Part shown: positions 1-29,281 of the stretch, one piece after another
Numbering within the stretch: position 1 is the first letter of the stretch
How the letters are laid out: each line of letters opens with the position of its first letter
IMG/VR virus record: IMGVR_UViG_2671180846_000020
DNA from: a virus
Lineage: Duplodnaviria; Heunggongvirae; Uroviricota; Caudoviricetes
Strand: one strand, 5' to 3'
Length of the DNA stretch: 29,281 nucleotides
Notes under the pieces: model-generated
Told to the model about the DNA's origin: nothing
What the model saw: the letters and a program-made list of their open reading frames with translations, nothing else
Databases searched by the model: none
Translations under genes and position numbers: made by a program

Positions 1-230
1 TGTCACTTAAGCGTATGGTCAACCTGACAACCCGGTGTCCTCAACGGGGAAGGAATAACCCCGCCATACTTACCGCCGCGCCATTTTGCGGGTTGCCACA
101 ACCGGAAGCGCACGGTCGAATTAAATTTAACGACACCGTACAGTGAGACGAACTTCGCCGTGCGCTTTCGTGTTGTGTGCCTGCTTTTAACCACGTCAGG
201 CGAGGTGGTATCCTTAAAATCACCACAGTT

Positions 231-806
231 TTAAGGATTCATTAAGCAATGTCGCAACCACCAATAAATCCGCTTAAGAACATGAAAATTGATTACTGGT
301 ATAAAGCGCTTACAGTTGTTGGCGCTGCGTTGTTTGTCTTTAATGGAACGTCTTTTTTTGACAGATATCCCGTTGTTCCATTGGGTTTTTTGTCCTCCGG
401 CATCTTTTTTATTGGTTTGGGGGAGTGGATTAATCACCCTCTCATAGTGAGATTTATTGGTCCTGGAGTTTGGACTCGTGGATATAATCGTTCTTCGTGC
501 GCACTCGGTATCATCTTCGACATACTTGGTTGTTTCCTGATTGTTACAGGAGTCGTCAAGTTCTTCTGATGTAAAACCGCAAATGGGGCACGTAACGGGA
601 ATTTTGAAAAGCGTTTCTCCGGGTTCCAGAACAAAATTTTCTGCGGTCTGATTTTGCTTCTCATATTTGTGCTCCGCGTCATTGTGAGAGCACATTCTTA
701 TTCTGAGTGCCTGTTTAAACTCACTGAAGCTGAGAGCTTCTTCGCCTTCGGCAAGGCCTTCGAAGTATTCTTCGTAAGCCTTTTCCATGATTGTGTTGAA
801 ATCCAT
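231..806 (-). CDS. hypothetical leftward early protein (YdaG-like N-terminus), possibly extended by read-through
   Basis: Start MDFNTIMEKAYEEYFEG at 806 with AGGTGA SD 5 nt upstream, immediately after the stop of the upstream 51-aa gene (operon-like packing). The N-terminal ~90 aa are acidic and protein-like; the C-terminal part is K/N/R-rich and is antisense to the 3-TM ORF, so the true 3' end is uncertain. Confidence 0.4.
   Translation of the reverse strand: MDFNTIMEKAYEEYFEGLAEGEEALSFSEFKQALRIRMCSHNDAEHKYEKQNQTAENFVLEPGETLFKIPVTCPICGFTSEELDDSCNNQETTKYVEDDTECARRTIISTSPNSRTNKSHYERVINPLPQTNKKDAGGQKTQWNNGISVKKRRSIKDKQRSANNCKRFIPVINFHVLKRIYWWLRHCLMNP
249..569 (+). CDS. small putative membrane protein (three predicted TM helices)
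   Basis: ORF of 106 aa with three hydrophobic stretches of about 18-20 residues separated by charged loops; AAGGA Shine-Dalgarno about 10 nt upstream of the ATG. It overlaps a minus-strand ORF antisense, so only one of the two may be real in the overlap. Confidence 0.4.
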   Translation: MSQPPINPLKNMKIDYWYKALTVVGAALFVFNGTSFFDRYPVVPLGFLSSGIFFIGLGEWINHPLIVRFIGPGVWTRGYNRSSCALGIIFDILGCFLIVTGVVKFF

Positions 807-807
807 A

Positions 808-963
808 TCACTCACCTGAGTTTCTTTCCAGCCAGCGACGGGCACCATTTTCGGTTTTAAACGTTTTGCTTTTGGTATACGTCATCGCGGTGAACGTGCC
901 GTCCTGGTTGGGGAACACGCCACATACCAGAGATTCGCTGTTGCCAAGATCGATAGTATCCAT
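808..963 (-). CDS. small hypothetical protein, 51 aa (Rac YdaF-like by size and position)
   Basis: ATG at 963 (MDTIDLGNSESLVCGVFPNQDGTFTAMTYTKSKTFKTENGARRWLERNSGE) preceded by a GGGGA/GAGG SD; the stop abuts the next leftward start at 806. The YdaF assignment is from memory of size and synteny, not a search. Confidence 0.45.
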   Translation of the reverse strand: MDTIDLGNSESLVCGVFPNQDGTFTAMTYTKSKTFKTENGARRWLERNSGE

Positions 964-1078
964 GCTGACCTCATTTCCCCTTAACGCCGGGGTAGCGGAA
1001 CTGTTTGCTGAGAACACCGTGCGGTGTCTTGATGGAGGTAATTTAGTTTTCTCATTATTTTTCGTCAAGGTTTTTTGA

Positions 1079-1091
1079 TGAGAAAACTCAA
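1079..1091. promoter_or_regulatory. putative left operator half-site pair (TGAGAAAACTCA)
   Basis: Inverted arms TGAG/CTCA around AAAA; nearly the same motif recurs at 1614-1627 on the other side of the repressor gene, an OL/OR-like arrangement. Confidence 0.4.
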
Positions 1092-1155
1092 GTGTTGGCG
1101 CAAGATAAAGCCAATACATTGAAATGTAAGGCTTTAAAATTTTGTGAAGGGATGA

Positions 1156-1563
1156 TTATTGATGCTTGTTGCGTTTGCGAGCCTCTAATAGCTCGGTGAA
1201 CAGGCGATTAAAATTCTCAACGCGGGCGCGGAGTTCGCTGAGTTGTGCTTGTTGCTCTGATTTAGGAAGTGCGCGATACAAACGCAGCATCTCTAACTCA
1301 TCTTCCGATAAGTCTAAGGCACTATCGAGTGAAACAGGGGGAGCTGGTGTTTTGTCCTCGTCGCCAAACAGTATCCAAGTTGGTGAACATTGCAATACCT
1401 CGGCGAGGCGATGCAAATTTTGCCCGCGCGGGGCTGTATGGTCACTTTCCCATAATGAAATTGATGAGCCAGATACGCCAGCAGCTTTGCTTAAACCGTT
1501 TTGACTTAAGCCTACCTGCTTACGTCTTTCTCTAATGCGTTGACCTAAAGTTTTCTCGTTCAT
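1156..1563 (-). CDS. phage repressor, XRE-family HTH, no S24 peptidase domain (RacR-like)
   Basis: N-terminal HTH-like segment (TLGQRIRERRKQVGLSQNGLSKAAGVSGSSISLWE) in a protein of only 135-152 aa; sits divergent to a Cro-like gene. Start taken at the internal Met (1563); the ORF track allows a start at 1614. Confidence 0.7.
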   Translation of the reverse strand: MNEKTLGQRIRERRKQVGLSQNGLSKAAGVSGSSISLWESDHTAPRGQNLHRLAEVLQCSPTWILFGDEDKTPAPPVSLDSALDLSEDELEMLRLYRALPKSEQQAQLSELRARVENFNRLFTELLEARKRNKHQ

Positions 1564-1640
1564 ATTTAGATATCTTAATAACCCTTGACTTGAGATTCCT
1601 TGAGTGATTAGCATTGAGAAAACTCAATATTGGAGGTGCG
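1564..1640. promoter_or_regulatory. divergent promoter/operator region between repressor and Cro-like gene
   Basis: TTGACT -35-like hexamer, repeated TTGAG half-sites, the inverted repeat TTGAGAAAACTCAA at 1614-1627, then a GGAGGTG SD before the ATG at 1641. Confidence 0.5.
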
Positions 1641-1868
1641 ATGTTTAAATCAGACGTAATTAATTTTTACGGTACGAAAGCCAAAGTAGCGAAAGCTGCT
1701 GGCGTTGACCCATCTGCTGTTTCTCAATGGCAAGAGCTGGTTCCTGAAGGTCGCGCGATGCGTCTACAGGAGGCATCTGGCGGCGAGCTTCTGTATGATC
1801 CCAAGGTTTATGACGAATATCGTAAGACGAAGCGGGCGGGGCGGTTGAACAATGAAAATCACTCCTGA
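1641..1868 (+). CDS. Cro-like / YdaS-family HTH regulator
   Basis: 75-aa protein with the motif KAKVAKAAGVDPSAVSQWQ typical of Cro/YdaS-type small DNA-binding proteins; divergent from the repressor and first gene of the rightward operon. Confidence 0.65.
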   Translation: MFKSDVINFYGTKAKVAKAAGVDPSAVSQWQELVPEGRAMRLQEASGGELLYDPKVYDEYRKTKRAGRLNNENHS

Positions 1869-2373
1869 ACAGGCTCGTGAGGCTCTGGATGCCTGGATAT
1901 GTCGACCAGGAATGACACAGGAGCAGGCGACGATATTAATCACTGAAGCATTCTGGGCTTTGAAAGAGCGCCCGAACATCGATGTTCAGCGTGTCACAGA
2001 TGAAGGTGGCGCGGTTGATCAGCGAGCACTTGGCGTTAATCGAGTGAAGATATTCGAACGCTGGAAGGCTATCGACACCAGGGATAAGCGTGAAAAGTTC
2101 ACGGCGCTAGTGCCTGCAATTATGGAGGCTATTCGGATTAATGATTTCAGGTTGTATCGTGAAATTAGTGACGGAAAAAGCATCACGTACATGATCGCCG
2201 GGTTAAACAAAGAATATGGCGATGTGGTGGAGTCCGGACTGCTTTTTGCTGATCCTGCCGTAGTGGATCGTGAAACTGACGAACTTATAGAAAAAGCAAT
2301 TGCTTTCAAACTTGCGTATCGACAGCAATACCAACAAAAAGCTGGATGGAATTATGAGCCTTCTTTTTGCTGA
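1852..2373 (+). CDS. YdaT-like protein (position-based), function uncertain
   Basis: 173-aa ORF overlapping the Cro-like stop and followed by the replication initiator, the position YdaT occupies in Rac-type prophages. The family assignment is not verified by alignment. Confidence 0.55.
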   Translation: MKITPEQAREALDAWICRPGMTQEQATILITEAFWALKERPNIDVQRVTDEGGAVDQRALGVNRVKIFERWKAIDTRDKREKFTALVPAIMEAIRINDFRLYREISDGKSITYMIAGLNKEYGDVVESGLLFADPAVVDRETDELIEKAIAFKLAYRQQYQQKAGWNYEPSFC

Positions 2374-3319
2374 ACGCCCACTGGTTATAAACACACAGCT
2401 TGCGATGAAGATTGGCTTAAATGAAGCCATTGTGTTGCAGCAGTTGCATTACTGGTTGAGAGATACCAATTCCGGCATGGAATGTGATGGTGTTCGCTGG
2501 ATTTACAACACAACGGAACAATGGCTGGAACAGTTCCCATTCTGGTCAGAGTCAACGTTAAAGCGCGCGTTTGCAAGTCTGAAAACGCTGGGGCTTTTGC
2601 GTTGTGAAAAGCTCAATAAATCAAAGCGCGATATGACCAATTTCTACACGATCAACTACGGGAGCGAGCTTTTAGATGGTGGCAAATTGAGCGAATCCAT
2701 CGGTTTAAAATGCGCCGCTCCATCAGGTCAAAATGACACGATGGAAGAGGTCAAAATGAAACGCTCCATTGGTTCAAAACGACCCAATGTCATCGGGTCA
2801 AAATGGCCTGATGATCTTACAGAGAATACAACAGAGATTACTACAGAGAATAAAAACACTTTTCGTCCGGAAGCTTCGCAACCGGACCAGCAGACCGCTG
2901 AACAGGATTTTTTAACCCGGAACCCCGACGCGGTTGTGTTTAGTGCGAAAAAACGCCAGTGGGGTAGCAGGGAGGATTTGGCGTGTGCGCAGTGGATTTG
3001 GGGGCGGATCGTGAACCTTTACGAACAGGCTGCCAGCGACGATGGAGAGATCATGCGACCAAAAGAGCCTAACTGGACAGCCTGGGCCAATGACGTGCGC
3101 ACAATGCGGATGCTGGATGGCAGAAGCCACAGACAAATTTGCGAAATGTTTGGTCGGGTACAGCGAGATCAATTCTGGGTAAAAAACATCATGAGCCCGT
3201 CAAAACTCCGCGAAAAATGGGACGAACTGGTCATCCGCCTGGGACGTTCACCTGTACAGCGTTGTGTGAATCATATTTCTGAACCGGATACAGAAATTCC
3301 GCCTGGTTTCAGGGGATAA
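2354..3319 (+). CDS. phage replication initiation / replisome organiser protein (O-like, YdaU-like)
   Basis: 321-aa protein in the replication position of the rightward operon; its N-terminal region resembles phage replisome-organiser domains. Start could be 2300 or 2354. Confidence 0.6.
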   Translation: MSLLFAERPLVINTQLAMKIGLNEAIVLQQLHYWLRDTNSGMECDGVRWIYNTTEQWLEQFPFWSESTLKRAFASLKTLGLLRCEKLNKSKRDMTNFYTINYGSELLDGGKLSESIGLKCAAPSGQNDTMEEVKMKRSIGSKRPNVIGSKWPDDLTENTTEITTENKNTFRPEASQPDQQTAEQDFLTRNPDAVVFSAKKRQWGSREDLACAQWIWGRIVNLYEQAASDDGEIMRPKEPNWTAWANDVRTMRMLDGRSHRQICEMFGRVQRDQFWVKNIMSPSKLREKWDELVIRLGRSPVQRCVNHISEPDTEIPPGFRG

Positions 3320-3359
3320 GTGTTGATTTTAGGGTATAAAGTAATGTTCAGGAGGACTT

Positions 3360-3779
3360 GTGGCAAAAGTTTTTACACAAGAAGAGCGGGAAAAAATTAA
3401 AGGGCAGGTGGTGGAACTCGTACGCCAGAGTGGGCGCGAGACGTTACGACAACTGGAAGCTAAAACTGGGGCAACAAGATATCTGATGAGCGTTCTGGCC
3501 AGAGAGCTGGTTGCCAGTGGCGATGTATACAGCTCTGGTTACGGGTTATTCCCGTCTGAACAGGCGCGTAAGGACTGGCAAAACGCCCGCAAAAAACTCT
3601 CGAGGGCAAAGGTGAAGAAACCTGCTGTGGTTGATCCGGACCTTATCTGGTCATTACCTGACGGAGAAATACGTCGCTACGACAGTCGTCTAAACATAAT
3701 CTGTCGCGAGTGCCGGAAGGCAAGGAGAAGCAGGCTATTGTTAACACCAAGCTGTAATGTCCCCTTTGAACCATTCTAA
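3360..3779 (+). CDS. hypothetical protein, GTG start, C-terminus possibly altered by the adjacent insertion
   Basis: 139-aa ORF with a basic, DNA-binding-like character and no Walker A motif, so it is not a DnaC/P-like loader. It ends directly before the transposase gene. Confidence 0.4.
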   Translation: MAKVFTQEEREKIKGQVVELVRQSGRETLRQLEAKTGATRYLMSVLARELVASGDVYSSGYGLFPSEQARKDWQNARKKLSRAKVKKPAVVDPDLIWSLPDGEIRRYDSRLNIICRECRKARRSRLLLTPSCNVPFEPF

Positions 3780-5450
3780 AATGTCCCCAGACAATTCTCT
3801 GGGGGATTTTTCATGATCAAAGAGACTGTTACGATGAGTCATAAGGAACTCCACCGACTTCAGATTATTCAGGAGTCAATTAATCGACATATTACTCAGG
3901 AACAAGCTGCGGCACGCATTGGCATTTCTATTCGGCAGGTTAAACGTCTGGTGCAACGGTATAGAAATGAAGGGCCTTCTGGTCTGGTTTCCCACCGACG
4001 TGGAAAGCGTCCTAATAATTCCTTTTCTACTGAATTCAGAGCAACAGTAATTTCACTCCTCAAAGGCCGTTACGCTGATTTTGGACCTACGTTTGCGTGC
4101 GAAAAATTGCGCGAGATACACGGTTTATCTTTATCCGTTGAAACTCTCAGAAAGTGGATGATAGAAGAGGGGTTATGGCGTGAACGCCGTCGTAAAATTG
4201 CCCGTATATATCAACGCCGCATGCGACGACCATCTTACGGTGAACTGATCCAGATTGATGGCTCACCTCATGACTGGTTTGAAAATCGAGGCCCCAGATG
4301 TACACTGATCGTTTTCATTGATGATGCCACCAGTGCGTTGATGGCGTTGCGTTTTGTGCCTGCTGAAACAACCCGGGCTTACATGGAAACCCTCCGGGGT
4401 TACCTTAATGATCATGGCGTACCGCTCGCTCTCTACTCTGATAGACACAGTATATTCAGGGTAAATAACCCAGAGCGGGAAGGTGAGCTGACCCAGTTCA
4501 CTCGTGCGATAAAGACACTGGGCATCGAGCCAATCCATGCCAACAGCCCGCAGGCAAAAGGGCGGGTAGAGCGCGCCAATCAGACACTACAGGACAGGCT
4601 GGTCAAAGAAATGCGGCTTCAGAATATCAGTGATATTGAAACAGCAAATGCATGGTTGCCGACCTTTATTGAAGCCTATAACAACCGGTTCGCTACGTCG
4701 CCTCGTACTACTGATAATGCTCATCTTGATGTGCACCATTCTGAAGAGGAACTGGGTTATATCTTCAGCCTACAGGCGAAGCGCGTTCTGTCTAAAAATC
4801 TCACTTTCCAGTACAAAAGCAGTGCGTTTCAGGTACGCAGTGAGGGCCGGGGATATCGACTTAGGCATTCGGTTGTTACTGTATGTGAGAACTTTGACGG
4901 TGAAATTAACGTTCTGTATGACGGGAAAGCGCTGGGCTGGGAAAAGTATGTTGATGGCCCGGAGCCTATACCACTGGATGATGAAAAGAGTGTCCATGAA
5001 CGAGTGGATAATGCCCGTATTGATTTACGCTCAAAATACTATGTTAAATCTAAAGCTGACCATCCCTGGCTTACGCGCCGAACGCAAAGTCATCAGCAAG
5101 TTAAGCCCCCGAAGTTACCTAAAAAGAAGCCTGATCCCGATAAAATAGATTGAAACCAAGATCGATTCGGTTGAGTGCATATCCATTCATAGGGTAGATT
5201 CTTAAGTCGCGTTTCTGATGTTCATTTTCGGGTGGTTTGTTACTTGTTTTACCGGGGATATGCCAGAAACGCGCTGAGTCAGTCTGGGCGGTGCGCGTAA
5301 TGAGGCGTTATGGTAAATAGCCTATGCTAATGTCCGCTAAGAGCAAGAAGCGGAAGTTGGCAGTTTTGTGGACTGTCCCCACAAAAGTGACTACAGAAAT
5401 AGTTGCAATTCATAATTGATCATGGGTTGTCAGTTAAACTCGTGGCGATT
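3780..5450 (+). mobile_element. insertion sequence carrying a single DDE transposase (IS481/ISNCY-like); ends not resolved
   Basis: One 446-aa transposase gene with no phage role sits between the replication genes and flxA. I could not identify terminal inverted repeats or a target-site duplication by eye, so the boundaries are approximate. Confidence 0.45.
3813..5153 (+). CDS. DDE transposase, integrase-core (rve) type with N-terminal HTH
   Basis: N-terminal HTH (ITQEQAAARIGISIRQVKRLVQRY) and a D-D-E catalytic pattern (LIQIDGSPHDW ... LALYSDRHSIF ... QAKGRVERANQTLQDR) with the basic residue after E typical of the retroviral-integrase fold. Confidence 0.85.
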   Translation: MIKETVTMSHKELHRLQIIQESINRHITQEQAAARIGISIRQVKRLVQRYRNEGPSGLVSHRRGKRPNNSFSTEFRATVISLLKGRYADFGPTFACEKLREIHGLSLSVETLRKWMIEEGLWRERRRKIARIYQRRMRRPSYGELIQIDGSPHDWFENRGPRCTLIVFIDDATSALMALRFVPAETTRAYMETLRGYLNDHGVPLALYSDRHSIFRVNNPEREGELTQFTRAIKTLGIEPIHANSPQAKGRVERANQTLQDRLVKEMRLQNISDIETANAWLPTFIEAYNNRFATSPRTTDNAHLDVHHSEEELGYIFSLQAKRVLSKNLTFQYKSSAFQVRSEGRGYRLRHSVVTVCENFDGEINVLYDGKALGWEKYVDGPEPIPLDDEKSVHERVDNARIDLRSKYYVKSKADHPWLTRRTQSHQQVKPPKLPKKKPDPDKID

Positions 5451-5589
5451 TAAATAGACTAATTGGGAGTGCGTCCATTACTTATATCTTGTAATGTTAA
5501 CTATCAGAAATGATACAAAGATAATATGTCTTTAAAGAAAAGGCTGATGGCGAAAAGTGGCCCGATGAGGGCCACAATACGGCTGTCAC

Positions 5590-5922
5590 TTAGACGTAAA
5601 TATCAATGGTGCCAGCGGTATTTGTATCGTCTTTTTTCTCTTCTTTTTTATCAGGCTGAACTGTCGCGTCTTTATTCTTTTTCTCTGCCTGCTGCCTTAA
5701 CAACTGCTCCAGTTGAGCCCTGAGGCTTTCAATTTGCTTCTGTACCAATGCAGCCATTTCTTTTTTCTGCTGTGTCGTCATCCCCTCTTCCGATGAGATT
5801 TTCCCAAGCTTTTCAGTCAGCACCTGAATTTGTCTTGTGATTTTGGCTATTTCTGATGTTCCTTCCGGGGCGGAGTTGTTTGAAATAACGGTTGAGGTAT
5901 TTCCCTGAATTGTGACAGACAT
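5590..5922 (-). CDS. flxA: FlxA (FliA-regulated protein)
   Basis: 110-aa protein MSVTIQGNTSTVISNNSAPEGTSEIAKITRQIQ... recognised as FlxA of the Qin prophage; a sigma-28-type promoter lies upstream. Confidence 0.8.
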   Translation of the reverse strand: MSVTIQGNTSTVISNNSAPEGTSEIAKITRQIQVLTEKLGKISSEEGMTTQQKKEMAALVQKQIESLRAQLEQLLRQQAEKKNKDATVQPDKKEEKKDDTNTAGTIDIYV

Positions 5923-5945
5923 AGATTTCTCCTTTTAAAAAAGCA

Positions 5946-5972
5946 CTATCGGCATGCACAAAAAAATCTTTA
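5946..5972 (-). promoter_or_regulatory. sigma-28 (FliA) promoter for flxA
   Basis: On the minus strand TAAAGATT-N11-GCCGATAG, a close match to the sigma-28 consensus TAAAGTTT-N11-GCCGATAA, just upstream of flxA. Confidence 0.55.
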
Positions 5973-6124
5973 ATCGTATTTCTTGTGTCATTAATTGTTT
6001 GATGTTCAGATTGTTTTCCTCGCGGGCTGGCGCGCCTCAGAAAGTAAAGCTTGTTGACAGGGGTAAACGTTCGGCAATAATTTTCTGCCGCATGCGGGTG
6101 TTGCATAAAACGTGCTACGTTCCT

Positions 6125-6430
6125 TTATCGACAGGTCAGGTCACCGCTCACCCGCCGACGAGAAAGCAACACTGACATGCTAAAGCAAAAAATAGATGAA
6201 TAAGTTGAGTTGTGCATATGTAGCCTGACCGTCACAAAGTATATGGTGTCTGTACCAGTAAGATGATGGCCGGACTCTTTAAAAACGAGCTGACCTGCAC
6301 AATACAGGATGGACTTAGCAATGGCTGCTCCTGGCACAAAGCGGACAGTGATCACCGTTCTTACGACTACTTTCTGACTTCCTTCGTGACTTGCCCTAAG
6401 CATGTTGTAGTGCGATACTTGTAATGACAT
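6125..6430 (-). CDS. doubtful ORF, 101 aa (YdfV-like by position and length)
   Basis: Length and position match the YdfV ORF annotated next to relB in Qin, but the composition is not protein-like and its start lies inside the relBE operator. Confidence 0.25.
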   Translation of the reverse strand: MSLQVSHYNMLRASHEGSQKVVVRTVITVRFVPGAAIAKSILYCAGQLVFKESGHHLTGTDTIYFVTVRLHMHNSTYSSIFCFSMSVLLSRRRVSGDLTCR

Positions 6431-6454
6431 TTGTAATTACAAGAGGTGTAAGAC
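6395..6454 (+). promoter_or_regulatory. relBE promoter and operator
   Basis: The palindromic repeat TTGTAATGACATTTGTAATTACAA lies immediately upstream of the relB start, as in the known relO operator. Confidence 0.6.
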
Positions 6455-6694
6455 ATGGGTAGCATTAACCTGCGTATTGACGATGAACTTAAAGCGCGTT
6501 CTTACGCCGCGCTTGAAAAAATGGGTGTAACTCCTTCTGAAGCGCTTCGTCTCATGCTCGAGTATATCGCTGACAATGAACGCTTGCCGTTCAAACAGAC
6601 ACTCCTGAGTGATGAAGATGCTGAACTTGTGGAGATAGTGAAAGAACGGCTTCGTAATCCTAAGCCAGTACGTGTGACGCTGGATGAACTCTGA
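6455..6694 (+). CDS. relB: RelB antitoxin
   Basis: 79-aa protein MGSINLRIDDELKARSYAALEKMGVTPSEALRLMLEYIADNERLPFKQ... recognised as RelB; its stop overlaps the relE start (ATGA). Confidence 0.9.
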   Translation: MGSINLRIDDELKARSYAALEKMGVTPSEALRLMLEYIADNERLPFKQTLLSDEDAELVEIVKERLRNPKPVRVTLDEL

Positions 6695-6981
6695 TGGCGT
6701 ATTTTCTGGATTTTGACGAGCGGGCACTAAAGGAATGGCGAAAGCTGGGCTCGACGGTACGTGAACAGTTGAAAAAGAAGCTGGTTGAAGTACTTGAGTC
6801 ACCCCGGATTGAAGCAAACAAGCTCCGTGGTATGCCTGATTGTTACAAGATTAAGCTCCGGTCTTCAGGCTATCGCCTTGTATACCAGGTTATAGACGAG
6901 AAAGTTGTCGTTTTCGTGATTTCTGTTGGGAAAAGAGAACGCTCGGAAGTATATAGCGAGGCGGTCAAACGCATTCTCTGA
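6694..6981 (+). CDS. relE: RelE mRNA interferase toxin
   Basis: 95-aa protein MAYFLDFDERALKEWRKLGSTVREQLKKKL... recognised as RelE, translationally coupled to relB. Confidence 0.9.
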   Translation: MAYFLDFDERALKEWRKLGSTVREQLKKKLVEVLESPRIEANKLRGMPDCYKIKLRSSGYRLVYQVIDEKVVVFVISVGKRERSEVYSEAVKRIL

Positions 6982-7052
6982 ACCAAAGCATGACATCTCT
7001 GTTTCGCACCGAAGGTGACACTTCTGCTTTGCGTTGACAGGAGAAGCAGGCT

Positions 7053-7100
7053 ATGAAGCAGCAAAAGGCGATGTTAATCGCCCTGATCGTCATCTGTTTA
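7053..7100 (+). CDS. hokD: Hok-family toxin (HokD/RelF-like), N-terminal 16 codons only; rest masked by the N run
   Basis: MKQQKAMLIALIVICL is the start of a Hok-type membrane toxin immediately downstream of relE, then the sequence becomes N from 7101. Confidence 0.6.
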
Positions 7101-7157
7101 NNNNNNNNNNNNNNNNNNNNNNNNNNNNNNNNNNNNNNNNNNNNNNNNNNNNNNNNN
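7101..7157. other. run of 57 N (gap or masked sequence)
   Basis: Uninterrupted N characters in the supplied sequence; it interrupts the hok gene. Confidence 0.99.
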
Positions 7158-7171
7158 CGCACCCGCACTTA

Positions 7172-7203
7172 ACCCGCTTCGGCGGGTTTTTGTTTTTATT
7201 TTC
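7172..7203 (+). terminator. rho-independent terminator after hok
   Basis: Hairpin CCCGC-TTCG-GCGGG followed by TTTTTGTTTTTATTTT. Confidence 0.55.
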
Positions 7204-7318
7204 AACGCGTTTGAAGTTCTGGACGGTGCCGGAATAGAATCAAAAATACTTAAGTAGCGCGCAGGGATAAGAGGGATGGTCCCTTAAAGGGGAGAGCTAA
7301 TTATCCGGAAGGATTCTG

Positions 7319-7570
7319 ATGATGAACATCGAAGAACTGCGTAAAATTTTTTGTGAAGATGGCCTCTATGCTGTGTGCGTTGAAAATGGAAATCTTGTTA
7401 GTCATTACCGCATTATGTGTTTGCGAAAGAATGGGGCTGCGTTAATTAATTTTGTGGATGCTCGGGTCACGGACGGATTTATCTTGCGCGAAGGTGAGTT
7501 TGTCACTTCATTACAGGCATTGAAAGAGATCGGAATAAAAGCTGGCTTTTCTGCTTTTTCAGGAGAATAA
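7319..7570 (+). CDS. rem: Rem-like small protein, 83 aa
   Basis: 83-aa ORF with a GGAAGGA SD; length and position between hok and the DUF968 gene match rem of Qin. The sequence itself was not verified against a reference. Confidence 0.5.
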   Translation: MMNIEELRKIFCEDGLYAVCVENGNLVSHYRIMCLRKNGAALINFVDARVTDGFILREGEFVTSLQALKEIGIKAGFSAFSGE

Positions 7571-7636
7571 ACTCATCTACAATCTTGCGCGGGGCTGAAC
7601 TCCCGCTGAGTAACACCGTGCCACCGGAGAAAACCG

Positions 7637-7915
7637 ATGGCACGCAACGCAAAATATTACAATTCTGATAATTCGCCCGTTCTTGCCTGCACGCACGGGC
7701 GGTATTCTCACGCATTCAAGTCTGAATGGTTCCAGCACCCTCCATGCACTGCAGAACAGGCCGAATGGCTGATTCATTCTTACCGCAGGCGCGGGTTCGA
7801 GGTTAAGAAAGCTCTCAGTCTCGACTATCGGCACTGGATAATCTCTGTCAGGCTGCCTTATTCCGAACGCCCACCACGTGCGTCCCGCACTTTCCAGCAA
7901 CGGATCTGGAGGTAA
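7637..7915 (+). CDS. hypothetical protein, 92 aa, translationally coupled to the downstream DUF968 gene
   Basis: Its TAA stop (7913-7915) overlaps the GGAGGT SD of the next gene, whose GTG start is at 7917. Confidence 0.45.
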   Translation: MARNAKYYNSDNSPVLACTHGRYSHAFKSEWFQHPPCTAEQAEWLIHSYRRRGFEVKKALSLDYRHWIISVRLPYSERPPRASRTFQQRIWR

Positions 7916-7916
7916 C

Positions 7917-8966
7917 GTGCGGGTATTACTTAGACCTGTTCTGGTGCCTGAGCTTGGGCTGGTGGTCCTTAAGCCGGGCCGTGAATCCATACAGATATTT
8001 CATAATCCTCGAGTGCTGGTGGAACCGGAACCAAAAAGCATGCGTAATCTGCCATCCGGAGTCGTTCCTGCCGTTCGCCAGCCGCTGGCGGAAGACAAAA
8101 CATTGCTGCCGTTTTTTAGTAACGAACGGGTGATTCGTGCTGCTGGCGGCGTTGGCGCATTGTCCGACTGGCTATTACGTCATGTTACATCCTGCCAGTG
8201 GCCTAATGGCGATTACCATCACACTGAAACAGTCATTCACCGTTATGGTACCGGCGCAATGGTGTTGTGCTGGCACTGCGACAACCAACTGCGTGACCAG
8301 ACATCGGAATCACTGGAGCTGCTTGCTCAACAAAATCTGACAGCATGGGTGATTGACGTCATCCGTCACGCAATAAGCGGTACGCAGGAGCGGGAATTAT
8401 CTTTGGCTGAATTATCCTGGTGGGCGGTCTGCAATCAGGTGGTGGATGCACTACCTGAGGCTGTATCGCGTCGTTCGCTGGGATTACCAGCGGAAAAAAT
8501 CTGCTCGGTGTACCGCGAAAGCGACATCGTACCGGGAGAGCAGACCGCCACCAGCATATTGAAACAACGCACAAAAAATCTTGCACCGTTGCCTTACGCC
8601 CACCAGCAACAAAAATCACCACAGGAAAAGACGGTGGTAAGCATCACCGTTGATCCAGAGTCTCCGGAATCTTTCATGAAGCTGCCTAAACGTCGCCGCT
8701 GGGTTAAGGAGAAATACACACGTTGGGTTAAGACACAGCCGTGTGCTTGCTGCGGTATGCCAGCCGACGATCCGCATCATCTGATTGGTCACGGGCAGGG
8801 CGGAATGGGAACAAAAGCACATGATCTCTTTGTGTTGCCTTTGTGCAGAAAGCATCACAACGAGCTGCATACGGATACAGTGGCATTTGAAGATAAGTAT
8901 GGCTCCCAACTGGAGCTGATATTTCGTTTTATCGATCGCGCGCTGGCAATTGGCGTACTGGCGTAA
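7917..8966 (+). CDS. DUF968-type protein with C-terminal HNH-like zinc motif (YdfU-like)
   Basis: A GTG start at 7917 gives 349 aa. The C-terminus carries QPCACCGMPADDPHHLIGHGQGG ... LPLCRKHHNELH, an HNH-nuclease-like Cys/His arrangement, and there is a second CxxC (CWHC) earlier. Confidence 0.65.
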   Translation: MRVLLRPVLVPELGLVVLKPGRESIQIFHNPRVLVEPEPKSMRNLPSGVVPAVRQPLAEDKTLLPFFSNERVIRAAGGVGALSDWLLRHVTSCQWPNGDYHHTETVIHRYGTGAMVLCWHCDNQLRDQTSESLELLAQQNLTAWVIDVIRHAISGTQERELSLAELSWWAVCNQVVDALPEAVSRRSLGLPAEKICSVYRESDIVPGEQTATSILKQRTKNLAPLPYAHQQQKSPQEKTVVSITVDPESPESFMKLPKRRRWVKEKYTRWVKTQPCACCGMPADDPHHLIGHGQGGMGTKAHDLFVLPLCRKHHNELHTDTVAFEDKYGSQLELIFRFIDRALAIGVLA

Positions 8967-8979
8967 GTGGAGAACGAGC

Positions 8980-9732
8980 ATGAACCTTGAAGCCTTACCA
9001 AAATATTACTCCCCAAAATCTCCAAAATTGAGCGATGACGCTCCAGCGACAGGCACCGGTTGTTTAACAATTACGGATGTAATGGCAGCGCAGGGGATGG
9101 TGCAGTCGAAAGCACCACTTGGGTTGGCCTTATTTCTGGCAAAAGTTGGTGTTCAGGACCCTCAGTTTGCGATTGAAGGCCTGCTAAATTACGCGATGGC
9201 ACTGGATAACCCGACATTGAACAAATTGAGTGAAGAAATCCGGTTACAGATTATTCCTTACCTCGTGAATTTTGCCTTTGCTGATTACTCCAGGTCTGCG
9301 GCAAGTAAGGCTCGCTGTGAGCATTGTTCAGGTACGGGATTTTATAATGTATTGCGCGAAGTGGTGAAACACTACCGACGCGGGGAATCTGTAATCAAGG
9401 AAGAATGGGTGAAGGAACTATGTCAGCATTGCCATGGTAAGGGTGAAGTCAGCACAGCGTGCAGAGGGTGTAAGGGTAAAGGGATTGTTCTGGATGAAAA
9501 AAGAACCCGGTTTCATGGCGTACCGGTATATAAGATTTGTGGGCGTTGTAATGGAAACCGGTTTAGTCGTTTACCGACCACGCTGGCACGACGTCATGTC
9601 CAGAAGCTGGTACCAGACCTGACCGATTATCAGTGGTATAAGGGGTATGCGGACGTCATTGGTAAACTGGTAACAAAGTGCTGGCAGGAAGAAGCATACG
9701 CGGAAGCGCAATTGAGGAAGGTGACGAGATAA
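8980..9732 (+). CDS. late-gene antiterminator Q (phage 82/21 type)
   Basis: Positioned just upstream of a terminator and the lysis genes, with multiple CxxC zinc-binding pairs (CEHCSG, CQHCHG, CRGCKG, CGRCNG). Start taken at MNLEALPKYY. Confidence 0.7.
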   Translation: MNLEALPKYYSPKSPKLSDDAPATGTGCLTITDVMAAQGMVQSKAPLGLALFLAKVGVQDPQFAIEGLLNYAMALDNPTLNKLSEEIRLQIIPYLVNFAFADYSRSAASKARCEHCSGTGFYNVLREVVKHYRRGESVIKEEWVKELCQHCHGKGEVSTACRGCKGKGIVLDEKRTRFHGVPVYKICGRCNGNRFSRLPTTLARRHVQKLVPDLTDYQWYKGYADVIGKLVTKCWQEEAYAEAQLRKVTR

Positions 9733-9837
9733 ATGATTTTTGCTGAAGATGGCGACATGATGTTTGCATTTTTCAAAAAATATGGATAAAATTTTTTCAA
9801 CGATGGGCTTTGTATACCCGACGTTAAGAAAAAGTAG

Positions 9838-9868
9838 AAAACCCGCTGATGAGCGGGTTTTGTGCTTT
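9838..9868 (+). terminator. rho-independent terminator downstream of Q (tR'-like)
   Basis: Hairpin CCCGCT-GATG-AGCGGG followed by TTTTGTGCTTT, about 105 nt after the Q stop. Confidence 0.6.
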
Positions 9869-10153
9869 AAATGGGGCAATGGTAATGTTGAATCTCATCC
9901 CGGGACTCATGTCTGTTAACTTATTATTTAGCTGGTGACTTGGTTATTTGCCTGATGTTTAAAATGTTTTCTTCCAGTACAATGTCCCTAAACACAATGA
10001 GTCTGCTTATTATATTATTAGCAGAGCTATTACGGCCAAAGTACAGCATAAGCTTTTAAAGCCAATCAACCAGTCATCAAGACAGACGGGGTTATTCATA
10101 AAAACTCTCCATGTGTGATCCGATGGGGCCTGAAATTAAAGCTTTAATATAGC

Positions 10154-10366
10154 TCATGAAAGGTAAACATTGGCAGCTGAAGGGCCACGCAGACCATTTA
10201 TCCGGCAAAATTCCACGCGTAATCCGGTGGTAATTTCTTCTGCATCGCGGAGATTGAGCGCTGAAACATGAAGCTGGACATCGATACGACCATCGGATGG
10301 GGTGATAAGACCCTTGCCGCTTTTGCCGTCAAAGGTTTTGACAATTCCTGTCATTTTACGGGACAA
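10154..10366 (-). CDS. cspF: cold-shock-domain protein (CspF/CspH-like)
   Basis: 70-aa cold-shock-domain protein [26 protein letters not shown]..., divergent from the cspB-like gene. Confidence 0.75.
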
Positions 10367-10666
10367 AAAAATTCCTTAATACTGATAACTTGGCGCACTA
10401 TACACACGTTCCTGAAGAAAGCTATAGTTTTTTGATGGGGTTGAAGATGGCTGGATGTCTAAAATAAACATTGCTTCATATGTTCAACTATGCGTTAATG
10501 ATTGCGTCGGTTTGAAGAACAGACGATATACGAAGTAGTTTACTAAAGCAGTTCTCATTTCAGGTGTTATTCACTTATTCCTTCTTTGAGTCTCTCCAAT
10601 TAAGTACGAAGTCGTTTCTGTTATGCAAACCATTTATGCCGAAAGGCTCAAGTTAAGGAATGTAGA

Positions 10667-10882
10667 ATGTCAAATAAAATGACTGGTTTAGTAAAATGGT
10701 TTAACGCTGATAAAGGTTTCGGCTTTATTTCTCCTGTTGATGGTAGTAAAGATGTGTTTGTGCATTTTTCTGCGATTCAGAATGATAATTATCGAACCTT
10801 ATTTGAAGGTCAAAAGGTTACCTTCTCTATAGAGAGAGGTGCTAAAGGTCCTGCAGCAGCAAATGTCATCATTACTGATTAA
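10667..10882 (+). CDS. cspB: cold shock protein CspB-like
   Basis: 71-aa protein [38 protein letters not shown]... with the RNP motifs of CspA-family proteins; long upstream leader. Confidence 0.8.
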
Positions 10883-11163
10883 AATTCATCGCTCGTCTGT
10901 ATACGATAACGAAGAAGGCTGATGCCTGAGTAGAGATACGGACAGAGTAGTGAATATTGGATCTCTTTAATAAAAAGTAAGGAGGTCCAATACATGAAAC
11001 AATGGCTAGCATATTTGGCAAAATCTTAATCAGGAAAAGTATGCTAACCATTGTGGTGAAGTGCAGGTTTGCTGCATGAATAGTTTCACAGCAGAAGCTA
11101 ACTGCTGGCATCGCAAAACAAAGTGCGTAAGTGGATGACTCCCACAAAAAGCACCACAATCTC

Positions 11164-11190
11164 AAACCCGCTCAGGCGGGTTTTTTATTA
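11164..11190 (+). terminator. rho-independent terminator
   Basis: Hairpin CCCGC-TCAG-GCGGG followed by TTTTTTATT, about 280 nt downstream of the cspB stop. Confidence 0.55.
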
Positions 11191-11245
11191 TCTGCTTTAA
11201 ATATATTATTAAAATATAAAAAATACTTGTTACTAATAAAATCAA

Positions 11246-11416
11246 TCAGGCTACAGCTTTAAGATTTGTCTGGAATACTTTGTTGCAATGAGGGCAGATC
11301 AAAAGGGCACCTTTTTGTACTCTTGAAAAACTGTGTTCTGACTCTTGGGTGCAGTTTGGGCAGGAACATTTAACGAGATAATTACGGCGTGATTTTGAGT
11401 CTTTACGTTCTGACAT
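11246..11416 (-). CDS. small zinc-ribbon protein, 56 aa (absent from the ORF track)
   Basis: Read directly from the minus strand: MSERKDSKSRRNYLVKCSCPNCTQESEHSFSRVQKGALLICPHCNKVFQTNLKAVA, with two Cys pairs (CSCPNC, CPHC) and an AGGAAAA SD upstream of the ATG. Confidence 0.45.
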   Translation of the reverse strand: MSERKDSKSRRNYLVKCSCPNCTQESEHSFSRVQKGALLICPHCNKVFQTNLKAVA

Positions 11417-11635
11417 AGGCTTTTCCTGTATAATGGCCGTATACAGTACACTAAATATGAAAACATTTCTCGTATTATTATTTTATATATGACTTTCTTT
11501 CAAAATAATTACTCACATTTTTAATGTGTATGTTTCTTTAGCGCCGTTGAGAACAACGTGTGCTGTCAAAACTACCCCGTAGACTCCGATCTTTTTCAAA
11601 CATATTGCACCATCCGTGTACATCGGGGTGAGGAT

Positions 11636-11851
11636 ATGAAATCAATGGATAAGTTAACAACAGGTGTTGCCTATGGCACATCGGCGGGTAATGCTGGTTT
11701 CTGGGCATTACAGTTACTCGATAAAGTAACTCCGTCACAGTGGGCTGCAATCGGTGTGCTGGGTAGCCTGGTTTTTGGCCTGCTGACGTATCTGACAAAT
11801 CTTTATTTCAAGATTAAAGAAGACAGGCGTAAGGCTGCGAGAGGAGAGTAA
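11636..11851 (+). CDS. class II holin, phage 21 S-type pinholin
   Basis: 71-aa protein with a dual-start MKSM motif, two TM segments and a basic C-terminus ([13 protein letters not shown]); it precedes a SAR endolysin. Confidence 0.8.
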
Positions 11852-11855
11852 TCCA

Positions 11856-12163
11856 ATGACTCAAGACTATGAACTGGTTGTGAAAGGAGTCCGTAATTTT
11901 GAGAATAAAGTTACGGTAACTGTAGCCTTACAGGACAAGGAACGCTTTGACGGTGAAATTTTTGACCTGGATGTCGCCATGGACCGTGTTGAAGGAGCTG
12001 CGCTGGAGTTTTATGAGGCAGCAGCCAGAAGGAGCGTCCGGCAAGTCTTCCTGGAAGTAGCAGAAAAATTGTCAGAAAAAGTTGAGTCTTATCTGCAGCA
12101 TCAGTACTCCTTTAAGATTGAAAATCCTGCCAATAAGCACGAGCGTCCTCATCATAAATATAT

Positions 12164-12167
<4 letters not shown>
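11856..12167 (+). CDS. moron protein between holin and endolysin (YdfR-like, 103 aa)
   Basis: 103-aa soluble ORF inserted between S and R; the same size and position as ydfR in Qin. Confidence 0.55.
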
Positions 12168-13191
<1,024 letters not shown>

Positions 13192-13553
13192 GGTAATATT
13201 AAATCGGAACATTTACATCGCGGAATGTAAAATTTAAATAAAAAGGACTCTTCCATGAGCCAAAATTCCTGAAATCTTAAGGGTAAGATAAAAGGTCTTA
13301 ATCAGAATGACACGTTTTATTAATAAATAAAGCTATTCTTTCATTGCTGTGTTTTTCTTTACAAAAGTAATCCTTGCTATGGGTGGTTAATCATGCGTTA
13401 ATGGTGTTCTGGTTTGTTACAAATTTATCTGAAGCAGTCATTGTTATAATTTTATTATTTGTACCTCTTGAGATTTCCTTGTTGGTTTTTCTCTCTGATA
13501 TTTTTTTTCGGACCATTCTGCCCAAGGGCTAATTTCTTCAAAAGGTAATAATT

Positions 13554-13766
13554 ATGTCTAACAAAATGACTGGTTTAGTGAAATGGTTTAACCCTGAAAA
13601 AGGTTTTGGTTTCATCACGCCGAAAGATGGCAGCAAAGATGTGTTTGTCCATTTCTCAGCAATTCAGAGCAACGATTTCAAAACATTAACTGAGAATCAG
13701 GAAGTTGAATTTGGTATTGAGAACGGACCTAAAGGTCCTGCCGCTGTTCATGTAGTGGCGCTTTGA
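13554..13766 (+). CDS. cspI: cold shock protein CspI-like
   Basis: 70-aa protein [70 protein letters not shown]; long AT-rich leader upstream. Confidence 0.85.
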
Positions 13767-13967
13767 GGTAGACAATATTACAAACCATATTCACTTTAGA
13801 TGCCCGTGTTGTCATGGTTCCCAGTATAGAACATCATCTTTTGATGTTTCTGACATGAATCCTTTCGGGGCAAAATGTATCTTTTGTAAATCAATGATGA
13901 TTACATTTGATAATATTTCACAATACTTAAATGCCAGCCGTCTGTCGTTGGATTTAAAAAAGTGAAA

Positions 13968-13995
13968 ATGAAGGCTCCTTCGGGAGCTTTTTTGC
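13968..13995 (+). terminator. rho-independent terminator
   Basis: Hairpin GGCTCC-TTCG-GGAGC followed by TTTTTTGC. Confidence 0.6.
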
Positions 13996-14037
13996 TTGGT
14001 ATCTATTCGATGGATACTCACATACTACGGTAACATC

Positions 14038-14268
14038 ATGAAAAAAATCATAGTTTTTTTTAACTCTGAACCAGCAGTGGTAGTGCCAGCGATGACTGGA
14101 GTTAACACCATCATGCGTGAATATCCAAATGGCGAAAAAACACACCTTACTGTAATGGCCGCAGGGTTTCCATCTCTGACCGGAGATCATAAAGTCATTT
14201 ATGTAGCCGCGGATCGACATGTTACTTCAGAAGAAATTCTGGAAGCAGCAATAAGGCTCTTGAGTTGA
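14038..14268 (+). CDS. hypothetical small protein, 76 aa
   Basis: ORF beginning MKKIIVFFNSEPAVVVPAMTG; no recognisable motif. Confidence 0.45.
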   Translation: MKKIIVFFNSEPAVVVPAMTGVNTIMREYPNGEKTHLTVMAAGFPSLTGDHKVIYVAADRHVTSEEILEAAIRLLS

Positions 14269-14436
14269 TTTGATGCTATTGTATTGATAATTCAGGAAAA
14301 TTCTCTTTGTCTGTTTGTGTAAAATTTAGACTATCGTATGTTGATTATTGCGATGTTTCATCTTATCTTTTACACGTTTGCACCATATAATCGACTTACT
14401 GTGTAACTGGAAAGTCATAACAGACTAAAAGAGGAA

Positions 14437-14613
14437 ATGATGAATATTGAAAACTTAAAAACAAAAGCAGAAGCAGATATTTCTGAATATATAACAAAAA
14501 AAATTATTGAACTTAAGAAAAAGACCGGGAAAGAAGTTACCAGTATTCAGTTTACCGCACGGGAAAAAATGACGGGTCTTGAAAGCTATGATGTCAAGAT
14601 TAATTTAATCTGA
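14437..14613 (+). CDS. gnsB: GnsA/GnsB-family small protein (absent from the ORF track)
   Basis: Read directly: MMNIENLKTKAEADISEYITKKIIELKKKTGKEVTSIQFTAREKMTGLESYDVKINLI (58 aa from ATG 14437, 57 aa from ATG 14440), with an AAAAGAGGAA SD. Confidence 0.75.
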   Translation: MMNIENLKTKAEADISEYITKKIIELKKKTGKEVTSIQFTAREKMTGLESYDVKINLI

Positions 14614-14764
14614 TGTATTCAATAATAAAATTTATCCATAAACCTCGTTTTTTCGGGGTTTTGTTATATTTGAATGGTTCCGAATATCTAAATCACAATT
14701 GTTGATGGTTTTTATTAAACCAATGCAGTCCGGCTCAGGAGTGAGAGAAGCCGGACGTTATGGT

Positions 14765-15175
14765 TTAGCGTGGTAAGATCTGTGTAGTTTTCTGGATGCT
14801 TTCAGTAAATAGTAATGAGTTATCAAAGGCATAGTAATATCTTTGGTGTTCCTGGATATTTGTAACCCATCGGAAAACTCCTGCTTTAGCAAGATTTTCC
14901 CTGTATTGTTGAAATGTGATTTCTTTTGATTTCAACTTATTATAGGAGGTCTCTATAAGATGTTTGTTTCTGGAGAATTTAACATTTACAACCTTTTTGA
15001 GTCCTTTTACTAACACTATGTTGTCGTTTTCTAACACAATGTGAATATTATCTGTGGCTAAATAGTAAATATAAAGTGAGACATTGTGACGTTTTAGCTC
15101 AGAATAAAATAATTCACAGTTTAAATCTTTACGCACTTGATCGAATATTTCTTTAAAAATGGCAGCCTGAGCCAT
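14765..15175 (-). CDS. ydfO: YdfO-like protein (DUF1398 family)
   Basis: 136-aa protein starting [33 protein letters not shown]..., recognised as the Qin ydfO product. Confidence 0.75.
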
Positions 15176-15475
15176 TGGTAAACCTTCCATGTGATACGAT
15201 GGCGCGTAGTTAGCATTATCGTGTTTATTGTTTCAATCTGGTCTGACCTCTTTGTGTTTTGTTGATGATTTATGTCAAATATTAAGCCTGTTTTTAATGA
15301 ATAGTGTTGATTGCGTAACAAAATTGAGCCTTGCTGGCATCCAGGAGGGATATGCAACCGACAGATGTATGTAAGGTCGATGTACTCAAACTTTCATACT
15401 TTTCCTCTTTTATGCAGTAAGATTTGAAGTAATATTTTAACCGCTAGATGACGAGCAAACGCATGGAGCGACAAA

Positions 15476-15682
15476 ATGAATAAAGAACAATCTGCTGATG
15501 AAGTCTCGTTGGATCTGATTCGTGTAAAAAATATGCTTAATAGCACCATTTCTATGAGTTACCCGGATGTTGTAATTGCATGTATAGAACATCAGGTGTC
15601 TCTGGAAGCATTCAGGGCAATTGAGGCAGCGTTGGTGAAGCACGATAAGAATTCGAAGGATTATTCCCTGGTGGTTGACTGA
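15476..15682 (+). CDS. hypothetical small protein, 68 aa
   Basis: [29 protein letters not shown]...; no motif recognised. It lies just upstream of the cos region. Confidence 0.4.
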
Positions 15683-16006
15683 GCACCATAACTGCTAATC
15701 ATTCAAACTATTTCACCTGTGACAGAGTCAATATCGCATTCTGTCACTGTCAGGCTAATACAGAGCTGCAATTCAACTACTGCAATGTCCTCGTAATTAG
15801 GTGAATTTACAATATCGTCCTGTTCGGATGCCGGTTGCATTGCTGAAGATGAGGCATTTATGGTTCGCATATTTTCCCCTCATGCTCGTCAGTCCTGTGC
15901 GTAGGAAGAAACAGGACACTCACACTAATTTGTGTGGGCATGCTGTGATGTCCTTCTGAATTATTCCTATGCCATTATGTAAAGCGCTGTATCAGATGCT
16001 CATCAC

Positions 16007-16034
16007 GGCTGTCAGGCTGTCAGGCTGTCGGGTC
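16007..16034. repeat. three tandem copies of an 8-bp unit (GGCTGTCA/G) upstream of cos
   Basis: GGCTGTCAGGCTGTCAGGCTGTCGGG read directly in the sequence. Confidence 0.6.
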
Positions 16035-16039
16035 CTCCC

Positions 16040-16130
16040 GGTGGGGGCCCCTGCCACGGGGCGGGAGCGTCGCGGAAAAAGGCTAGTTTTTGCATTTCCA
16101 TGGCGGCGGCAGCATGTTTGGTAATTTATT
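16040..16130. other. lambda-like cohesive-end site (cosN near 16058-16069, with flanking cosB-like region)
   Basis: ACGGGGCGGGAGCGTCGCGG...TTTTTGCATTTCC resembles the lambda cos sequence ACGGGGCGGCGACCTCGCGGGTTTTCGC...AAATTTTCC, and lies about 190 nt upstream of the Nu1-like start, as in lambda. Confidence 0.5.
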
Positions 16131-16254
16131 GATAATTAAAAGTTATTTCTCTTTTCACCTGTACAATATTTCTTTCTCCCTGTCATTAGACCAGTTTGCA
16201 ATTAATTGAAATATATAAATAAACATGATTTTCACCTGCCAGATGGAGTTGCTT

Positions 16255-16782
16255 ATGTCAAATGTGAGCGGGATCGGTGATGCTTATTACTGGAGTGTTT
16301 TTAAAATCGCTGAGGCCTTTGGGCTTCACCGGGACACAGTAAAAAAACGGCTCCTCGCGGCTAACACTCCTGTGGCTGCGACTGTCAGGGGGAACCCCGT
16401 TTACGCCCTGCAGCATGTCGGGCCAGCCCTGTTTAGTGTGAAGCATGAGGCAGCAGACTCTGTTCATGATCCATCCCGTATGGAGCCGAAAGAGAGAAAG
16501 GACTGGTACCAATCTGAAAATGAAAGGATCAAGCTGGAAAAGGAGCAGCGAAAACTCATCCCCGTTGATGAAGTAGTCATCGTCTATTCGTCCATGAGAA
16601 AGGCTGTCGTCCAGGTTCTGGAGACAATTCCGGATGTTCTTGAACGCGATTGCGCCCTGACTCCTCAGGCCGTCGGCGTTGTACAGCAGGCCATTGATGA
16701 CCTGCGATACACTCTTCAGGAAAAATCCTACGAGGCTTGTGCTGCTGAATTAATTCCTGATGAGGAAGGAGAGAGTCTCTAG
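16255..16782 (+). CDS. terminase small subunit (Nu1-like)
   Basis: First gene after cos, about 175 aa, with an N-terminal DNA-binding-like region; GGAG SD; directly precedes the large terminase. Confidence 0.75.
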   Translation: MSNVSGIGDAYYWSVFKIAEAFGLHRDTVKKRLLAANTPVAATVRGNPVYALQHVGPALFSVKHEAADSVHDPSRMEPKERKDWYQSENERIKLEKEQRKLIPVDEVVIVYSSMRKAVVQVLETIPDVLERDCALTPQAVGVVQQAIDDLRYTLQEKSYEACAAELIPDEEGESL

Positions 16783-16790
16783 GAGGAATA

Positions 16791-18890
16791 ATGGGTTTTT
16801 CATCAGCCCGAAATTTGGGAAGGGACATATCGGCAGGATTTTCCCCACCACGTCGCATGCCGATTTCGGAGGCTGTTAAAAAATTCATGCGTGTTCCCAA
16901 GGGGGCTGGTAACTCGGTGCCATGGGATCCTGAACTGACACCCTACATCATTGAGCCCATGAACTGCCTGGCATCGCGTGAATACGATGCGGTGATTTTT
17001 GTTGGTCCTGCGCGAACAGGGAAGACCATTGGTCTGATCGATGGATGGATTGTCTATACCATCGTTTGCGATCCTTCGGACATGCTCGTTGTGCAGATGA
17101 CCGAAGATAAGGCCCGCGAGCATTCTAAAAAGCGCCTCGACAGAACGTTCAGAAGCAGTGCGGCGGTAAAGAAAAGAATGAGTCCACGTCGTAACGACAA
17201 TAATGTCCATGATAAGACGTTCAGGGATGGCTCGTTCCTTAAAATTGGTTGGCCCTCGGTCAACATTATGTCGTCGTCGGATTACCGGTTTGTCGCCTTA
17301 ACCGATTACGACCGTTTTCCGGAGAATATCGACAGCGAGGGTGATGGTTTCTCCCTGGCCTCAAAACGTACCACCACATTTATGTCCGCTGGGATGACTC
17401 TGGTGGAGAGCTCGCCGGGACGTGACATCTGCGACAGCAAATGGCGACGTAAGTCGCCTCATGAAGCGCCACCGACGACTGGTATTCTTTCCCTTTACAA
17501 TCGTGGTGACCGCCGCCGCTGGTACTGGTCATGTCCGCACTGCGGTGAATATTTTCAGCCAGCCATGGATGCCATGACCGGCTACCGTAATGAACCGGAT
17601 CCCTTTAAAGCCAGTGAGGCGGCGTATCTACTTTGCCCGCACTGCAGCGGCATTATCACTGCGGAGAAAAAGCGTGAGCTCAATAGTGCAGGAGTCTGGT
17701 TGCGTGAAGGTCAGGTCATTGATCGTAACGGCAACGTTTCCGGTGAACCGCGCCGCTCCCGTATCGCCAGTTTCTGGATGGAAGGGCCAGCTGCTGCGTA
17801 TCAGACCTGGGCGCAACTGGTTTACAAATTACTGACTGCAGAACAGGAGTATGAAGCGACAGGAAGCGAAGAAACACTCAGGGCGGTTATCAACACCGAC
17901 TGGGGATTGCCTTATCTTCCTCGTGCCAGCATGGAGCAACGAAAAAGTGAACTGCTTGAGCAGCGGGCAGAGCCAGTTCCTTCCCGCAGTGTGCCGGATG
18001 GCGTTAATTTCCTTGTGGCGACAGTGGATGTGCAGGCGGGACGTCATCGCCGTTTTGTGGTTCAGGTAACGGGCTATGGCAGTCGTGGCGAACGCTGGAT
18101 TATTGATCGTTACAACATCACGCAGTCATTGCGCAGTGACTGCGACGGGGAGAGCCAGCGAATTGATCCGGCCAGCTATCCGGAAGACTGGGATGTCCTG
18201 CTGACGGATGTTTTTCATAAAAGCTGGCCGCTGGCCTCCGATCCTTCTCAACAAATGCGACTGATGGCAATGGCGGTGGACTCCGGCGGTGAAGACGGGG
18301 TCACTGATAATGCCTATAAATTCTGGCGTCGTTGCCGTCGTGATGGCCTTGGTAAACGTATTTACCTGTTTAAGGGTGACAGCATCCGGCGCGCAAAACT
18401 GATCAGCCGTACATTCCCTGATAACACCGGACGAACGGGCCGCCGGGCGCAGGCCGCAGGTGATGTGCCGCTCTGGCTTCTTCAGACGGATGCCCTGAAA
18501 GACCGGGTGAATAACGCGTTATGGCGTGACTCGCCAGGTCCAGGCTATGTGCATTTCCCTGACTGGCTGGGGAGCTGGTTTTACGACGAACTGACGTATG
18601 AAGAGCGGAGCAGTGACGGGAAATGGAGTAAGCCGGGTCGCGGTGCCAACGAAGCTTTTGACCTGATGGTGTATGCCGAGGCTCTGGTCATTCTGCATGG
18701 ATACGAAAAGATCCGCTGGCCGGATGCACCGGAGTGGGCGAGCCGGGAGACCTGGCTGGAGTGTGTCCAGGACAGTACCGAACCGTCATCCTCACCGGAA
18801 CCGGTATCCACGCCTGTTAAAAAACAAAAACGGAAGAAAACAGTAACTGACGATGTTAACCCCTGGCTGACTTCCGGAGGATGGTTATGA
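16791..18890 (+). CDS. terminase large subunit (lambda gpA-like)
   Basis: 699-aa protein with a Walker A-like GPARTGKT and the lambda-A-like motif CPHCGEYF; strong AGGAGG SD. Confidence 0.9.
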   Translation: MGFSSARNLGRDISAGFSPPRRMPISEAVKKFMRVPKGAGNSVPWDPELTPYIIEPMNCLASREYDAVIFVGPARTGKTIGLIDGWIVYTIVCDPSDMLVVQMTEDKAREHSKKRLDRTFRSSAAVKKRMSPRRNDNNVHDKTFRDGSFLKIGWPSVNIMSSSDYRFVALTDYDRFPENIDSEGDGFSLASKRTTTFMSAGMTLVESSPGRDICDSKWRRKSPHEAPPTTGILSLYNRGDRRRWYWSCPHCGEYFQPAMDAMTGYRNEPDPFKASEAAYLLCPHCSGIITAEKKRELNSAGVWLREGQVIDRNGNVSGEPRRSRIASFWMEGPAAAYQTWAQLVYKLLTAEQEYEATGSEETLRAVINTDWGLPYLPRASMEQRKSELLEQRAEPVPSRSVPDGVNFLVATVDVQAGRHRRFVVQVTGYGSRGERWIIDRYNITQSLRSDCDGESQRIDPASYPEDWDVLLTDVFHKSWPLASDPSQQMRLMAMAVDSGGEDGVTDNAYKFWRRCRRDGLGKRIYLFKGDSIRRAKLISRTFPDNTGRTGRRAQAAGDVPLWLLQTDALKDRVNNALWRDSPGPGYVHFPDWLGSWFYDELTYEERSSDGKWSKPGRGANEAFDLMVYAEALVILHGYEKIRWPDAPEWASRETWLECVQDSTEPSSSPEPVSTPVKKQKRKKTVTDDVNPWLTSGGWL

Positions 18891-19099
18891 ACCAGAATGA
18901 TATCGAAGCCATGATTCAGCGTTATACGGAAGCTGAAATGGCGGTGCTGGACGGAAAATCCGTCACCTTTAATGGTCAGCAGATGACCATGGAAAACTTA
19001 TCTGAGATCCGGCAGGGACGGCAGGAGTGGGAGCGCCGCCTTGCGGCTCTGATTACACGACGACGGGGGCATCCCGGGTACCGGCTGGCGAGGTTCTGA
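18887..19099 (+). CDS. head-tail joining protein (lambda gpW-like)
   Basis: About 70-aa ORF between the large terminase and portal, the gpW position; its start overlaps the terminase stop. Confidence 0.65.
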   Translation: MNQNDIEAMIQRYTEAEMAVLDGKSVTFNGQQMTMENLSEIRQGRQEWERRLAALITRRRGHPGYRLARF

Positions 19100-20607
19100 T
19101 GGCAATTCTTGATGATGTGATTGGCGTTTTTTCACCAGGATGGAAAGCGGCAAGGCTGCGTTCCCGTGCGGTGATCCAGGCTTATGAGGCCGTAAAAACG
19201 ACGCGGACACACAAAGCCCGACGGGAGAACCGAACTGCCGACCAGTTAAGCCAGTACGGGGCCGTGTCGTTACGTGAGCAGGCCCGTTACCTTGATAACA
19301 ACCACGATCTGGTTATTGGTGTATTTGACAAGCTGGAAGAACGGGTGGTGGGGAAAAACGGGATTATTGTCGAGCCACATCCGGTATTACGCAATGGGGC
19401 CATTGCCCGTGACCTGGCTGCGGAGATTCGCACCCGATGGAGTGAATGGTCTGTCAGCCCGGAAGTCACCGGGCAGTTTACCCGTCCGATGCTGGAACGT
19501 CTGATGCTTCGTACCTGGCTGCGCGATGGTGAGGTGTTTGCCCAGATGGTTTCCGGGCGCATAAACAGCCTGGCGCCTTCTGCCGGTGTTCATTTCTGGC
19601 TGGAGGCGCTCGAGCCGGACTTTATTCCCATGACTAGTGATGAGAGCAACAGGCTGAATCAGGGCGTGTTTGTTGATGACTGGGGGCGTCCCGAAAAATA
19701 TCTGGTGTATAAAAGCCGTCCCGTATCCGGACGGCAGATGGAAACCAAAGAAGTGGATGCAGAGCGAATGCTGCATCTTAAATTTGTTCGCCGTCTGCAC
19801 CAGATGCGCGGGACGTCTTTGTTGTCCGGTGTGCTGATCCGCCTCAGTGCCCTGAAAGAATATGAAGATTCTGAGCTGACTGCAGCAAGGATCGCCGCTG
19901 CTCTGGGGATGTACATCCGGAAAGGCGACGGGCAGAGCTATGAACCGGATGGTAATGGCAGAAAGGAGAATGAACGTGAGCTTACCATTCAGCCGGGCAT
20001 TATTTACGACGATCTGAAACCCGGCGAAGAAATCGGAATGGTGAAGTCGGATCGCCCCAATCCTAACCTTGAAACTTTTCGTAATGGTCAGTTGCGTGCC
20101 GTGGCGGCGGGCAGTCGTCTGAGTTTTTCCAGTACAGCGCGCAACTATAACGGCACTTACAGCGCCCAGCGTCAGGAGCTGGTTGAATCCACTGATGGCT
20201 ACCTGATCCTGCAGGACTGGTTTATTGGTGCCGTCACCCGCCCGATGTATCGTGCATGGCTGAAACAGGCTGTGGCATCCGGTGTTATCAGGCTACCCCG
20301 CGATCTTGACCGTTCTTCACTGTATACCGCGGTGTATTCCGGACCAGTGATGCCGTGGATTGACCCTGTTAAGGAGGCTGAGGCCTGGAAAATCCAGATT
20401 CGTGGTGGAGCGGCGACAGAATCAGACTGGGTACGTGCTGGTGGTCGTAATCCGGATGATGTCAAACGTCGGCGCAAGGCCGAAATTGATGAAAACCGCA
20501 AGCTGGATCTGGTATTTGATACCGATCCGGCCAGTGATAAAGGAGGCAGTAGTGCCGCAACGAAACGACAGGAGCCGCAGCACACCGACGACCAGTCCGA
20601 AGAATAA
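19099..20607 (+). CDS. portal protein (lambda gpB-like)
   Basis: About 500-aa protein after W; its ATG overlaps the W stop; lambda gene order. Confidence 0.85.
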   Translation: MAILDDVIGVFSPGWKAARLRSRAVIQAYEAVKTTRTHKARRENRTADQLSQYGAVSLREQARYLDNNHDLVIGVFDKLEERVVGKNGIIVEPHPVLRNGAIARDLAAEIRTRWSEWSVSPEVTGQFTRPMLERLMLRTWLRDGEVFAQMVSGRINSLAPSAGVHFWLEALEPDFIPMTSDESNRLNQGVFVDDWGRPEKYLVYKSRPVSGRQMETKEVDAERMLHLKFVRRLHQMRGTSLLSGVLIRLSALKEYEDSELTAARIAAALGMYIRKGDGQSYEPDGNGRKENERELTIQPGIIYDDLKPGEEIGMVKSDRPNPNLETFRNGQLRAVAAGSRLSFSSTARNYNGTYSAQRQELVESTDGYLILQDWFIGAVTRPMYRAWLKQAVASGVIRLPRDLDRSSLYTAVYSGPVMPWIDPVKEAEAWKIQIRGGAATESDWVRAGGRNPDDVKRRRKAEIDENRKLDLVFDTDPASDKGGSSAATKRQEPQHTDDQSEE

Positions 20608-20620
20608 TTCCTGGTTCAGG

Positions 20621-22579
20621 ATGCAGGCTGGTCACCAGAGTGACGCGGATATTTATATTTATGACGAGATTGGTTTCTGGGGTGTTACAGCGAAGCAGTT
20701 TATCAGTGATCTGAATGCACTGGGCGATATCACCCACATTAATCTCCATATTAATTCACCGGGTGGCGATGTCTTTGAAGGCATCGCCATTTTTAATGCG
20801 CTGAAAACACATGGTGCGTCCATTACCGTTTATGTCGACGGTGTGGCGGCGTCAATGGCGTCGGTCATTGCGATGGTAGGAAACCCGGTCATTATGCCGG
20901 AAAACTCCTTCATGATGATTCATAAACCATTTGGCTTTACGGGCGGTGATGCGGAGGACATGCGCACCTATGCCGACCTGCTCGATAAAGTTGAGGCGGT
21001 TCTGTTACCCGCTTATGCACAGAAAACCGGGAAAACCACCGATGAAATTGCTGCCATGCTGGCGGATGAGACCTGGATGTCCGGTGCCGAATGTCTGGCA
21101 CAGGGATTTGCTGATCAGGTGACACCAGCCGTTAAGGCAATGGCATGTATTCAGTCAAAACGTACAGAGGAATTTAAAAAGATGCCGGAATCCATTCGAA
21201 ATATGATTACTCCGCCACGCAACAGTGCTCCACGCGTACAGGATGATGGACCTGCAGCCTCCCGGACGCCAGTGCAGGCAGCAGCACCCGTGGTGGATGA
21301 AAACAGCATCCGTGCGCAGGTCCTGGCAGAGCAAAAAGCGCGTGTAAACGGTATTAATGATCTGTTTGCCATGTTTGGCGGGCGTTATCAGTCGTTGCAG
21401 GCTCAGTGTCTTGCCGATCCTGAATGTTCGCTGGAGCAGGCCCGCGAAAAGCTGTTGAACGAGATGGGGCGCGAGTCCACGCCATCCAATAAAAATACCC
21501 CGGCTCATATTTATGCCGGTAACGGTAATTTTGTGGGGGACGGGATCCGCCAGGCGCTGATGGCGCGCGCCGGGTTTGAAAAAACTGAACGTGATAATGT
21601 CTACAACGGGATGACCCTGCGTGAATATGCCCGTATGTCACTGACTGAACGTGGTATTGGTGTTTCCAGTTATAACCCGATGCAGATGGTCGGTGCGGCG
21701 TTCACACACAGTACGTCTGACTTCGGTAATATTCTGCTGGATGTTGCGAACAAAGCCATTCTGCAGGGCTGGGAAGATGCCCCTGAAACCTATGAACAGT
21801 GGACGCGGAAAGGTCAGTTGTCTGATTTTAAAATTGCCCATCGTGTGGGTATGGGGGGCTTCAGTGCTCTGCGTCAGGTGCGTGAAGGGGCAGAATATAA
21901 ATACGTCACCACCGGAGATAAACAGGCCACTATTGCACTGGCGACCTATGGCGAGCTGTTCAGTATCACCCGTCAGGCCATTATCAATGATGATCTGAAT
22001 ATGCTGACCGATGTCCCGATGAAGCTGGGCCGTGCGGCGAAATCCACTATTGCCGATCTGGTTTATGCCATTCTGACGTCTAACCCGAAAATCTCCACAG
22101 ATAATGTAAGTCTGTTCGATAAAGCGAAACATGCAAACGTACTGGAGAGCGCGGCAATGGACGTGGCATCGCTGGATAAAGCCCGCCAGTTGATGCGCGT
22201 TCAGAAAGAGGGTGAGCGTCATCTGAATATTCGTCCTGCGTTCGTACTGGTACCGACGGCGATGGAGTCTGTTGCTAACCAGGTCATTCGCTCCTCAAGT
22301 GTCAAGGGGGCTGACATTAACGCCGGTATTATTAACCCGGTGAAAGATTTTGCGACCGTTATTGCAGAGCCTCGTCTTGATGATAACAGCCAGACCACCT
22401 TCTACCTGGCTGCGTCCAAAGGCTCCGATACGATTGAAGTGGCTTATCTCAACGGTGTGGATACGCCATATATTGATCAGATGGAGGGCTTCAGTGTGGA
22501 TGGCGTGACAACGAAAGTGCGTATTGACGCTGGTGTTGCGCCAGTTGATCACCGCGGCCTGGTGAAATGTACGGCGTAA
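20621..22579 (+). CDS. prohead protease (ClpP/S49-like) fused to an HK97-fold major capsid protein
   Basis: The N-terminal third has the ClpP-like motif INSPGGDVFEGIAIFNALK...ASMASVIA; the C-terminal portion resembles HK97-type major capsid proteins. It is one continuous frame of 652 aa from the ATG at 20621. Confidence 0.75.
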   Translation: MQAGHQSDADIYIYDEIGFWGVTAKQFISDLNALGDITHINLHINSPGGDVFEGIAIFNALKTHGASITVYVDGVAASMASVIAMVGNPVIMPENSFMMIHKPFGFTGGDAEDMRTYADLLDKVEAVLLPAYAQKTGKTTDEIAAMLADETWMSGAECLAQGFADQVTPAVKAMACIQSKRTEEFKKMPESIRNMITPPRNSAPRVQDDGPAASRTPVQAAAPVVDENSIRAQVLAEQKARVNGINDLFAMFGGRYQSLQAQCLADPECSLEQAREKLLNEMGRESTPSNKNTPAHIYAGNGNFVGDGIRQALMARAGFEKTERDNVYNGMTLREYARMSLTERGIGVSSYNPMQMVGAAFTHSTSDFGNILLDVANKAILQGWEDAPETYEQWTRKGQLSDFKIAHRVGMGGFSALRQVREGAEYKYVTTGDKQATIALATYGELFSITRQAIINDDLNMLTDVPMKLGRAAKSTIADLVYAILTSNPKISTDNVSLFDKAKHANVLESAAMDVASLDKARQLMRVQKEGERHLNIRPAFVLVPTAMESVANQVIRSSSVKGADINAGIINPVKDFATVIAEPRLDDNSQTTFYLAASKGSDTIEVAYLNGVDTPYIDQMEGFSVDGVTTKVRIDAGVAPVDHRGLVKCTA

Positions 22580-22597
22580 ACGTCGCAGACAACAACT

Positions 22598-22622
22598 CTG
22601 ATGGCCCGTAAGGGCTTTTTTT
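22598..22622 (+). terminator. hairpin/terminator after the capsid gene
   Basis: GCCC-GTAA-GGGC followed by TTTTTTTG; a second hairpin CAGCCCC-TGAAC-GGGGCTG follows at 22633-22651. Confidence 0.45.
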
Positions 22623-22665
22623 GTACCTGAAATCAGCCCCTGAACGGGGCTGTGCGGAGACAGTT

Positions 22666-22989
22666 ATGGCAAAGAATTTTGTAGAAGAAGGAAAAACGGT
22701 GGCGATTGTTGCCAGTGCAGCCATCAGCAGCGGAGATCTGGTGCAGGTGGGGGATGTTTTTGCGGTGGCGCTGACCGATATTCCACAGGGAGAAACAGGC
22801 GACGGCATAACCGAAGGTGTGTTTATGCTGCCTAAGCTGAAAACGGATGACATGAAAACGGGTAAGAAGGTTTATCTGAAGTCAGGAAAAGTTCAGCTGA
22901 CTAACAGCGGCTCTGAGCCGCTGGTCGGGGTTGTCTGGGCAGATGCCGGAACCAGTGCAGAAGAAGTGCCGGTAAAACTCAATGTCTGA
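22666..22989 (+). CDS. small capsid-associated protein (DUF2190-like; possible decoration or FI-position protein)
   Basis: 107-aa Gly/Val-rich ORF directly after the capsid gene; GGAGA SD. Confidence 0.5.
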   Translation: MAKNFVEEGKTVAIVASAAISSGDLVQVGDVFAVALTDIPQGETGDGITEGVFMLPKLKTDDMKTGKKVYLKSGKVQLTNSGSEPLVGVVWADAGTSAEEVPVKLNV

Positions 22990-23257
22990 TCCCTTTTCCC
23001 GGCTGGCAGCGCGTATGGATGCGATCACGGTCAGAAAGATGGGAAAGACAGCCTCGATTAATGATGTCGATATGATTGTGATCCCGGGAGAAACACTGGC
23101 AGAGCTGAATGCTCTGTCCGGACCTGCGGTCTCTCTGGTGGTGTTTTCTTCGGGATACCGCCCACGGCGCGGGGATCGCGTTGTTTATGACGGACAACAA
23201 TGGACGGTCACACGGCATGAACGTTTTAACGGTAAGCCAATGATCTTTATTGAGTAA
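22982..23257 (+). CDS. head-tail connector / head completion protein (FII-position)
   Basis: 91-aa ORF between the capsid and tail genes, overlapping the previous stop. Confidence 0.5.
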   Translation: MSDPFSRLAARMDAITVRKMGKTASINDVDMIVIPGETLAELNALSGPAVSLVVFSSGYRPRRGDRVVYDGQQWTVTRHERFNGKPMIFIE

Positions 23258-23268
23258 AGAGGTGTGGG

Positions 23269-23847
23269 ATGAAGGGGCTTGAGAATGCCATCCGCAATCT
23301 GAACAGCCTTGATACCCGTATGGTGCCACAGGCCAGCGCATGGGCGATAAACCGTGTGGCACAGAAAGCGGTCTCGGTTGCCACCCGGCAGGTTGCCGGG
23401 AATACCGTTGCGGGAGATAACCAGGTGAAAGGGATCCCCCTGAAACTGGTACGTCAGCGTGTCCGGGTGTTTAAAGCCAGTCCGTCAGGAAAAATGACGG
23501 TCAGGATCCGCGTTAACCGGGGCAATCTGCCCGCCATTAAGCTGGGGACAGCCCGGGTCAGACTGGCCCGGCGTGGTGGAAAACTGCAGTACCGTGGCAG
23601 TGTGCTGAAGGTGGGTAAATATCTTTTCCGGGATGCGTTTATTCAGCAACTGGCGAATGGTCGCTGGCATGTGATGCGACGTATTGATGGCAAAAATCGT
23701 TACCCCATTGATGTGGTGAAAATCCCGCTGTCCGGATCGCTGACACAGGCATTTGAAGATGCCCGCGACCACATCATTGCTGCGGAAATGCCGAAACAGC
23801 TGGGGTATGCACTAAAACAACAACTGAGGTTATGGCTGACCCGATGA
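23269..23847 (+). CDS. minor tail protein Z-like
   Basis: 192 aa, the same length as lambda gpZ, in the position before U and V. Confidence 0.65.
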   Translation: MKGLENAIRNLNSLDTRMVPQASAWAINRVAQKAVSVATRQVAGNTVAGDNQVKGIPLKLVRQRVRVFKASPSGKMTVRIRVNRGNLPAIKLGTARVRLARRGGKLQYRGSVLKVGKYLFRDAFIQQLANGRWHVMRRIDGKNRYPIDVVKIPLSGSLTQAFEDARDHIIAAEMPKQLGYALKQQLRLWLTR

Positions 23848-24245
23848 ACCGACATACACAAATCCGCCAGGCCGTACTGGCACGCCTTCGGGAACAGTGT
23901 GGAGACAGCGCCACGTTTTTTGACGGGCTTCCGGCATTTATTGATGCGCAGGAACTGCCTGCCGTGGCGGTGTGGCTGAGTGATGCTCAGTACACCGGAA
24001 AAATGACGGATGAAGATGACTGGCAGGCTGTTCTGCATATTGCCGTCTTCATCCGGGCACAGGCACCGGATTCAGAGCTGGATATGTGGATGGAGAGCAC
24101 CATTTTCCCTGCCCTGAATGATATACCGGCACTTTCCGGACTCATCGACACCCTGATCCCACTCGGTTTTAACTATCAACGTGATAATGAGATGGCCACC
24201 TGGGCGATGGCGGAAATCACGTACCAGATCACGTACACGAATTAA
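23832..24245 (+). CDS. tail terminator protein U-like
   Basis: 137 aa, overlapping the Z stop and immediately upstream of the major tail gene. Confidence 0.65.
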   Translation: MADPMNRHTQIRQAVLARLREQCGDSATFFDGLPAFIDAQELPAVAVWLSDAQYTGKMTDEDDWQAVLHIAVFIRAQAPDSELDMWMESTIFPALNDIPALSGLIDTLIPLGFNYQRDNEMATWAMAEITYQITYTN

Positions 24246-24255
24246 GGAGGTGGTA

Positions 24256-24999
24256 ATGACCACACCAAATCCACTGGCAAAGACGAAAGGTGCGGGGACG
24301 ACGTTCTGGATGTATACCGGCAACGGCGATGCGTTTGCGAACCCTTTGTCGGACACTGACTGGCTGCGTCTTGCGATGGTGAAGGATCTGCAACCTGGCG
24401 AAATGACCGCTGATGCAGAAGATGACACTTATCTCGATGATGAAGATGCAGACTGGAAAACGACAACCCAGGGGCAGAAATCCGTTGGTGATACTTCGGC
24501 GACGCTGGCCTGGCGTCCGGGTGACAGCGGGCAGAAAAAACTGGTTCAGTTGTTCGACTCCGGTGAAGTCTGCGCGTTTCGTATCAAATATCCCAACGGC
24601 ACTGTTGATGTTTTCCGTGGCTGGCTGAGCTCACTGGGTAAAACCATTGCCTCAAAAGACGTGATGACCCGCACTGTGAAAATCAGCGGTGTGGGGCGTC
24701 CGTATCTGGCAGAGGAAGGCACTGAAACCGTGAGCGTTACCGGGCTGACAGTATCACCGGCGTCTGCCAGTGTAAAAGTGGGAGCAACCACCACGCTGAC
24801 CTTTACAGTAAAACCTGACGGAGCCAGTGACAAAGCGATCAGTGTGCATTCGTCAGATCCACAGACTGCCACGGTTACCCTGAACGGACTTGTGGCCACG
24901 GTAAAAGGCGTGAAGCAGGGCAGTGTCAGCATTGTGGGCATGACCGCTGACGGGAATTTTGTGGCTGTGACTGCGGTGACTGTCAGCGCAGCAGGTTAA
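24256..24999 (+). CDS. major tail protein V-like with C-terminal Ig-like (Big_2) domain
   Basis: AAGGAGG SD; about 247 aa; the C-terminal ~90 aa are Thr/Val/Ser-rich beta-strand sequence (VTGLTVSPASASVKVGATTTLTFTVKPDG...) typical of Big_2 domains on lambda-like tail tubes. Confidence 0.8.
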   Translation: MTTPNPLAKTKGAGTTFWMYTGNGDAFANPLSDTDWLRLAMVKDLQPGEMTADAEDDTYLDDEDADWKTTTQGQKSVGDTSATLAWRPGDSGQKKLVQLFDSGEVCAFRIKYPNGTVDVFRGWLSSLGKTIASKDVMTRTVKISGVGRPYLAEEGTETVSVTGLTVSPASASVKVGATTTLTFTVKPDGASDKAISVHSSDPQTATVTLNGLVATVKGVKQGSVSIVGMTADGNFVAVTAVTVSAAG

Positions 25000-25017
25000 C
25001 AGGACGATACTCATCAT

Positions 25018-25046
25018 TTGCCCCGGTTATTCGGGGCTTTTTTGCA
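25018..25046 (+). terminator. hairpin/terminator after the major tail gene
   Basis: CCCCG-GTTATT-CGGGG followed by CTTTTTTGC. Confidence 0.5.
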
Positions 25047-25056
25047 GGTGGAGAAC

Positions 25057-25446
25057 ATGATGTTTCTGAAACAGGACACGTTTAATTATGAAAAACAGTC
25101 CGTGGTGCTCAGTGAGCTGTCCGGGCTGCAGAGAATTGAATATCTGACGTTTGTTCAGCAGCGAACGGCAAAGTTTGATGCCGGGGAGGGAGAACTGCCG
25201 GAGGCTGAACGACAGATTGCTTTTCTGCGGATGGGGATGGATATCAATGCCTGGCTGGTTTCCCGCTCACTGTGGAATGCGGATCAGTCTAAGGATGTAG
25301 AGACGCTTTGCGCATCCGTTATTACAACATGGTCGTATGATGCCCTGGGTGCGGGGGCGGAGATGGTTCTGTCGCTGAGCGGTATGGGGGCCATTGATAA
25401 TGCCGTGGATGATGAGCATGAGGCGCTGACGCCGGAAAAGTCCTGA
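25057..25446 (+). CDS. tail assembly chaperone G-like
   Basis: About 129-aa acidic protein between the major tail and tape-measure genes; followed by a -1-frame ORF, as in lambda G/T. Confidence 0.7.
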   Translation: MMFLKQDTFNYEKQSVVLSELSGLQRIEYLTFVQQRTAKFDAGEGELPEAERQIAFLRMGMDINAWLVSRSLWNADQSKDVETLCASVITTWSYDALGAGAEMVLSLSGMGAIDNAVDDEHEALTPEKS

Positions 25447-25784
25447 CGCGGGAAATGCAGTTTGTCATGCGGCTTGCCCGGGAGTTCCGGCGGGCAGACT
25501 GGCGGCGGATGCTGTCGGAAATGTCGGCCACTGAGCTTGGTGAGTGGGGCGATTATTTCCGGATGCAGAGCTTCAGTGATGTGTGGATGGATGCGCAGTT
25601 TGCCTCGCTGAAGGCATTGATCGTGAGAATGGTGTCCGGCAGCAGTGATGCTGCGGTGGCTGATTTCAGCCTTTTACCGGAAGAGAACGGGATACCGGAG
25701 CGAACGGACGAAGAACTGATGCATCTTGGGGAAGGTATTTCCGGAGGTGTGCGTTATGGACCAGATAGCCAACCTGGTCATTGA
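25431..25784 (+). CDS. T-like portion of the G-T tail assembly protein, reached by a putative -1 frameshift
   Basis: The ORF 25455-25784 is in the -1 frame relative to G and is open from just before the G stop. An A-rich stretch CCGGAAAAG lies at 25432-25440. Standalone expression is unlikely. Confidence 0.5.
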   Translation, partial: AGKVLTREMQFVMRLAREFRRADWRRMLSEMSATELGEWGDYFRMQSFSDVWMDAQFASLKALIVRMVSGSSDAAVADFSLLPEENGIPERTDEELMHLGEGISGGVRYGPDSQPGH

Positions 25785-28700
25785 TTTGGGGATTGATGCG
25801 GCAGAGTTTAAAAATGAAATTCCCCGTATCAAAAACCTTCTGAATGGTGCAGCCAGCGATGCAGAACGGTCTTCTGCCCGTATGCAGCGTTTTATGGAGC
25901 GTCAGACTCAGGCCGCCCGGCAGACAACGCAGGCAGCTTCTTCGGCTGCAACAGCCGCATCCGTCCATGCGCAGACGGTGGAGAAGAACGCACAGGCTCA
26001 TGAACGCATGGCCCGCGAGGTGGAGAAAACCCGCCAGCGCATGGAGGCACTGAGCCAGAAAATGCGCGAGGAACAGGCGCAGGCCATGGCTCTGGCGGAG
26101 GCTCAGGATAAAGCGGCTGCTGCGTTTTATCGTCAGATTGACAGTGTGAAACAGGCCAGTGCGGGGCTGCAGGAATTACAGCGTATTCAGCAGCAGATCC
26201 GACAGGCCAGAAACAGTGGCGGGATTGGTCAGCAGGATTATCTGGCGCTGATTTCTGAGGTTACTGCGAAAACCCGTGTTCTTACACAGGCTGAGGAAGA
26301 GGCTACCCGACAGAAAGTGGCGTTTATCCGTCAGCTTAAAGAGCAGGCAACCCGCCTGAATCTTTCATCTTCTGAGTTGCTTCGTGCTAAGGCAGCCCAG
26401 CTGGGGGTAAGCAGTGCTGCAGAAGTGTATATCCGCAAAATGGAGCAGGCAGGAAAAGCCACGCATTCGCTGGGTCTGAAAAGTGCAGCAGCCCGCCAGG
26501 AGATAGGCGTTCTGATAGGTGAACTGGCCCGCGGCAATTTAGGGGCGCTGAGGGGATCCGGGATAACGCTGGCTAACCGTGCCGGATGGATAGACACACT
26601 GATGTCACCGAAAGGCATGATGCTTGGCGGGGTTATTGGCGGTATTGCCGCGGCCGTCTATGGTCTGGGTAAAGCCTGGTATGACGGTCAGAAGGAGGGG
26701 GAAGAATTTAACCGCCAGTTGTCGCTGACGGGGCATTATGCCGGAGTCACTGCCGGGCAGCTGTGGACGCTCAGTCGTGCTATTTCCGGGAATGGTATCA
26801 CGCAACATGCTGCAGCCGGTGCGCTGGCTCAGGTGGTGGGGAGTGGTGCATTTCGTGGAAACGATATCGGTATGGTGGCGAGAGTTGCCGCACAGATGGA
26901 GCGATCGGTTGGCCAGTCGGTCAGCGATACCATAAATCAGTTTAAGCGGCTGAAGGATGATCCTGTAAATGCCGCGAAGGCTCTGGACAATGAGCTGCAT
27001 TTTCTTACTGCCACTCAGCTTGAGCAGATACGCGTCCTTGGGGAGCAGGGGCGGTCCAGTGATGCTGCACGGATAGCCATGTCTGCACTGGCAGAGGAAA
27101 CCGGTCGGCGTACTGCGGATATTGATAATAACCTCAATGCGCTTGGCAGTACGCTGAAGTATCTGTCTGATTTGTGGAGTCGTTTCTGGGATGCGGCCAT
27201 GAATATTGGTCGTGAAGACTCGCTGGATGAACAGATTGCCGCTTTACAGGAGAAAGTGTCGCGGGCGAAAAGACTCCCCTGGACGGCATCATCTTCTCAG
27301 GTTGAATACGATCAGCAGCGTCTTAACGATCTTCAGGAGAAAAAACGCCAGAAGGATTTGCAGGATGCAAAAGAGCAGGCAGAGCGGAATTATCAGGAGC
27401 AACAGAAACGCCGTAATGCTGAAAATGCTGCACTGAACCGGATGAATGAAACGGAAGCAGCACGACATCAGCGTGAAATTGCGCGTATTAATGCCATGCA
27501 GTACGCCGATCAGGCTGTCAGGGATGCGGCGATACAACGTGAAAATGAACGTTACGAGAAAGCCCTGGCATCCGGTAAGAAAAAAACACGCGAAACCCGT
27601 AATGATGAGGCCACCCGGTTATTGCTGCAGTACAGTCAGCAACAGGCACAGGTGGAAGGACAGATTGCTGCTGCCAGACAGTCAGCAGGCATTGCCACGG
27701 AAAGGATGACAGAAGCGCATAAACAGCTTCTGGCTCTGCAGCAGCGCATCAGCGACCTGGACGGGAAAAAACTGACGGCAGATGAAAAGAGTGTGCTGGC
27801 CCGTAAAGATGAACTGATTCAGGCACTGACGCTGCTGGATGTAAAACAGCAGGAGCTTCAGAAACAGACGGCACTCAACGAGCTGAAGAAAAAAACAATT
27901 CAGCTGACCAGTCAACTGGCTGAAGAAGAGCGCGCTCAGCGTCAGCAACATGACCTGGATATCGCCACGGTGGGTATGGGTGATCAGCAGCGACAGCGAT
28001 ATCAGGTACAACTGAGTCTTCGCCAGAAATACCAGCAACAGCTGGAGCAGTTGAGGCGGGATAGTGAGCAGAAAGGGACATATAACACGGATGACTACAG
28101 AAAGGCCGAGCAGGCGCTGACGGAGAGCCTGAACCGACAACTGAATGAGAATCGCCGTTACTGGCAACAGCTTGAAGTTGTGCAGGGTAACTGGAAAAAC
28201 GGAGTCCTGCGTGCATTTCAGGATTTTACCGTGGATGCAGATAATACGGCAGAAACAGCAGAACAGGTGTTCTCGTCAGCCTTCAGCAACATGGGAAATG
28301 GCCTGGCAACTTTTGTCACTACCGGCAAACTCAATTTCAAATCCTTCACCTCTTCTGTGCTGTCAGATATGGCGAAAATCCTGGCGCAGGCAACCATGAT
28401 GAAATCGATAAAAGGGATTGGCAGTGTACTGGGATTTGATCTCAGCAGCCTTTCCCTGAATGCCAATGGGGGGATTTATCAGTCTGCTGATTTGAGTCGT
28501 TACAGTGGCACGGTGGTTAACCGTCCGACGTTTTTTGCTTTTGCAAAAGGCGCGGGTGTGATGGGGGAAGCGGGACCTGAAGCCATTCTGCCATTGCGTC
28601 GTGGTGCTGACGGTAAGCTGGGGGTTGTGGCGGATATTGGGGGGTCAGGTATGGCGATGTTTTCCCCGCAGTACAACATCGAGATCAATAACGATGGCAC

Positions 28701-28821
28701 GAACGGGCAGATAGGTCCGGCTGCCCTGAAGGCGGTTTATGACCTCGGGAAAAAAGCGGCAGCGGACTTTATGCAACAGCAGGCCCGTGATGGTGGTCGG
28801 TTAAGTGGAGCATATCGGTAA
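25756..28821 (+). CDS. tail tape measure protein (lambda gpH-like)
   Basis: About 1021-aa protein with a long Ala/Gln/Glu-rich coiled-coil-like central region and a Gly-rich C-terminal part; it follows G/T and precedes M. Confidence 0.85.
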   Translation: MDQIANLVIDLGIDAAEFKNEIPRIKNLLNGAASDAERSSARMQRFMERQTQAARQTTQAASSAATAASVHAQTVEKNAQAHERMAREVEKTRQRMEALSQKMREEQAQAMALAEAQDKAAAAFYRQIDSVKQASAGLQELQRIQQQIRQARNSGGIGQQDYLALISEVTAKTRVLTQAEEEATRQKVAFIRQLKEQATRLNLSSSELLRAKAAQLGVSSAAEVYIRKMEQAGKATHSLGLKSAAARQEIGVLIGELARGNLGALRGSGITLANRAGWIDTLMSPKGMMLGGVIGGIAAAVYGLGKAWYDGQKEGEEFNRQLSLTGHYAGVTAGQLWTLSRAISGNGITQHAAAGALAQVVGSGAFRGNDIGMVARVAAQMERSVGQSVSDTINQFKRLKDDPVNAAKALDNELHFLTATQLEQIRVLGEQGRSSDAARIAMSALAEETGRRTADIDNNLNALGSTLKYLSDLWSRFWDAAMNIGREDSLDEQIAALQEKVSRAKRLPWTASSSQVEYDQQRLNDLQEKKRQKDLQDAKEQAERNYQEQQKRRNAENAALNRMNETEAARHQREIARINAMQYADQAVRDAAIQRENERYEKALASGKKKTRETRNDEATRLLLQYSQQQAQVEGQIAAARQSAGIATERMTEAHKQLLALQQRISDLDGKKLTADEKSVLARKDELIQALTLLDVKQQELQKQTALNELKKKTIQLTSQLAEEERAQRQQHDLDIATVGMGDQQRQRYQVQLSLRQKYQQQLEQLRRDSEQKGTYNTDDYRKAEQALTESLNRQLNENRRYWQQLEVVQGNWKNGVLRAFQDFTVDADNTAETAEQVFSSAFSNMGNGLATFVTTGKLNFKSFTSSVLSDMAKILAQATMMKSIKGIGSVLGFDLSSLSLNANGGIYQSADLSRYSGTVVNRPTFFAFAKGAGVMGEAGPEAILPLRRGADGKLGVVADIGGSGMAMFSPQYNIEINNDGTNGQIGPAALKAVYDLGKKAAADFMQQQARDGGRLSGAYR

Positions 28822-29150
28822 TGGAGACGTTTCACTGGAAAGTGCGCCCGGATATGAATGTGGTATCAGAGCCGAAAGTGGTGACAGTGAAGCTGGGCGA
28901 TGGTTATGAACAGCGTCGTGCGGCGGGACTGAATAACCAGTTGTCGACTTACAGCGTGACGATACGTGTTCGTAAATGTGACCACCCATCTTTAAAAGCC
29001 TTTCTGGAACGGCACGGTGGCGTCCGTGCATTTCAGTGGACGCCACCTTATGACTGGAAACCGATCAGGGTGGTTTGTCGTAAATGGTCGGCAAGCGTGG
29101 GGGCGCTGTGGGTAACCATAACGGCAGATTTTGAACAGGTCGTGGCATAG
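28821..29150 (+). CDS. minor tail protein M-like
   Basis: 109 aa, the same length as lambda gpM; its ATG overlaps the tape-measure stop. Confidence 0.75.
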   Translation: METFHWKVRPDMNVVSEPKVVTVKLGDGYEQRRAAGLNNQLSTYSVTIRVRKCDHPSLKAFLERHGGVRAFQWTPPYDWKPIRVVCRKWSASVGALWVTITADFEQVVA

Positions 29151-29159
29151 GAGGCTCTG

Positions 29160-29281
29160 ATGCAGGATATTCCACAGGAAACACATCATGAGACGACACG
29201 CCTCACTCAGTCAGCCCAGGTGGTGCTCTGGGAAATCGATCTGACAGAGGTCGGTGGTGAACGTTATTTTTTCTGTAATGA
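29160..29281 (+). CDS. minor tail protein L-like (5' partial, runs off the window)
   Basis: ORF begins MQDIPQETHHETTRLTQSAQVVLWEIDLTEVGGERYFF and continues past the window end; lambda L position. Confidence 0.65.
   Translation, partial: MQDIPQETHHETTRLTQSAQVVLWEIDLTEVGGERYFFCN

Follow-up and report, generated by a model that had tools for sequence, protein, structure and literature searches.

An antisense reading frame apparently held open by selection across a membrane-protein gene of temperate phages

Introduction

In the stretch of viral DNA analysed here (29,281 nucleotides, IMG/VR record IMGVR_UViG_2671180846_000020; "the window" below), a + strand open reading frame (ORF) of 106 codons, starting with ATG at 249 and ending at 569, lies wholly within a longer − strand ORF that runs from 806 to 231. 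Which of the two codes? A preliminary description of the locus, made from its letters alone, pointed out this antisense overlap and assumed that one strand codes, the other being K/N-rich junk. The existence of long antisense overlapping genes in bacteria and phages is disputed, since the evidence for them usually comes from a single genome. Here, the two frames are compared across phage lineages, E. coli genomes, and distant homologues.

Results

Geometry and setting of the two reading frames

The overlap is real and codon-aligned. The triplets of both ORFs start at positions that are 0 mod 3, with + codon position 3 lying opposite − codon position 1, and the entire embedded + gene, all 106 codons, is taken in. 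The − frame is open from 231 to 848 and, read from the ATG at 806, specifies 191 amino acids followed by a stop. A Shine-Dalgarno sequence, AGGTGA, is found at 812-817 upstream of this ATG, and AAGGA at 233-237 precedes the + ORF. A codon-aligned antisense frame is the register most often open by chance. When synonymous codons of the single sequence were resampled, the antisense frame came out open with a probability of 12-17%; because of these odds, one sequence does not rule chance out and, as the preliminary description had rightly stated, cannot decide which strand codes, a point on which public annotation is split. The cross-lineage comparison given below does rule chance out.

Flanking annotation and alignment place the locus in a Qin-like E. 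coli prophage, in its early-left region of the immunity/dicBF type. To its right are a dicA-like repressor, a cro/dicC-like gene, and a ydaT-like gene; to its left is DicF (Rfam, 76.7 bits, just outside the window), followed by dicB/ydfD. The dicBF operon of K-12/W is laid out as ydfA-ydfB-ydfC-dicF-dicB-ydfD (PMC5069750). The cistron upstream of the − ORF is ydfA, its stop and the ATG at 806 being 1 nt apart; the − ORF does begin, as had been noted, as a genuine small gene packed against a 51-aa gene. The promoter-like site upstream of ydfA (Table 1) is a candidate early-left (dicB-type) promoter, its position agreeing with the dicBF layout in PMC5069750. PGAP also annotates an IS-type transposase fragment near the locus, and the prophage holding this copy is possibly defective.

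Table 1. Features of the locus, in window coordinates
Feature	Position	Strand	Evidence
Conserved block (anchor 191-212) and hairpin (210-238)	171-240		Conserved across five lineages
Gene of a 106-aa membrane protein with three transmembrane helices	249-569	+	Homologues, codon-position substitutions, predicted helices
Chimeric 191-codon cistron: ydfB codons 1-34, CPxCG leader, antisense tail	231-806	−	ORF calls; PGAP; phrog_35040
Tail of the − ORF, antisense to the membrane gene	231-569	−	Stop-free; amino acids not conserved; predicted disordered
Type-A leader module of the − ORF	570-704	−	Conserved in five lineages, mostly synonymous differences
ydfB 5' remnant, 34 codons, D4N	705-806	−	Alignment to E. 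coli W Qin; phrog_2061
ydfA (DUF1391, 51 aa)	808-963	−	Pfam PF07151, E 8.8e-28; PGAP annotation
Promoter-like site TTGACG-17-TAAATT, upstream of ydfA	1040-1068	−	Consensus scan only

The + strand membrane gene

Three helices are predicted in the + protein, at residues 17-32, 42-62, and 85-105 (AlphaFold2, pLDDT 83; hydropathy), which bears out the earlier view of this ORF as a three-helix membrane gene beside a prophage repressor. The protein carries the motifs IDYWYKA and GLGEWINHP, with DYWYKA and G.GEW.NHP invariant across a family that comprises 481 clusters at 50% identity, is uncharacterised, and is without a Pfam entry. Homologues ranging from 98% to ca. 30% identity occur in Yersinia, Herminiimonas, Reinekea, Burkholderia phage Bcep176, phage mEp390, and MAGs, and length is constant among the deep ones.

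Substitutions between the window and homologous locus L009 number 38/23/55 at + codon positions 1/2/3 (3 > 1 > 2). In close pairs, the differences are all silent in the + frame yet alter the − amino acid, and across homologues the synonymous sites of the + gene are saturated. Homologues with an intact + and a broken − frame, which the preliminary description had held to be decisive, were found: at least 12 distant + homologues (GC 0.28-0.50) contain 3-17 antisense stops each, 5-17 in one comparison, with the + frame intact, which proves the + gene. These homologues are co-directional with their own neighbours, in contexts that are not phage-like; in every phage lineage examined, the + gene adjoins cI/cro-type genes. 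We conclude from these comparisons that the + ORF is a genuine conserved gene under purifying selection.

Searches with the + protein against Pfam, PHROGs, NCBIfam, and PADLOC produced zero matches. Its predicted fold had no significant match in BFVD and, in the PDB, matched generic helical bundles only, so that no sequence or fold homology to known exclusion or defence families was seen in these six resources. Longer family members revealed no informative fused domain, the sole match being one weak PsbP_2. The product is probably a prophage accessory protein; like SieB/RexB-type proteins, it is a small predicted integral membrane protein encoded beside immunity genes. A role in superinfection exclusion or in the inhibition of cell division, as the preliminary description had guessed, is speculative.

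A chimeric − strand cistron

The N-terminal sequence of YdfB, MDFDTIMEKAYEEYFEGLAEGEEALSFSEFKQAL, is matched at 33 of 34 residues (D4N) by the start of the − ORF, and phrog_2061 matches its residues 1-34 with E 1.2e-20. The native YdfB C-terminus, SSSAKSNG, and the stop after codon 42 are absent ("missing C-terminus" in PGAP). Homology to ydfB ends at ca. 705-709, and the frame continues to codon 191; a segment of ca. 520 bp (ca. 190-708) replaces the ydfB 3' end (codons 35-42 and the stop) together with ydfC. The canonical ydfB stop would lie at ca. 678-680, in DNA non-homologous to ydfB. The preliminary description had suggested that a short YdaG-like gene lost its stop and reads through. 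A stop was indeed lost, that of the 42-aa Qin gene ydfB, a paralogue of Rac ydaG, but through replacement by foreign DNA and not through a read-through mutation; a point mutation at 672-674 is rejected, since the local sequence is not ydfB-homologous.

The type-A leader that follows the ydfB remnant has the pattern G-E-x-L/I-F/C-x-I-P-x-x-C-P-I/V-C-G-F, ending at 573 (CPICGF, 573-590), and contains an internal in-frame ATG at 693-695. Leader modules vary chiefly at − codon position 3, with synonymous to nonsynonymous counts of 56:21, 80:15, and 138:66; the first ratio is that of type A in five lineages (68/58/108 changes at − codon positions 1/2/3), and the second that of a related CPxCG(C/H) leader in six further lineages. 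The knuckle CP(I/V/K/S/A/C)CG is invariant across 11 lineages, where its codon changes are synonymous. A third ligand (CPxCG-C/H) is present in one leader subgroup, its place being taken by F in the window; the other half of a zinc ribbon does not appear to be conserved, and the Cys residues of the tail are not. A second kind of leader, type B (PGSV..GW.L), is unrelated to type A and is joined to the same tail. On the evidence of these substitution patterns, we conclude that the leader (570 to ca. 695) codes on the − strand under purifying selection.

The whole − ORF (residues 1-191) matches phrog_35040 over its full length with E 2.3e-140. This PHROG consists of the very ORF, annotated from phage genomes, and no family match beyond it was obtained in PHROGs, NCBIfam, or PADLOC; tblastn of the two leader peptides against GenBank phages recovered mEp390 itself only. 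The neighbours with which the − ORF is co-directional are cro/cII-like genes, cI-type repressors, or ydfA, and the spacing to them is often tight (gaps of −8 to 29 nt). In mEp390-type phages and many IMG/VR phages, the module exactly fills the cro-cII gap.

Absence of antisense stops from the membrane gene

TTA, CTA, and TCA codons of the + gene read as stops on the − strand. In 14 diverged leader-bearing phage lineages, all three are absent from the last 87 codons of the + gene (beyond ca. codon 20): TTA in 0/33, CTA in 0/115, and TCA in 0/26 cases, i.e., none among 174 TTR/CTN/TCN codons, where ca. 51 antisense stops are expected. In flanking genes the corresponding frequencies are 54%, 17%, and 36%, giving binomial P values of 9e-12, 5e-10, and 9e-6; these statistics ignore phylogeny, the 14 lineages sharing <70% identity and not being fully independent, and the flanking-ORF baseline may contain some spurious ORFs. 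The same + genes provide internal controls: A-ending codons make up 19% of their other four-fold sites and 62% of AAR/GAR/CAR. Leu columns swap among CTT, CTC, CTG, and TTG, and never to an A-ending codon. General avoidance of rare codons was considered as a cause and rejected, AGA, ATA, and GGA being freely used. Because the missing codons are exactly those that would stop the opposite frame, we conclude from these codon counts that the − frame through the membrane gene is held open by selection in leader-bearing temperate-phage lineages.

The amino acid sequence of the tail is unconstrained: invariant Gly and Pro columns of the + protein take all four third bases. AlphaFold2 pLDDT is <50 across residues 39-191 of the − product, with no fold predicted. 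Residues 80-191 have a pI of 9.7, a GRAVY of −1.15, 21 K+R, and 34 N/S/T/Q. The − RNA over the overlap is richer in C than in G (ratio up to 2.0), G making up just 14-15% in 78-nt windows. Within the overlap, the + frame shows purifying selection; what the − frame shows is an ORF kept open (0 of ca. 51 expected stops) with no amino acid constraint. The assumption that one strand is merely junk is at odds with this result and with the purifying selection on the leader.

The upstream cassette and the variable cargo slot

By sequence comparison, the segment at 171-240 bounds a variable cargo slot on its left and serves as the slot's 5' cassette. Its hairpin, predicted in four of the five lineages with the conserved block, contains the AAGGA of the + ORF in its 3' arm and also encloses the − ORF stop (231-233). 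In at least 64 of 114 viral loci, the same anchor stands 5' of a different cargo gene, and the stems covary; folding of the upstream elements yielded hairpins with unremarkable z-scores. An extended −10 element may be present at 206-214 (TGgTATCCT). Scans for consensus promoters and terminators gave neither a promoter on the + strand upstream of 249 nor a terminator between the convergent frames, and no Rfam family was found within 170-248. Where the slot holds other cargo genes, the − ORF overlaps only 23-83 nt at their 3' end, and ca. 170-250 nt of antisense remain untranslated. For the Zn-ribbon cargo type, SNP counts for a two-strand test were confounded by indels.

Distribution in E. coli and annotation

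Among 5426 complete E. coli genomes, 806 carry the module, 785 of these at ≥99% identity. Among 50 E. coli loci sampled by the anchor and not by either ORF, both ORFs are intact in 44, the + ORF is broken in three, and the − ORF in four; nonsense and frameshift variants of both thus occur in the species. The within-species signal is weak, with synonymous/nonsynonymous counts of 11/19 for the + and 7/23 for the − frame, the latter at about dN/dS = 1. The same arrangement is seen in phage HannyBb (E. coli host), whose genome was deposited as that of a complete phage. With both strands coding, public annotation disagrees on the gene: PGAP variously calls the − ORF (WP_000344958.1), the + ORF, or a ydfB pseudogene only, and the annotators of HannyBb and mEp390 (gp39) as well as PHROGs call only the − ORF. 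A literature search on ydfB/ydfC, the protein accessions, phrog_35040, mEp390, and antisense overlapping genes found no description of the ORF pair.

Discussion

Readings in which a single strand codes fare poorly. That only the − ORF is a gene and the + ORF its shadow agrees with the calls of PHROGs and of the HannyBb and mEp390 annotators, but it is refuted by the conservation of the + protein down to ca. 30% identity, by its invariant motifs and the saturation of its synonymous sites, by the substitution peak at + codon position 3, and by the many homologues whose − frame is full of stops; we consider it next to impossible. It is also improbable, though less drastically so, that coding is confined to the + strand, with the − ORF an accidental read-through from a truncated ydfB pseudogene into the antisense of the T-rich membrane gene. 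The PGAP pseudogene label, a tail with neither conserved sequence nor predicted fold, the 0.12-0.17 probability of zero stops in a single codon-aligned sequence, and a − frame near dN/dS = 1 within E. coli all suit such an accident; 0 of ca. 51 expected stops in fourteen diverged lineages with internal controls, the 3-17 stops of leaderless homologues at similar GC, and the synonymous-dominated change of both CPxCG and PGSV..GW.L leaders on the − strand do not.

Two further readings accept both frames in phages and differ over what is selected, and where. According to one, which we think rather unlikely, two-strand selection acts in active phages and the window copy is a decaying relic in which neither ORF is now meaningfully selected, the ydfB::leader fusion being a recombination scar in a cryptic Qin-like prophage. 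The mosaic joint at ca. 705-709, with the native leader start lost or demoted, the nearby transposase fragment, the broken variants of both ORFs in E. coli, and the weak within-species signal would fit decay. Against it stand the in-frame fusion, intact ORF pairs at 44 of 50 anchor-sampled loci, the 806 E. coli genomes with the module (785 nearly identical), and the same arrangement in HannyBb. The other, a true bifunctional antisense pair whose basic, disordered − tail is needed as protein (for nucleic acid or membrane binding, or as a spacer), is unlikely in our estimation. Only the composition and length of such a tail would be constrained, and the antisense of a hydrophobic gene would supply them automatically. 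Strong selection against stops along the entire tail, its uniformly hydrophilic and basic character, the purifying selection on the leaders, and the packing of the cistron like an ordinary operon gene speak for a needed protein, and an RNA-level explanation is weakened by other slot cargo not always being bridged; yet the tail lacks amino acid conservation even where the + residue is invariant, carries two unrelated leader types, and has no predicted fold and no family match except its own PHROG, and the − product apparently lacks a conserved second half of a zinc ribbon.

The explanation we favour, and to which we assign an even chance, is that both strands code and that the − tail acts as a translated bridge, kept by selection because it would let ribosomes pass through the antisense-embedded gene; this passage, rather than a folded tail, would be the selected property. 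Ribosomes crossing the antisense insert would keep the early transcript covered and so guard it from Rho-dependent termination (polarity), RNase attack, and pairing with the opposing mRNA, allowing expression of distal early genes, dicF/dicB here and cII-like genes in other phages. Rho is known to act on nascent RNA that is not being translated (reviewed in PMC12360218 and PMC11551753). Any protein function of the − product would reside in its conserved N-terminal module, and purifying selection on the leaders is something that ribosome transit alone does not explain. Nor would a translated bridge be a general need in this operon type, because other cargo leaves untranslated stretches, as does the canonical dicBF operon around dicF (PMC5069750). 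More broadly, and tentatively, temperate phages may shape the synonymous codons of an antisense-embedded lysogeny-type gene, excluding TTA, CTA, and TCA so that the operon strand can be translated over its full length, with a bridge cistron, made of an interchangeable conserved leader and a sequence-free tail, shielding early transcription from Rho and polarity.

The locus shares its frame with the dicBF operon of Qin, namely ydfA and the first 34 ydfB codons, the repressor side, and DicF/dicB/ydfD. It differs in that ca. 520 bp with the membrane gene and the CPxCG leader stand in place of the ydfB 3' end and ydfC, and in that one 191-codon chimera, instead of proteins of 42 and 72 aa, follows ydfA. 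Antisense overlapping genes have been reported in E. coli O157:H7, ano and three others termed OLGs (PMC9927249; PMC5960689). There too, a protein-size ORF lies antisense within another and annotation keeps one of the two; support for those genes is expression-based, whereas here it is comparative, from stop avoidance in 14 diverged lineages. In our case, moreover, the overlapping ORF is the longer one and an operon member, and its overlapped part is without amino acid constraint.

In the lambda cro-cII interval (nutR/tR1), Rho ends the untranslated early transcript unless N antiterminates. The module fills that same gap in mEp390-type phages and the proposed gain is likewise escape from Rho polarity; escape there depends on an antiterminator, while here it would come from translating through the gap. 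Morons such as lambda rexAB and P22/lambda sieB are prophage accessory genes that adjoin immunity genes. Like them, the + gene is a small membrane gene by a repressor; it has an upstream cassette to itself and is oriented independently of the early operon. Unlike them, it has no similarity to known exclusion or defence families and would be antisense-embedded in a translated cistron. In the overprinting of small viral genomes, a new frame arises over an older gene, which is constrained, and the newer product is often disordered. Similarly, the + gene is constrained, and the − product extends over it and is predicted to be disordered; the frames here, however, are antiparallel instead of same-strand, two unrelated leaders share one tail, and the hosts are large temperate dsDNA phages not short of space.

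An antisense frame kept stop-free by selection across many temperate phages is rare. The comparative signal is unusually clean, with classical purifying selection in one frame and ORF maintenance without sequence conservation in the other, and it comes with natural negative controls, the homologues without an opposing cistron, in addition to the internal codon controls. The locus exposes an uncharacterised membrane-protein family that annotation often misses; PGAP, phage annotators, and PHROGs give three incompatible annotations of a region present in at least 806 E. coli genomes. If our reading is true, the + gene is constrained to serve translation of the opposite strand and not any protein sequence encoded there, and the bridge would be a candidate mechanism by which phages tolerate genes inserted against the direction of an early operon.

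Two codon-aligned reading frames on opposite strands

The antisense overlap between a leftward ORF starting at 806 and a three-helix membrane ORF, reported in the preliminary description, was borne out by the coordinates (see table) and by three predicted helices in the plus product (residues 17-32, 42-62, and 85-105), the second and third of which are separated by a beta hairpin (AlphaFold2 pLDDT 83). The close packing of the minus ORF against ydfA and its good Shine-Dalgarno sequence were likewise found as described. In both frames triplets start at coordinates 0 mod 3, with plus position 3 opposite minus position 1, and the frames are therefore codon-aligned antisense. The minus tail, the part lying antisense to the membrane gene, is basic and hydrophilic (pI 9.7, GRAVY -1.15).

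Features of the overlap and its surroundings (window coordinates unless stated)
Feature	Coordinates	Strand	Remarks
Plus ORF (membrane gene)	249-569	+	106 aa; ORF listing
Minus ORF	ATG at 806 to stop 231-233	-	191 codons; ORF listing and translation
ydfA (DUF1391)	stop 1 nt from ATG at 806		51-aa gene upstream of minus ORF; E 8.8e-28
AGGTGA	812-817		ahead of ATG at 806; read from sequence
Conserved block, then hairpin	171-240		TTGTGTGCCTG..CAGGCGAGGTGGTATCCT; anchor 191-212, hairpin 210-238
DicF sRNA gene	L001 (record identical to window 1-1700) 2919-2970		outside window, 31-82 nt beyond its base 1 on the left; Rfam 76.7 bits
ISEsa1 (IS1202-like) transposase fragment	~3813-4700 (L001 6813-7700)		after DUF977 gene; annotated in identical record

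Comparative evidence for coding on both strands

The plus ORF was shown to be a real, constrained protein-coding gene. Homologues of constant length (ca. 100-115 aa), down to ~30% identity, were found by tblastn and protein searches in Yersinia, Herminiimonas, Reinekea, Pantoea, phage mEp390, Burkholderia phage Bcep176, and many MAGs; a profile search gave 481 clusters at 50% identity, and two motifs, DYWYKA and G.GEW.NHP, show no variation. Compared with a homologue at 58% identity, the window has substitutions distributed 38/23/55 over plus codon positions 1/2/3, and in close pairs every difference was silent in the plus frame and altered a minus amino acid. No family match to the protein was obtained in Pfam, PHROG, NCBIfam, or PADLOC, and fold searches returned nothing informative. 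At position 445 the window carries a minority allele, I66 (K in 73/84 related loci, giving HPLKVRF).

On the minus strand, the frame just past the plus stop encodes a leader, G-E-x-L/I-F/C-x-I-P-x-x-C-P-I/V-C-G-F (type A), in five divergent lineages (two E. coli/Escherichia variants and the window, 58%, and Yersinia 51% types). Codon differences are mainly at the minus third position (TGC/TGT, CCC/CCT/CCG/CCA, GGT/GGA/GGC, etc.): pairwise differences were 68/58/108 at minus positions 1/2/3, and single-nucleotide codon differences were 56 synonymous to 21 non-synonymous. The corresponding values were 60/50/132 and 80:15 for a related leader, P-L-Y-D-K-C-P-x-C-G-C/H, in six further lineages including a Roseateles prophage, and 295/281/415 and 138:66 for a type B leader unrelated to type A (M.YEFFERL..PGSV.ID....V.L.GW.L; mEp390 and relatives). 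On the minus strand all these leaders are subject to purifying selection; start codons of the minus ORF outside the window lineage were assigned by inference. Constraint is shown for the plus gene and for the minus-strand leaders, and the comparisons indicate that both strands code. Existing annotation is divided: PGAP treats the locus in three ways (minus ORF, plus ORF, or a ydfB pseudogene alone), the annotation of phage HannyBb calls the minus ORF, and PHROGs holds only the minus ORF (phrog_35040).

The minus frame is kept open across the membrane gene

The preliminary description had looked to homologues in which one frame is broken while the other is conserved. This is the case for distant homologues of similar GC (0.28-0.50), which have 3-17 stops in the codon-aligned antisense frame, are co-directional with their neighbours, and lie in surroundings that are not phage-like. 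It is not the case where a leader is present: wherever a lineage has a leader of type A or B, the minus frame continues through the membrane gene. Three Desulfocapsaceae MAGs contain membrane-gene homologues with a separate, convergent CPSCG ORF 180-295 nt downstream and no overlap, an arrangement that may be due to chance or may represent the gene pair in a form without the overlap.

Codon usage was compared over the last 87 plus codons of 14 lineages sharing less than 70% plus protein identity. TTA, CTA, and TCA, the sole plus codons that create stops on the opposite strand, were absent (0/33 TTR, 0/115 CTN, and 0/26 TCN). In the same codon sets, A-ending codons made up 94/499 at other four-fold sites and 50/81 of AAR/GAR/CAR, while flanking ORFs of the same loci used TTA 116/216, CTA 83/487, and TCA 126/350 times. 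Approximately 51 antisense stops were expected and none seen (P of 9e-12, 5e-10, and 9e-6 for TTA, CTA, and TCA, from a plain binomial that ignores kinship between lineages and takes a crude baseline from flanking ORFs). The rare codons AGA, ATA, and GGA are freely used in the plus genes, and Leu columns alternate repeatedly between CTT, CTC, CTG, and TTG, never an A-ending codon. The few antisense stops seen correspond to plus codons 4-19, at the distal end of the minus ORF, whose stop usually lies 15-36 nt past the plus start. Judged from these comparisons, the minus frame is shown to be held open through synonymous codon choice in the plus gene, without constraint on amino acids.

At invariant plus Gly/Pro columns, all four third bases are used (e.g., GGA 3, GGT 3, GGC 5, and GGG 3), so the minus residue varies. 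Residues 39-191 of the window's minus product were modelled with AlphaFold2 pLDDT below 50, from a shallow alignment. No second zinc knuckle is evident in the tail, because its Cys residues are not conserved across the compared lineages. The tail is free to vary in amino-acid sequence.

Within E. coli, loci were sampled through the anchor, which lies outside both ORFs. Both ORFs were intact in 44 of 50 loci with the membrane gene; three had a minus stop, two a truncated plus ORF, and one a frameshift in both. SNPs in the overlap numbered 8/8/14 at plus positions 1/2/3 (synonymous to non-synonymous, 11:19 in the plus frame and 7:23 in the minus frame), compared to 5/4/15 (plus 13:11, minus 5:19) in a sample chosen by plus protein. 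This within-species signal is weak, and fits cryptic prophages in which selection is partly relaxed.

Origin and genomic setting of the module

The early-left region of the window is a Qin-type dicBF operon. Positions 1-1700 match, at 100% identity, a prophage of E. coli O26 RM10386 that is annotated in the order exonuclease, ydfD, dicB, ydfB pseudogene ('missing C-terminus'), ydfA, HTH repressor, Cro/CI regulator, and YdaT-family gene. The operon runs ydfA-ydfB-ydfC, then a long untranslated region that contains dicF, then dicB-ydfD (PMC5069750), and the window locus is a variant of it. The untranslated stretch that precedes dicF corresponds to window 1-~190, and between dicF and dicB there is an STnc100-like match below threshold. 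Homology to canonical Qin of E. coli W covers 1-~190 and resumes from ~709 rightwards, and between these points the ydfB 3' end and ydfC are replaced by other sequence.

Canonical YdfB reads MDFDTIMEKAYEEYFEGLAEGEEALSFSEFKQAL-SSSAKSNG*, and the minus ORF retains residues 1-34 (D4N) before continuing with RIRMCSHNDAEHKYEKQNQTAENFVLEPGETLFKIPVTCPICGFTS. The suggestion that a short gene had lost its stop and reads through was correct as to the loss, in ydfB of Qin; the cause was module replacement rather than mutation, since the YdfB head runs straight into replacement sequence. Lacking the native C-terminus and stop, the minus ORF is not a member of YdfB. The N4 allele (position 797) is a minority one, with D in 83/84 related loci. 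The replacement module is present in 806/5426 complete E. coli genomes, in 785 of these at ≥99% identity. In another E. coli protein, P0082, the same 34-residue head is naturally fused to an unrelated 94-residue continuation, which suggests that recombination recurs at the ydfB 5' end. The ISEsa1 fragment a few kb right of the module suggests that the prophage is disrupted.

The conserved block resembles a portable 5' cassette, putatively a promoter and/or a leader that sequesters the SD, belonging to a slot whose cargo is hypervariable. The 3' arm of its hairpin contains the AAGGA of the plus ORF. At least 120 viral contigs contain the anchor without mismatch; the membrane gene is present in 50/114 usable anchor loci, and in the remainder the anchor is followed, after ~35-40 nt, by other plus-strand cargo genes, every one of which has a hairpin of its own (TATCCT.. 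pairing with ..AGGA, inner stems covarying). In four loci (L255, L285, L326, and L339), the slot corresponding to window 190-708 holds a 66-aa zinc-ribbon ORF (MNTIKFSCPECGG...) spanned by a codon-aligned minus ORF (99-118 aa); a nonsense codon interrupts the plus frame at position 14 in some alleles, in which the minus ORF stays open.

In all phage cases the module adjoins immunity genes, with the minus ORF co-directional with the operon and the plus gene opposed. In mEp390, several IMG/VR phages, and Roseateles it occupies the interval from cro to a cII-like gene; in other phages it lies directly downstream of a cI-type repressor, and in dicBF-type operons it follows ydfA. Gaps to adjacent minus cistrons are often tight (-8 to 29 nt). 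Toxin-antitoxin pairs lie between repressor and module in two variants of this region, L016 (1639-2303, HigB-toxin and HTH gene) and L017 (1752-2231, PaaA2 and ParE), and a tRNA gene (Rfam 41.8 bits) lies directly beside the module, on the operon strand, in the 58%-identity lineage L009 (2795-2875).

Possible role of the minus-strand tail

We tentatively favour, at somewhat short of even chances, the view that ribosome transit across the antisense-embedded gene is the selected property. Without tail translation, an early transcript crossing the embedded gene would bare ~320 nt of RNA. Over the overlap, C outnumbers G in the minus RNA (by a ratio of up to 2.0), with G only 14-15% in 78-nt windows, and bared RNA would therefore be the kind of substrate on which Rho acts; Rho is known to act on untranslated nascent RNA (PMC12360218, PMC11551753). 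Untranslated minus RNA could also pair with the opposing mRNA. Against ribosome transit, the other cargo genes in the slot are overlapped at the 3' end only, the dicBF operon copes with a long stretch left untranslated around dicF, and leader constraint is not explained by transit alone. The strongest alternative is that the pair is truly bifunctional, the basic, disordered tail forming part of a protein that works; we consider this less likely. That the minus frame is open purely by accident is less probable still, given the missing stop-generating codons. Judged independently of these readings, there is an appreciable chance, though well below even, that the window's copy is now a decaying relic: most sampled loci keep both ORFs, though the within-species signal is weak.

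The arrangement is that of the contested class of antisense overlapping genes, and a literature search did not find it described. What sets it apart from other members is comparative evidence, an overlap that takes in a whole gene, and an overlapping part that is kept as an open frame only. In lambda, the gap between cro and cII contains the Rho-dependent terminator tR1, and in many of these phages it is occupied by a cistron that may serve to carry ribosomes across the insert.

Follow-up and report, generated by a model that had tools for sequence, protein, structure and literature searches.

The region surrounding the repressor gene at positions 1,156 to 1,563 very probably forms the switch controlling immunity in a Qin-type lambdoid prophage; sequence comparison and analogy with the Escherichia coli K-12 system suggest that this switch is run by a heteroimmune DicA allele. 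It is a switch of an already described type, DicA/DicC/Rem, and there is no new kind of mechanism here. The window, by which we mean the entire 29,281-bp stretch of DNA that was analysed, is an E. coli O26:H11 lambdoid prophage of the Qin type. It is 100% identical to a prophage in E. coli O26:H11 strain 11368 and in many other strains, and its gene order matches that of the cryptic prophage Qin. The leftward genes are arranged in the order exonuclease, ydfD, dicB, DicF RNA, ydfB-like gene and ydfA, with the repressor gene next. On the rightward side, a dicC-like gene is followed by a ydaT/cII-like gene, an O-like gene, a DUF977 gene, an IS, ydfW, flxA and ydfV, and then by relBE, hokD, rem, ydfU, a Q-type antiterminator gene, lysis genes and late genes.

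The segment carrying the repressor and operators (1030-1640) occurs in 797 of 5,426 complete E. coli genomes (~15%), nearly always as one copy per genome, and the carriers include O26 and O157 EHEC strains. In addition, the isolated temperate phage HannyBb encodes a 100% identical repressor and has the same three copies of the motif described below. The features on which the argument depends are as follows.

808-963, minus strand: ydfA homologue of 51 aa (DUF1391; Pfam DUF1391 E=9e-28, annotated as ydfA in RefSeq), which opens the leftward early operon, the counterpart of the dicBF operon.
1040-1068, minus strand: predicted leftward sigma-70 promoter directed toward ydfA, the dicBp counterpart (-35 TTGACG at 1068-1063, 17-bp spacer, -10 TAAATT at 1045-1040).
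1042-1055, minus strand: candidate operator O_L1, ATGAGAAAACTAAA, lying over the leftward -10 and spacer, with one degenerate arm (TTAG for TGAG).
1078-1091, plus strand: candidate operator O_L2, ATGAGAAAACTCAA, 9 bp upstream of the leftward -35; this is the downstream copy of the original prediction.
1156-1563, minus strand: repressor of the DicA family, 135 aa (NCBIfam NF007257, identity to K-12 DicA, HTH_3).
1565-1578, no strand assigned: imperfect palindrome TTTAGATATCTTAA immediately next to the start codon of the repressor gene, a candidate weak or Cro-preferred operator (OR3/'Oa' counterpart).
1585-1614, plus strand: predicted rightward promoter, counterpart of the dicC promoter/PR (-35 TTGACT at 1585-1590, 18-bp spacer, -10 TAGCAT at 1609-1614).
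1614-1627, plus strand: candidate operator O_R, TTGAGAAAACTCAA, starting on the last base of the rightward -10.
1641-1868, plus strand: Cro-like regulator of the DicC family, 75 aa (NCBIfam NF007282, Pfam P22_Cro).
1852-2373, plus strand: YdaT-type CII-like regulator, next in the rightward operon (Pfam YdaT_toxin E=1e-5; PHROG 163, CII-like activator, E=2e-40).
7319-7570, plus strand: rem, 83 aa, a candidate antirepressor gene outside the immunity region, whose protein is 100% identical to K-12 Rem.

The repressor is a member of the DicA family with a specificity different from that of K-12 DicA. It matches the DicA model NF007257 with 239.4 bits (cutoff 101) over residues 1-135 of 135, and it is 57% identical to K-12 DicA over 127 aa. 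The differences between the two proteins are concentrated in helices 2-3 of the HTH, where the recognition helix reads SGSSISLWES in place of the SHVSVSQWER of K-12 DicA. The start codon at 1563, which yields the 135-aa protein, is supported by the alignment of DicA homologues and by the RefSeq annotation. A longer reading of 152 aa from an ATG at 1614 was dropped, as this start sits within the operator and the -10 element, and homologues and RefSeq all use the start of the 135-aa form.

A short repressor devoid of a LexA-like S24 domain had been proposed from the sequence, and the domain searches agree. The only Pfam models matched are Xre/Cro-C1 HTH models (HTH_3), and Peptidase_S24 gave no match at E<=0.01 or even at E<=1, whether the protein is read as 135 or 152 aa. 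Sequence matches in the PDB are restricted to residues 1-72, and the best of them is the DNA-binding domain of P22 C2 (1adr, E=8.3e-16; 2r1j, E=4e-15). The sole Ala-Gly of the repressor is A28-G29, which is located within the HTH, and inspection of the linker (residues 68-90) revealed no Ala-Gly or Cys-Gly cleavage site. The description of the protein as 'HTH-only' is correct in that the HTH is its single Pfam domain and an S24 domain is absent, but it overlooks the ~65 aa that follow the HTH. This C-terminal half (LPESE...RARVxNFNxLFEELL) is conserved across the DicA family, including its heteroimmune alleles, and is covered by the DicA model. It is probably helical, judging from a single-sequence AlphaFold model that contains helices only, and this model, being of low confidence (pLDDT 62), is a weak indication against a beta-rich S24 fold.

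Phage P22 offers a further comparison: the N-terminal 70 aa of the repressor match the C2 DNA-binding domain and the Cro-like protein matches P22_Cro. The P22 C2 protein is 216 aa long and has a self-cleaving S24 C-terminal domain with an Ala-Gly site, whereas the present repressor has a short C-terminal half, helical in the low-confidence model, and no S24 domain. The operator geometry of P22 is also alike, with inverted arms of 5-6 bp about a 4-bp A/T centre, and it has TTAAG as its half-site where the present operators have TTGAG.

The Cro-like gene is divergent from the repressor gene, with 77 bp between the two start codons. Its product matches the DicC model NF007282 over its full length with 165.3 bits (cutoff 130), matches Pfam P22_Cro with E=3e-16 and is 70% identical to K-12 DicC. 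Its score against YdaS is under the Pfam cutoff, and P22_Cro and DicC fit better. On the leftward side, ydfA, the DicF RNA and dicB are all present downstream of the repressor gene, in the leftward direction and in the order expected for the DicA family. DicF (Rfam, 76.7 bits) and dicB are located 31-445 bp outside the left edge of the window in the identical O26 record, and within the window itself the Rfam search for DicF returned two cspA thermoregulator elements and nothing else.

The 12-mer TGAGAAAACTCA has exactly two copies in a pattern search of the whole window, at 1079-1090 and 1615-1626, and TGAG-N4-CTCA likewise has two exact matches in these 29,281 bp, compared with 0.44 expected by chance. 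The first copy lies 65 bp past the repressor stop codon (1156-1158). The second is the core of the 14-mer TTGAGAAAACTCAA (1614-1627), found between the start of the repressor gene (1563) and that of the Cro-like gene (1641). Reading of the sequence and the pattern searches thus bear out the proposal that the same motif is present on both sides of the repressor gene. However, the original count of two copies was incomplete, since it missed a third, degenerate copy with 2 mismatches on the minus strand (O_L1). The only other match with at most 2 mismatches is TTGAAAAAACTGAA at 21576-21589, in which both arms are broken.

These counts need to be read with care. There are 147 distinct 12-mers that recur in the window, and so the recurrence of one of them is unremarkable by itself; its placement is what counts. 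Similarly, a search of the whole window for the 14-mer with at most 3 mismatches found 4 matches where 3.7 were expected, which is not above chance. Both figures speak for a reading in which the repeat arose by chance, or was left behind when mosaic phage modules recombined, and has no regulatory role. We regard this reading as very improbable. The two intergenic regions that flank the repressor gene (192 and 77 bp) have a 13-mer in common, a length attained in just 2 of 5,000 dinucleotide shuffles. Moreover, the copies are palindromic and are placed on promoter elements. Neither 34 kb of the prophage nor the examined 35 kb of phage HannyBb contained further copies with intact arms; the motif is therefore confined to the immunity region and does not occur at a background frequency elsewhere, which was the concern attached to it at the outset. 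The significance of the motif lies in its location, its palindromic arms and its conservation, and not in its count.

There are exactly two promoter-like sites in a scan of positions 900-1700, and each is overlapped or abutted by the motif. These promoters were called by consensus match alone (9/12 each), and the -35 block of the leftward one is conserved in Buttiauxella. O_R and its flanking bases form ATTGAGAAAACTCAAT (1613-1628), which has perfect inverted arms of 6 bp, and from its position O_R should cover the rightward transcription start. At the leftward promoter, the centres of O_L2 and O_L1 are 36 bp apart. The downstream copy is thus not an oddity, because it and O_L1 bracket the leftward early promoter, and the copies at this promoter together with O_R make up an ordinary lambdoid layout of OL, repressor and OR.

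The cryptic prophage Qin of K-12 offers the closest comparison. It has the same gene order and orientations, with ydfA-...-dicF-dicB reading leftward, then the repressor gene and the divergent dicC gene. Both repressors are 135 aa long and both pass the DicA model. The two prophages also have the neighbours relBE, hokD, flxA and ydfW in common, and their Rem proteins are identical. In K-12, the rightward promoter (TTGACT-17-TATCTT) is followed at once by GTTAGTTATGACTAAC, and the leftward promoter (TTGACC-17-TAATCT) has TGTTAGTCATGGCTAATC over its spacer and -10 and a weaker copy upstream of its -35. In both prophages the dicC promoter has an operator directly behind its -10, and the leftward promoter is enclosed by two sites, with the K-12 palindrome TTGTTAGTCATAACTAACAA and its variants occupying the three equivalent positions. 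One difference in arrangement is that the best copy at the leftward promoter is located upstream of the -35 here and over the -10 in K-12. Another is that the present prophage keeps a full set of late genes and its immunity region is also carried by the isolated phage HannyBb, whereas Qin of K-12 is cryptic.

The operators themselves differ in sequence. The K-12 operator TTGTTAGTCATAACTAACAA is absent from the equivalent positions here, where TTGAGAAAACTCAA is found instead, and the present consensus can be written (A)TTGAG-AAAA-CTCAA(T). Since both the operator and the recognition helix are different, the present allele and K-12 DicA should be heteroimmune.

The K-12 proteins have been studied experimentally. 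DicA binds the site Oc (TTGTTAGTCATAACTAACAA, beside the dicC promoter) in vivo, and changing one base in an arm is enough to prevent this binding (Yun et al., PMC3441716). From this site it represses dicC and promotes the expression of dicA, and it binds Oc better at 25 degrees C than at 37 (PMC3441716). DicA also represses dicBp, and DicA and DicC together constitute a bistable switch (Ragunathan et al., PMC10448788). The position of O_R is that of Oc, and analogy with K-12 and the sequence comparisons that follow lead us to infer that the present allele binds these particular sites.

The comparative scan used one genome per species and yielded 13 loci. Two of these, from Buttiauxella, encode repressors that are 74-76% identical to the present one and have the same recognition helix (S-D/G-SSISLWES). 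Both loci keep all three copies of the motif in place, with O_L2 and O_L1 35-36 bp apart (L006 and L007) and O_R and O_L2 ~535 bp apart. The 12-bp cores are invariant in the Buttiauxella alignments, in which mean column identity is 77-81%, and the O_L1 sequence TGAGAAAACTAA is invariant across a three-species alignment.

Loci in which the repressor has another recognition helix have other palindromes, again common to both flanks of the repressor gene and located at the same positions:

Helix SHVSVSQWER (K-12 type, Citrobacter NCU1): palindrome TGTTAG..CTAACA.
Helix HVTISQWE (Symbiopectobacterium, Yersinia, Rosenbergiella): palindromes of the TTGTTAGATTT..CTAACAA types.
Helix SSVSVFKWE (E. whittamii, LSJC7): palindrome TAACTTTTGTTA.

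This covariation of helix and site across alleles is the best available argument that the repressor reads the palindrome. Viral sequence collections point the same way. There are at least 120 loci in IMG/VR with an exact match to the 16-mer ATTGAGAAAACTCAAT, and among the 120 matches listed, 78 are located at most 150 bp from a repressor that is 74-100% identical to the present one (these fractions are approximate). The remaining 42 of the matches listed have no such repressor gene, which on a rough estimate of the size of the collection is about the number that chance would provide. O_L2 and O_L1 are also present in 73 of the 74 listed loci of this allele with enough flanking sequence. A profile-based scan of IMG/VR recovered, among its best 80 loci, only near-identical copies (96-100%). 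Given the motif's strong association with this repressor among the IMG/VR matches listed, its invariant core in diverged Buttiauxella DNA and the replacement palindromes that other alleles carry at these positions, a chance repeat is effectively refuted by the comparative data.

A different assignment of the motif would make it chiefly an operator for DicC, the Cro-like protein, with the repressor reading some other sequence. Lambdoid Cro proteins do bind the same operator regions as their repressors, and the Cro-like protein also has an HTH domain (P22_Cro). However, in the Citrobacter braakii locus the Cro recognition helix (D-R/P-SAVSQW) is essentially unchanged while the repressor helix and the main operator both differ, which indicates that the operator tracks the repressor. 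The binding of DicA in vivo to the equivalent K-12 site (PMC3441716) also speaks against this assignment, and we consider it improbable. It is likely that both proteins bind overlapping sites, which would be compatible with the main explanation, namely that the DicA-like repressor uses these palindromes as its operators.

The C. braakii locus is also informative for the second palindrome, TTTAGATATCTTAA, which resembles the main operator with the third base of each arm changed. This sequence does not vary among E. coli, the two Buttiauxella loci and the C. braakii locus, and in this single informative contrast it follows the Cro helix and not the repressor helix. There is an analogous second palindrome at the equivalent position in K-12, TTAGCATTAGCTAA, which we take to be Om or Oa. 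K-12 DicA does not bind the predicted Om and Oa sites in the dicA promoter region (PMC3441716). These patterns of conservation suggest that the palindrome at 1565-1578 may be an OR3-like site that is preferred by the Cro-like protein. If so, repressor and Cro would have different sequence preferences, and the region would work as a split-operator switch and not with shared operators in the style of lambda.

A working model for the main explanation can be drawn from these observations. Repressor dimers would read the 14-16 bp inverted repeat (A)TTGAG-AAAA-CTCAA(T). At O_R, bound repressor would block the dicC-like cro gene, the ydaT/cII-like gene and the replication genes, and it may stimulate its own weak promoter by analogy with K-12 DicA. 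On the other side, O_L2 and O_L1 would jointly silence the ydfA-dicF-dicB-ydfD-exonuclease operon. The motif would flank the repressor gene because operators of the OL/OR type serve both promoters, just as OL and OR flank cI in lambda. The most likely escape from repression would be through the small antirepressor Rem, which is the known route of the DicA family, and a second route would be a stochastic or stress-driven flip of the bistable DicA/DicC switch.

There are other switches with a related architecture. The PaaR2/YdaS/YdaT system of CP-933P from O157:H7 and the RacR/YdaS/YdaT system of Rac likewise pair a short HTH repressor with a divergent Cro-like gene, which is followed by a YdaT-type CII-like gene. 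The PaaR2 switch also has repeated palindromes both in its intergenic region and at a distal PL-type promoter, and it is bistable (PMC8630535). It differs from the present system in its low similarity to DicA, its co-transcribed toxin-antitoxin pair and its repeat, GTTTAGTAA (PMC8630535). The repressors of the Salmonella prophages Gifsy-1, -2 and -3 (GfoR, GtgR and GfhR) are likewise small (~136 aa) and uncleaved, and their trans-acting antirepressors are encoded outside the immunity region (PMC3121763).

The lack of an S24 domain means that RecA-stimulated autocleavage should not drive derepression. The original prediction had concluded from the size of the repressor that any induction must proceed by a route other than RecA-stimulated self-cleavage, and this conclusion fits both the missing S24 domain and the published view of the DicA family. 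In that view, DicA has 135 aa and no Ala-Gly bond, and Lemire et al. group it with the non-cleaved Gifsy repressors that are inactivated by antirepressors, naming both DicA and RacR as members of this group (PMC3121763). The antirepressor GftA has been shown in vitro to bind GtgR and release it from its operator, and antirepressors of the Gifsy prophages can also target heteroimmune repressors (PMC3121763). An antirepressor had been offered as one possible inducer, and this guess matches the action of Rem on K-12 DicA (PMC10448788) as well as that of the Gifsy relatives (PMC3121763), and the window encodes a Rem identical to that of K-12.

The rem gene is located 5.7 kb from the start of the repressor gene. 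The copy of Rem in HannyBb is 96% identical, and a homologue with 69-100% identity is found 4.1-7.4 kb away in 33 of the 38 loci of this allele, among the IMG/VR matches listed, that extend at least 6 kb on the cro side. There are 2,285 E. coli genomes with rem, which is more than carry the present repressor allele, and this indicates that rem accompanies several DicA alleles. In K-12, Rem, which is encoded by Qin, derepresses dicBp 165-fold, and the signal that switches on rem was reported as unknown (PMC10448788). It is plausible, by analogy, that Rem acts on the present repressor, because it accompanies several alleles, the C-terminal half of the repressor is conserved and Gifsy antirepressors are cross-acting. 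The identity of just 57% between this repressor and K-12 DicA limits how far the analogy carries, and the co-occurrence of Rem with these alleles could also simply reflect the synteny of Qin-like phages.

Gifsy antirepressors are under direct LexA control, whereas a search of the whole window for the LexA box CTGT-N8-ACAG gave zero matches, with none visible upstream of rem. A Gifsy-style antirepressor controlled by LexA is therefore unsupported, given that this strict search of the window was empty. The result agrees with the independence from RecA described for K-12 (PMC10448788).

The lack of a LexA box anywhere in the window also fits a version of the model in which the switch operates as described but derepression is independent of Rem. 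Repressor binding would then be lost stochastically or under stress (heat, denaturant) and the new state locked by the Cro-like protein, or a host protease would be responsible. The spontaneous (~1%), urea-induced and heat-induced derepression seen in K-12 does not depend on rem or RecA and does depend on DicC (PMC10448788), and the weaker binding of Oc by DicA at 37 degrees C relative to 25 degrees C (PMC3441716) is in keeping with this. On the other hand, the large effect of Rem in K-12 (PMC10448788) and the retention of Rem in HannyBb and in most of the listed contigs that are long enough argue against a switch that does without it, and we consider a Rem-independent route somewhat unlikely as the explanation for derepression. 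The two routes are not mutually exclusive, and a flip of the switch that bypasses Rem deserves to be taken seriously alongside the Rem route. Separately, given the Rem- and RecA-independent derepression in K-12 (PMC10448788), the main physiological trigger may be something other than Rem.

Within the preferred reading, in which Rem is the most likely escape, we also consider a broader role for this protein. Rem may be a broad-spectrum antirepressor that docks on the C-terminal half conserved across DicA alleles. In that case, a single Rem, which is identical here and in K-12 although the repressors are 57% identical, could lift repression jointly from several heteroimmune Qin-like prophages of a polylysogenic EHEC strain. 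That at least one of these two suggestions holds, a broad-spectrum Rem or the differing repressor and Cro preferences of a split-operator switch, is a tentative idea to which we give appreciable weight while leaning against it.

A literature search, whose coverage was incomplete, did not find the operator sequence of the present allele; matches to the motif were to unrelated human, fish and viral primers. A concrete operator sequence, two predicted promoters and a candidate antirepressor can now be assigned to a common E. coli immunity type. The practical value of this assignment is modest. For the family as a whole, the heteroimmune alleles with matched changes in helix and operator represent a natural series on the DNA specificity of P22 C2-type domains.

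Two further conserved elements lie close to the DicA-family repressor gene, one at each end of it.
1565-1578: imperfect palindrome TTTAGATATCTTAA, adjoining the start codon of the repressor
1112-1130: conserved block CAATACATTGAAATGTAAG, between the stop codon of the repressor and the predicted leftward operator O_L2

The palindrome at 1565-1578 is found without variation across four species. These include the C. braakii locus, where the helix of the Cro-like protein is the same and the main operator is different. From this pattern of sequence conservation, the palindrome may be an OR3-like site that is preferred by Cro.

The block at 1112-1130 includes a small palindrome (ACATTGAAATGT), and the alignment reveals that it is almost unchanged in the two related Buttiauxella loci. 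It could be the remnant of a terminator or a site bound by another protein; a scan of that region called no terminator-like site there.

Leftward of these elements, two predicted ORFs overlap on opposite strands.
231-848 (-): ORF of 191-205 amino acids, the first 34 of which are YdfB-like (PHROG 35040 and 2061)
249-569 (+): hydrophobic ORF of 106 amino acids, for which no family match was found
The annotation of 231-848 differs between sources, wherein RefSeq has only a truncated ydfB and the isolated phage HannyBb has the long ORF.

Other features are located farther to the right.
3813-5153: intact-looking IS1202-like (ISEsa1 family) transposase ORF of 446 amino acids, inserted after the DUF977 gene
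7101-7157: run of 57 N (masked sequence)
10506-10898 and 13408-13793: a pair of 5′ leaders of the cspA thermoregulator type (Rfam RF01766)
The window differs from the record of E. coli O26:H11 strain 11368 by about 106 bp across the first 25 kb, and RefSeq flags the counterpart of the transposase ORF in that strain as incomplete. The masked run falls at the position of the hokD toxin gene in the identical O26 record, and ORFs spanning it give X in translation. The leaders score 162 and 113 bits, respectively, and precede cspB and cspI, which are cold-shock genes of the prophage.

In NC_013361.1, to the left of the window, a truncated excisionase gene adjoins an IS66-family element (L003, positions 1-1230), and the 4.5 kb on that side of the window carries no annotated integrase. 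Thus, the O26 prophage copy may be excision-defective, although its late genes appear complete.

The immunity allele (1030-1640) is present in 797 of the 5,426 complete E. coli genomes, with at most two copies per genome, whereas the candidate antirepressor gene rem (7319-7570) is present in 2,285. Therefore, rem accompanies several different DicA alleles.

Follow-up and report, generated by a model that had tools for sequence, protein, structure and literature searches.

The locus considered here raises the question of how a transposase gene came to lie close behind a phage replication initiator gene, and at what cost to its new neighbours. An earlier note on this stretch of viral DNA (29,281 nucleotides, hereafter the window) listed a GTG-start ORF of 139 aa, a 446-aa DDE transposase ORF, an ORF-poor gap and flxA, and all of these are indeed present where it placed them. 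It took the transposase for part of an insertion sequence (IS), possibly truncated and contained in 3360-5500, that occupied the place of a helicase loader. The explanation that best accounts for all observations jointly, and which we consider highly probable, is that a complete cargo transposon inserted into hokD with a 15-bp target-site duplication (TSD), that a deletion followed, and that the lineage has a preference for hok genes.

Results

A complete transposon with its right end beyond relE

The segment 3739..7039 (+ strand, 3,301 bp) is a complete transposon of the IS1202 family and of an ISEsa1-like lineage, made up of a left module, a cargo slot and a right module. Its outer ends are of the form TGT...ACA (TGTTAACACC... 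from 3739 and ...GCGTTGACA up to 7039). The left inverted repeat (IRL; TGTTAACACCAAGCTGTAATGTCCCC..., 3739..3768, +) matches the reverse complement of the right one (IRR; ending ...GCTTTGCGTTGACA at 7039) at 22 of 30 positions, and the subterminal motif [AG]TGTC stands at positions 19 and 43/44 counted from either end. Both flanks carry a perfect 15-bp duplication, GGAGAAGCAGGCTAT, at 3724..3738 and 7040..7054. Copies more than 99% identical are found in other targets (L003, L006 and L026), those in L003 and L006 each with a TSD of its own (GGAGAAGAAGGCCAT and TGGAGGGGCTATGAT, respectively), and over this region the window is 100% identical to the genome of E. coli O26:H11 11368. The terminal repeats and target duplication that the earlier note had proposed to look for thus exist, and the alignment of the flanks to insertion-free relatives, which it had likewise suggested, uncovered empty sites in the Qin-like prophages of NRG857C and ECCHD184. 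The suspicion of a mobile-element insertion was accordingly right and that of a truncated element wrong. The note had named a conserved phage gene without terminal repeats as the contrary case, but in the E. coli genomes with the gene at this position, of which there are about 1,165, it is accompanied by the repeats and a TSD.

The ends could not be defined by eye because the right one, at 7039, lies 1.5 kb outside the interval to which the element had been confined. A repeat search within 3300-5700 yielded no credible pair of terminal repeats; two candidates picked out by eye, TGT at 3753 and ACA at 5395, were discarded for failing to pair; and the homology break at 5354/5358 was rejected as a right end because IRR and TSD sit distal to every cargo. 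The plasmid copy L002 proved misleading in this respect, being cut on both sides by ISKpn8 and ISEsa2. Simple IS relatives with homologous ends occur in Hahella (1,449 bp, 15-bp TSD) and in Rhabdochlamydiaceae: IRL is homologous to the IRL of both, and the tip of the right end in the window (...CTTTGCGTTGACA) is nearly identical to that of the chlamydial IRR (...TTTTGCGTTGACA).

The transposase gene (3813..5153, +) is intact. Its 446-aa product scores 465 bits against the NCBIfam model NF033594 (ISNCY_2; cut-off 250), contains the Pfam domains HTH_28, HTH_29, HTH_32 and rve_3, and has D149/D210/E253 motifs that align with retroviral integrase; a sequence search of the PDB gave only a marginal retroviral-integrase match, of use only in locating the second D and the E. 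Judged by these profiles, it is a predicted DDE transposase of the ISNCY/IS1202 type. Plasmid copies annotated as intact are identical to it at 445-446 of 446 residues, with 1-3 residue differences reported against the three copies compared. In RefSeq, the intact transposase has been erroneously divided into a pseudogene and "ydfW". Directly 5' of the start codon, an inverted repeat at 3784..3805 (+) is predicted to form a terminator-like hairpin, which may insulate the transposase gene from outside transcription.

Homology among elements with differing cargo ends at 5344-5366, so that the transposase module runs from 3739 to ~5358 (~1.61 kb) and includes a conserved non-coding tail (5154..5358, +). 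The earlier description of some 430 bp of non-coding sequence upstream of flxA holds insofar as 5154-5589 (436 bp) contains no ORF of at least 40 aa, but part of it, the conserved tail, belongs to the transposase module. Next comes a variable cargo slot (5359..6326), here with flxA (5590..5922, -) and most of ydfV (6125..6430, -), the contents of which are replaced in sister elements by ncr/chr metal-resistance genes, SDR/LysR genes or other IS. The right module (6327..7039, +), conserved in the sister copies, consists of relB (6455..6694, +), relE (6694..6981, +) and IRR. With NCBIfam matches to NF008412 (133 bits, cut-off 96) and TIGR02385 (54.7 bits, cut-off 27.9), the adjacent antitoxin and toxin genes make up a relBE type II toxin-antitoxin system, and K-12 is annotated with the same two RefSeq proteins.

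Two other definitions of the element have to be weighed against this architecture. Because conservation between elements of differing cargo stops at 5344-5366, leaving a ~1.61-kb module of ISEsa1's listed size, the element could be taken for an ordinary ISEsa1-type IS of ~1.6 kb (~3739-5350) that either makes no TSD or is missing its right end, with flxA-relBE as mere prophage neighbours. We find this scarcely credible, as nothing like an inverted IRL lies in 5340-5400, every complete copy has its IRR and TSD beyond relE whatever its cargo, and relBE moves with the transposase onto plasmids of four other genera. (The same ~1.6-kb reading is in essence that of the earlier note and of the ISfinder definition.) Read-through in the style of ISEcp1, whereby a 1.6-kb IS would once have passed over its true right end in favour of a fortuitous IRR-like sequence by relE and so captured relBE and hok, is also very unlikely. 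The cargo does lie between transposase and distal end, as in ISEcp1 transposition units, but that end is constant in all copies, nearly identical to the true IRR of the cargo-free chlamydial relatives and equal to IRL in the spacing of its subterminal motifs; moreover, a proximal IRR is absent, and hok lies outside the element and differs in sequence from site to site. The complete transposon bounded by IRL and the IRR beyond relE is the reading followed below.

The insertion hit the start region of hokD

The target gene, in a Qin-like lambdoid prophage, is that of the toxin HokD (7053..7208, +), whose ORF is intact; positions 7101-7157 of the window, inside the gene, are masked as N, and the unmasked copy in L001 translates to HokD. 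The insertion point falls in the stretch from the Shine-Dalgarno sequence to the ATG, as deduced from the empty sites in NRG857C and ECCHD184, where hokD has an uninterrupted leader. It was thus the translation-initiation region of hokD that was hit and not the replication module, as the earlier note had assumed. Because the insertion duplicated 15 bp, hokD keeps a ribosome-binding site and a start codon, the right TSD copy contributing the "AT" of the latter along with the Shine-Dalgarno sequence.

The mok/sok leader that should precede hokD is missing from the window. All that is left of it is a 28-bp remnant (3711..3738, +) on the far side of the transposon, a 100% match to L013 7000-7028 just 5' of hokD, so that a hok/sok locus is no longer present. 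This is mirrored by the Rfam sok model (RF01794), which reaches 118 bits at the empty site (L014 6858-7032) but has no match in the window, a null result that is telling only against the empty-site score. The insertion severed hokD from its own mok/sok leader and set it directly 3' of relBE. Expression of hokD now probably depends on transcripts that start at the relBE promoter and read through, and the stretch from relE to hokD contains no predicted terminator-like site.

A later deletion trimmed the left flank

The 139-aa ORF (3360..3779, +) is a DUF977/Ren-like gene (Pfam DUF977, 4e-22, profile positions 1-115 of 134; PHROG "Ren-like"), only part of which is native, namely 3360-3719. Its last ~19 codons come from the hok-leader remnant and the left end of the transposon, and alignment with a homologue in L014, intact and 140 aa long, shows divergence after residue 120. 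Agreement between the window and L014 runs to 4886 and resumes at 7000, with an overlap at 3710..3719 that corresponds to a 10-bp microhomology, GTGCCGGAAG, common to DUF977 and the hokD leader. The missing 2.1 kb comprised ~20 codons of the 3' end of DUF977, the gene of an Sll1717-family P-loop ATPase, and the hokD/sok leader; the corresponding 1,980 bp are retained in Shigella flexneri (L026). This deletion is the cause of the odd C-terminus that the earlier note had remarked on, about 19 foreign residues, and it substantiates the associated deletion suspected there.

The relE-IRR-hokD junction occurs in 1,165 genomes and the deleted junction of the window in only 105, while the insertion with the leader still intact is seen in 690 genomes of E. 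coli as well as in S. flexneri L026. In the O26 lineage, the insertion thus came first, followed by the 2.1-kb deletion between two GTGCCGGAAG copies, which joined DUF977 to the terminal 28 bp of the hok leader.

No helicase loader was displaced

The initiator gene (2354..3319, +) lies outside the mobile element and encodes an O-like/DnaD-like protein (a 339-aa ORF, annotated as 321 aa in NC_013361) that matches phrog_391, "replication initiation O-like", at 5.5e-93 and also "DnaD-like helicase loader" PHROGs. Only 40 bp separate it from the DUF977/Ren-like gene, with no loader gene between them, and the module is thus not of the lambda type. In lambda and Rac a P/DnaC-type gene does lie between the O-like gene and ren/DUF977, and the deleted 2.1 kb did include a P-loop ATPase gene; it could accordingly be supposed that insertion or deletion destroyed a helicase-loader gene and left the prophage replication-defective. 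This, too, is very improbable. The lost ATPase is a 495-aa member of the Sll1717 family (NCBIfam, 250 bits) whose gene sits after DUF977, where relatives have other genes instead, and the order cII-like, O-like, DUF977, with DUF977 following at once and neither P nor DnaC, is found in the empty-site prophages as well as in the isolated phages HannyBb and mEp460_ev081. A separate loader is likewise missing from viable phages that share the O-like/DUF977 module, so the insertion removed none.

Sister copies point to a preference for hok start regions

Sister copies on plasmids of Enterobacter, Klebsiella, Salmonella and Phytobacter range from 3.3 to 12.8 kb (the largest has 12,843 bp) and share the same ends, with differing cargo and with relBE adjoining the right end. 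TSDs of 14-16 bp were found in 15 of them and also in the Hahella relatives; further examples with a TSD of their own are L011 (GGAGAAGTCAGCTAT, 12.8 kb) and L012 (GGAGAAAAAGGCTAT, 7.1 kb). At least nine distinct hok-family start regions have been hit, with both ends identified and duplications of 14-16 bp, although these copies may not all represent independent events, and five non-hok targets likewise show TSDs of 14-16 bp. One and the same 6,093-bp element resides in two different hok genes (L016 and L022). The breakpoint lies at the same nucleotide relative to GGCAA|GGAG in at least nine divergent hok genes, and the orientation is uniform at 13 other hok-associated sites surveyed, L029 being reversed. 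The Scandinavium lineage (80% identity) shows no hok bias.

These natural insertions suggest that the transposase, or the transpososome, prefers the conserved hok translation-initiation region, the cut presumably falling just 3' of a "GCCnnnnGGCAA" hairpin and usually in one orientation. The association with hok might alternatively have arisen by homologous recombination between hok loci, which their conserved leaders could support, or by selection after random insertion, given that plasmid hok loci are possibly permissive sites and that several insertions outside hok are known. We regard this as unlikely: recombination would not create the flanking duplications of the local 15 bp that are present at every site, the mere inactivation of hok would not need a breakpoint placed to the nucleotide in at least nine genes, and a single orientation prevails at the 13 other sites, with L029 as the reversed case. 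Selection could nevertheless enrich hok insertions, for example if a plasmid hok locus were a harmless or useful landing site.

Discussion

The K-12 relBE region as a relic

The transposon described here also accounts for a familiar region of E. coli K-12. The Qin genes ydfX-ydfW-flxA-ydfV-relB-relE-hokD are 99.7% identical to 4969-7100 of the window and have the same IRR-TSD-hokD junction, but K-12 lacks the equivalent of 2132-4968 and with it the O-like gene, DUF977, IRL and 385 transposase codons, leaving ydfX and ydfW, the latter being the last 49 codons of the transposase. Because of this deletion, the mobile element became unrecognisable in K-12 and ydfW was annotated as a gene. The ydfW-flxA-relBE-hokD segment of K-12 is what survives, in truncated form, of the same insertion. 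In K-12, relB, relE and relF (hokD) are co-transcribed, and the insertion would be the origin of this relB-relE-relF(hokD) operon.

Taken together, these findings redefine a catalogued IS lineage. ISEsa1 is on record with neither TSD nor target, whereas the elements described here carry cargo, make a TSD of 15 bp and strongly prefer certain sites; genes for nickel and chromate resistance are among this cargo on plasmids of clinical Enterobacter, Klebsiella and Phytobacter. The findings also explain a long-noted rearrangement at hokD as a defined transposon insertion, and ydfW, flxA, ydfV and relBE of K-12 as parts of a single transposon, and they suggest an interplay, open to experiment, between two addiction modules, one of which travels on a mobile element that targets and rewires the other. 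In its most general form, our reading is that ISfinder misdefines the ISEsa1-type elements of enterobacteria, which are in fact relBE transposons homing to hok start regions, each of which unhooks a type I toxin from its antisense control and puts the toxin gene behind the element's own type II system, relBE(F) of K-12 being a decayed copy; this we think rather likely. Our search of the literature on ISEsa1/IS1202, hok, relBE and ydfW found no published description of a relBE-carrying IS1202-family transposon in hok genes.

Comparison with known systems

Members of the IS1202 family encode transposases of 394-507 aa with two N-terminal HTH domains and a DDE domain of RNase-H fold, measure 1.3-2.5 kb, end in imperfect TGT...ACA repeats with a second, internal repeat copy near each end, and fall into TSD classes of 3-5 bp, 16-28 bp and, for ISEsa1, none; ISEsa1 itself is listed with 1,609 bp, a 15/22 terminal inverted repeat, "no TSD" and no known target (Harmer & Hall 2023, PMC10132070). 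The element in the window resembles this family in its 446-aa HTH and DDE transposase, its TGT...ACA ends and the internal repeat near either end, and RefSeq labels its transposase gene "IS1202-like element ISEsa1 family transposase". Its 15-bp TSD is near the long-TSD class of IS1202 and contradicts the "no TSD" of the ISEsa1 subgroup. Unlike the compact IS of the family, it is 3,301 bp long in the window, with copies elsewhere reaching 12,843 bp, and it is a passenger-carrying transposon on an IS1202-type core. Unlike ISEsa1 as listed, it has its right end past the cargo slot and relBE and is mostly found in hok start regions; compared by its listed description, ISEsa1 with its ~1.6 kb appears to be the conserved left module only.

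Within the IS1202 family, the ISAjo2 group, which targets dif/pdif, likewise inserts with constant orientation and spacing relative to a short conserved site, and like the present element it does so without accessory targeting proteins; ISAjo2-type IS, however, generate 5-bp TSDs and enter at a distance of 5 bp from the XerC half of dif, whereas here 15-bp TSDs are made in hok genes, between Shine-Dalgarno sequence and ATG. The carriage of passengers within IS-type ends is shared with transporter IS (tISKpn21, tISKpn65 and tISRel10) and with small unit transposons, but in contrast to these there is one conserved passenger, relBE by IRR, and a separate hypervariable slot. Nor is this a unit of the ISEcp1 type, which has a variable, poor surrogate right end, as IRR is constant in all copies.

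Finally, Pedersen and Gerdes (1999) reportedly noted that IS150 and IS186 insertions adjoin hokA, hokC and hokE of K-12 and that hokD was inactivated by a "major rearrangement". The present case is similar in that a chromosomal hok locus has been broken by a mobile element. IS150 and IS186, however, belong to unrelated families and have no common insertion point, whereas the transposon described here enters many hok genes at the same nucleotide.

A complete transposon at the start of hokD

The 446-aa ORF at 3813-5153, whose product Pfam and NCBIfam identify as a DDE transposase of the ISNCY/IS1202 type with HTH domains at its N-terminus, belongs to a 3,301-bp transposon of the IS1202 family that occupies 3739-7039 and also carries flxA, ydfV, relB and relE. 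A repeat search within 3300-5700 returned no terminal repeats. Copies more than 99% identical occur on plasmids of Enterobacter, Klebsiella, Phytobacter and Salmonella; the match to all of them starts at 3711, and some extend across flxA, ydfV, relB and relE to 7043-7057. Junction sequences place the left end, TGTTAACACC, at 3739 and the right end, ...GCTTTGCGTTGACA, at 7039. The left and right inverted repeats (IRL and IRR) match at 22 of 30 positions, both ends carry an [AG]TGTC motif at positions 19 and 43/44, and the identical 15-mer GGAGAAGCAGGCTAT at 3724-3738 and 7040-7054 forms the target-site duplication (TSD). We regard this anatomy as highly probable. Inside the left end, directly 5' of the transposase ATG, lies a terminator-like hairpin (3784-3805) followed by ATTTTTC. 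Its effect could be to stop transcription entering from the hok promoter or from DUF977, or to mask the ribosome-binding site.

The right TSD copy continues directly into ATGAAGCAGCAAAAG..., the start of hokD, and the 28 bp to the left of IRL (3711-3738) are the final 28 bp of the hokD mRNA leader. The middle of hokD is masked in the window by a run of 57 N (7101-7157); the region is 100% identical to a Qin-like prophage of E. coli O26:H11 strain 11368 (NC_013361), which is readable at the masked stretch and encodes an intact HokD. With both flanks joined in silico as query, uninterrupted hokD sites were found in many E. coli genomes. The Qin-like prophages of NRG857C and ECCHD184 have the order repressor, cro, cII-like/YdaT, O-like, DUF977, one or two ATPase genes, hok/sok leader, hokD and rem. 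The Rfam sok model scores 118 bits over the leader of the empty-site locus L014 (6858-7032), covering the insertion point, and has no match anywhere in the window.

The 15-bp duplication would thus restore a Shine-Dalgarno sequence and start codon before hok, while the whole element would separate hok from its mok/sok control region. Located 70 bp downstream of relE, hok is separated from it by no predicted terminator. The relB-relE-relF(hokD) transcription unit of K-12 is known from older literature; judged from the sequence, it would represent a transposon-target junction.

Deletion and the replication module

The earlier note had suspected a deletion associated with the insertion, and this proved correct: the window tracks L014 through DUF977 to L014 4886 and picks up again at L014 7000, with the 10-bp GTGCCGGAAG at both breakpoints. 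Lost are about 20 DUF977 codons, a 495-aa Sll1717-family P-loop ATPase and nearly all of the leader/sok region. In Shigella flexneri SFBU0723, which shares the insertion, the leader and the 1,980 bp between are still in place; this fits a deletion that followed the insertion. The relE-IRR-hokD junction occurs in 1,165 of 5,426 complete E. coli genomes, the intact-leader/IRL junction in 690 and the window-type deleted junction in 105. K-12 has a different deletion, equivalent to window 2132-4968, which leaves ydfX as a YdaT fragment and ydfW as the last 49 transposase codons. The DUF977-hok interval itself differs by relative (L013 2659-6368, L014 5267-6754, L094 4950-6400, L095 5340-6689), its contents ranging from an Sll1717-family P-loop ATPase to two AAA ATPases, a methyltransferase and genes of unknown function, and it resembles a hot spot for morons or defence genes.

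Lambda and Rac lead one to expect a helicase loader after the O-like gene, and the transposase had been taken to stand in its place. In this phage type, however, only 40 bp separate the O-like gene from the DUF977/Ren-like gene. Empty-site prophages have this order, and so do the isolated phages HannyBb and mEp460_ev081, in which variable morons, mok/hok and rem come next. The O-like replication initiator (321/339 aa, PHROGs), upstream of the DUF977 ORF, also matches "DnaD-like helicase loader" PHROGs. The transposon therefore neither took a loader's place nor removed one.

Annotation of the region

ORF calling agrees with the ORFs first listed: the 139-aa GTG-start DUF977/"Ren-like" ORF (3360-3779), whose profile match ends at residue 121 (Pfam, PHROGs), the transposase, a 436-bp gap without any ORF of at least 40 aa, and flxA (5590-5922, minus strand). 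At NC_013361 2156248-2157588, RefSeq/PGAP splits the uninterrupted 446-aa ORF into a "pseudogene missing C-terminus" and a 49-aa "ydfW", apparently by propagation of the K-12 name; plasmid transposases differing at 1-3 residues are annotated as single intact genes. As for ydfV (6125-6430, minus strand), it spans the border at 6327 between cargo and right module, with its 5' third in the relBE promoter region, which is conserved, and the remainder in variable cargo. Having no match in Pfam or PHROG, ydfV is perhaps not a real gene.

A modular family with a probable preference for hok genes

With each species represented by one genome, a scan gave 78 loci. Complete Enterobacterales elements measure 3,301-12,843 bp; all of them have IRL and IRR in common, and their TSDs are 14-16 bp long. 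Pairwise comparison divides them into a conserved left module of about 1.61 kb (3739 to about 5344-5366), a variable slot, filled by flxA/ydfV in the window, and a conserved right module (6327-7039) with relBE and IRR. The largest element (12.8 kb; NZ_AP018757.1 135515-148357) carries genes for resistance to nickel (ncrABCY) and chromate (chrBA), among others, and is found on IncF plasmids of clinical Phytobacter, within their psiB-psiA-hok leading region; copies on Enterobacter and Klebsiella plasmids (L007, L008, L010) share its left junction and ncr cargo. Elsewhere the slot holds SDR/LysR genes (L012) or other IS. The slot borders (5344-5366 and 6327-6336) are sharp and recur among elements with unrelated cargo. 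The left border lies at a GTCCGCT...AGCGGAC hairpin, and a window palindrome with 16-nt arms (5356-5394) begins exactly there. ISEsa2 (IS110 family) is inserted at window-equivalent ~5348, in the transposase-module tail, in several plasmids and genomes (L002 ~4700; cargo ends of L016/L018), and this recurrence suggests that it targets the hairpin.

Sites resolved at both ends fall in at least nine different hok-family genes, among them hokD, R1-type hok variants and, on an IncI plasmid, a pndA-like gene. At each of these the TSD is locally derived and begins at or beside GGAG after the conserved GCCnnnnGGCAA hairpin. At four further sites the left junction alone was seen. Two different hok genes (L016 and L022) contain one identical element of 6,093 bp, and a Citrobacter copy (L029, ~9912-9926) lies in opposite orientation at the same 15-bp target, GGAGAAGAAGGCCAT, in hok, with only its left end in the DNA compared. 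Five insertions are non-hok, mostly of an 80%-identity Scandinavium lineage. Homologous recombination as the route of spread is excluded by the local duplications on both sides. As the insertions recur at the nucleotide level, target choice by the transposition machinery, rather than selection alone, seems to us the probable reading of these sites.

Comparison with known elements

A full-text literature search found no account of an IS1202-type transposon that carries relBE, of insertion targeted to hok, or of ydfW as the remnant of a transposase; a 2026 preprint on Hok loci mentions IS elements in their vicinity, the relBE-bearing transposon being absent from it. Cargo-free relatives do exist. 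A Hahella IS of 1,449 bp, whose transposase is 62% identical, has homologous ends and 15-bp TSDs (at least nine copies examined), and a cargo-free chlamydial IS ends in ...TTTTGCGTTGACA, almost the same as the window IRR. This makes the end at 7039 the ancestral IRR and led us to reject a surrogate right end of the ISEcp1 type. CAA, GGCAA or ACA often directly precedes the TSD in Hahella (L034-L044), Rhabdochlamydiaceae (L050-L073) and the non-hok insertions L018, L025 and L046, resembling the hok sites (GGCAA|GGAG), which suggests a weak family-wide target motif similar to the element's own IRR tip.

TGT...ACA ends with an internal second repeat are traits of the IS1202 family (Harmer & Hall, PMC10132070), and the element shares both. 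The same survey gives the ISfinder entry ISEsa1 as 1,609 bp with "no TSD". By listed size, this equals the left module of our element (~1.61 kb); the ISEsa1 entry would thus correspond to the left module of a longer transposon, which would explain why its TSD was missed.

Follow-up and report, generated by a model that had tools for sequence, protein, structure and literature searches.

The rem, orf92 and ydfU genes preceding Q in the Qin prophage: an antirepressor, a small conserved protein and a putative His-Me finger nuclease

Results

Genes and features of the locus

The window analysed here, a stretch of 29,281 nucleotides from a Caudoviricetes record (IMGVR_UViG_2671180846_000020), is 100% identical to the Qin prophage of E. 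coli K-12, and the three genes dealt with, rem, orf92 and ydfU, represent a known stretch of the Qin early region whose biology is mostly known (Table 1). The first-pass annotation had described three co-directional, tightly packed genes, and these are confirmed at the same coordinates and on the + strand, with 66 nt separating rem from orf92 and with ydfT/quuQ starting 13 nt past the ydfU stop. In K-12 C600, whose sequence is identical, PGAP annotates all three (orf92 as WP_012304870.1); in the MG1655 reference NC_000913.3 no gene is annotated at the position of orf92. Computed against 37–61 related alleles per gene, dN/dS is 0.24 for rem, 0.20 for orf92 (1.5–1.8 in the other two frames) and 0.11 for ydfU, and by this comparison of alleles all three ORFs are real and under purifying selection. 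A match to this region is found in 4920 of 5426 complete E. coli genomes, often in several copies and with Shiga-toxin phages included.

Upstream, a terminator-like hairpin separates rem from the toxin-antitoxin loci, hokD itself being masked as N (7101–7157). No Rfam match was obtained between positions 6300 and 10000. Promoter-like sites in the region are at chance level, five having been seen against the 4.6 expected from shuffled sequence.

Table 1. Coordinates of the features in and around the rem–orf92–ydfU segment
Feature	Position	Strand	Remarks
Terminator-like hairpin and T-run	7171-7196	+	7-pair stem AACCCGC/GCGGGTT, then TTTGTTTTTA; downstream of hokD
rem	7319-7570	+	83 aa; annotated "protein Rem"
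orf92	7637-7915	+	92 aa
orf92 N-extension, codons 1-26	7637-7714	+	Variable, disordered
orf92 conserved core, codons 27-92	7715-7912	+	PHROG 1212
orf92/ydfU coupling junction	7907-7919	+	TGGAGGTAAcGTG
ydfU, GTG start	7917-8966	+	349 aa
ydfU N-terminal domain, residues 1-227	7917-8597	+	Specific to YdfU family
ydfU linker, residues 228-262	8598-8702	+	Partly disordered
ydfU C-terminal His-Me (HNH) finger domain, residues 263-349 and stop codon	8703-8966	+	
ydfU motifs	CxxC 8742-8753; HH 8775-8780; CRKHHNELH 8844-8870	+	
ydfT/quuQ, late-gene antiterminator Q	8980-9732	+	Pfam Antiterm 3.4e-54 and annotation

Rem and the Gifsy-type antirepressors

The earlier view that no function could be assigned to these genes is outdated as far as rem is concerned, experimental work having established that Rem (PHROG 340) is an antirepressor of the Qin repressor DicA that derepresses dicBp 165-fold (Ragunathan et al. 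2023, J Bacteriol; PMC10448788). Its discovery came via the Gifsy-type antirepressors GfoA and FsoA which, like Rem, relieve the repression exerted by a short, non-cleavable repressor (PMC10448788) and share with it the same position, upstream of the DUF1367 and 66-aa genes. The similarity of Rem to mEp237_049 is marginal in sequence (hhalign E=0.0013, probability 18%). The sequence 5′ of rem contains no LexA-box-like site, and a match of Rem to SocB in NCBIfam (14.9 bits vs a cut-off of 210) was discarded as noise.

The small protein and its family

Residues 27–92 of Orf92 cover positions 1–66 of the 66-position PHROG 1212 profile (E=1.7e-35), a full-length match, and align with the Gifsy-2 and mEp237 proteins through 16 invariant columns; the core belongs to a family present in many enterobacterial lambdoid phages. 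The two parts of the protein differ in constraint, dN/dS being 0.11 in the core and 0.54 in the N-extension, and in predicted order, AF2 giving pLDDT <50 for residues 1–23 and a beta-alpha-beta-beta core with a pLDDT of ~85. The 26 N-terminal residues may be what is left of the beginning of a DUF1367 gene lost by deletion, a suggestion for which support is moderate. The basic character of the small protein in Qin (pI 10.2) does not extend across the PHROG 1212 family. Relationships to P1 PdcA (hhalign E=0.93) and to lambda NinD/E/F/H were considered and rejected. In records ON470583 and ON470612 the small gene bears the label "toxin to Rem".

In other lambdoid phages the 66-aa protein is encoded between a DUF1367 gene and a slot occupied by a nuclease gene, which in 80 IMG/VR loci holds NinG (46 loci), a YbcO-like protein (27 loci, RusA coming next in 23 of them), RusA alone (5 loci) or neither (2 loci). 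The 66-aa gene always ends in a Shine-Dalgarno-like TGGGG or TGGAGG followed by the stop and the next start, and the same junction design, TGGGG[G/T] TGA nn ATG/GTG, is found in 80 other phage loci 5′ of NinG, YbcO-like proteins, RusA and a 148-aa Zn protein. The Qin junction is of this kind: a Shine-Dalgarno-like GGAGG falls within the final two sense codons of orf92 and is followed by TAA, a single base and the GTG of ydfU (TGG AGG TAA c GTG), an arrangement kept in 56 distinct upstream variants. The stop codon of orf92 had been described as overlapping the Shine-Dalgarno sequence; strictly, it lies between GGAGG and GTG, but the point being made stands, and the conservation of the junction bears out the proposal that orf92 and ydfU are arranged for co-translation. 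The arrangement itself is seen in the sequence and fits a translational coupling that we infer from it.

Domains and motifs of YdfU

YdfU was placed in group 7 of the His-Me fingers, with RusA, Q and antirepressor genes as neighbours, as early as 2017 (PMC5714182), so that this classification is already published; the protein is listed as uncharacterised (PMC11551758), and no published nuclease assay of it was found in the literature. The HNH-like C-terminal Cys/His cluster pointed out in the first-pass annotation is indeed there, comprising CACCG (residues 276–280), DDPHH (284–288) and CRKHHNELH (310–318) on a beta-beta-alpha-metal fold in which the candidate catalytic His ends strand 1 and the candidate His/Asn/Asp metal ligand lies on the helix. 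The C-terminal 87 residues form a zinc-stabilised His-Me (HNH) finger, sister of YbcO/DUF1364, of P1 Ref and of the HNH module of Gp16, with C276, C279, C310 and H313 as candidate zinc ligands and H287/H288, H314 and H318, all intact, as candidate catalytic/metal residues. The latter histidines are invariant across the YdfU clade, the HH and C..HH positions align with HH and C..HH of Ref and with AH and C..CH of YbcO, and the dN/dS of this domain (0.06) is the lowest within the protein.

Among the Pfam families, DUF968 (PF06147) matches residues 160–346 far above threshold (256.8 bits vs 27.8), HNHc_6 (PF16784) falls just under its cut-off (26.3 vs 26.6 bits), RecA_dep_nuc (PF16786) remains under its gathering threshold (17.8 vs 26.9 bits) and YbcO/DUF1364 (PF07102) gives no match at E<=0.1. 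A profile match between YdfU and 3g27 proved circular, the profile containing a YbcO-like sequence, and the comparison was redone without that sequence; YdfU and YbcO are related at the superfamily level only. A search of PDB sequences with full-length YdfU returned nothing, and the NinB/Orf-like N-terminal domain of the HNHc_6 fusions was not found in YdfU.

The N-terminal domain makes up two thirds of the protein, and no recognisable relative of it was found. Its conserved residues are C93, C/H101 and the motif C118-W-H-H/C-D-N, carried on a beta-beta-alpha element. The additional CxxC noted upstream of the cluster is present (CWHC, 118–121), but its second Cys is not conserved, most homologues having CWHHDN. 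This element aligns in register with the C-terminal finger (E=0.05), an alignment that does not establish an internal duplication. Within the linker, pLDDT is <50 at residues 228–240, and a conserved segment, D246..P257-K258, lies at its end. Long proteins in which the N-terminal domain is fused to a tail-fibre, tail-tip or capsid domain most probably arose at prophage-deletion junctions or through faulty gene calls, and as fusions they are uninformative.

Relatives of YdfU in characterised phages

The PdcB protein of P1 is a full-length homologue, 26% identical over 91% of YdfU (DUF968, 3.6e-50), that shares with it the GTG start and the N-terminal ELGL and CWHHDN motifs. The two genes also resemble each other in context: a toxin-antitoxin locus plus a small gene precedes each of them and a late-gene activator follows, pdcB standing between phd-doc-pdcA and lpa. 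PdcB differs in lacking the HH and H..H residues, which are replaced by ITPY and CQSCQRDIE, and in having a zinc site apparently made of four cysteines. It is dispensable for plaque formation (PMC10695390); insofar as its clade has lost these histidines while keeping the N-terminal motif, the function common to the whole family may not be catalysis at that site.

The nearest structural relatives are YbcO/DUF1364 of the DLP12 prophage (PDB 3g27), a biochemically uncharacterised stand-alone protein of ~96 aa whose zinc site is CCCC and whose last metal ligand is acidic, compared with which YdfU has an extra 260 N-terminal residues, and P1 Ref (PDB 3plw), a RecA-dependent D-loop nuclease (PMC4330346, PMC3973344) in which a disordered basic N-terminus of 76 residues stands where YdfU has a folded domain of 227. 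The Orf(NinB)-HNH fusions, PhiNM1 Gp16 and phiETA Orf20, resemble YdfU in the layout of their HNH module and are expressed early; staphylococcal PhiNM1 Gp16 carries the motif CxxC..H..CxxHHxxxH and is a nickase that is made early and interacts with RecA (PMC12817073). Lambda Rap/NinG, which cleaves branched recombination intermediates (PMC4118853), is likewise a His-Me finger nuclease encoded in the equivalent slot 5′ of Q, and in Gifsy-type phages its gene comes after that of the 66-aa protein. It nevertheless belongs to a different family (hhalign gives only E=0.002–0.02, confined to the CxxC region), and phages with NinG lack RusA whereas those with YdfU usually have it.

Conservation of the neighbourhood

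Co-occurrence was assessed in 80 ydfU loci which, being closely related E. coli prophages, do not constitute independent observations; with the narrower alignment used, the locus search yielded relatives of >=83% identity only. Within this set orf92 is the gene immediately 5′ of ydfU in 78 of the 79 close relatives, RusA lies directly 3′ of it in 59 of 76 loci, and hok, another frequent neighbour (59/76), upstream of a variable gap. Neither NinG nor YbcO occurs within 8 kb of ydfU at any of the 80 loci, so that YdfU occupies the position of YbcO. A correlation between the identities of orf92 and ydfU reflects linkage only, and the gene context in Vibrio phage Cla added nothing.

The idea of a three-gene cassette does not survive these counts, rem accompanying ydfU in only 24 of 76 related loci and the distant YdfU homologues (SfV, YeP3, a Klebsiella phage and P1) being encoded without orf92. 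Nor is the region an accessory one, as had been supposed, since it is syntenic with Gifsy-2 and mEp237, where the order is dinI, a small gene in the position of Rem, DUF1367, the 66-aa protein, NinG or YbcO plus RusA, YlcG and Q. Judging from this synteny, the region is the conserved segment found just 5′ of Q in lambdoid phages.

Discussion

The reading to which we give somewhat better than even chances is that rem, orf92 and ydfU stand one after another in the conserved delayed-early region preceding Q in a lambdoid prophage, Rem being the antirepressor, Orf92 a coupled small protein and YdfU an inferred early nuclease, as opposed to a self-contained cassette. In this scheme, Rem inactivates the prophage repressor DicA, the step for which experimental evidence was provided by others; the 3′ end of orf92 carries the ribosome-binding site of whichever nuclease gene follows, and the pair would be translated in a coupled fashion; and YdfU, by analogy with its relatives, would be produced early in lytic growth and would nick or cut DNA in a metal-dependent way. 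Its substrates may be recombination or replication intermediates (D-loops, branched DNA), possibly attacked together with RecA, and YdfU would share a pathway with RusA, the resolvase encoded next in most relatives, a link with recombination drawn only from the gene neighbourhood and from the relatives of the C-terminal domain. The N-terminal domain would probably provide recognition of a substrate or partner. In K-12 itself ydfU is a silent relic, held off by the strong Rho-dependent terminator described upstream of it (PMC9160355). A bolder version, which we regard as doubtful, holds that the 66-residue PHROG 1212 protein is the dedicated coupled partner of the nuclease slot, made in fixed ratio and targeting or restraining NinG, YbcO, RusA or YdfU, and that YdfU resembles Ref in being a nuclease guided by RecA or some other recombinase, its N-terminal domain giving recognition.

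The suggestion that orf92 and ydfU, or the whole cassette, constitute a module that the lysogen expresses for nuclease-based exclusion or defence could find a basis in the hairpin after hokD and in a promoter-like site 5′ of rem, which might delimit a separate transcription unit; however, such sites are no commoner than in shuffled sequence, and the Rho-dependent terminator stops transcription into K-12 ydfU, which implies that this gene is not expressed in the lysogen. Furthermore, PADLOC-DB 2.0 contains no families matching Rem, Orf92 or YdfU at E<=0.01, rem is part of an induction circuit, the genes fill a conserved slot before Q that is elsewhere held by NinG or by YbcO plus RusA, hok is separated from them by a variable gap and those relatives of the nuclease domain that have been characterised are nucleases of phage recombination or linked to RecA. 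The defence role raised in the first-pass annotation is accordingly given little credence. Much the same low probability attaches to a nuclease-plus-inhibitor or toxin-antitoxin-like pair, in which the small protein would restrain or target the nuclease: the near-obligate pairing in close relatives, the tight coupling, the purifying selection acting on both genes and the "toxin to Rem" label speak for it, but the 66-aa family is also coupled to nucleases of unrelated structure (NinG, YbcO-like, RusA), its constant neighbour there being DUF1367, which makes a specific inhibitor of YdfU unlikely, and distant YdfU homologues do without it. The label, for its part, is an unreferenced automatic name, and no rem is annotated upstream in that record; neither for orf92/ydfU nor for rem/orf92 was a significant toxin or antitoxin match obtained in NCBIfam or PADLOC.

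Slightly less improbable, though still unlikely, is that YdfU and PdcB are mainly non-catalytic zinc-finger DNA-binding proteins tied to the late-expression switch, the HNH residues of the YdfU clade being incidental. Indeed, the gene stands directly 5′ of the late activator in two unrelated types of phage (Q in Qin, SfV, YeP3 and a Klebsiella phage, Lpa in P1), the PdcB clade retains both cysteine pairs together with CWHHDN in spite of its lost histidines, and an Arsenophonus homologue is annotated as a transcriptional regulator (PMC5714182). On the other hand, the catalytic residues of YdfU are invariant within its most constrained domain, many unrelated genes hold the pre-Q position in other lambdoid phages and RusA intervenes between ydfU and Q in most E. 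coli relatives, so that direct adjacency to Q is not conserved. Least probable is a packaging-associated HNH endonuclease aiding the terminase in the manner of HK97 gp74, even if terminase-helping HNH proteins are common (PMC12817073) and P1 pdcB is located two genes upstream of pacA/pacB; unlike these essential genes pdcB is non-essential, ydfU of Qin and the related lambdoid prophages belongs to the early region, ahead of Q and the lysis genes and ~7 kb away from nohA, a terminase-like gene, and the nearest structural relatives of its product are Ref and YbcO and not proteins of the gp74 type.

In the best-studied bacterium, ydfU and its unnamed companion ORF count among the genes still uncharacterised, and three leads emerge: a testable biochemical hypothesis for YdfU, namely a nickase like Ref or Gp16 that works with RusA; a protein-coding gene that is conserved yet absent from the MG1655 reference annotation; and a small protein that, by the arrangement of the genes, would be coupled to all the alternative lambdoid recombination nucleases. 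Should YdfU be directed by a recombinase as Ref is, it might be of interest for programmable cleavage; otherwise it would represent ordinary prophage housekeeping.

Identity of the locus

Positions 7160-9000 show 100% identity to E. coli K-12 strains (e.g., C600 and J53), and 4920 of the 5426 complete E. coli genomes match them, usually with more than one copy; the region is the cryptic prophage Qin, so what the locus holds is known K-12 biology. The C600 annotation runs flxA, ydfV, relB, relE, hokD, rem, WP_012304870.1 (a "hypothetical protein"), ydfU (DUF968), ydfT (antiterminator Q), cspF and cspB. The identities of the genes are established; the three ORFs read in the first-pass annotation are present where they had been placed (see table), rem and the 92-codon ORF (orf92) being separated by 66 nt, and all three display coding-type evolution, with dN/dS values of 0.24 for rem (8 alleles), 0.11 for ydfU (61 alleles) and 0.20 for orf92 (versus 37 other 92-codon alleles), the remaining two frames over the latter giving 1.5-1.8. 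In the MG1655 reference record (NC_000913.3) the interval from rem (b1561) to ydfU (b1560) is empty, so that orf92, which is called by PGAP in other K-12 assemblies and is under purifying selection, is absent from that annotation.

Coordinates of the features (genes on the + strand)
Feature	Window	YdfU residues
N run masking most of hokD	7101-7157	
Clean terminator-like hairpin and T-run, 3' of hokD	7171-7196	
Weak promoter-like site TTGAAG-18-TAGAAT, ~80 nt 5' of rem	7211-7240	
rem (83 aa)	7319-7570	
orf92 (92 aa)	7637-7915	
orf92-ydfU junction, TGG AGG TAA c GTG	7907-7919	
ydfU (GTG start, 349 aa)	7917-8966	1-349
N-domain CWHC		118-121
C-W-H-H/C-D-N-x-L on a predicted beta-beta-alpha element	8268-8285	118-123
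Disordered linker (model)		228-240
DUF968 match		160-346
Cys/His motifs		276-280, 284-288
C-R-K-H-H-N-E-L-H	8844-8870	310-318

An Rfam scan of 6300-10000 gave no match, the N run having kept the hok/sok RNA elements out of the scan, and no LexA-box-like site was found upstream of rem.

Ragunathan et al. (J Bacteriol 2023) came to Rem by way of the Gifsy antirepressors. When Rem is expressed, the DicA-controlled promoter dicBp is derepressed 165-fold and the cells filament in a DicB/DicF-dependent manner (PMC10448788), a function established in the literature that places Rem in the prophage induction circuit. A 2024 survey (PMC11551758), in which this paper was overlooked, still lists ydfU and rem as uncharacterised. 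Nor is rem always found next to ydfU: among 80 IMG/VR loci with YdfU at ≥83% identity, 76 had sufficient upstream sequence and only 24 of these carry rem; in the others hokD or other DNA adjoins orf92.

The small gene and the nuclease slot

Residues 27-92 of orf92 match the 66-residue family PHROG 1212 over its entire length (E=1.7e-35), and the corresponding codons are the more constrained part of the gene (dN/dS 0.11 vs 0.54 for codons 1-26). The only hits to orf92 in a search of 5.8 billion proteins were from Escherichia and Shigella and 90-92 aa long; tblastn against phage genomes yielded 66-aa homologues (30-48% identity) in Gifsy-2, mEp237, PY54 and SPN3UB and in Klebsiella, Hafnia, Edwardsiella and Erwinia phages. 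In two phage records (Escherichia phage vB_EcoS-689R5, locus L169 3501-3779, and ON470612) the orf92 homologue is named "toxin to Rem"; this name, unreferenced and with no rem annotated upstream, looks automatic and could mislead.

The gene order of Gifsy-2 and mEp237 runs from dinI and a small gene at the Rem position through DUF1367 and the 66-aa gene to NinG or YbcO-like plus RusA, then YlcG and Q. DUF1367 precedes the 66-aa gene in every one of 80 IMG/VR loci found with this family, and the slot that follows is occupied by NinG (46), a YbcO-like His-Me protein (27, with RusA next in 23), RusA alone (5) or neither (2). In 3 of the 46 NinG loci (L117, L124, L132) a cysteine-rich protein of 148 aa, matching no Pfam family, is inserted between the 66-aa gene and NinG. 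Elsewhere (L113, L122, L126, L140, L147, etc.) the 66-aa gene is directly followed by a divergent 97-102-aa His-Me protein (MAIYRSKKWLAAV...CVLCG...VAHRN...CVCCHDSID), usually with a RusA-family gene next, which matches both Pfam YbcO (2.5e-5) and DUF968 (8.7e-4) and bridges the two families.

Regardless of the gene that follows, the 66-aa gene ends with TGG GG(G/T) TGA, followed by two bases and an ATG or GTG (L085-L164); orf92, ending in ...ATC TGG AGG TAA one base before the ydfU GTG, with GGAGG within its last two sense codons, has the same design. The established junction, TGGGG(G/T) or TGGAGG, stop, 1-2 nt, start, stands before NinG, YbcO-like, RusA, the 148-aa protein or YdfU; the coupling signal is therefore a family-wide trait of the small gene, not specific to ydfU, and the last two codons of the PHROG 1212 gene double as a ribosome-binding site for the nuclease slot.

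DUF1367 is found in 0 of 71 ydfU loci, where the small gene bears a variable N-extension of 24-26 codons with in-frame indels. In alignment, the beginning of the mEp237 DUF1367 gene pairs with the ribosome-binding site and opening codons of orf92 (score 28 vs 16.3 ± 2.1, maximum 26, for shuffles), and most orf92 alleles start MAH (cf. MAHELQL of DUF1367). With moderate confidence, we infer from these alignments that orf92 was born from a deletion joining the DUF1367 start to the 66-aa gene.

YdfU and its relatives

YdfU matches DUF968 (1.4e-76) and PHROG 96 (labeled "HNH endonuclease"), with sub-threshold matches to HNHc_6 (26.3 vs 26.6 bits) and RecA_dep_nuc (17.8 vs 26.9). At E<1e-30 it retrieves 96 cluster representatives, and many shorter proteins match its C-terminus only. 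The AF2 model (39 diverse sequences; mean pLDDT 86) contains a disordered linker, and the C-domain has the His-Me fold with an intact active-site motif. The N-domain motif resembles C-R-K-H-H-N-E-L-H, which hints at an ancient internal duplication (hhalign E=0.05 only). In six database proteins (P0265, P0276, P0293, P0309, P0310, P0376) the first 115-270 residues of YdfU run into a tail-fibre, tail-tip (J) or capsid domain; they were rejected as true fusions, being most likely deletion junctions of decaying prophages or assembly chimeras.

Among close relatives, orf92 lies directly 5' of ydfU in 78 of 79 loci, and the gene directly 3' is RusA (59/76), with another type of Q after it, or a Qin-type Q (12/76). 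Since NinG and YbcO are never present near ydfU in these loci and RusA is next door, YdfU holds the YbcO position beside RusA, and synteny with the lambdoid nuclease slot is established. SfV, YeP3 and a Klebsiella phage (YdfU 44-58% identity) carry RusA, a KilA-N protein, YdfU and Q in that order, without orf92. The earlier description as an accessory three-gene cassette of no assignable function must be abandoned, given the distribution of rem and orf92, the synteny and the known activity of Rem; the HNH fold and the orf92-ydfU coupling that it proposed are upheld, the latter by the conserved junction.

P1 PdcB is a full-length YdfU homologue (26% identity over 91%), also with a GTG start, and phd-doc-pdcA-pdcB-lpa echoes the Qin order of toxin-antitoxin locus, small gene, ydfU and late regulator; PdcA is unrelated to orf92. 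Unlike YdfU, PdcB is without the catalytic histidines: in its clade (P1 pdcB, locus L004 3905-4948; representatives P0319, P0331, P0386) HH and HHxxxH are replaced by ITPY and CQSCQRDIE, while the CWHHDN of the N-domain and the two cysteine pairs are retained. Judged by these replacements, the clade may be a pseudo-nuclease; pdcB is non-essential (PMC10695390).

Possible function of YdfU

On the most likely reading, the delayed-early transcript would yield YdfU as a nickase or endonuclease that depends on metal. Its substrates would be recombination or replication intermediates, in light of RusA as the usual neighbour and of three analogues: Ref, whose D-loop nuclease activity requires RecA (PMC4330346, PMC3973344), Gp16, a nickase that interacts with RecA (PMC12817073), and Rap/NinG. 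The loss of catalytic residues in the PdcB clade would fit a non-catalytic DNA-binding protein linked to late gene activation, a reading that we consider rather improbable for YdfU.

Neither the nuclease-based exclusion proposed in the first-pass annotation nor any other defence role finds support: PADLOC gives no match, and the gene lies within the early region and is silenced by Rho; ydfU is silent in K-12, and the Rho-dependent terminator upstream is among the strongest measured (PMC9160355). A specific pairing of YdfU as nuclease with orf92 as its inhibitor is unlikely, given that unrelated nucleases are also coupled to the small protein, and the gene position likewise makes a packaging role unlikely.

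What is new and useful for this K-12 locus is the orf92 gene missing from MG1655 and the coupling that links the 66-aa gene to the nuclease slot throughout its family, together with the Ref/Gp16-like core of YdfU and the structurally unmatched N-domain common to YdfU and P1 PdcB.

Follow-up and report, generated by a model that had tools for sequence, protein, structure and literature searches.

A conserved structured RNA in the 3′ UTR of cspB-type genes of Enterobacteriaceae

The cspB–ynfU locus

The window (the whole stretch of DNA that was analysed, 29,281 nucleotides) is a Qin-type lambdoid prophage of E. coli. Positions 10600–11500 are 100% identical to O26:H11 strain 11368, and the interval under study (10883–11190) is 99.4% identical to E. 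coli K-12 MG1655 (2 mismatches). Window coordinates were converted to those of MG1655 by subtracting them from 1652221, on the minus strand; the start of cspB (10667) then becomes 1641554, which agrees. The plus strand of the window carries the Q antiterminator (8950–9732), the cspB coding sequence (10667–10882, stop codon at 10880–10882) and, from ~11637, the holin and lysis genes. The minus strand carries cspF (10154–10366) and ynfU (11246–11416), which encodes a 56-aa zinc-ribbon small protein and is convergent with cspB. In the K-12 RefSeq record no feature is annotated between cspB and ynfU. There are also no plus-strand promoter-like sites in 10430–11480, including the stretch between cspB and the RNA element described below.

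The cspB stop codon lies 281 nt from an intrinsic-terminator-like hairpin (11164–11183, plus strand), which is followed by a T-run (terminator and U-tract together: 11164–11190). According to the Term-seq entries for this locus, the same hairpin also ends the convergent ynfU transcript (MG1655 1641060, plus strand). A first-pass annotation of the sequence had listed four features here, and all of them are present, each on the plus strand: a Shine–Dalgarno (SD)-like sequence, TAAGGAGGT (10978–10986; AGGAGG at 10980–10985, 8 nt before an ATG); an 11-codon ORF, hereafter the mini-ORF (ATG AAA CAA TGG … TCT TAA, 10994–11029; 11 sense codons, MKQWLAYLAKS); a second ATG ORF of 12 sense codons (11041–11079); and the terminator.

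Concerning known RNA families, a search with Rfam 15 (4227 families) gives only the cspA thermoregulator RF01766 upstream (10506–10898, plus strand, spanning the 5′ UTR and the coding sequence of cspB), and nothing at or above the gathering threshold over the element itself, in the window or in six diverged loci. Sub-threshold matches are found to Trp_leader (RF00513, 23.8 against a gathering score of 41; 11100–11189) and IsrK (RF01394, 17.9 against 50; 11108–11186); these, and a match to P9, are all driven by the terminator hairpin and were set aside. A tRNA- or tmRNA-like fold was also rejected (ARAGORN: 0 genes in 10800–11300). RNAduplex runs of the cspB 5′ UTR against the 3′ UTR returned unconstrained global duplexes and were uninformative.

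A covarying RNA tied to cspB-type genes

By BLAST, 1716 of 5426 complete E. coli genomes contain the interval, typically as a single copy. Homologues of 76–82% identity lie in unrelated contexts, in the phage-plasmid Cyrano and in the record PHB10, both of them 3′ of a cspB-like gene. A two-anchor pattern scan gives 28 genome loci from ~10 genera (Kosakonia, Enterobacter, Phytobacter, Kluyvera, Superficieibacter, Pseudescherichia, Raoultella, Leclercia, Atlantibacter and Escherichia/Shigella) and more than 120 viral contigs. As a guard against ascertainment, metagenome loci were also picked via the CspF protein, i.e. independently of the RNA. In every case (pattern-scan loci, viral contigs and CspF-anchored metagenome loci) the element lies directly 3′ of a cspB-type gene; a cspF-type gene usually diverges from the latter. 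Past the element there is often, but not always, a ynfU homologue in convergent orientation, and often a ynfN-like ORF of 75 aa. All but two of the CspF-anchored untruncated cspB-type loci carry the element; the two exceptions, L212 and L226, have only the module D1, which lies directly 3′ of the stop codon. Model searches do not find the element in cspH–cspG–ymcF loci or in cspI loci.

The element sits on Enterobacteriaceae chromosomes, chromosomal islands, prophages and phage-plasmids, and what follows it varies. A strong terminator and a convergent gene are found in E. coli, Cyrano and the L133, L012 and L214-type clades. In the Enterobacter, Kosakonia and Kluyvera clades a canonical terminator is missing at this point. 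The loci of Pseudescherichia, Atlantibacter and Enterobacter BIGb have a same-strand 75-aa ORF that starts ~55–70 nt past the element, with no canonical terminator between them.

The interval 10883–11190 folds with z = −8.27 against dinucleotide shuffles. A long hairpin, P0 (10999–11013 with 11040–11054; span 10999–11054), is followed by a four-way junction (11050–11160). The junction is closed by P1 (11050–11058 with 11152–11160) and comprises P2 (11061–11066 with 11072–11077), P3 (11089–11094 with 11102–11107, with the 7-nt loop AAGCUAA at 11095–11101), the conserved joiner AAAGUGCGUAAG (11120–11131) and P5 (11131–11134 with 11142–11145), all on the plus strand. The mini-ORF overlaps the 5′ strand and loop of P0; the second ORF spans the 3′ strand of P0, P1 and P2, and its reading frame is lost in homologues. 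The model consisting of P0, P1, P2, P3 and P5 was tested on a 21-sequence MAFFT alignment: 95.5% of the cells are in standard pairs, with compensatory double changes at 12 pairs. Of the five measures, four are not matched by any of 500 column shuffles, and the fifth, the count of further pair types, is reached by one shuffle. When the partners are slid by 1–3 columns, pairing drops to 23–57%. Four of the covarying pairs belong to P1, among them columns 102:202 (G-C/A-U) and 103:201 (U-A/C-G).

Since many of the pairs are G-U, the functional strand is the sense strand of cspB. This bears on the alternative that the conservation is due to a protein gene on the opposite strand, where a 97-aa ORF is found (10872–11165, minus strand). 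Long stop-free minus-strand frames do cover most of the element in many clades, and in the phages HannyBb and PhiR63_1 such an ORF is annotated as a CDS (‘hypothetical protein’). However, substitutions are spread over codon positions 1, 2 and 3 (75, 70 and 67) without periodicity, the open frame varies by clade, with homologous peptide segments shifting frame through 1–2-nt indels, the G-U pairs of the plus strand would be A-C mismatches on the minus strand, and the start of the ORF falls inside the ynfU terminator. The absent codon periodicity and the clade-varying frame led us to discard a minus-strand gene, which we consider extremely improbable.

A covariance model (R1) built from 16 sequences has a single match in the window (10997–11162, 148.7 bits); the cspI locus, also in the window, has no copy. 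R1 also recovered a diverged clade (L214 and L216–L225, 48–63 bits) which the pattern scan had missed. These sequences keep P0, P1, P2 and P5; P3 is mostly gone, and the joiner has ACGCAAG in place of GCGUAAG. With the enlarged alignment, pairing is 93.9% and 13 pairs are compensatory. The strict invariance of the P3 loop and of the joiner AAGUGCGUAAG in most of the alignment is partly an ascertainment artefact, as the search pattern required both. A degenerate ymcF/ynfQ pseudogene 3′ of cspB, considered on account of Cys-rich frames, was dropped because the frames are not conserved and R1 has no match in the cspI and cspG loci.

P0 and P1 compete at their bases, each with its bottom 5 bp (ACAAU/AUUGU in P0), and covariation is seen for either pairing. 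The predicted difference between the P0-extended and the P1-extended conformers is ~0.4–0.6 kcal/mol at 10–42 °C; as this difference does not depend on temperature over the range, a temperature switch between the two was rejected. CspA-family proteins are transcription antiterminators, and a strand exchange between P0 and P1, or melting by Csp proteins, could set the level of transcription past cspB, either into the ynfN-like 75-aa gene where the terminator is absent or antisense through ynfU. The shared 5-nt segment, for which the 5′ end of P0 and the 3′ end of P1 compete, would suit such control of read-through, as would the arrangement in Pseudescherichia, Atlantibacter and Enterobacter BIGb. 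Nevertheless, the alternative pairings leave the terminator hairpin uninvolved and are predicted to be iso-energetic at 10–42 °C, and the strong terminator and convergent gene of the E. coli, Cyrano, L133, L012 and L214-type clades also speak against it; we regard this explanation as improbable.

Upstream of these helices, module D1 (10892–10946, plus strand) consists of an outer stem (10895–10902 with 10936–10943) and a small inner hairpin (10916–10927). Compensatory changes are found in 8 of 9 pairs of the outer stem, where 84% of the cells are paired compared with 25–44% when the partners are slid; the inner hairpin also covaries. Between them lies an asymmetric, purine-rich and nearly invariant internal loop, CGA(A/U)GA opposite UGAGUAGA (C10910, GAA 10911–10913 and GA 10914–10915 opposite GA 10928–10929 and G10930). 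Judged from its bases, the loop fits a k-turn-like or a loop-E-like motif, both registers equally well; the two are inseparable because the key bases are invariant. With the kink-turn it shares a C-G pair, a 3-nt bulge and tandem G-A/A-G beside a helix (CGAAGA / UGAG), although the canonical stem would be 2 bp only; with the loop-E or bulged-G (sarcin–ricin-like) motif it shares AGUA opposite GAA. A second model, R2, built for D1, scores 68.8 bits in the window and has exactly one match per cspB-type locus, with no match in cspH–cspG loci or in the Enterobacter/PHB10 type. As the latter type has P0 and the junction without D1, and L212 and L226 have lost the junction, D1 and the junction domain are separable.

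The interval thus holds, on the plus strand, a conserved, covarying, structured RNA whose modules are separable and which is linked in cis with cspB-type genes.

Hairpin D2, the mini-ORF and the RNA 3′ end

Between D1 and P0 lies the hairpin D2 (10955–10969 with 10978–10992, plus strand; 15 bp, −18.3 kcal/mol, z = −6.3). Its 3′ strand (10978–10992) contains TAAGGAGGT, so that the SD is entirely paired inside the stem (the SD run with UCUCUU) and the ribosome-binding site is predicted to be inaccessible. A hairpin is found at this position in every clade, with clade-specific sequence and elsewhere without an SD; its strands are, for example, GGAUCAGUA/UACUGAUCC in the L214 type and UUAGCAUGG/CCAUGCUAA in Cyrano. 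The purine run has a structural reason, being one strand of the 15-bp hairpin.

The first-pass annotation had considered such a consensus SD unlikely to be accidental. This was overstated: the purine run is explained by the hairpin strand, and the counts against shuffles are modest. AGGAGG followed after 4–9 nt by ATG has 4 occurrences in the window, where shuffles predict 1.2 and 6 in 100 of them have at least 4; TAAGGAGGT with at most one mismatch occurs 7 times compared with 3.9 expected.

Looking at the homologues, an SD-like motif with a start codon upstream of or in P0 is seen only in the window and its >94%-identical relatives (the E. coli Qin-type clade). Both are missing from Cyrano, vir_L133, Superficieibacter, Enterobacter/PHB10, Kosakonia, Kluyvera and the L214–L225 clade; the sole other case is a weak AGGA–TTG match in Cyrano, which opens a 6-codon ORF. 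The first-pass annotation had itself named a lack of conservation of the SD and mini-ORF in homologous loci, together with the absence of a ribosome footprint, as what would refute its proposal; across the diverged loci neither the SD nor the mini-ORF is conserved. Among 199 Qin-type copies there are 6 mini-ORF alleles, and all six variable sites change the peptide (W4stop, L5P, A9V, K10I, S11T and S11P; 0 synonymous). L5P is present in about half of the copies and one allele has a stop at codon 4. The commonest variant of the SD itself, GGAGG to GGAGA, makes the SD weaker, but turns a G-U pair of D2 into A-U.

The RNA 3′ ends mapped in this region were taken from the curated MG1655 Term-seq table of Adams et al. 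2021 (PMC7815308, Suppl. file 1), where the 3′ end is the 51st base of the printed sequence and the minus-strand ends listed here are labelled ‘orphan’. In its entries for this locus, a minus-strand end is given at MG1655 1641226 in LB at OD 0.4 (604,404 reads on average) and at 1641224 both in LB at OD 2.0 (1,233,565) and in M63 medium (2,464,295). In the window these ends fall at 10995, which is the U of the AUG of the mini-ORF, and at 10997 (plus strand), at distances of 3 and 5 nt from the base of D2 on its 3′ side. Among the entries of this table that were examined, typical values are 10^3 to 10^5, with 976,436 for the sroA 3′ end and 3.5 million for a tRNA 3′ end (PMC7815308); given counts comparable to these, the RNA ending at 10995/10997 is very abundant. 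D2 has no U-tract after it and is not flagged by the terminator scan, so processing followed by exonuclease stalling is the reading we infer over intrinsic termination. At the terminator itself, the 37 °C Term-seq entries for this locus list no minus-strand MG1655 end, the sole entry being the ynfU end at 1641060 on the plus strand. The Term-seq data for the K-12 locus, to which the first-pass annotation had pointed as a check, bring an abundant 3′ end at the AUG and, among these entries, no same-strand end at the terminator. The abundant RNA could be a short, stable D1–D2 fragment or the full-length mRNA.

These ends also bear on the coding potential of the mini-ORF. A micro-protein of 11 aa driven by this SD and ATG, or a regulatory leader whose translation remodels the RNA, would draw on the consensus SD and its spacing of 8 nt, within the functional range, and on a start codon placed 2 nt past the D2 stem, in the few unpaired nucleotides that separate D2 from P0; a ribosome on the mini-ORF would open P0. 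However, the SD is sequestered in D2, no diverged homologue has this SD and ATG, none of the variable sites is synonymous and, in the Term-seq entries, the dominant 3′ ends at 37 °C fall in the AUG, which breaks the continuity of the mRNA through the mini-ORF, minor read-through RNA being possible. The placement is also wrong for a leader attenuator: the element lies 3′ of cspB, with the terminator and the convergent ynfU behind it. In MKQWLAYLAKS there are neither codon runs nor regulatory codons, there are no regulated genes downstream, and the peptide string has no match in the literature searched. The proposals of a micro-protein, a translated leader or an attenuator are not supported by these observations and are very improbable, and we judge the mini-ORF to be non-functional as a coding sequence. 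The SD and 11-codon ORF are most likely a by-product of the conserved folded RNA across the cspB 3′ UTR. This is a warning for small-ORF hunting, since what looks like a textbook SD with its ATG may arise merely from the purine-rich strand of a hairpin.

Possible function and comparison with known systems

The 281-nt 3′ UTR of cspB is most likely non-coding and multi-domain, with D1, a clade-specific joining hairpin D2, and P0 with the four-way junction before the terminator. It probably acts in cis on the processing and stability of the cspB mRNA and may release a separate ncRNA; this function is proposed from the structure, its conservation and the position of the 3′ ends. In this model the fate of the cold-shock mRNA would be influenced in cis by its own 3′ UTR. 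An endonucleolytic cut would fall in the short single-stranded linker between D2 and P0, and a 3′ exonuclease would then stall at D2, leaving the cspB mRNA, or a fragment of its 3′ UTR, capped by D1–D2. The second product would be an RNA of ~195 nt with P0, the junction and the terminator, either degraded or used as a separate ncRNA; at 37 °C it may be unstable, and a role in the cold or in trans is conceivable.

A rival explanation is a trans-acting sRNA derived from the 3′ UTR, in which a cut at ~10996 would free the ~195-nt RNA to bind Hfq or ProQ and to recognise targets via the P3 loop AAGCUAA and AAAGUGCGUAAG. Its location between a stop codon and an intrinsic terminator, the conserved unpaired segments, the terminator with its U-run (a typical chaperone-binding module) and, in the Term-seq entries, a processing-type 3′ end exactly at the predicted 5′ boundary are what such an sRNA would have. 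On the other hand, the entries for this locus at 37 °C list no same-strand peak at the terminator, and RIL-seq-based tables list the cspF–cspB intergenic region and the cspB CDS, with no entry for the cspB 3′ UTR. Enterobacter, Kosakonia and Kluyvera lack a canonical terminator after the element, the candidate seed is variable, with P3 deleted in one clade, and the RNA is never found apart from cspB. We therefore consider a trans-acting sRNA unlikely. The earlier suggestion that the region is the body of a 3′-UTR-derived small RNA holds in part, since the RNA here is structured, conserved and covarying and has an end that is processed in vivo.

The cis-acting processing and stability element would account for the abundant 3′ end. 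A four-way junction with conserved loops, which ‘stability element’ leaves unexplained, suggests a specific partner (protein, RNA or ligand). It is possible, and we say so tentatively, that so ornate an RNA family, with its k-turn-like module, four-way junction and 5-nt strand-exchange switch, is a specific cold-shock riboregulator. If so, it may bind a dedicated protein (e.g. the co-located CspF or YnfU) or another RNA, or alternatively act as a 3′-end switch between stabilisation of the mRNA and release of a trans-acting RNA; even E. coli K-12 would then have this riboregulator, in high abundance at 37 °C. The cspB 3′ UTR RNA is apparently a structured RNA family undescribed in the literature searched, where we found no paper describing either this RNA or the 11-aa peptide. 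E. coli K-12 is, to our knowledge, the genome most intensively searched for non-coding RNA, and the interval of ~280 nt in this strain has strong covariation, at least six helices, no Rfam match and no RefSeq annotation. Its 3′ end is among the larger Term-seq signals in the published tables examined, whose entries for this locus list it as ‘orphan’ only. Because the RNA travels with cspB-type genes across Enterobacteriaceae, it is a good candidate for an overlooked 3′-end layer of cold-shock mRNA control, which would complement the well-known 5′ UTR thermosensors of the csp genes.

Concerning its relation to known systems, the element is a member neither of the leader-peptide attenuators (RF00513) nor of the family of the prophage sRNA IsrK. 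The 5′ UTR switches of cspB, cspG and cspI have been described (PMC13271884), and the structure-ensemble study of Incarnato 2025 covers the 5′ UTR only in the case of cspB. Like the cspA-family 5′ UTR thermosensor RF01766, the element is a long, structured, covarying UTR of the same cspB gene with possible alternative pairings; it differs in lying at the opposite end of the mRNA, in having no sequence or model similarity to the thermosensor, and in a predicted conformer balance which is independent of temperature.

Several enterobacterial sRNAs are derived from 3′ UTRs by RNase processing, for example CpxQ from cpxP and SroC from gltI. With these the element can be set side by side by its location and processing-type end: it likewise lies between a stop codon and an intrinsic terminator, depends on the parental promoter because it lacks one itself, and ends in vivo in a way typical of processing, and its conservation is independent of that of the coding sequence. 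It is, however, larger and more ornate (~280 nt, 5–7 helices, a four-way junction and a k-turn-like loop), its abundant end is upstream of the junction and not at the terminator, any Hfq or ProQ partner or seed is hypothetical, and some clades have no terminator.

Protective structures at mRNA 3′ ends are also known, such as the ProQ-protected 3′ end of cspE. With these, and with the stable decay fragments (decRNAs) of Dar and Sorek (PMC6156199; cspB is not among the entries of its decRNA supplements), the element can be compared by D2, a stable hairpin placed just before a very abundant 3′ end that has no U-tract, an arrangement which fits stalling of a 3′ exonuclease. The conservation of the element, however, extends to complex modules, far past a simple blocking hairpin. 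Nearest to it in kind are the processed sRNAs derived from 3′ UTRs and the protective 3′-end structures of csp mRNAs, from both of which it differs in form.

Alternative pairings and natural variants of the element

The sequence ACAAU occurs twice in the structured RNA of the cspB 3' UTR, once where the P0 hairpin begins (10999-11003) and once where P1, one of the helices of the four-way junction, finishes (11156-11160). AUUGU (11050-11054) is a possible pairing partner for either copy. Covariation across clades is found in both the P0-side and the P1-side pairing, and the P0-paired and P1-paired conformers are predicted to be nearly iso-energetic at all temperatures.

Variants are found among the loci collected from other genomes, phages and metagenomes (L-numbers; positions local to each locus). 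The P2-P3 joiner of Raoultella lignicola (L019:4462-4656) is expanded by CCTGAAAG, present eight times in tandem, which suggests that this joiner tolerates large insertions. Natural deletion variants are seen on the minus strand of L212 (~1700-1975) and L226 (~100-290): both keep the D1 hairpin and lack D2, P0 and most of the junction; in L212 the junction side is reduced to P5, the 3' strand of P1 and the terminator.

Distribution and neighbours of the cspB island

In loci from two different genera, matches to the Rfam sRNA STnc100 are found a few hundred bases 3' of the cspB-RNA-ynfU module (L012:2941-3070, 68.4 bits; L004:4288-4489, 52.7 bits), a hint of additional non-coding RNAs in the island. 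Many non-E. coli loci also contain a conserved 75-aa ORF of the pattern MxKVxVFFNxxxCKV...SAGFPSLTGDH..., which lies ~130-540 nt 3' of the element on the same strand (L008, L015, L024, L026, L033 and others) and is probably YnfN-like; in some of them no terminator separates it from the element. In a diverged clade, the cspF-cspB-RNA-ynfU island (L219:3118-3414 and neighbouring genes) adjoins three tRNA genes and pgsA-uvrC; this is a typical integration hot-spot, a setting consistent with mobility of the module.

The phage-plasmid Cyrano (OV696614) contains a complete cspB-like gene (L003:2630-2845), unannotated in the deposited record, with a cspA-type 5' UTR (Rfam thermoregulator RF01766, 187.6 bits) and the structured 3' UTR; it is flanked by hicAB on one side and a convergent dnaE on the other. 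Within the prophage itself, a second cspA-type thermoregulator match (13408-13793, 112.8 bits) marks cspI. Small ORFs of the ynfQ/ynfR type are found 3' of cspI in place of the structured RNA, and searching there with R1, the covariance model of P0 and the junction, gave no match.

Transcript ends at cspB-ynfU and at Q

Supplementary file 1 of the K-12 Term-seq study (Adams et al. 2021; PMC7815308) lists a plus-strand ynfU transcript 3' end with about 1000 reads at MG1655 1641060, placed at the cspB terminator hairpin (11161-11183, window minus strand). The hairpin also stops the convergent ynfU transcript and is therefore a bidirectional terminator, common to cspB and ynfU, two small genes of the cold-shock island. 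The same file lists a 3' end with 55k-123k reads at MG1655 1642356, corresponding to 9865 on the window plus strand. A palindromic terminator hairpin is located there (9838-9865), ~100 nt 3' of the Q antiterminator gene, and the RNA ending at 9865 appears to be the pR'-tR' late leader of this lambdoid prophage, a short RNA made constitutively.

Follow-up and report, generated by a model that had tools for sequence, protein, structure and literature searches.

The ynfU Locus and Its Annotation

The window analyzed here is the whole stretch of 29,281 nucleotides of IMG/VR virus record IMGVR_UViG_2671180846_000020 (Caudoviricetes), and it carries in order ydfU, ydfT (a Q antiterminator, Pfam Antiterm), cspF, cspB, ynfU, the essD holin gene, ydfR, rrrQ, rzpQ, cspI, ynfQ, ynfR, ynfN and gnsB, which is the arrangement of the Qin prophage of Escherichia coli K-12 (Table 1). 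The small minus-strand open reading frame between cspB and the holin gene translates exactly to MSERKDSKSRRNYLVKCSCPNCTQESEHSFSRVQKGALLICPHCNKVFQTNLKAVA, 56 amino acids followed by a TGA stop, and is ynfU (b4776), here in a Qin-type lambdoid prophage. Its product matches Pfam PF23499 (YnfU) across residues 1–49 of 49 with an E-value of 2.5e-31 and a score of 107.7 bits, the cutoff being 27, as well as NCBIfam NF038384 (“YnfU family zinc-binding protein”) across positions 1–51 of 52 with 79.8 bits against a cutoff of 36 (E = 7.9e-23), thus exceeding both curated cutoffs over nearly its full length. In sequence-identical genomes RefSeq labels the gene “ynfU: putative zinc-binding protein YnfU” (WP_001405948.1). 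The original prediction had called this frame unannotated, which is true only of the open reading frame track available to it, with its 60-amino acid cutoff; ynfU is already known, being named, annotated in RefSeq, placed in the Pfam and NCBIfam families and published with evidence of translation. That a real small gene lies here and is transcribed away from the divergent holin gene is borne out by the exact translation, the family matches and the coding constraint described below.

TABLE 1. Features at and around ynfU, numbered from the first nucleotide of the window.
Feature	Position	Strand	Evidence
cspF, third member of the recurrent ynfU/cspB-like/cspF-like module	10154..10366	-	Annotation; linkage
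cspB with cspA-type thermoregulator mRNA (CDS 10667-10882), convergent with ynfU, conserved partner	10506..10898	+	Rfam RF01766, 161.6 bits
cspB terminator, GC-rich hairpin and T-run 63 nt beyond the ynfU stop	11164..11183	+	Scan and sequence
ynfU CDS (56 codons and TGA), small basic Cys4 zinc-ribbon protein	11246..11416	-	Translation, PF23499, NF038384, RefSeq, dN/dS
Second zinc knuckle, C41-P-H-C44	11285..11296	-	Read from sequence; conservation
First zinc knuckle, C19-P-N-C22	11351..11362	-	Read from sequence; conservation
Shine-Dalgarno-like ACAGGAA, 6 nt before the ynfU ATG	11423..11429	-	Sequence; upstream alignment
Candidate -10 TACTGT, aligned with the block GTGTAtGGT (invariant TA..GT) that all genera have some 30 nt before the ATG	11443..11448	-	Upstream alignments
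Alternative sigma-70-like promoter TTGAAA-18-AATAAT, 10/12	11474..11503	-	Consensus scan
P21-type holin gene essD/essQ, divergent neighbor, outside the ynfU unit	11636..11851	+	Pfam PF04971, E = 4.4e-34; annotation
cspI thermoregulator mRNA	13408..13793	+	Rfam RF01766, 112.8 bits

Over the 1.6 kb surrounding ynfU, many genomes of E. coli O26 and related ones match at 100% identity, and E. coli O26:H11 str. 11368 does so over the entire window with the exception of a masked run of N. This run of 57 N at positions 7101–7157 stands for 163 nt of the 11368 sequence and looks like deliberate masking rather than biology, since it falls inside the hokD type I toxin region. The gene is accessory, as only 1649 of 5426 complete E. 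coli genomes have it, usually as a single copy. Relative to K-12 YnfU (b4776, Qin prophage) the window protein is of equal length (56 amino acids) and has the same two CPxC knuckles, with 96% protein and 99.4% DNA identity, and differs from the K-12-type sequence by the two substitutions D6N and K53N. The K-12 locus shares cspF, cspB, ynfU, the essD holin gene, ydfR, rrrQ, rzpQ and cspI with the window, and this near identity in the same locus and gene order establishes orthology with the experimentally detected K-12 protein. Unlike the Qin prophage of K-12, the window prophage still has a full head and tail gene set.

The K-12 protein came to light when stalled initiation complexes were analyzed by ribosome profiling, a chromosomal SPA tag gave confirmation (Weaver et al., bioRxiv 10.1101/511675), and it was the most abundant among the small proteins newly identified in that study. 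It was detected in both exponential and stationary phase at normal temperature, in uninduced K-12 cells with a defective Qin prophage, and was described as carrying “a pair of zinc knuckles” (CPXC) with a moderate modeling match to the zinc domain of PA0128 (bioRxiv 10.1101/511675). Independent evidence that ynfU is protein-coding came later from PIRT-seq, a screen with reporter transposons. Our literature search on YnfU found no paper giving it a function.

The cspA-type thermoregulator (RF01766) is an mRNA element of the cold-inducible class of csp genes. The window contains two full-length copies, on cspB and cspI, and the prophage therefore carries two cold-inducible csp genes in addition to cspF. 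Downstream of cspI, at approximately 13777–14613 on the plus strand, follows a run of small genes consisting of ynfQ (YmcF-like and Cys-rich), ynfR (21 amino acids), ynfN and gnsB; one paper lists ynfQ as cold-shock induced, and ynfR is also reported to be cold-induced. On the other side of the locus, a promoter-like TTTGCA-18-TAAAAT lies at 9763–9792 (plus strand) just past the stop of the Q antiterminator gene (9732), followed by a GC-rich hairpin at 9838–9861 that doubles as the cspF terminator on the opposite strand. The layout from 9763 to 9861 resembles a lambdoid pR'/tR' unit, and if it is one, Q-dependent late transcription would cross cspF and ynfU in antisense orientation.

Coding Constraint and Range of the YnfU Family

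Relatives were collected from a one-genome-per-species collection in which 86 were confirmed, and 80 loci, one per species, were fetched for analysis of context. The ynfU frame is under strong purifying selection, with a median pairwise dN/dS of 0.106 over 78 species copies and variation falling mostly at third codon positions. In 78 of the 80 species loci the frame is intact over 45 codons or more and includes the Cys motif, so the frame disruption in relatives that the original prediction had named as grounds against it is not what these genomes contain. YnfU itself is a single-domain protein of 6.4 kDa with a pI of 9.4, and every homologue is basic (pI 9.0–10.0).

Homologues with 52–96% identity occur in Escherichia, Citrobacter, Klebsiella, Raoultella, Kosakonia, Enterobacter, Kluyvera, Lelliottia, Atlantibacter, Yokenella, Salmonella and others, while distant small members with 30–45% identity in Hafnia, Mangrovibacter, Cronobacter, Edwardsiella, Erwinia and Shimwellia are all still assigned to the YnfU family by their scores. 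When 1.84 billion representative proteins were searched exhaustively by HMM, just 44 matched at E ≤ 1e-3, and neither this search nor the checks of the distant members produced a link to any characterized family. Judged from these sequences, the family appears confined to Enterobacterales, as even its most distant members score as YnfU and come from that order. Copies of ynfU were also encountered on contigs labeled as a Veillonella parvula MAG (L003, JAGZPX010000007.1), Vagococcus sp., Kocuria sabuli and a Bacillota MAG (L025, L039, L041). The first of these is 100% identical to the window over most of the Qin late region, and the presence of an enterobacterial ynfU on the four contigs most likely reflects contamination or mis-binning rather than horizontal transfer.

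Conserved Cysteines and a Predicted Zinc-Ribbon Fold

YnfU has five Cys residues, four of which form two CPxC knuckles 18 residues apart, with C17 as the fifth. The four knuckle cysteines are present in 78 of 78 species, so the two Cys pairs with ribbon-like spacing on which the original prediction was built, and whose loss in relatives would have spoken against it, are in fact kept in all of these copies; C17 is found in 76 of 78 and is specific to Enterobacteriaceae. Across the three alignments examined, C22 never varies, C19 is invariant in A2 and reaches at least 90% conservation in A1 and A3, and the second knuckle (C41 and C44) is invariant in A2 and A3. In A2, which holds the most distant members, the invariant positions are C19, P20, C22, L39, C41 and C44, with S29, P42 and F48 nearly so, and A3 (46 sequences) adds E27, H28, R32, V33 and K35 as near-invariant.

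AlphaFold2 gave a poor model with 28 close sequences (pLDDT 61) and a better one with 46 more diverse sequences (pLDDT 75, core 80–86). The latter has strands at residues 14–18, 25–29, 38–40 and 47–49 and a short helix at 30–35, and shows the topology of a zinc ribbon, namely two beta-hairpins with a CxxC knuckle on each, in agreement with the fold proposed from the cysteine spacing. The four knuckle cysteines most likely bind one zinc ion in such a fold, to judge from their spacing and conservation.

This pattern bears on whether the function of YnfU might lie mainly in its metal, with the protein serving as a zinc buffer, a zinc sensor or a redox-sensitive Cys4 switch and having no specific macromolecular target. 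The four invariant cysteines together with C17 of the Enterobacteriaceae and the near-invariant H28 would suit such a role, as would the relative abundance of YnfU among small proteins (bioRxiv 10.1101/511675). Against it, residues that are not ligands are strongly conserved as well (S26-E27-H28-S29, R32, V33, K35, L39 and F48), which favors a specific interaction surface, and neighbor clustering over the 80 loci did not link ynfU to zinc-homeostasis genes. We therefore regard a purely metal-based function as very unlikely.

Fold and sequence searches yielded only generic zinc-ribbon matches below significance. The matches from a PDB profile search were weak, with archaeal L44e at E = 0.008, the Tim15 DNL zinc finger at E = 0.015 and PA0128 at E = 1.5, and serve as leads rather than relationships. 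At the level of Pfam, most members have subthreshold matches to DUF7836 (33/46) and the PhnA/YjdM ribbon (32/46), of which only YjdM has a named structural relative, and zf-DNL is subthreshold in 8 of 46. The N-terminal ribbon of PhnA/YjdM (PF08274; P. aeruginosa PA0128, PDB 2AKL) is the most consistent named outside family, having a CxxC...CxxC of similar span to that of YnfU and a best E-value of 4.8e-5, although all of its matches are subthreshold. Against PF08274 the window protein reaches 22.4 bits, short of the gathering score of 30.8, and YnfU is the ribbon alone whereas YjdM has an extra C-terminal domain; the resemblance to PA0128 was also remarked by the discoverers of YnfU (bioRxiv 10.1101/511675). 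Archaeal L44e/eL42, the M. acetivorans ribosome zinc-finger protein 9o17_AZ and Tim15/Zim17 are none of them statistically convincing, and L44e has a long insertion between its knuckles, unlike YnfU. Ribosomes are overrepresented as the source of small zinc ribbons in the PDB, and matches to ribosomal ribbons are thus expected by base rate. We treat the matches to DUF7836, YjdM, L44e, Tim15 and PA0128 alike as generic zinc-ribbon resemblance.

The structural neighbors also bear on what a YnfU ribbon might bind. The top neighbors of the model are LysW carrier proteins, which are protein-binding zinc ribbons, and the weak match to Tim15/Zim17, an Hsp70 escort protein, extends over the whole ribbon. 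Both would fit a small adaptor or regulator whose ribbon is a protein-interaction module for a larger protein, such as a Csp, RNA polymerase, a protease or chaperone, or a membrane complex. The discovery paper expects most small proteins to bind larger ones, and many characterized bacterial small proteins act via larger proteins rather than nucleic acids (bioRxiv 10.1101/511675). We consider an adaptor role the main rival to the overall reading given below, though less likely than not.

Upstream Signals, Promoters, and Terminators

Conservation upstream of ynfU is limited in all genera to about 45 nt before the ATG, where GTGTAtGGT, CC.TT, CAGGA and the ATG follow in order. The plausible Shine-Dalgarno sequence reported in the original prediction belongs to this block, and nearly all of 28 aligned species retain its CAGG core. 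From the position and invariance of the TACTGT hexamer in these alignments we infer that it is a putative -10 element of ynfU's own sigma-70-type promoter, with a weak -35 and a short 5' UTR. The sequence surrounding the alternative sigma-70-like promoter (Table 1) is not conserved outside Escherichia. Readings of the conserved block as a sigma-54, sigma-32, sigma-E or sigma-28 promoter were compared by eye, and none fitted. A thermosensor or hairpin sequestering the Shine-Dalgarno sequence was also considered, and RNAalifold on 28 genera found no conserved pairs in the 5' region; the E. coli sequence has a TGTATA/TATACA inverted repeat there. In an Rfam scan of the window at gathering thresholds, no RNA family fell on or antisense to ynfU, the only hits being the two cspA thermoregulators.

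Downstream, the hairpin of the cspB terminator may serve ynfU too, as a terminator that would be weak because the U-tract on the minus strand is short. On the plus strand, a perfect extended -10 (TGTATAAT) at 11427–11434 overlaps the ynfU 5' UTR and Shine-Dalgarno sequence and is aimed at the holin ATG (11636) about 200 nt further on. The equivalent position in other genera has no promoter match, and the element could be a holin-proximal promoter of Qin-type phages or a chance occurrence. Matches to the Rfam STnc100 sRNA were seen 130–1000 bp upstream of ynfU in the loci L031 (5740–5869, minus strand) and L081 (4969–5101, minus strand), from Superficieibacter and Citrobacter amalonaticus.

Linkage of ynfU to Cold-Shock Genes

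The genes surrounding ynfU were compared by searching the 80 species loci with the proteins of the window. A csp gene lies within 1 kb of ynfU in 56 of 80 loci. The arrangement seen in the window, with a cspB/G/I-like gene convergent with ynfU and no more than 700 bp downstream, is found in 38 loci, and a cspF/H-like gene stands further downstream, again as in the window, in 34; 24 of the 80 loci have no csp gene nearby. As an enterobacterial genome has approximately nine csp genes in about 5 Mb, the chance of ynfU and csp being adjacent is well under 1%. A full-length cspA-type thermoregulator was present on the ynfU-adjacent csp gene in 12 of 12 diverse loci sampled (RF01766, 82–186 bits).

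The association extends to distant genera in altered forms. Hafnia has the order ynfU, DUF2058, CSD gene; Cronobacter has a CSD gene and a YmcF-like gene 1.9 kb away from ynfU; and in Edwardsiella CSD genes flank ynfU on both sides. Erwinia is an exception, with ynfU beside fliE and no csp gene nearby. Taken with the 56 of 80 loci and the 12 of 12 thermoregulators, the arrangements in distant genera constitute a conserved physical linkage of ynfU to cold-inducible csp genes. Clustering of neighboring open reading frames further placed a YnfN-like gene near ynfU in 21 loci, usually divergent and about 150–400 bp upstream, and a gene for a YmcF-like Cys-rich small protein (Pfam PF23641) near it in 8. 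The recurrence of YnfN-like and YmcF-like genes beside ynfU elsewhere suggests that these belong to one dispersed cold-shock gene set. Beyond these partners the flanks of ynfU are chromosomal and differ between loci, with a LysR regulator, SDR enzymes, ABC transporters and flagellar genes among them. In the papers covered by a literature search, no expression data for ynfU/b4776 after cold shock were found; from the linkage we infer that ynfU is co-regulated with cold-shock genes.

Distribution in Phages and Prophages

Homologues of the window's late genes (holin, ydfR, lysozyme, Rz, Q and ydfU) lie within 6 kb of ynfU in only 11 of the 80 species loci, comprising five of Escherichia/Shigella plus the mislabeled “Veillonella” MAG, two of Citrobacter and one each of Superficieibacter, Yokenella and Enterobacter. 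Most Enterobacterales have ynfU next to cold-shock genes and not in a prophage. Among deposited phage genomes, eight encode a YnfU homologue. Five are nearly identical E. coli lambdoid phages (e.g., HannyBb) in which ynfU is divergent from the holin gene as in the window, and Klebsiella phage ST13-OXA48phi12.4 has a homologue with 57% identity that is likewise divergent from the holin gene, with no csp genes. Since HannyBb and ST13-OXA48phi12.4 have ynfU adjoining the holin gene without the cspB/cspF pair, the position before the holin gene recurs in some phages. Phage PHB10, on the other hand, carries the ynfU/csp/cspF module beside its integrase and umuDC genes. Both positions, before the holin gene and by integrase and umuDC, are typical cargo sites. 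In HannyBb (L088), about 20 consecutive same-strand open reading frames of 30–55 codons occupy 4085–6846, between a Q-like gene and ynfU; this looks like an over-called non-coding region, possibly a tRNA or repeat array.

The original prediction had pointed to the DNA- or RNA-binding regulators often found among small zinc-ribbon proteins of phage regulatory regions. In the more specific form considered here, YnfU would be a zinc finger that controls lysis or late genes as Mu Com or P2 Ogr do. Com binds mRNA, and Ogr and Delta activate late transcription. Com (PF10122) and Ogr of P2 with Delta of P4 are, as is YnfU, small Cys4 proteins of temperate phages, and YnfU is small and basic, is encoded immediately before the holin gene, in divergent orientation, in Qin-type prophages, the five E. 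coli phages and the one Klebsiella phage, and has at its 5' end the plus-strand extended -10 aimed at that gene. Unlike these regulators, YnfU is encoded mostly outside phages and has no significant sequence match to them: Ogr/Delta did not match at all, and Com reached a subthreshold E = 0.0011 in one distant member. PHROGs holds no family for YnfU. Late genes accompany ynfU in 11 of 80 loci vs. 56 of 80 for csp genes, most copies residing in the ordinary chromosome, the PHB10 copy is near the integrase and far from lysis genes, and the protein is made in uninduced K-12 with its defective Qin (bioRxiv 10.1101/511675). YnfU thus has neither membership in the Com or Ogr/Delta families nor an association with late or lysis genes across species, and the phage-regulator proposal is poorly supported; we find such a role improbable, although YnfU may bind DNA or RNA.

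Its location also invites the idea of a prophage defense or superinfection-exclusion factor, or another lysogenic-conversion gene, with no tie to cold shock. The interval between Q and the lysis genes is a classic cargo site, ynfU is oriented against late transcription like many cargo genes expressed in lysogens, and it is accessory in E. coli. PADLOC defense models, however, gave no match to YnfU at E ≤ 0.1, most genera have no recognizable prophage at the locus, and the tight linkage is to csp rather than to defense genes, leaving this explanation with a very small share of our confidence.

A Probable Cold-Shock Islet Gene as Prophage Cargo

Our overall reading, to which we assign a probability of approximately 0.55, is that ynfU is a host cold-shock-islet gene carried as prophage cargo, with a ribbon that would bind RNA or an RNA-associated partner. 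According to this reading, which draws on gene context and conservation, ynfU is a gene standing by itself, with conserved upstream signals of its own that comprise the Shine-Dalgarno region and a short putative promoter, and would lie outside the circuitry of phage lysis and late regulation. The islet across Enterobacterales would consist of a ynfN-like gene, ynfU, a convergent cold-inducible cspB/G/I-like gene, a cspF/H-like gene and sometimes a YmcF-like gene, and in Escherichia it is carried as cargo (morons, accessory genes that the phage cycle does not require) between the Q antiterminator gene and the lysis cassette of Qin-type prophages. Weighing against this reading are the 24 loci, and Erwinia, in which csp genes are not close by, the phages with ynfU at the holin gene but no cspB/cspF pair, the detection of the protein at normal temperature, the generic nature of the ribbon matches and the tendency of characterized small proteins to act on larger proteins.

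The mechanism is the more tentative part. The conserved basic surface of the ribbon, with its SEHSxxRVxK loop, may bind RNA, or a partner associated with RNA (the ribosome or a Csp chaperone, for example), with the K/R-rich N-terminal tail adding to the binding surface in Enterobacteriaceae, and YnfU would then act beside the Csp RNA chaperones in adaptation to cold or stationary phase. We hold RNA or ribosome binding as such to be conceivable but doubtful, and it is similarly a speculative step to see in YnfU an unrecognized component of the cold-shock response, a ribbon that binds RNA or ribosomes alongside Csp and is co-inherited in an islet repeatedly captured by lambdoid phages. What this analysis adds to the published account of YnfU is its association with csp islets, mostly outside prophages. 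It follows that a lambdoid prophage can hold captured host stress genes, and not phage regulators, in the interval from Q to the lysis cassette.

YnfU is accompanied in these islets by a second kind of Cys-rich small protein. The YmcF/YnfQ-like proteins (PF23641) form a separate Pfam family with no sequence similarity to YnfU detected, and at about 60 amino acids with two Cys pairs they occur in the same csp islets, as seen for ynfQ adjoining cspI in the window and for the YmcF-like gene of Cronobacter.

Follow-up and report, generated by a model that had tools for sequence, protein, structure and literature searches.

In Escherichia coli K-12, two cold-shock genes each stand at the head of a paralogous cassette, namely cspG-ymcF-ymcE-gnsA and cspI-ynfQ-ynfR-ynfN-gnsB. 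The small genes ymcF and ynfQ were reportedly named from cold-shock ribosome profiling by Zhang et al. in Mol Cell in 2018. The K-12 gene ynfQ (b4724; 1638256-1638444, minus strand) belongs to the Qin prophage, where its neighbours are rrrQ-rzpQ-cspI-ynfQ-ynfR-ynfN-gnsB, and it starts with an ATT separated from cspI by a 10-nt gap. The start of ymcF (b4723) is likewise an ATT lying 10 nt past the stop codon of cspG, in the context CTC TAA GG, and the stop codon and the Shine-Dalgarno sequence overlap in both genes, as TAAGG in ymcF and as TGAGG in ynfQ. Initiation at AUU is known in E. coli from infC and pcnB, and such starts are disfavoured by IF3; the AUU of infC is a de novo initiation site that serves the autoregulation of IF3. 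IF3 discriminates against AUU and its level rises in cold shock, while the Csp proteins themselves act as transcription antiterminators.

Several published data sets bear on the expression of the cspI cassette. Transcriptomic data give ynfQ the label 'Qin prophage, cold shock induced', with an induction close to that of cspI and ynfN (PMC11228462), and ynfQ is co-regulated with cspG, cspH, cspI and ymcF (PMC11728337). A YnfR-SPA fusion was detected and found to be up after cold shock (PMC6001520). The 'ynfQ' of VanOrsdel et al. 2018 (PMC6001520) is a different protein, of 37 aa and encoded near ydfJ/ydfK, and for the locus described here only the ynfR data of that study apply. The preprint by Weaver et al. 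(10.1101/511675) nowhere mentions cspG, cspI or cold shock.

The DNA analysed in this study, referred to as the window, is a stretch of 29,281 nucleotides from the IMG/VR virus record IMGVR_UViG_2671180846_000020. With the exception of one run of N, the window matches, at 100% identity, a Qin-like lambdoid prophage that is carried by E. coli O26:H11 str. 11368. Its genes are arranged as a lysis cassette (essD-ydfR-rrrQ-rzpQ), followed by cspI-ynfQ-ynfR-ynfN-gnsB and then by the terminase and the head/tail genes. The neighbourhood of ynfQ is that of K-12, whereas the setting differs in that the cryptic Qin remnant is here replaced by a lambdoid prophage that looks complete, in a genome of O26:H11 type. 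The N run occupies positions 7101-7157, where 57 N stand in place of 163 nt from the hokD toxin coding sequence and its 3' region in NC_013361.1; this looks like database masking and not biology.

The initial annotation had drawn attention to a cysteine-rich reading frame downstream of cspI that opens after a TAG and has its only ATG past the first cysteine pair, and both the sequence and the list of open reading frames agree with that description. The TAG is found at 13753-13755 and the frame runs open from 13756 to a TGA at 13963-13965. The sole entry of the program-made list in this frame is 13855..13965, an ATG-started ORF of 36 aa, and the frame accordingly has no ATG, GTG or TTG between the upstream TAG and the first CxxC. 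The frame is almost certainly ynfQ, a known and annotated gene of the Qin-like lambdoid prophage that starts with ATT (13777..13965, plus strand; 62 codons and the TGA) and encodes a YmcF-like cold-shock small protein. It appears to lack a start because ATT is a rare start codon, here placed 10 nt past the stop codon of cspI.

The identification draws on several comparisons. Alignment with the Qin region, which had been proposed as a check, showed that all 189 nt of 13777-13965 are identical to K-12 ynfQ, the ATT start included, and the annotated CDS WP_071524604.1 maps to the same interval of the window. A megablast search with positions 13540-14050 (511 nt) returned a match in 2,145 of 5,426 complete E. 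coli genomes, 100% matches among them, and 1,574 of the matching E. coli records were at least 99% identical. The features annotated under these matches are cspI, ynfQ/ymcF as 'cold shock small protein YmcF', ynfR and ynfN, and the RefSeq name 'cold shock small protein YmcF' is attached to the ynfQ gene in more than 2,100 E. coli genomes. When searched with Pfam PF23641 (YmcF-like), the 62-aa translation scored 111.8 bits (cut-off 27), with residues 1-62 aligned to profile positions 1-62 of 62. The motifs of YmcF-like proteins (CPxC...CxxC, GSQYR and NPxGAKCIFCK) are all present in the protein, and the neighbourhood is equally typical, with the CspA-family gene cspI ending 10 nt upstream and a comparable arrangement in 49 of 82 loci. 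A search of PHROGs found no family for YnfQ, and in NCBIfam the ECs_2282 CxxC family alone came up, below threshold at 17.8 bits (cut-off 37). The gene is the prophage paralogue of the chromosomal ymcF that lies behind cspG.

Comparison across loci shows that translation of ynfQ would begin at the near-cognate ATT at 13777..13779 (plus strand), which is also the start given by RefSeq/PGAP and in the K-12 annotation of b4724. The sequence TGAGG at 13764..13768 (plus strand) joins the stop codon of cspI (TGA, 13764-13766) to an overlapping Shine-Dalgarno sequence for ynfQ (GAGG, 13765-13768), and a spacer of 8 nt leads from GAGG to the ATT. The set of loci used for comparison consisted of 80 loci, one genome per species, together with the window and one further locus (L001), 82 in all. 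At the codon aligned with 13777, ATT is found in 57 loci, ATC in 4 and ATG in 21. Many of the ATT loci have an in-frame stop codon 3-7 codons upstream and no canonical start in between, hence a near-cognate codon is the sole option for a start in those loci. An ATG further upstream, which the initial annotation had suggested looking for in relatives, was found in none of them; some carry an ATG exactly at the position of the ATT instead.

The signals around the start were compared across other species, in 33 unique contexts in which the gene is coupled to csp. T[AG]AGG occupies positions -13 to -9 in all 33, the A at +1 and the T at +2 are invariant, and at +3 there are 28 T, 4 C and 1 G, while the 8-nt spacer before the start varies freely. 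As judged from these alignments, the pattern of conservation is that of a stop/Shine-Dalgarno element, a spacer and a start codon, unlike that of a coding extension. Database entries of 70-71 aa (e.g. MLWRFKVTIITNH...) carry an isoleucine at the position of the true start; in these entries gene callers have extended the frame into the 3' end of csp. Another in-frame ATT, at 13789, was considered as the start and rejected, being 20 nt from the Shine-Dalgarno sequence and replaced by CTC in ymcF.

Homologues of ynfQ are also carried by phages. They were found in records of the lambdoid phages Tritos, PhiR42_1, 2H10, mEp460 and HannyBb and in 388 IMG/VR contigs, and the start codon is ATT in all 80 viral loci examined (L084-L163). 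Of the 9 phage GenBank records with the gene, 6 leave it unannotated, presumably because gene callers disallow ATT starts. Two metagenome-assembled genomes, labelled 'Veillonella parvula' (L003) and 'Mucilaginibacter' (L057), contain an E. coli-type cspI-ynfQ or cspG-ymcF that is identical to Escherichia; these copies are most likely binning contamination and not a genuine presence outside the Enterobacteriaceae.

Three explanations had been put forward for the frame when it was first noticed, i.e. a decaying gene, a gene with a non-canonical start, or coincidence. The second is borne out by the annotation and by the comparison across genera, in the form of the ATT at 13777, while the other two did not survive the same comparison. 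A decaying gene would be what is left of an ORF once initiated at ATG, now without its start and untranslated, and it would accord with the missing canonical start before the first cysteine pair as well as with a prophage region, in which cryptic remnants are common. However, a protein search returned 132 homologues with E values down to 6e-34, nearly all of 62 aa, from Escherichia, Citrobacter, Salmonella, Klebsiella, Raoultella, Kosakonia, Yokenella, Enterobacter and other genera, and the length of 62 codons is kept in nearly all of the 82 loci, which cover more than 15 genera of the Enterobacteriaceae. Between the window and its orthologues, pN is 0.05-0.15 and pS is 0.6-1.0 (saturated), giving a dN/dS of about 0.04-0.05 where this could be estimated, and among 45 core codons the third position varies in 44 and the second in 17. 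These codon comparisons show ynfQ to be, at the level of sequence, under strong purifying selection. Moreover, the ATT is shared with the chromosomal paralogue ymcF and with the functional phages Tritos, 2H10 and mEp460, and the AT at the start is kept without exception next to a variable spacer, which together with the selection on the codons makes decay a very improbable explanation. A chance open frame with fortuitous cysteines is more improbable still and can practically be dismissed. In its favour stand the shortness of the frame and the AT-richness of the region, and with the local base composition an open stretch of 70 codons has a chance of about 0.006 in each frame, but neither the homologues nor the strong Pfam match nor the purifying selection would be expected of such a frame, and the homology and selection read from the alignments are decisive evidence against chance. 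Intact homologues and conserved cysteines, the absence of which had been named as the observation that would speak against a real gene, are thus both found.

Two further readings accept a translated product and place its beginning elsewhere. One holds that the real product is the peptide of 36 aa from the ATG at 13855, the sole canonical ORF in the frame, with the second cysteine pair only. This has very little probability, as M26 is unconserved (R, K, S, Q or N in relatives), the segment HFRCPCCHGSQYRTS, in which the family is most conserved, precedes it, no Shine-Dalgarno sequence is present before 13855, and the Pfam model extends over the whole of residues 1-62. The other would make a CspI-YnfQ fusion by programmed +1 frameshifting at a prfB-like CUU UGA G. 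Such a site exists in the window (CTT TGA G at 13761-13767), ynfQ is in the +1 frame relative to cspI and open from 13756, and the gap of 10 nt in most coupled loci makes this +1 relation a common one. The slippery context is not general, however, since CTT_TGA occurs in only 4 of the 33 unique contexts and is replaced in the others by CTC_TAA (K-12 cspG-ymcF included), GTA_TAA, CGC_TAA and others; in the Kosakonia-type arrangement a gap of 9 nt puts both genes in the same frame, the Shine-Dalgarno-like stimulator found 3 nt upstream at prfB is absent here, and the homologous position in standalone genes is an ATG. We therefore regard frameshifting as very improbable as the main route, though marginally less so than decay or the 36-aa peptide, and initiation of ynfQ at the ATT is retained as the preferred reading.

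The relation of the ATT to the preceding gene was then considered. The gene cspI (13554..13766, plus strand; RefSeq cspI) encodes 70 aa with a Pfam CSD match of 108 bits, and it is covered by a match to the Rfam cspA thermoregulator (RF01766; 13408..13793, plus strand; 112.8 bits, gathering 78; E = 2e-28) that spans its long 5' UTR and its coding sequence and reaches into the start of ynfQ. The layout is that of coupled cistrons, with the 10-nt gap and the TGAGG overlapping the stop codon both present and both conserved. An intact csp ends 9-10 nt upstream in 49 loci, every one of which uses ATT or ATC, and none of the 21 loci with ATG has an intact csp immediately before it. These 21 are of three kinds. 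In Klebsiella, Raoultella and Shimwellia only the last ~8 codons of csp are left; in Leclercia, Silvania and Enterobacter the gene stands alone, with an AGGAG followed by the ATG; and in Citrobacter sedlakii (L008, 1297-1689) a degenerate csp is fused by a frameshift to the ymcF-like frame to give an ORF of 130 aa. The Atlantibacter loci, which lie behind a csp remnant, were scored as ATT at the aligned codon and have an ATG as the next codon. The Pseudescherichia group is a counter-example, as it keeps ATT behind an AAGGA Shine-Dalgarno sequence without a csp upstream. Counted by lineage, ATG is used in 0 of 10 with an intact csp and in 4 of 5 with csp lost (Fisher p = 0.004), a rough figure in which the lineages were grouped by hand and the ATG/ATT contrast rests on about five independent events of csp loss.

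The association of ATT or ATC with an intact csp, and of ATG with a lost or broken one, suggests coupling by termination and reinitiation. It is probable, though far from assured, that ynfQ owes most of its translation to ribosomes which have just finished cspI, either by termination-reinitiation or by a similarly tight coupling. Ribosomes leaving the heavily translated csp cistron would reinitiate at the AUU, at which little de novo initiation would be expected, the codon being weak and discriminated against by IF3 as at infC; the output of YnfQ would then be tied to the translation of cspI and kept sub-stoichiometric. A point against coupling is that the rise of IF3 in cold shock would oppose the use of AUU, unless reinitiation bypasses the discrimination. 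We more tentatively suggest that the AUU or AUC may be a selected coupling device, that loss of csp may force a change to AUG, and that the four-cysteine protein may be a partner of the Csp proteins in cold RNA or ribosome biology. Under such selection YmcF and YnfQ would be made almost solely by ribosomes terminating on csp, their synthesis would be locked to the translation of Csp in the cold, and AUG would have been gained in about 4 of 5 independent lineages that lost csp.

The protein itself contains two cysteine knuckles, C9-P10-C11-C12 (13801..13812, plus strand) and C34-I35-F36-C37 (13876..13887, plus strand). Conservation was assessed in an alignment of close homologues and in one of diverged representatives, and C9, P10, C12, Q16, R18, S20, N28, G31, F36, C37, K38 and M41 are invariant in both; the close alignment also has F7, G14, D23 and P29 invariant. 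A32, C34 and I35 are invariant in the diverged alignment and nearly so in the close one, where two sequences deviate at C34. The arrangement of CPxC, 21 residues and CxxC, as well as the polar motif GSQYRxS..D...NP.GAKCIFCK, is therefore invariant or nearly so. In the diverged alignment C11 and H13 vary while C9, P10, C12, C34 and C37 do not, and with four cysteines kept and these two residues variable, the likely ligand set is the four cysteines.

We favour a small fold in which the four cysteines would bind a metal, probably zinc, in a ribbon or a rubredoxin-like knuckle. An AlphaFold2 model built with the family alignment has a mean pLDDT of 66, with 78-84 in the core, where short beta strands are placed around both knuckles, and a C-terminal helix of low confidence. 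A Foldseek search of the PDB gave no significant match (best E = 1.5), the weak top matches being the zinc-ribbon proteins eL43 and TFIIE-alpha, and a sequence-profile search of the PDB gave sub-threshold local CPxCHGxxY matches only, to the UvrA zinc finger and the Rieske box II. The likeness to a zinc ribbon that had been remarked on at the outset agrees with the invariant CPxC...CxxC pattern, while the fold search gave it no significant match. A 2026 review presents an AlphaFold-3 model of YnfQ that has a rubredoxin-like topology with a metal site (PMC13348028). A Rieske [2Fe-2S] site (box II, CPCHGS) was also considered, on the strength of a local CPCHGSQY match (E = 0.06-0.2) with box I absent, and was rejected because H13 and C11 vary in diverged members.

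A profile search of 1.84 billion representative proteins recovered 42 proteins, nearly all shorter than 100 aa, and among these 42 there was neither a fused domain nor a distant relative suggestive of function. The family is thus a narrow one without fused domains, and association gives no functional lead. A second small protein in the same prophage has a comparable make-up, namely YnfU, a putative zinc-binding protein with CxxC...CxxC (11246-11416, minus strand; NF038384, 79.8 bits), which like YnfQ is encoded beside a csp gene, in this case cspB, whose region contains a second match to the cspA thermoregulator (10506-10898, plus strand; 161.6 bits). Homology between YnfU and YnfQ was looked for with hhalign and was not detectable (probability 1.6%). 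One may speculate that in the cold YnfQ works alongside Csp proteins, with RNA, ribosomes or RNA polymerase as the target.

Immediately behind the stop codon of ynfQ lies a terminator-like GC hairpin followed by a U tract (13970..13997, plus strand; arms GGCUCC/GGAGCU, loop UUCG), in agreement with the terminator that had been placed at the end of the frame. Its inner stem pairs 13970-13978 with 13983-13991, ahead of the U run, and the predicted fold has a minimum free energy of -14.9 kcal/mol (51 nt; z = -2.9 against shuffled sequences). A pattern scan reported the stem on the minus strand only, and a similar hairpin follows the stop codon of ymcF in K-12. The ORF of ynfR (13968..14033, plus strand; RefSeq; 21 aa) spans the hairpin stem (13970-13991), and it is followed by ynfN (14038..14268, plus strand; RefSeq; 76 aa), which matches phrog_3425 over its full length with 180 bits, and by gnsB (14440-14613) in the same cassette. 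Cold induction or co-induction has been reported for YnfR and ynfN, so that at least some read-through of the hairpin must take place. The published expression data would fit a single cspI-ynfQ-ynfR-ynfN transcript, on which the hairpin would be a partial terminator, and the read-through could possibly involve Csp-mediated antitermination. Over the stretch of 861 nt from cspI to ynfN, one mismatch and one indel separate the window from K-12, and ynfN, which has 76 aa in the window, is annotated with 51 aa in K-12; given so small a difference, the K-12 ynfN appears to be truncated at its N-terminus.

What had appeared as an anomaly is resolved as a known gene that is correctly annotated. The case advises that a conserved ORF without an apparent start, lying right behind a highly expressed gene, be checked for initiation at ATT or ATC before it is called a pseudogene. 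In practice ynfQ is still missed, as seen from the unannotated phage copies and from the many database entries with false N-terminal extensions into csp. While the gene was already known, the relation between the start codon and the integrity of csp may be new, and this pattern of start codons and coupling offers a concrete hypothesis for how the expression of YmcF and YnfQ, which are co-expressed with major cold-shock proteins, is set.

Among the known systems other than K-12 YnfQ itself is K-12 YmcF, which shares 41 of 62 residues and the four cysteines with the protein of the window; it differs from YnfQ in its C-terminal 15 residues, which have diverged, and in being encoded on the chromosome. 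With the four-cysteine zinc ribbons and rubredoxin-like knuckles, such as eL43, the TFIIE-alpha ribbon and the UvrA zinc finger, YnfQ has in common two knuckles, separated by 21 residues, and with the UvrA finger a local CPxCHGxxY resemblance as well. With sequence E values of at least 0.018 and structure E values of at least 1.5, this is a resemblance and not membership of a family. At the level of initiation, ynfQ shares with infC and pcnB a near-cognate AUU behind a Shine-Dalgarno sequence, but unlike in infC this AUU is located 10 nt past the stop codon of a cistron translated at a very high level, a position that speaks for reinitiation.

Follow-up and report, generated by a model that had tools for sequence, protein, structure and literature searches.

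Small genes between the spanin gene and cos of a Qin-type Escherichia coli prophage: a likely junction of two described accessory modules

What are the small genes that lie between the lysis cassette and the cos site of a lambdoid prophage, and do they form a single cluster? The question is raised by a window of 29,281 nucleotides (the whole stretch of DNA analysed here; IMG/VR record IMGVR_UViG_2671180846_000020), in which an initial annotation, made from the sequence alone, described four small genes in mixed orientation: a 76-aa ORF, a GnsA/GnsB-family gene, a gene for a DUF1398 protein, and a 68-aa ORF. The whole window is 100% identical at the nucleotide level to O26:H11 genomes, including NC_013361, and, on these sequence grounds, represents a lambdoid prophage of the Qin type from E. 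coli O26:H11. All four ORFs are found where they had been placed, and the RefSeq annotation of the identical record, which lists cspI, ynfQ, ynfR, ynfN, gnsB, DUF1398, and a hypothetical gene, covers each of them; the exact protein sequence of each is carried by at least 1000 public contigs. The finding is ordinary because all four are already known and named E. coli prophage genes (ynfN, gnsB, the ybcV/ydfO-type DUF1398 gene, and ybcW), two of which are present also in phage lambda. Most likely, two accessory modules, both described before, meet here and together occupy the space between Rz and cos of a Qin-type prophage. The evidence for this reading consists of sequence identities, synteny, conservation, RNA elements, and the published phenotypes of orthologues that are identical or at least 90% identical.

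The initial annotation assumed that a lambda-type phage normally goes straight from the lysis genes to cos. This assumption does not hold: in lambda itself, Rz is separated from cos by 2.07 kb with three genes, bor, lambdap78 (DUF1398), and lambdap79 (YbcW), and the conserved lambdap78 and lambdap79 have orthologues in the window. The count of four genes is too low as well, given that the Rz-to-cos interval of the window, where the spanin gene rzpQ ends at 13191, contains, besides the four small ORFs, cspI, ynfQ, ynfR, and a conserved ORF of 55 aa on the minus strand (hereafter, orf55). The right-hand limit of the interval was placed using the sequenced Escherichia phage Tritos (OV696610), which has the same gene content and is 99.7% identical over the entire 1.9-kb interval. 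The linear Tritos record ends (...CCCCTGCCACG) at the equivalent of window position 16058 and starts (GGGCGGGAGCGTCGCGG) at 16059 with the cohesive-end sequence, which differs from that of phage lambda, GGGCGGCGACCT. The terminase also is of a different type, Nu1 in lambda but DUF1441 in the window. The features of the interval and its surroundings are the following:

13408..13793, plus strand: cspA-type thermoregulator comprising the 5'UTR and coding region of cspI (Rfam RF01766)
13554-13766, plus strand: cspI coding sequence, product 100% identical to K-12 CspI
13777..13965, plus strand: ynfQ, YmcF-like small cold-shock protein (RefSeq; Pfam YmcF-like, E = 1e-11)
13968..14033, plus strand: ynfR, 21-aa ORF (RefSeq annotation)
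14038-14268, plus strand: ynfN, intact 76-aa form (phrog_3425)
14440-14613, plus strand: gnsB, 57 aa, or 58 aa if the ATG is at 14437 (PF08178)
14640-14671: intrinsic terminator 3' of gnsB (terminator scan; folds at -9.7 kcal/mol)
14728..14756: strong hairpin between the convergent gnsB and DUF1398 genes (-20.3 kcal/mol, z = -5.2)
14765-15175 or 15190, minus strand: DUF1398 gene, 136 or 141 aa (PF07166)
15236..15252: PdhR-type (GntR-family) operator ATCTGGTCTGACCTCTT in the divergent ybcV/ybcW control region (17-mer match)
15476-15682, plus strand: ybcW, 68 aa, co-oriented with the late operon (phrog_657)
15703..15870, minus strand: orf55, acidic 55-aa ORF (phrog_4035)
16059..16070, plus strand: cohesive-end sequence GGGCGGGAGCGT at cos (from the ends of the Tritos record)
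16255-16782: small terminase gene, 3' of cos (matches DUF1441 and phrog_141)

Comparison with 80 related IMG/VR loci indicates that the four genes, which had been taken for one cluster, belong to two separate modules. The order is Rz(DUF2514)-cspI-ynfQ-ynfN-gnsB-[DUF1398]-ybcW in 48 of these loci and the lambda-type Rz-[bor]-[DUF1398]-ybcW in the other 32; that is, ybcV/ybcW stays the same throughout, and what changes is the cassette upstream of it, either bor or cspI-to-gnsB. A moron, in the sense of Hendrix and colleagues, is an extra gene unit in a lambdoid genome that is absent between genes adjacent in relatives, and that has its own promoter and terminator as well as a deviant base composition. 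The cspI-to-gnsB cassette swaps with bor, contains terminators, and deviates in GC content, the accessory region being AT-rich (34-38% GC vs 44-56% in the flanks). Its promoters were not confidently identified: a consensus promoter scan yielded fewer sites than in shuffled sequence, with none confident for ynfN-gnsB, ybcV, or ybcW. A perfect TATAAT at 14386-14391, accompanied by no good -35 element, may be a promoter of gnsB itself. The hairpin at 14728-14756, which none of 200 shuffled sequences matched in folding, is probably a bidirectional transcription stop.

The downstream module is the one shared with lambda, with 89.5% nucleotide identity between window positions 14746-15828 and lambda 47023-48090 (1.08 kb). 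Both lambda and DLP12 (borD, ybcV, ybcW, ylcI) resemble the window in the divergent pair of DUF1398 and 68-aa genes, the control region, and the place before cos, and differ from it in that bor replaces the cspI-to-gnsB cassette and ylcI (DUF3950) occupies the position of orf55. The proposal that the site carries host-interaction cargo stands insofar as these are non-structural accessory genes in the lambdoid cargo slot; compared with lambda, the four genes do not represent a special insertion, the DUF1398 and 68-aa genes being orthologues of lambdap78 and lambdap79.

The DUF1398 protein covers the entire PF07166 profile (positions 1-119 of 119; 147.9 bits, cut-off 22) and matches the solved YdfO structure, PDB 2HH8, with E = 1e-69; in a PDB profile search with the DUF1398 alignment, 2HH8 was the sole match. 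The likely start codon is the ATG at 15175, preceded by the Shine-Dalgarno sequence GGAAGG, with the ATG at 15190 as the alternative. The protein had been called YdfO-like but is nearer to YbcV and lambda lambdap78 (90% identity) than to YdfO (78%); judging by these identities, the gene is the orthologue of ybcV/lambdap78 and a paralogue of ydfO. The pN/pS values of 0.17-0.26 point to purifying selection, and CRISPRi on lambdap78 scored the lambda gene as non-essential, with plating unaffected. A search of 185,579 species genomes with the DUF1398 alignment returned mainly lambda control-DNA contamination along with Escherichia, Shigella, and Citrobacter, and no informative contexts.

YbcW matches phrog_657 with E = 7e-47 and is 91% identical over all 68 residues to lambdap79 and K-12 YbcW, with 6 of the 68 residues different from lambda. 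The gene, divergent from the DUF1398 gene and located just upstream of cos, is syntenic in 78 of the 80 IMG/VR loci. An exhaustive HMMER search for distant relatives produced 164 matches, the aligned subset of which consisted mostly of error-ridden lambda copies; the true homologues seen in this subset extended only down to ~40-54% identity. An identification of the 68-aa ORF as YnfO was rejected: YnfO is a DUF3950 protein encoded on the opposite strand.

The control region between ybcV and ybcW contains a PdhR box, TGGTCTGACC, with one match to the 17-mer in the window vs 0.01 expected. The same 17-mer is the gSELEX PdhR site of DLP12 ybcV/ybcW, and in a pdhR mutant, ybcV and ybcW mRNAs decrease 10- and 8.9-fold, respectively (PMC7660256). 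The 17-mer is exactly conserved in 78 of the 80 IMG/VR loci, in Tritos, and in DLP12; the lambda box differs from that in the window by one flanking base. The site overlaps the probable ybcV promoter, a layout that suits repression better than the activation published for it (PMC7660256). Under the preferred, two-module reading, ybcV and ybcW would be transcribed divergently from the conserved control region of ~300 bp that contains this operator. The DUF1398 gene runs antisense to the late operon and so would be expressed in the lysogen, like bor; ybcW lies on the late-operon strand and therefore would be made also late in infection. At that stage, Vulcan, an abortive-infection system with NADase activity, appears to sense the lambda orthologue of YbcW: in a 2026 preprint, so far the single source and limited to the lambda allele, lambdap79 triggers the Vulcan NADase (NIR-NADase) defence, has been lost by deletion from 7 of 7 Vulcan escapers, and causes toxicity upon co-expression with Vulcan. 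Given this report of lambdap79 as the trigger of a NAD-depleting defence, O26 prophages of this type as well as Tritos may also be sensed. With CRISPRi on lambdap79, the efficiency of plating is 3e-4; lambdap79 being a known non-essential gene, this value is compatible with a polar effect on the late transcript.

Could ybcV/ybcW, perhaps, together with orf55, be counter-defence or superinfection-exclusion cargo, such that Vulcan detects YbcW as an effector acting on a host or defence target? The pair occupies a known cargo slot and is conserved in lambda, DLP12, Tritos, and the 80 IMG/VR loci; lambdap79 is a defence trigger; and the AlphaFold2 model of YbcW (pLDDT 78) is a predicted three-helix bundle, a common protein-binding scaffold. 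Moreover, the substitutions between the window and lambda YbcW are mostly non-synonymous (8 vs 3 synonymous; pN/pS 0.7-1.1), although the numbers involved are insufficient to test for selection; with low probability, the excess reflects escape from Vulcan-type sensors. However, PADLOC found no convincing matches among all the small proteins, its single weak match (REase_II to DUF1398, E = 2e-4) being dismissed as noise seen in two of the four paralogues. No phenotype has been reported; a ybcV paralogue, ycgX, resides outside prophages, adjoining bluR; and PdhR control hints at a link to host physiology. On balance, we consider a counter-defence role unlikely.

The upstream module of the preferred reading is larger than originally perceived: ynfN and gnsB form the distal end of an operon, cspI-ynfQ-ynfR-ynfN-gnsB, that begins ~450 bp upstream of the interval first delimited, so that its cold-shock head, cspI, had been left outside. 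The covariance model RF01766 detects the cspA-type element over cspI with 112.8 bits (gathering score 78). YnfQ, which contains a CxxC...CxxC motif and has a non-ATG start codon, is 100% identical to K-12 YnfQ and 66% identical to YmcF. The Qin prophage of K-12 (cspI-ynfQ-ynfR-ynfN-gnsB-ydfO-ynfO) resembles the window in gene order and strands from cspI through the DUF1398 gene, in protein sequence (CspI, YnfQ, and GnsB, 100% identical; YnfR, 95%), and in the upstream lysis genes essQ, ydfR, rrrQ, and rzpQ. In contrast to the window, the DUF1398 protein of Qin is YdfO, just 78% identical, ybcW and orf55 are missing, ynfO (DUF3950) lies immediately upstream of ydfO, and the packaging genes are deleted. 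The chromosomal cspG-ymcF-ymcE-gnsA of K-12 is a paralogous unit in which the order is kept (csp, 79% aa identity; ymcF/ynfQ, 66%; hairpin; gns, 65%). The cspG-ymcF-hairpin-gnsA sequence aligns with the window base for base, save for an insertion of ~400 bp in the prophage copy that contains ynfN and a spacer and in place of which the chromosome has the overlapping ymcE ORF.

The first codons of ynfR overlap an intrinsic terminator hairpin at 13970-13993 (stem GAAGGCUCC, loop UUCG, U6 run; -14.5 kcal/mol, z = -2.8). This overlap of an ORF with a terminator is a small new observation. In K-12, SPA-tagged YnfR is strongly induced by cold shock (PMC6001520). The K-12 genes cspI, ynfQ, and ynfN respond together (induction of 6.5-, 5.9-, and 5.8-fold, respectively), and their dependence on SspA is 38-, 42-, and 51-fold.

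The ynfN gene starts 4 nt past the ynfR stop codon, with no clear Shine-Dalgarno sequence, and its product matches phrog_3425 over positions 1-76 of 76 (E = 7e-54). A T8 run lies inside the gene at 14054-14061; K-12 ynfN has a 1-bp deletion, T7 for T8, and is annotated in a truncated, C-terminal 51-aa form, to which the C-terminal 51 aa of the window protein are 100% identical. On this comparison, what is annotated as ynfN in K-12 seems to be the remainder of an intact 76-aa gene after a frameshift, a small new point that bears on the annotation of a reference genome; the Tritos record likewise gives ynfN in the 51-aa form and leaves ynfR and orf55 unannotated. Full-length homologues consist of 75-76 aa, with identity as low as 52% (72-76% for the 76-aa Citrobacter homologues), and M1, K3, and V6-F7-F8-N9 at the N-terminus are invariant. 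YnfN is predicted to be a small beta-rich domain (AlphaFold2, pLDDT 88.7) limited to prophages of Escherichia and Citrobacter. A fold search with this model matched no known fold, another small new point; PDB sequence searches with YnfN and YbcW gave no matches, and the fold searches with the models of the two proteins gave no inferable function.

The gnsB gene was indeed missed by the ORF track of the initial annotation: at 57 aa, it falls below a 60-aa ORF filter. The protein spans the whole Pfam GnsAB_toxin profile, PF08178 (positions 1-54 of 54; 120.2 bits, cut-off 27), is 100% identical to K-12 GnsB and 65% identical to GnsA (PDB 4XO1, 4XO2), and matches the GnsA crystal structure 4XO2 with E = 6e-20. 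Overexpressed K-12 GnsB is reported (Sugai 2001) to increase the content of unsaturated fatty acids, to rescue cold-sensitive mutants, and to act as a suppressor of both fabA6(Ts) and the cold sensitivity of a secG null mutant. Furthermore, growth of a cold-sensitive relA fadR mutant is recovered with pCA-gnsB, and gnsA brings back the 16:1 and 18:1 fatty acids; all GnsB phenotypes come from multicopy expression. The functions of the four genes had been described as essentially unknown; with the lipid effect of GnsB, the sensing of lambdap79 by Vulcan, and the dependence on PdhR all published, this description holds only in part.

These observations suggest how the upstream module might work. 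The cspA-type promoter and the thermosensor in the cspI 5'UTR would set its transcription and translation, and the terminator inside the ynfR ORF would divide the proximal from the distal genes. Read-through in the cold, plausibly aided by RNA-melting Csp proteins encoded by the same transcript, and during lytic growth, via Q antitermination, would allow expression of YnfR, YnfN, and GnsB, with translation of ynfN probably coupled to that of ynfR. Once made, GnsB shifts the membrane lipids toward unsaturated fatty acids, an effect by which the module would help maintain membrane function at low temperature in the lysogen or the infected cell. A compact system combining a csp gene, a micro-ORF embedded in a terminator, and a lipid modulator raises the question whether prophages help their hosts in the cold, which bears on the persistence of O26 STEC outside the gut.

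A stronger version of this scheme, to which we assign a low probability, is that the hairpin in the ynfR frame is a self-contained cold switch and YnfN works with GnsB, as a new partner or modulator, to remodel the membrane lipids. At 37 C, the hairpin would terminate the cspI-ynfQ transcript and mask the ynfR start codon; in the cold, Csp RNA chaperones translated from their own mRNA would melt it, permitting both read-through and ynfR translation, which, in turn, would drive translation of ynfN and then of gnsB.

Less probable still is that gnsB and its upstream partner ynfN form a toxin-antitoxin addiction module that stabilises the prophage. The idea is suggested by the Pfam family name and by the RefSeq label 'GnsA/GnsB family addiction module toxin', by the listing of ymcE-gnsA among the E. 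coli type II toxin-antitoxin pairs, and by the location of ynfN upstream of gnsB, as ymcE is upstream of gnsA. However, the window encodes no YmcE homologue, of which just the hairpin-encoded N-terminal stretch is left, as ynfR; YnfN shows no similarity to YmcE; and plasmid-borne gnsB rescues growth, with no killing. Furthermore, ynfN is frameshifted in 7 of 49 loci (K-12 and 6 others), and 5 of these 7 retain an intact gnsB; therefore, YnfN cannot be a required antidote, and we reject it as the obligatory antitoxin of GnsB.

It is scarcely credible that any of the ORFs is a piece of a structural gene or encodes a virion protein: the 'head protein' label of phrog_413 and of lambdap78 in NC_001416 goes back to a GeneMark prediction in the lambda record that carries no supporting note, each of the four ORFs spans the full length of its family, and, for the DUF1398 protein, a head role is rejected given the antisense orientation of the gene, the unchanged plating upon lambdap78 knock-down, the compact solved domain, and the chromosomal paralogue outside prophages.

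Finally, orf55 matches phrog_4035 over its full length (E = 1e-41) and has a Shine-Dalgarno sequence, GAGGGG, 5 nt before the ATG; in lambda, its counterpart is only a decayed remnant. It is found in most of the related loci and is intact in all 39 full-length copies. At least 1000 contigs encode an identical protein, yet the RefSeq record carries no annotation for it, so that orf55 represents one more small new point.

All genes between the lysis cassette and cos either are already known and named or are closely orthologous to such a gene, and their arrangement is a Qin cassette joined to the right-end gene pair of lambda and DLP12, which Escherichia phage Tritos (OV696610) carries almost unchanged. 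The additions made here are modest: a frameshift as the origin of the shortened YnfN of K-12, a YnfN model of high confidence that matches no known fold, the terminator-embedded layout of ynfR, a conserved PdhR box in the window, an unannotated 55-aa ORF (orf55), and a tie between the 68-aa ORF and a newly reported trigger of the Vulcan defence. The four small ORFs claimed in the initial annotation are all present at the positions that it gave:

14038-14268, plus strand: ynfN, 76 aa; 100% identical to K-12 YnfN across the C-terminal 51 residues
14440-14613, plus strand: gnsB, 57 aa, or 58 aa from an ATG 3 bases upstream; 100% identical to K-12 GnsB
14765-15175 or 15190, minus strand: DUF1398 gene, 136 or 141 aa; 90% identical to DLP12 YbcV and lambda lambdap78, 78% to Qin YdfO (PDB 2HH8)
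15476-15682, plus strand: ybcW, 68 aa; 91% identical to DLP12 YbcW and lambda lambdap79

The 57-aa protein matches Pfam GnsAB_toxin (120 bits) and the minus-strand protein Pfam DUF1398 (148 bits); in the Pfam search, no family was found for the 76-aa and 68-aa proteins. All four have full-length PHROGs matches, and the exact sequence of each is present on at least 1000 public contigs.

Window positions 13500-16250 are 100% identical to many Escherichia coli O26:H11 chromosomes (for example, NC_013361.1, 2145045-2147795). Among 5426 complete E. coli genomes, 3411 contain pieces of this segment and 440 carry at least 80% of it. In the RefSeq annotation of NC_013361.1, the locus is a Qin-type lambdoid prophage in which cspF and cspB are followed by the lysis genes essD, ydfR, rrrQ and rzpQ, then by cspI, ynfQ, ynfR, ynfN and gnsB, the DUF1398 gene on the opposite strand, a 68-aa hypothetical protein, the DUF1441 small terminase, the large terminase and the portal. 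Tritos is 99.7% identical to the window across the interval, and its linear record opens with GGGCGGGAGCGTCGCGG and closes with ...CCCCTGCCACG, termini that are contiguous at window 16058/16059, where the cos-region sequence is similar to lambda GGGCGGCGACCTCGCGG; the placement of the cluster between lysis cassette and cos is thus borne out. The small terminase ORF has two possible starts, 16225 (185 aa) and 16255; only the latter, used by both RefSeq and Tritos, has a GGAG Shine-Dalgarno sequence in front of it.

The contrast originally drawn with lambda, namely, that in a lambda-type phage cos normally follows the lysis genes directly, is wrong. In NC_001416, 2.07 kb separate the end of Rz (46427) from the genome end (48502), and this segment encompasses bor, lambdap78 (DUF1398, 47042-47575, minus strand) and lambdap79 (47738-47944, plus strand). 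Given that window 14746-15828 is 89.5% identical at the nucleotide level to lambda 47023-48090, two of the four putative accessory genes are lambda's own. A reading of the 68-aa ORF as YnfO can also be discarded: K-12 YnfO and DLP12 YlcI are DUF3950 proteins encoded on the other strand, and the window contains no DUF3950 protein. The gene list was also incomplete, missing ynfQ, the 21-aa ynfR and the minus-strand orf55, and the delimitation of a single cluster at 13996-15700 fails for ynfN and gnsB, whose unit begins outside it, at cspI.

We surveyed the neighbours of the DUF1398 gene in 80 IMG/VR loci whose DUF1398 product shares at least 91% identity with that of the window. The window arrangement, Rz(DUF2514)-cspI-ynfQ-ynfN-gnsB-[DUF1398]-ybcW-[orf55]-TerS(DUF1441), is found in 48 of these, and the lambda/DLP12 arrangement, lambda-type Rz-[bor]-[DUF1398]-ybcW-([orf55])-[ylcI]-Nu1, in the other 32. 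The constant core is the ybcV/ybcW pair, and the slot between Rz and ybcV is filled by either bor or the cold-shock cassette. With the core constant, the upstream slot variable and the region AT-rich (GC 34-38% in the interval vs 44-56% in the flanks), the proposal of a slot for host-interaction cargo fits ynfN and gnsB, whose cassette alternates with bor, but not the DUF1398 gene and ybcW, which are conserved at the lambda right end.

The cassette opens with cspI, which carries an Rfam cspA thermoregulator (13408-13793, 112.8 bits; gathering score 78). In an alignment with the K-12 chromosomal locus cspG-ymcF-ymcE-gnsA, four elements have a counterpart, namely csp gene, ymcF/ynfQ gene, hairpin and gns gene; the prophage copy differs from the chromosomal one by an insertion of ~400 bp bearing ynfN. 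The hairpin (13970-13993), with its UUCG loop, U6 tail and folding energy of -14.5 kcal/mol, resembles a canonical intrinsic terminator. The 21-aa ynfR ORF (13968-14033) encloses this hairpin and has its AUG at the stem base; the homologous hairpin in K-12 encodes the N-terminus of YmcE. The ynfR stop codon is separated by 4 nt from the ynfN start, the context of which contains no evident Shine-Dalgarno sequence. In K-12, YnfR-SPA rises strongly upon cold shock from a level that is otherwise barely detectable (PMC6001520), and cspI, ynfQ and ynfN are induced by AZT 6.5-, 5.9- and 5.8-fold and show a parallel SspA dependence of 38-, 42- and 51-fold, respectively (PMC11228462). These published data are consistent with a single regulated unit. 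We infer that the cassette would be induced in the cold, with the embedded terminator gating the distal ynfR-ynfN-gnsB segment and ynfR possibly coupled to ynfN; read-through would occur in the cold, perhaps with help from Csp proteins, and also under Q antitermination during lytic growth. Csp proteins have established antiterminator activity. Another, strong hairpin (14728-14756, -20.3 kcal/mol, z = -5.2) lies between the convergent gnsB and DUF1398 genes, and a perfect TATAAT (14386-14391) in the 168-bp ynfN-gnsB spacer, with no recognisable -35 element, might serve gnsB as a promoter of its own. Over cspB, from which cspF is divergent, lies a second cspA thermoregulator (161.6 bits; 10506-10898 and upstream). 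Three csp genes flank the lysis cassette, and relBE and hokD are also carried, according to the annotation of locus L001.

The YnfN family comprises just 60 clusters, all from Escherichia and Citrobacter; its full-length members (75-76 aa) go down to 52% identity, with the N-terminal residues M1, K3 and V6-F7-F8-N9 invariant. A homopolymer is T8 in the window (14054-14061) and T7 in K-12 MG1655; the annotated 51-aa K-12 YnfN is thus a frameshift remnant of a gene that is intact in the window. The run is T8 in 42 related loci and T7 in 7. The AlphaFold2 model (pLDDT 88.7) consists of five beta strands and a C-terminal helix, includes the N-terminal strand absent from K-12 YnfN, and matches no known fold.

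A gnsB plasmid relieves the growth defect that relA fadR cells show at low temperature, as gnsA does too, and with gnsA the 16:1 and 18:1 fatty acids are restored (bioRxiv 2024.03.27.586906). Earlier work, cited there and in PMC10607373, showed that both gns genes increase the content of unsaturated fatty acids and act as suppressors of fabA6(Ts) and a secG null. For the window gene, claims on mechanism derive from the literature on identical or at least 90%-identical orthologues. The label 'addiction module toxin' is unsupported here because 5 of the 7 T7 loci, in which ynfN is frameshifted, keep gnsB intact and the interval contains no YmcE homologue. In two IMG/VR loci (L023 and L026), both also T7 in ynfN, gnsB is frameshifted at an A8 run (14467-14474), which may reflect real slippage or homopolymer sequencing errors.

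The divergent control region of ybcV and ybcW (~300 bp) is ~90% conserved among the window, Tritos, DLP12 and lambda. It contains ATCTGGTCTGACCTCTT (15236-15252), the very sequence of the PdhR gSELEX site known from the region between ybcV and ybcW in DLP12; loss of pdhR lowers the mRNAs of these two genes 10- and 8.9-fold (PMC7660256). This 17-mer is exact in 78 of the 80 IMG/VR loci and occurs once in the window (0.01 expected). By analogy with these identical or at least 90%-identical orthologues, the pair would be under PdhR control. Expression of ybcV may be specific to lysogens. The DUF1398 gene, antisense to the late operon, is under purifying selection (pN/pS 0.17-0.26), and CRISPRi knock-down of lambdap78, which scores as non-essential, leaves plating unaffected. 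The designation 'head protein' (phrog_413, lambdap78) sits on a GeneMark prediction with no visible support. The 177-aa lambdap78 annotated under this name in lambda (NC_001416, 47042-47575) is probably over-extended, and both name and start codon look wrong, because a 1-bp indel throws the upstream stretch out of frame in the window and the conserved start, which is MAQ in YbcV-type copies, has the Shine-Dalgarno sequence GGAAGG in front of it.

The ybcW orthologue of lambda has been linked to the Vulcan NIR-NADase defence: all 7 of 7 lambda-vir escapers deleted lambdap79 via recombination with the MG1655 Qin prophage, and co-expression of lambdap79 with Vulcan is toxic (September 2026 preprint). 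In our comparison, K-12 Qin lacks ybcW, in agreement with this route of loss. The window product differs from that of lambda at 6 of 68 residues, and the genes by 8 non-synonymous and 3 synonymous differences, too few to argue selection; Vulcan sensing by the window allele, at least 90% identical, is suggested by the literature on the lambda orthologue. CRISPRi of lambdap79 reduces plating to 3e-4, though the gene is known as dispensable; our interpretation is polarity along the late transcript toward cos and the head genes, and the CRISPRi paper treats polarity in general terms. The YbcW model is a three-helix bundle (pLDDT 78) with only generic structural matches, and homologues reach down only to ~40-54% identity once sequencing-error variants of the lambda sequence are excluded. 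Contigs of lambda (~3.5 kb or 48.5 kb; L091-L125) occur in many 'genomes' of unrelated taxa (Kitasatospora, Brevibacillus, Flavobacterium, Cohnella and others), probably as contamination from sequencing controls; like error-laden copies in metagenomes, they make YbcW and DUF1398 seem more diverse than they are.

Downstream of ybcW lies orf55, unannotated in both the RefSeq O26:H11 and the Tritos records:

15703-15870, minus strand: orf55, 55 aa, acidic; full-length match to phrog_4035 (1e-41); GAGGGG Shine-Dalgarno sequence

Not one of the 39 full-length copies among related loci is disrupted, and the exact protein is present on at least 1000 public contigs, whereas lambda keeps only a decayed remnant.

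Follow-up and report, generated by a model that had tools for sequence, protein, structure and literature searches.

The window, by which we mean the whole 29,281-nucleotide stretch of viral DNA that was analysed, contains two groups of genes that meet at the site described here. The genes on the left are accessory (YbcV/DUF1398, YbcW-like, GnsB, and cold-shock) and lysis genes, and those on the right follow the order of lambda, with a small terminase, a gpA-family large terminase, a W-like head-tail adaptor, and a lambda-family portal. Since the accessory and lysis genes are located upstream and the packaging genes downstream, the window represents a prophage in its integrated order, with the cos site mid-way. 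The reading frames for both terminase subunits, the adaptor, the portal, and the protease-capsid are intact. The two terminase genes, the tandem repeat, and the cos subsites described below are on the plus strand, except for cosN, which is listed without a strand. A 51-codon open reading frame that extends across the site (15969-16124) has no PHROG match and is considered spurious. An Rfam search over the window detected no structured RNA at cos; the Rfam matches in the window are two cspA thermoregulators positioned away from it.

The small-terminase gene (16255-16782) encodes a 175-residue protein, which Pfam assigns to DUF1441 and which belongs to PHROG 141, 'terminase small subunit'. Its ATG at 16255, provided with a GGAG ribosome-binding site, is located at bp 197 counted from the predicted end of the packaged genome, compared to bp 191 for lambda Nu1. 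The NCBI annotation of an identical prophage of Escherichia coli O26:H11 starts the gene at the same ATG. The large-terminase gene (16791-18890) encodes 699 residues with the Pfam domains GpA_ATPase and GpA_nuclease, and the protein is 24% identical to lambda gpA. The sequence-only reading described the gene next to cos as Nu1-like. This description does not extend to close family membership, since the protein is of the DUF1441 family and has no similarity to Nu1 in BLASTP. However, the small terminase matches the Nu1 family PHROG 57 at 1e-9, Nu1 matches PHROG 141 at 6e-8, and the hhalign comparison of a profile of eleven DUF1441 proteins with Nu1 residues 2-39, which form a winged helix-turn-helix, gave E = 6e-4. 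The small terminase is a remote relative of Nu1, and the term Nu1-like is therefore valid for its mechanism and fold class. Searches of PDB sequences with both terminase subunits provided nothing usable, and a scan of the genome collection for relatives of the small terminase returned two loci.

The left boundary of the site is formed by the heptamer GGGTCCT (16030-16036), which is identical to the lambda heptamer. We take this heptamer to be cosQ, the packaging-termination signal (lambda bp 48473-48479, an assignment attributed to Wieczorek and Feiss 2001). It is positioned 29 bp to the left of the predicted top-strand nick, compared to 30 bp in lambda. The putative function is supported by the invariance of the heptamer across alignments. 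The alignment set consisted of the window, lambda, cdtI, mEp213, PhiR40_1, phi458, 1720a-02, VT1-Sakai, Fels-1, Gifsy-2, and the Providencia phage PSTCR8lys. GGGTCCT is kept in cdtI, mEp213, PhiR40_1, phi458, 1720a-02, and VT1-Sakai, and AGGTACT replaces it in the Salmonella and Providencia phages. Strong conservation of the 7-bp cosQ in lambda-like phages has been reported (Feiss et al. 2015, PMC4669245). The left edge of the heptamer coincides exactly with the break of homology to cdtI, lambda, and the satellite-like islands discussed below. The heptamer is followed by a spacer (16037-16053), which is partly conserved in the alignments (CCCGGTG ... CCTGCC). Among 213 unique cos regions drawn from the matches listed in two IMG/VR scans, the information content is approximately zero directly to the left of cosQ, moderate to high through the I2 spacer, and collapses at approximately bp 45, which may be the point where terminase specificity begins.

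The nicking site cosN occupies positions 16054-16075 and has the lambda-type pattern of a 22-bp frame, CCACG/GGGCGGGAGCGT/CGCGG, in which CG is present at both nick positions, exactly 12 bp apart. The string that the sequence-only reading had compared with lambda cosN and its right flank, ACGGGGCGGGAGCGTCGCGG...TTTTTGCATTTCC, is present at 16056-16099, with the cosN-like ACGGGGCGGGAGCGTCGCGG starting at 16056. Rotational symmetry within cosN extends to 8 of 16 positions (lambda, 10) and to 12 of 22 positions (lambda, also 10), and the 16-position value for lambda agrees with a published one (PMC9026076). The top strand is predicted to be nicked between 16058 and 16059, and the bottom strand between 16070 and 16071. 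The overhangs would thus probably have 5' polarity and a length of 12 nucleotides, and the right-end overhang would be the complement of GGGCGGGAGCGT. Eight of the 12 overhang positions, including positions 1-6, are identical to lambda, and the differences are at positions 7, 8, 9, and 11. Within the overhang, bp 7-12 often vary, with only a minor influence on cleavage, and the Gifsy-1 overhang departs from that of lambda at positions 8, 9, and 11 (Feiss et al., PMC4669245). In general, cosQ and the CG flanks are invariant, whereas the right half of cosN is variable (PMC4669245). The second IMG/VR scan identified GGGCGG followed by 26 different right halves, including the Gifsy-1 type GGGCGGCAGCGT. 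Therefore, judging from these matches, the overhang of the window is one common variant, which is a single base from the Gifsy-1 type.

The predicted genome end at 16059-16070 corresponds to the starts of deposited genomes of relatives. In a megablast search of 15600-16900 against phage records, the records of cdtI (AB285204 / NC_009514) and Tritos (OV696610) both open at query position 460, which is position 16059 of the window. They start with GGGCGGGAGCGTCGCGG and end with ...CCTGCCACG. Tritos, a spontaneously induced, plaque-forming siphovirus, corresponds to prophage 3 of E. coli LF82, and the paper that describes it makes no mention of cos (PMC9928086). In the record of phage LLS, the homologous position is annotated as a 12-nucleotide '5' extended single-strand cohesive site GGGCGGCGCGCT'; the authors call this site inferred and equate it with the putative site of mEp213 (PMC12315714). 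The record of the Hafnia phage yong2 opened right after base 12 of the homologous site. The virion-derived assembly of mEp460_4F5 opened 5 bp to the left of the nick and has 3 bp missing exactly at the predicted right nick, a gap that looks like an end artefact. Among the fetched loci, there was no cos copy within 30 bp of an end. The 12-nucleotide 5' end GGGCGGGAGCGT is very likely, based on homology and on the conventions by which phage records are opened. The main proposal of the sequence-only reading, a lambda-like cos at the lambda distance upstream of the small-terminase gene, holds, and the predicted end coincides with the record starts of cdtI and Tritos and with the homologous annotated or implied ends of LLS and yong2.

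To the right of cosN, the spacer CGCGGAAAAAGGCTAGTTTTTGCATTTCCAT (16071-16101) is conserved across phages with differing small terminases. In the alignment, the conserved spacer CGCGGAAAAAGGCTAGTTTTT corresponds to I2 of lambda, and termination of lambda packaging needs I2 together with cosQ and cosN (PMC4669245). The next block, GGCGGCGGCAGCATG (16102-16116, bp 44-58), is where the sequences of different terminase types first diverge, being GGCGGCGGCAGCATG in the window, TCGTCATCACCAC in mEp460 and phi458, and CGGCCACCATCATC in PhiR40. It has the position of R3, which in lambda occupies bp 50-65 (PMC9026076), and it is a candidate for the primary recognition site of the small terminase. The IHF core consensus TAATTTATTGATA (the reverse of WATCAANNNNTTR) is present at 16122-16134, the position of the lambda site I1. 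It is the sole match to the IHF consensus on either strand of the 29-kb window, and TAAnnnnTTGAT is kept at this position in relatives, making it a predicted IHF site. The type-specific repeats come after the IHF position in the alignment.

A k-mer scan of the window cosB identified only two direct plus-strand copies of TTTTCACCTG, and no set of R3, R2, and R1 was recovered. The first copy is at the R2 position (16152-16161, approximately bp 95) and is a candidate small-terminase site. The second (16229-16238, approximately bp 172) is located just upstream of the ribosome-binding site, is conserved in PSTCR8lys, and is retained by satellite copies of cos that lack the small terminase. As a control, the scan recovered R3(+), R2(-), and R1(+) in lambda. 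In Trabulsiella guamensis and PSTCR8lys, which have the closest relatives of the small terminase, it found four alternating sites at approximately bp 43, 95, 120, and 170. The window small terminase has the recognition helix HRDTVKKRL, almost the same as NRGTVKKRL in PSTCR8lys, a phage that has TTTTCACCTGACAG directly before its start codon. Because of these similarities to PSTCR8lys, the TTTTCACCTG repeats and the R3-position block are listed as candidate binding sites.

The composite lambda-type pattern GGGTCCT-N17-25-ACGGGGCGG-N6-CGCGG has one match in the 29-kb window (16030-16075) and zero in 100 shuffles. An alignment with the lambda cos, which had been put forward as a check of the sequence-only reading, showed similarity far above that of shuffled sequences. 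From cosQ through I2, 47 of 71 positions are identical, and the alignment score is 13, compared to a mean of -13.6 for shuffles (sd 4.7, maximum 2, 500 shuffles), which places it approximately 5.7 sd above. We conclude with high confidence that the segment from 16030 to approximately 16254 is the cohesive-end site, cos, belonging to a lambda-like siphovirus prophage in the cdtI/Tritos lineage, and that the repeat to the left of it, described below, is outside the packaging machinery. The site is an ordinary, already deposited lambda-type cos from a lambda-like prophage that is common in E. coli, and it is known both in kind and in sequence. A literature search for the 12-mer GGGCGGGAGCGT retrieved only two papers, both unrelated (human and rat).

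Over the 401 bp around cos, the window is 100% identical to the prophage of E. coli O26:H11 str. 11368 and to other O26 strains. At least part of this 401-bp query is matched by 2112 of 5426 complete E. coli genomes, and 661 genomes cover at least 80% of it. The NCBI annotation of the identical O26:H11 prophage marks no cos. A defective state is common among E. coli prophages, and the site may be an intact-looking but unused relic of a prophage that never packages from cos in this genome. The window contains no sign of inducibility, and the identical cos sequence is present in many O26:H11 chromosomes, which is consistent with such a relic. However, the terminase, adaptor, portal, and protease-capsid reading frames are all intact, and every cos subsite matches those of the active phages Tritos and cdtI. 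We consider the relic unlikely, and it bears on the activity of the prophage in one host, not on the nature of the element.

The mechanism of packaging from the cos of this prophage can be proposed based on homology with lambda. The DUF1441 small terminase would bind cosB, which consists of the R3-position block (16102-16116) and the TTTTCACCTG repeats, while IHF would bend the DNA at 16122-16134. The gpA-type large terminase would thereby be set on cosN, and its nicks would fall after 16058 on the top strand and after 16070 on the bottom strand. The virion DNA would then have 12-nucleotide 5' overhangs, with GGGCGGGAGCGT at the left end. Packaging would proceed rightward through the head and tail genes and then round the concatemer. 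It would stop when the translocating terminase reaches cosQ (16030-16036) and subsequently cosN and I2 of the next copy.

Four IMG/VR contigs (L018, L074, L107, and L133), which are satellite-like islands, possess the window-type cos but lack the gene for the small terminase. All four contain a fused protease-capsid gene that is 57% identical to that of the window. A gene for SSB is present in L018, L074, and L133, and none was detected in L107. Homologues of an integrase and of a replication protein (AAA_25) are present in L018, L074, and L107, and none was found in the fetched part of L133. The homology of the island cos extends from the first G of GGGTCCT to the start codon of the small terminase, which in L018 is replaced by GTG-TAA. 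These limits define a transferable cos unit of approximately 16030-16262. The second TTTTCACCTG is part of this co-transferred unit, the GGCTGTCA repeat is not, and a terminator hairpin is located to the left of GGGTCCT in the islands. The islands carry a second lambda-like cos with a different cosB type, and L133 also carries a third. Phage-inducible chromosomal islands are reported to possess cosQ and cosN derived from helper phages, with two cos sites in some islands, such as EcCICFT073 (PMC6739421).

The triple 8-bp tandem repeat that the sequence-only reading had placed directly upstream of cos is present at 16007-16030 as the units GGCTGTCA, GGCTGTCA, and GGCTGTCG. Tandem Repeats Finder reported the 8-bp unit GGCTGTCA in 2.9 copies with 100% matches at 16007-16029, and the third unit, GGCTGTCG, ends at 16030. 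Its last G (16030) doubles as the first base of cosQ, and there is no other overlap. The two-unit probe GGCTGTCAGGCTGTC, with at most two mismatches, is unique in the 29-kb window. Shuffles are expected to contain 0.08 matches, and none of 100 shuffles reached two. The suggestion that the repeat is a cosQ-like element did not stand, since the true GGGTCCT adjoins it, phage cdtI lacks it, and its copy number is polymorphic. The repeat is ruled out as cosQ by the adjoining heptamer and by its own dispensability.

The number of units was determined for 122 copies of the exact cosN 21-mer among the IMG/VR matches listed, a redundant sample. Two units abut cosQ in 81 of these copies, no unit in 31, three units in nine, and one unit in one. 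Divided by cosB type, the matches listed include 44 copies with the cdtI-type cosB, of which 12, 25, and seven have zero, two, and three units, respectively. The copies with the mEp460-type cosB have zero, one, two, and three units in 14, one, 38, and two cases, and those with the PhiR40-type cosB have zero units in two cases and two units in 15. The contingency of copy number and cosB type among these matches showed no association, which rejects the repeat as a specificity-linked site of the small terminase. The three-unit alleles among the matches listed have the same flanks as a two-unit allele, which fits a recent 8-bp duplication. The unit sequences drift, with GGTTGTCA, AGCTGTCA, and GGCTGAC found among the matches listed. 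Additional constraint on the repeat was also rejected, since the conservation of its columns is no higher than that of the surrounding module in the 64 unique flanks among the matches listed. At the position of the repeat, alternative left modules have either a palindrome or a terminator hairpin as their last element. The polymorphism, the drift, the absence from cdtI, and the alternative modules indicate that the repeat belongs to the neighbouring module and that cosQ is the left edge of cos. The third unit is best explained by tandem duplication of 8 bp through slippage in a left-arm repeat that usually has two units, and the repeat appears to be neutral.

The repeat may have a minor accessory role, since at least two units are retained in 90 of the 122 cosN copies among the matches listed, approximately three quarters, and the units contain CTGTCA, the core of the R-type repeats of PSTCR8lys. 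The sequence-only reading had also offered a protein-binding function for the repeat. The GGCTGTCA array would then be an accessory site of the small terminase, or a motor brake that aids the recognition of cosQ, and the copy number would tune its strength. The array directly abuts cosQ, the four R-type cosB repeats of PSTCR8lys, whose small terminase has a nearly identical recognition helix, share CTGTCA as their core, and the hexamer occurs once in the window cosB, at 16180. The site rR2 of N15 is a precedent for a remote accessory terminase site (PMC4669245). Nevertheless, the array is missing in cdtI, whose small terminase is 100% identical to that of the window, in 12 of the 44 cdtI-type cos copies among the matches listed, and in four of four satellite-island copies. 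It is as frequent, among the matches listed, beside two other types of cosB and terminase with different-looking repeats. Its units drift and, among the matches listed, are no better conserved than the flanks. Trabulsiella and PSTCR8lys, with the closest small terminases, have nothing similar to the left of cosQ, and a shared 6-mer such as CTGTCA is weak evidence. A functional protein-binding array is therefore very unlikely. We give even less credence to a tunable accessory site, at which a bound protein, either the small terminase or a host factor, would delay or position the packaging motor as it arrives; if it existed, the number of units (zero, two, or three) would modulate the efficiency of terminal cos cleavage.

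The repeat could instead be an operator or promoter element of a leftward 55-codon open reading frame (15703-15870, PHROG 4035). This frame has a good ribosome-binding site, is located 137 bp from the repeat, and is transcribed away from cos, so its promoter would be expected between the frame and cos. The minus-strand units read CTGACA, which resembles a -35 hexamer, and the repeat travels with the left-arm module, not with cos. However, a sigma-70 scan of the minus strand over 15600-16300 identified no promoter-like site, no acceptable -10 hexamer was seen by eye at the right spacing, the frame is not called in the NCBI annotation of the identical prophage, and a change in copy number would alter any spacing between -35 and -10 elements. 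The scan for promoters and terminators found neither at the repeat. We regard this role as highly improbable and retain slippage as the explanation of the third unit.

It is just as improbable that the site is cut with a geometry unlike that of lambda, producing overhangs of another length, or that a first cut is followed by headful packaging: the large terminase shares just 24% identity with gpA, which makes the nicking geometry a long-range extrapolation, and the cosN region of Gifsy-2, which has a small terminase of the same family, is not a clean fit to the 12-nucleotide frame, but CG is kept at both lambda nick positions exactly 12 bp apart, the yong2 record opens exactly after base 12, the 3-bp anomaly of mEp460_4F5 is exactly at the predicted right nick, and the gpA-type terminase family goes with 5' cohesive ends (PMC12315714).

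The identification of the lambda-type cos has value for annotation, since it places the packaged genome ends of a type of prophage that a large fraction of E. coli genomes harbour, O26:H11 EHEC among them. It also illustrates the point of the Feiss laboratory that cosQ, the left half of cosN, and I2 are fixed, whereas divergence affects the terminases, cosB, and the right half of the overhang, as in the window, whose large terminase retains 24% identity. The cos site raises no new question, and the repeat that seemed unusual is best read as a product of slippage.

The closest known systems are cdtI and Tritos, whose cosN, I2 spacer, and cosB are 97.5-98.5% identical to those of the window and whose small terminases are 100% identical. 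Tritos has the same three-unit repeat and left flank as the window. In contrast, cdtI has another left-arm module, which ends with GATAATCACTCTCATTTTGGC in place of the repeat, and a few base differences in the spacer between cosQ and cosN. Lambda shares with the window the order and distances of the subsites, the cosQ heptamer, overhang bases 1-6, the CG flanks, and an IHF site at the I1 position, as well as a large terminase of the gpA family and a DNA-binding domain of the Nu1 type. Its cosB sequence is unrelated, the window small terminase is in another Pfam family (DUF1441), the triplet of R3, R2, and R1 was not recovered in the window, and the overhang differs at positions 7, 8, 9, and 11.

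The window cos is placed with the variants in the style of Gifsy-1 and mEp213. Gifsy-1 and the mEp213/LLS group likewise have 12-nucleotide ends that vary in the right half, and the window overhang, which has G at position 7, is a single base away from the Gifsy-1 type GGGCGGCAGCGT encountered in IMG/VR. The small terminases of mEp213, as well as of the related phages Gifsy-2 and Fels-1, are DUF1441 proteins like that of the window. The phage mEp213 also has the conserved I2-like spacer, and its type of capsid gene resembles the fused protease-coat gene of Gifsy-2. However, the small terminases of mEp213 and Gifsy-2 are approximately 40% identical to that of the window, and the R3-position block is different. 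The island EcCICFT073 has an Rpp-specific cosB, whereas the islands that carry the window-type cos keep the phage-type cosB. Unlike the cos sites on phage-inducible chromosomal islands, the cos of the window is the phage's own, with the terminase genes next to it.

A palindrome, GATAATCATTATC, is located directly to the left of cosQ in lambda (positions 48453-48465) and at the homologous position in several relatives, namely cdtI, mEp213, VT1-Sakai and 1720a-02. In the window, the GGCTGTCA repeat (16007-16029) occupies the place that the palindrome has in these phages. The lambda sequence GTAGATGATAATCATTATC agrees at 16 of 19 positions with the Fur-box consensus. To our knowledge, no function has been described for the palindrome to the left of cosQ.

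The virion-derived assembly of phage mEp460_4F5 (LR595868.1) is opened 5 bp to the left of the predicted nick. It contains GGGCGGGAGCGCGG, whereas relatives have GGGCGGGAGCGTCGCGG, and it therefore lacks 3 bp precisely where the right-hand nick is predicted. The gap is probably an artefact of assembly or end repair that marks a physical end. A small terminase 99% identical to that of the window is encoded on a contig (JAGZPX010000007.1) binned within a metagenome-assembled genome of Veillonella parvula. This contig almost certainly comes from an E. coli phage and was mis-binned.

The minus strand of the window contains a 55-codon ORF (15703-15870), which has a good ribosome-binding site and matches PHROG 4035 strongly (1e-40). 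Lambda homology covers only part of this ORF, and it is uncalled in the NCBI annotation of the identical prophage of E. coli O26:H11 str. 11368. A 21-bp tandem duplication (15001-15042; 2.0 copies, 85% matches) is located within the DUF1398 (YbcV-like) gene, also on the minus strand. The cspA thermoregulator RNA (Rfam RF01766) is matched over its full length twice, at 10506-10898 and 13408-13793 (162 and 113 bits), both matches being upstream of cold-shock genes that the prophage carries. In Tritos, prophage 3 of E. coli LF82, two cold-shock genes, CspI and CspB, are morons expressed at a high level.

The 739-codon ORF at 20360-22579 appears to encode prohead protease and major capsid protein as a single fusion, an arrangement also reported for Gifsy-2 and mEp213-like heads. 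An island-borne copy, 57% identical to the window ORF, contains ClpP-protease and capsid Pfam domains. Small island-like segments were found in four IMG/VR contigs outside the window (L018, L074, L107 and L133), which taken together encode an integrase, an AAA_25 replication protein, an SSB and the fused protease-capsid gene. These contigs contain two or three lambda-like cos sites in tandem with differing cosB types (at 67, 8202 and 10738 in L018; 7610 and 10146 in L074; 8402, 9807 and 12342 in L133), one of the sites being a copy of the window's cos that lacks TerS. The multiple cos sites with different cosB may provide the islands with a route to packaging by helpers that differ in terminase specificity. 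The presence of two cos sites per island is already known from EcCICFT073 (PMC6739421), although the cosB of that island is Rpp-specific.
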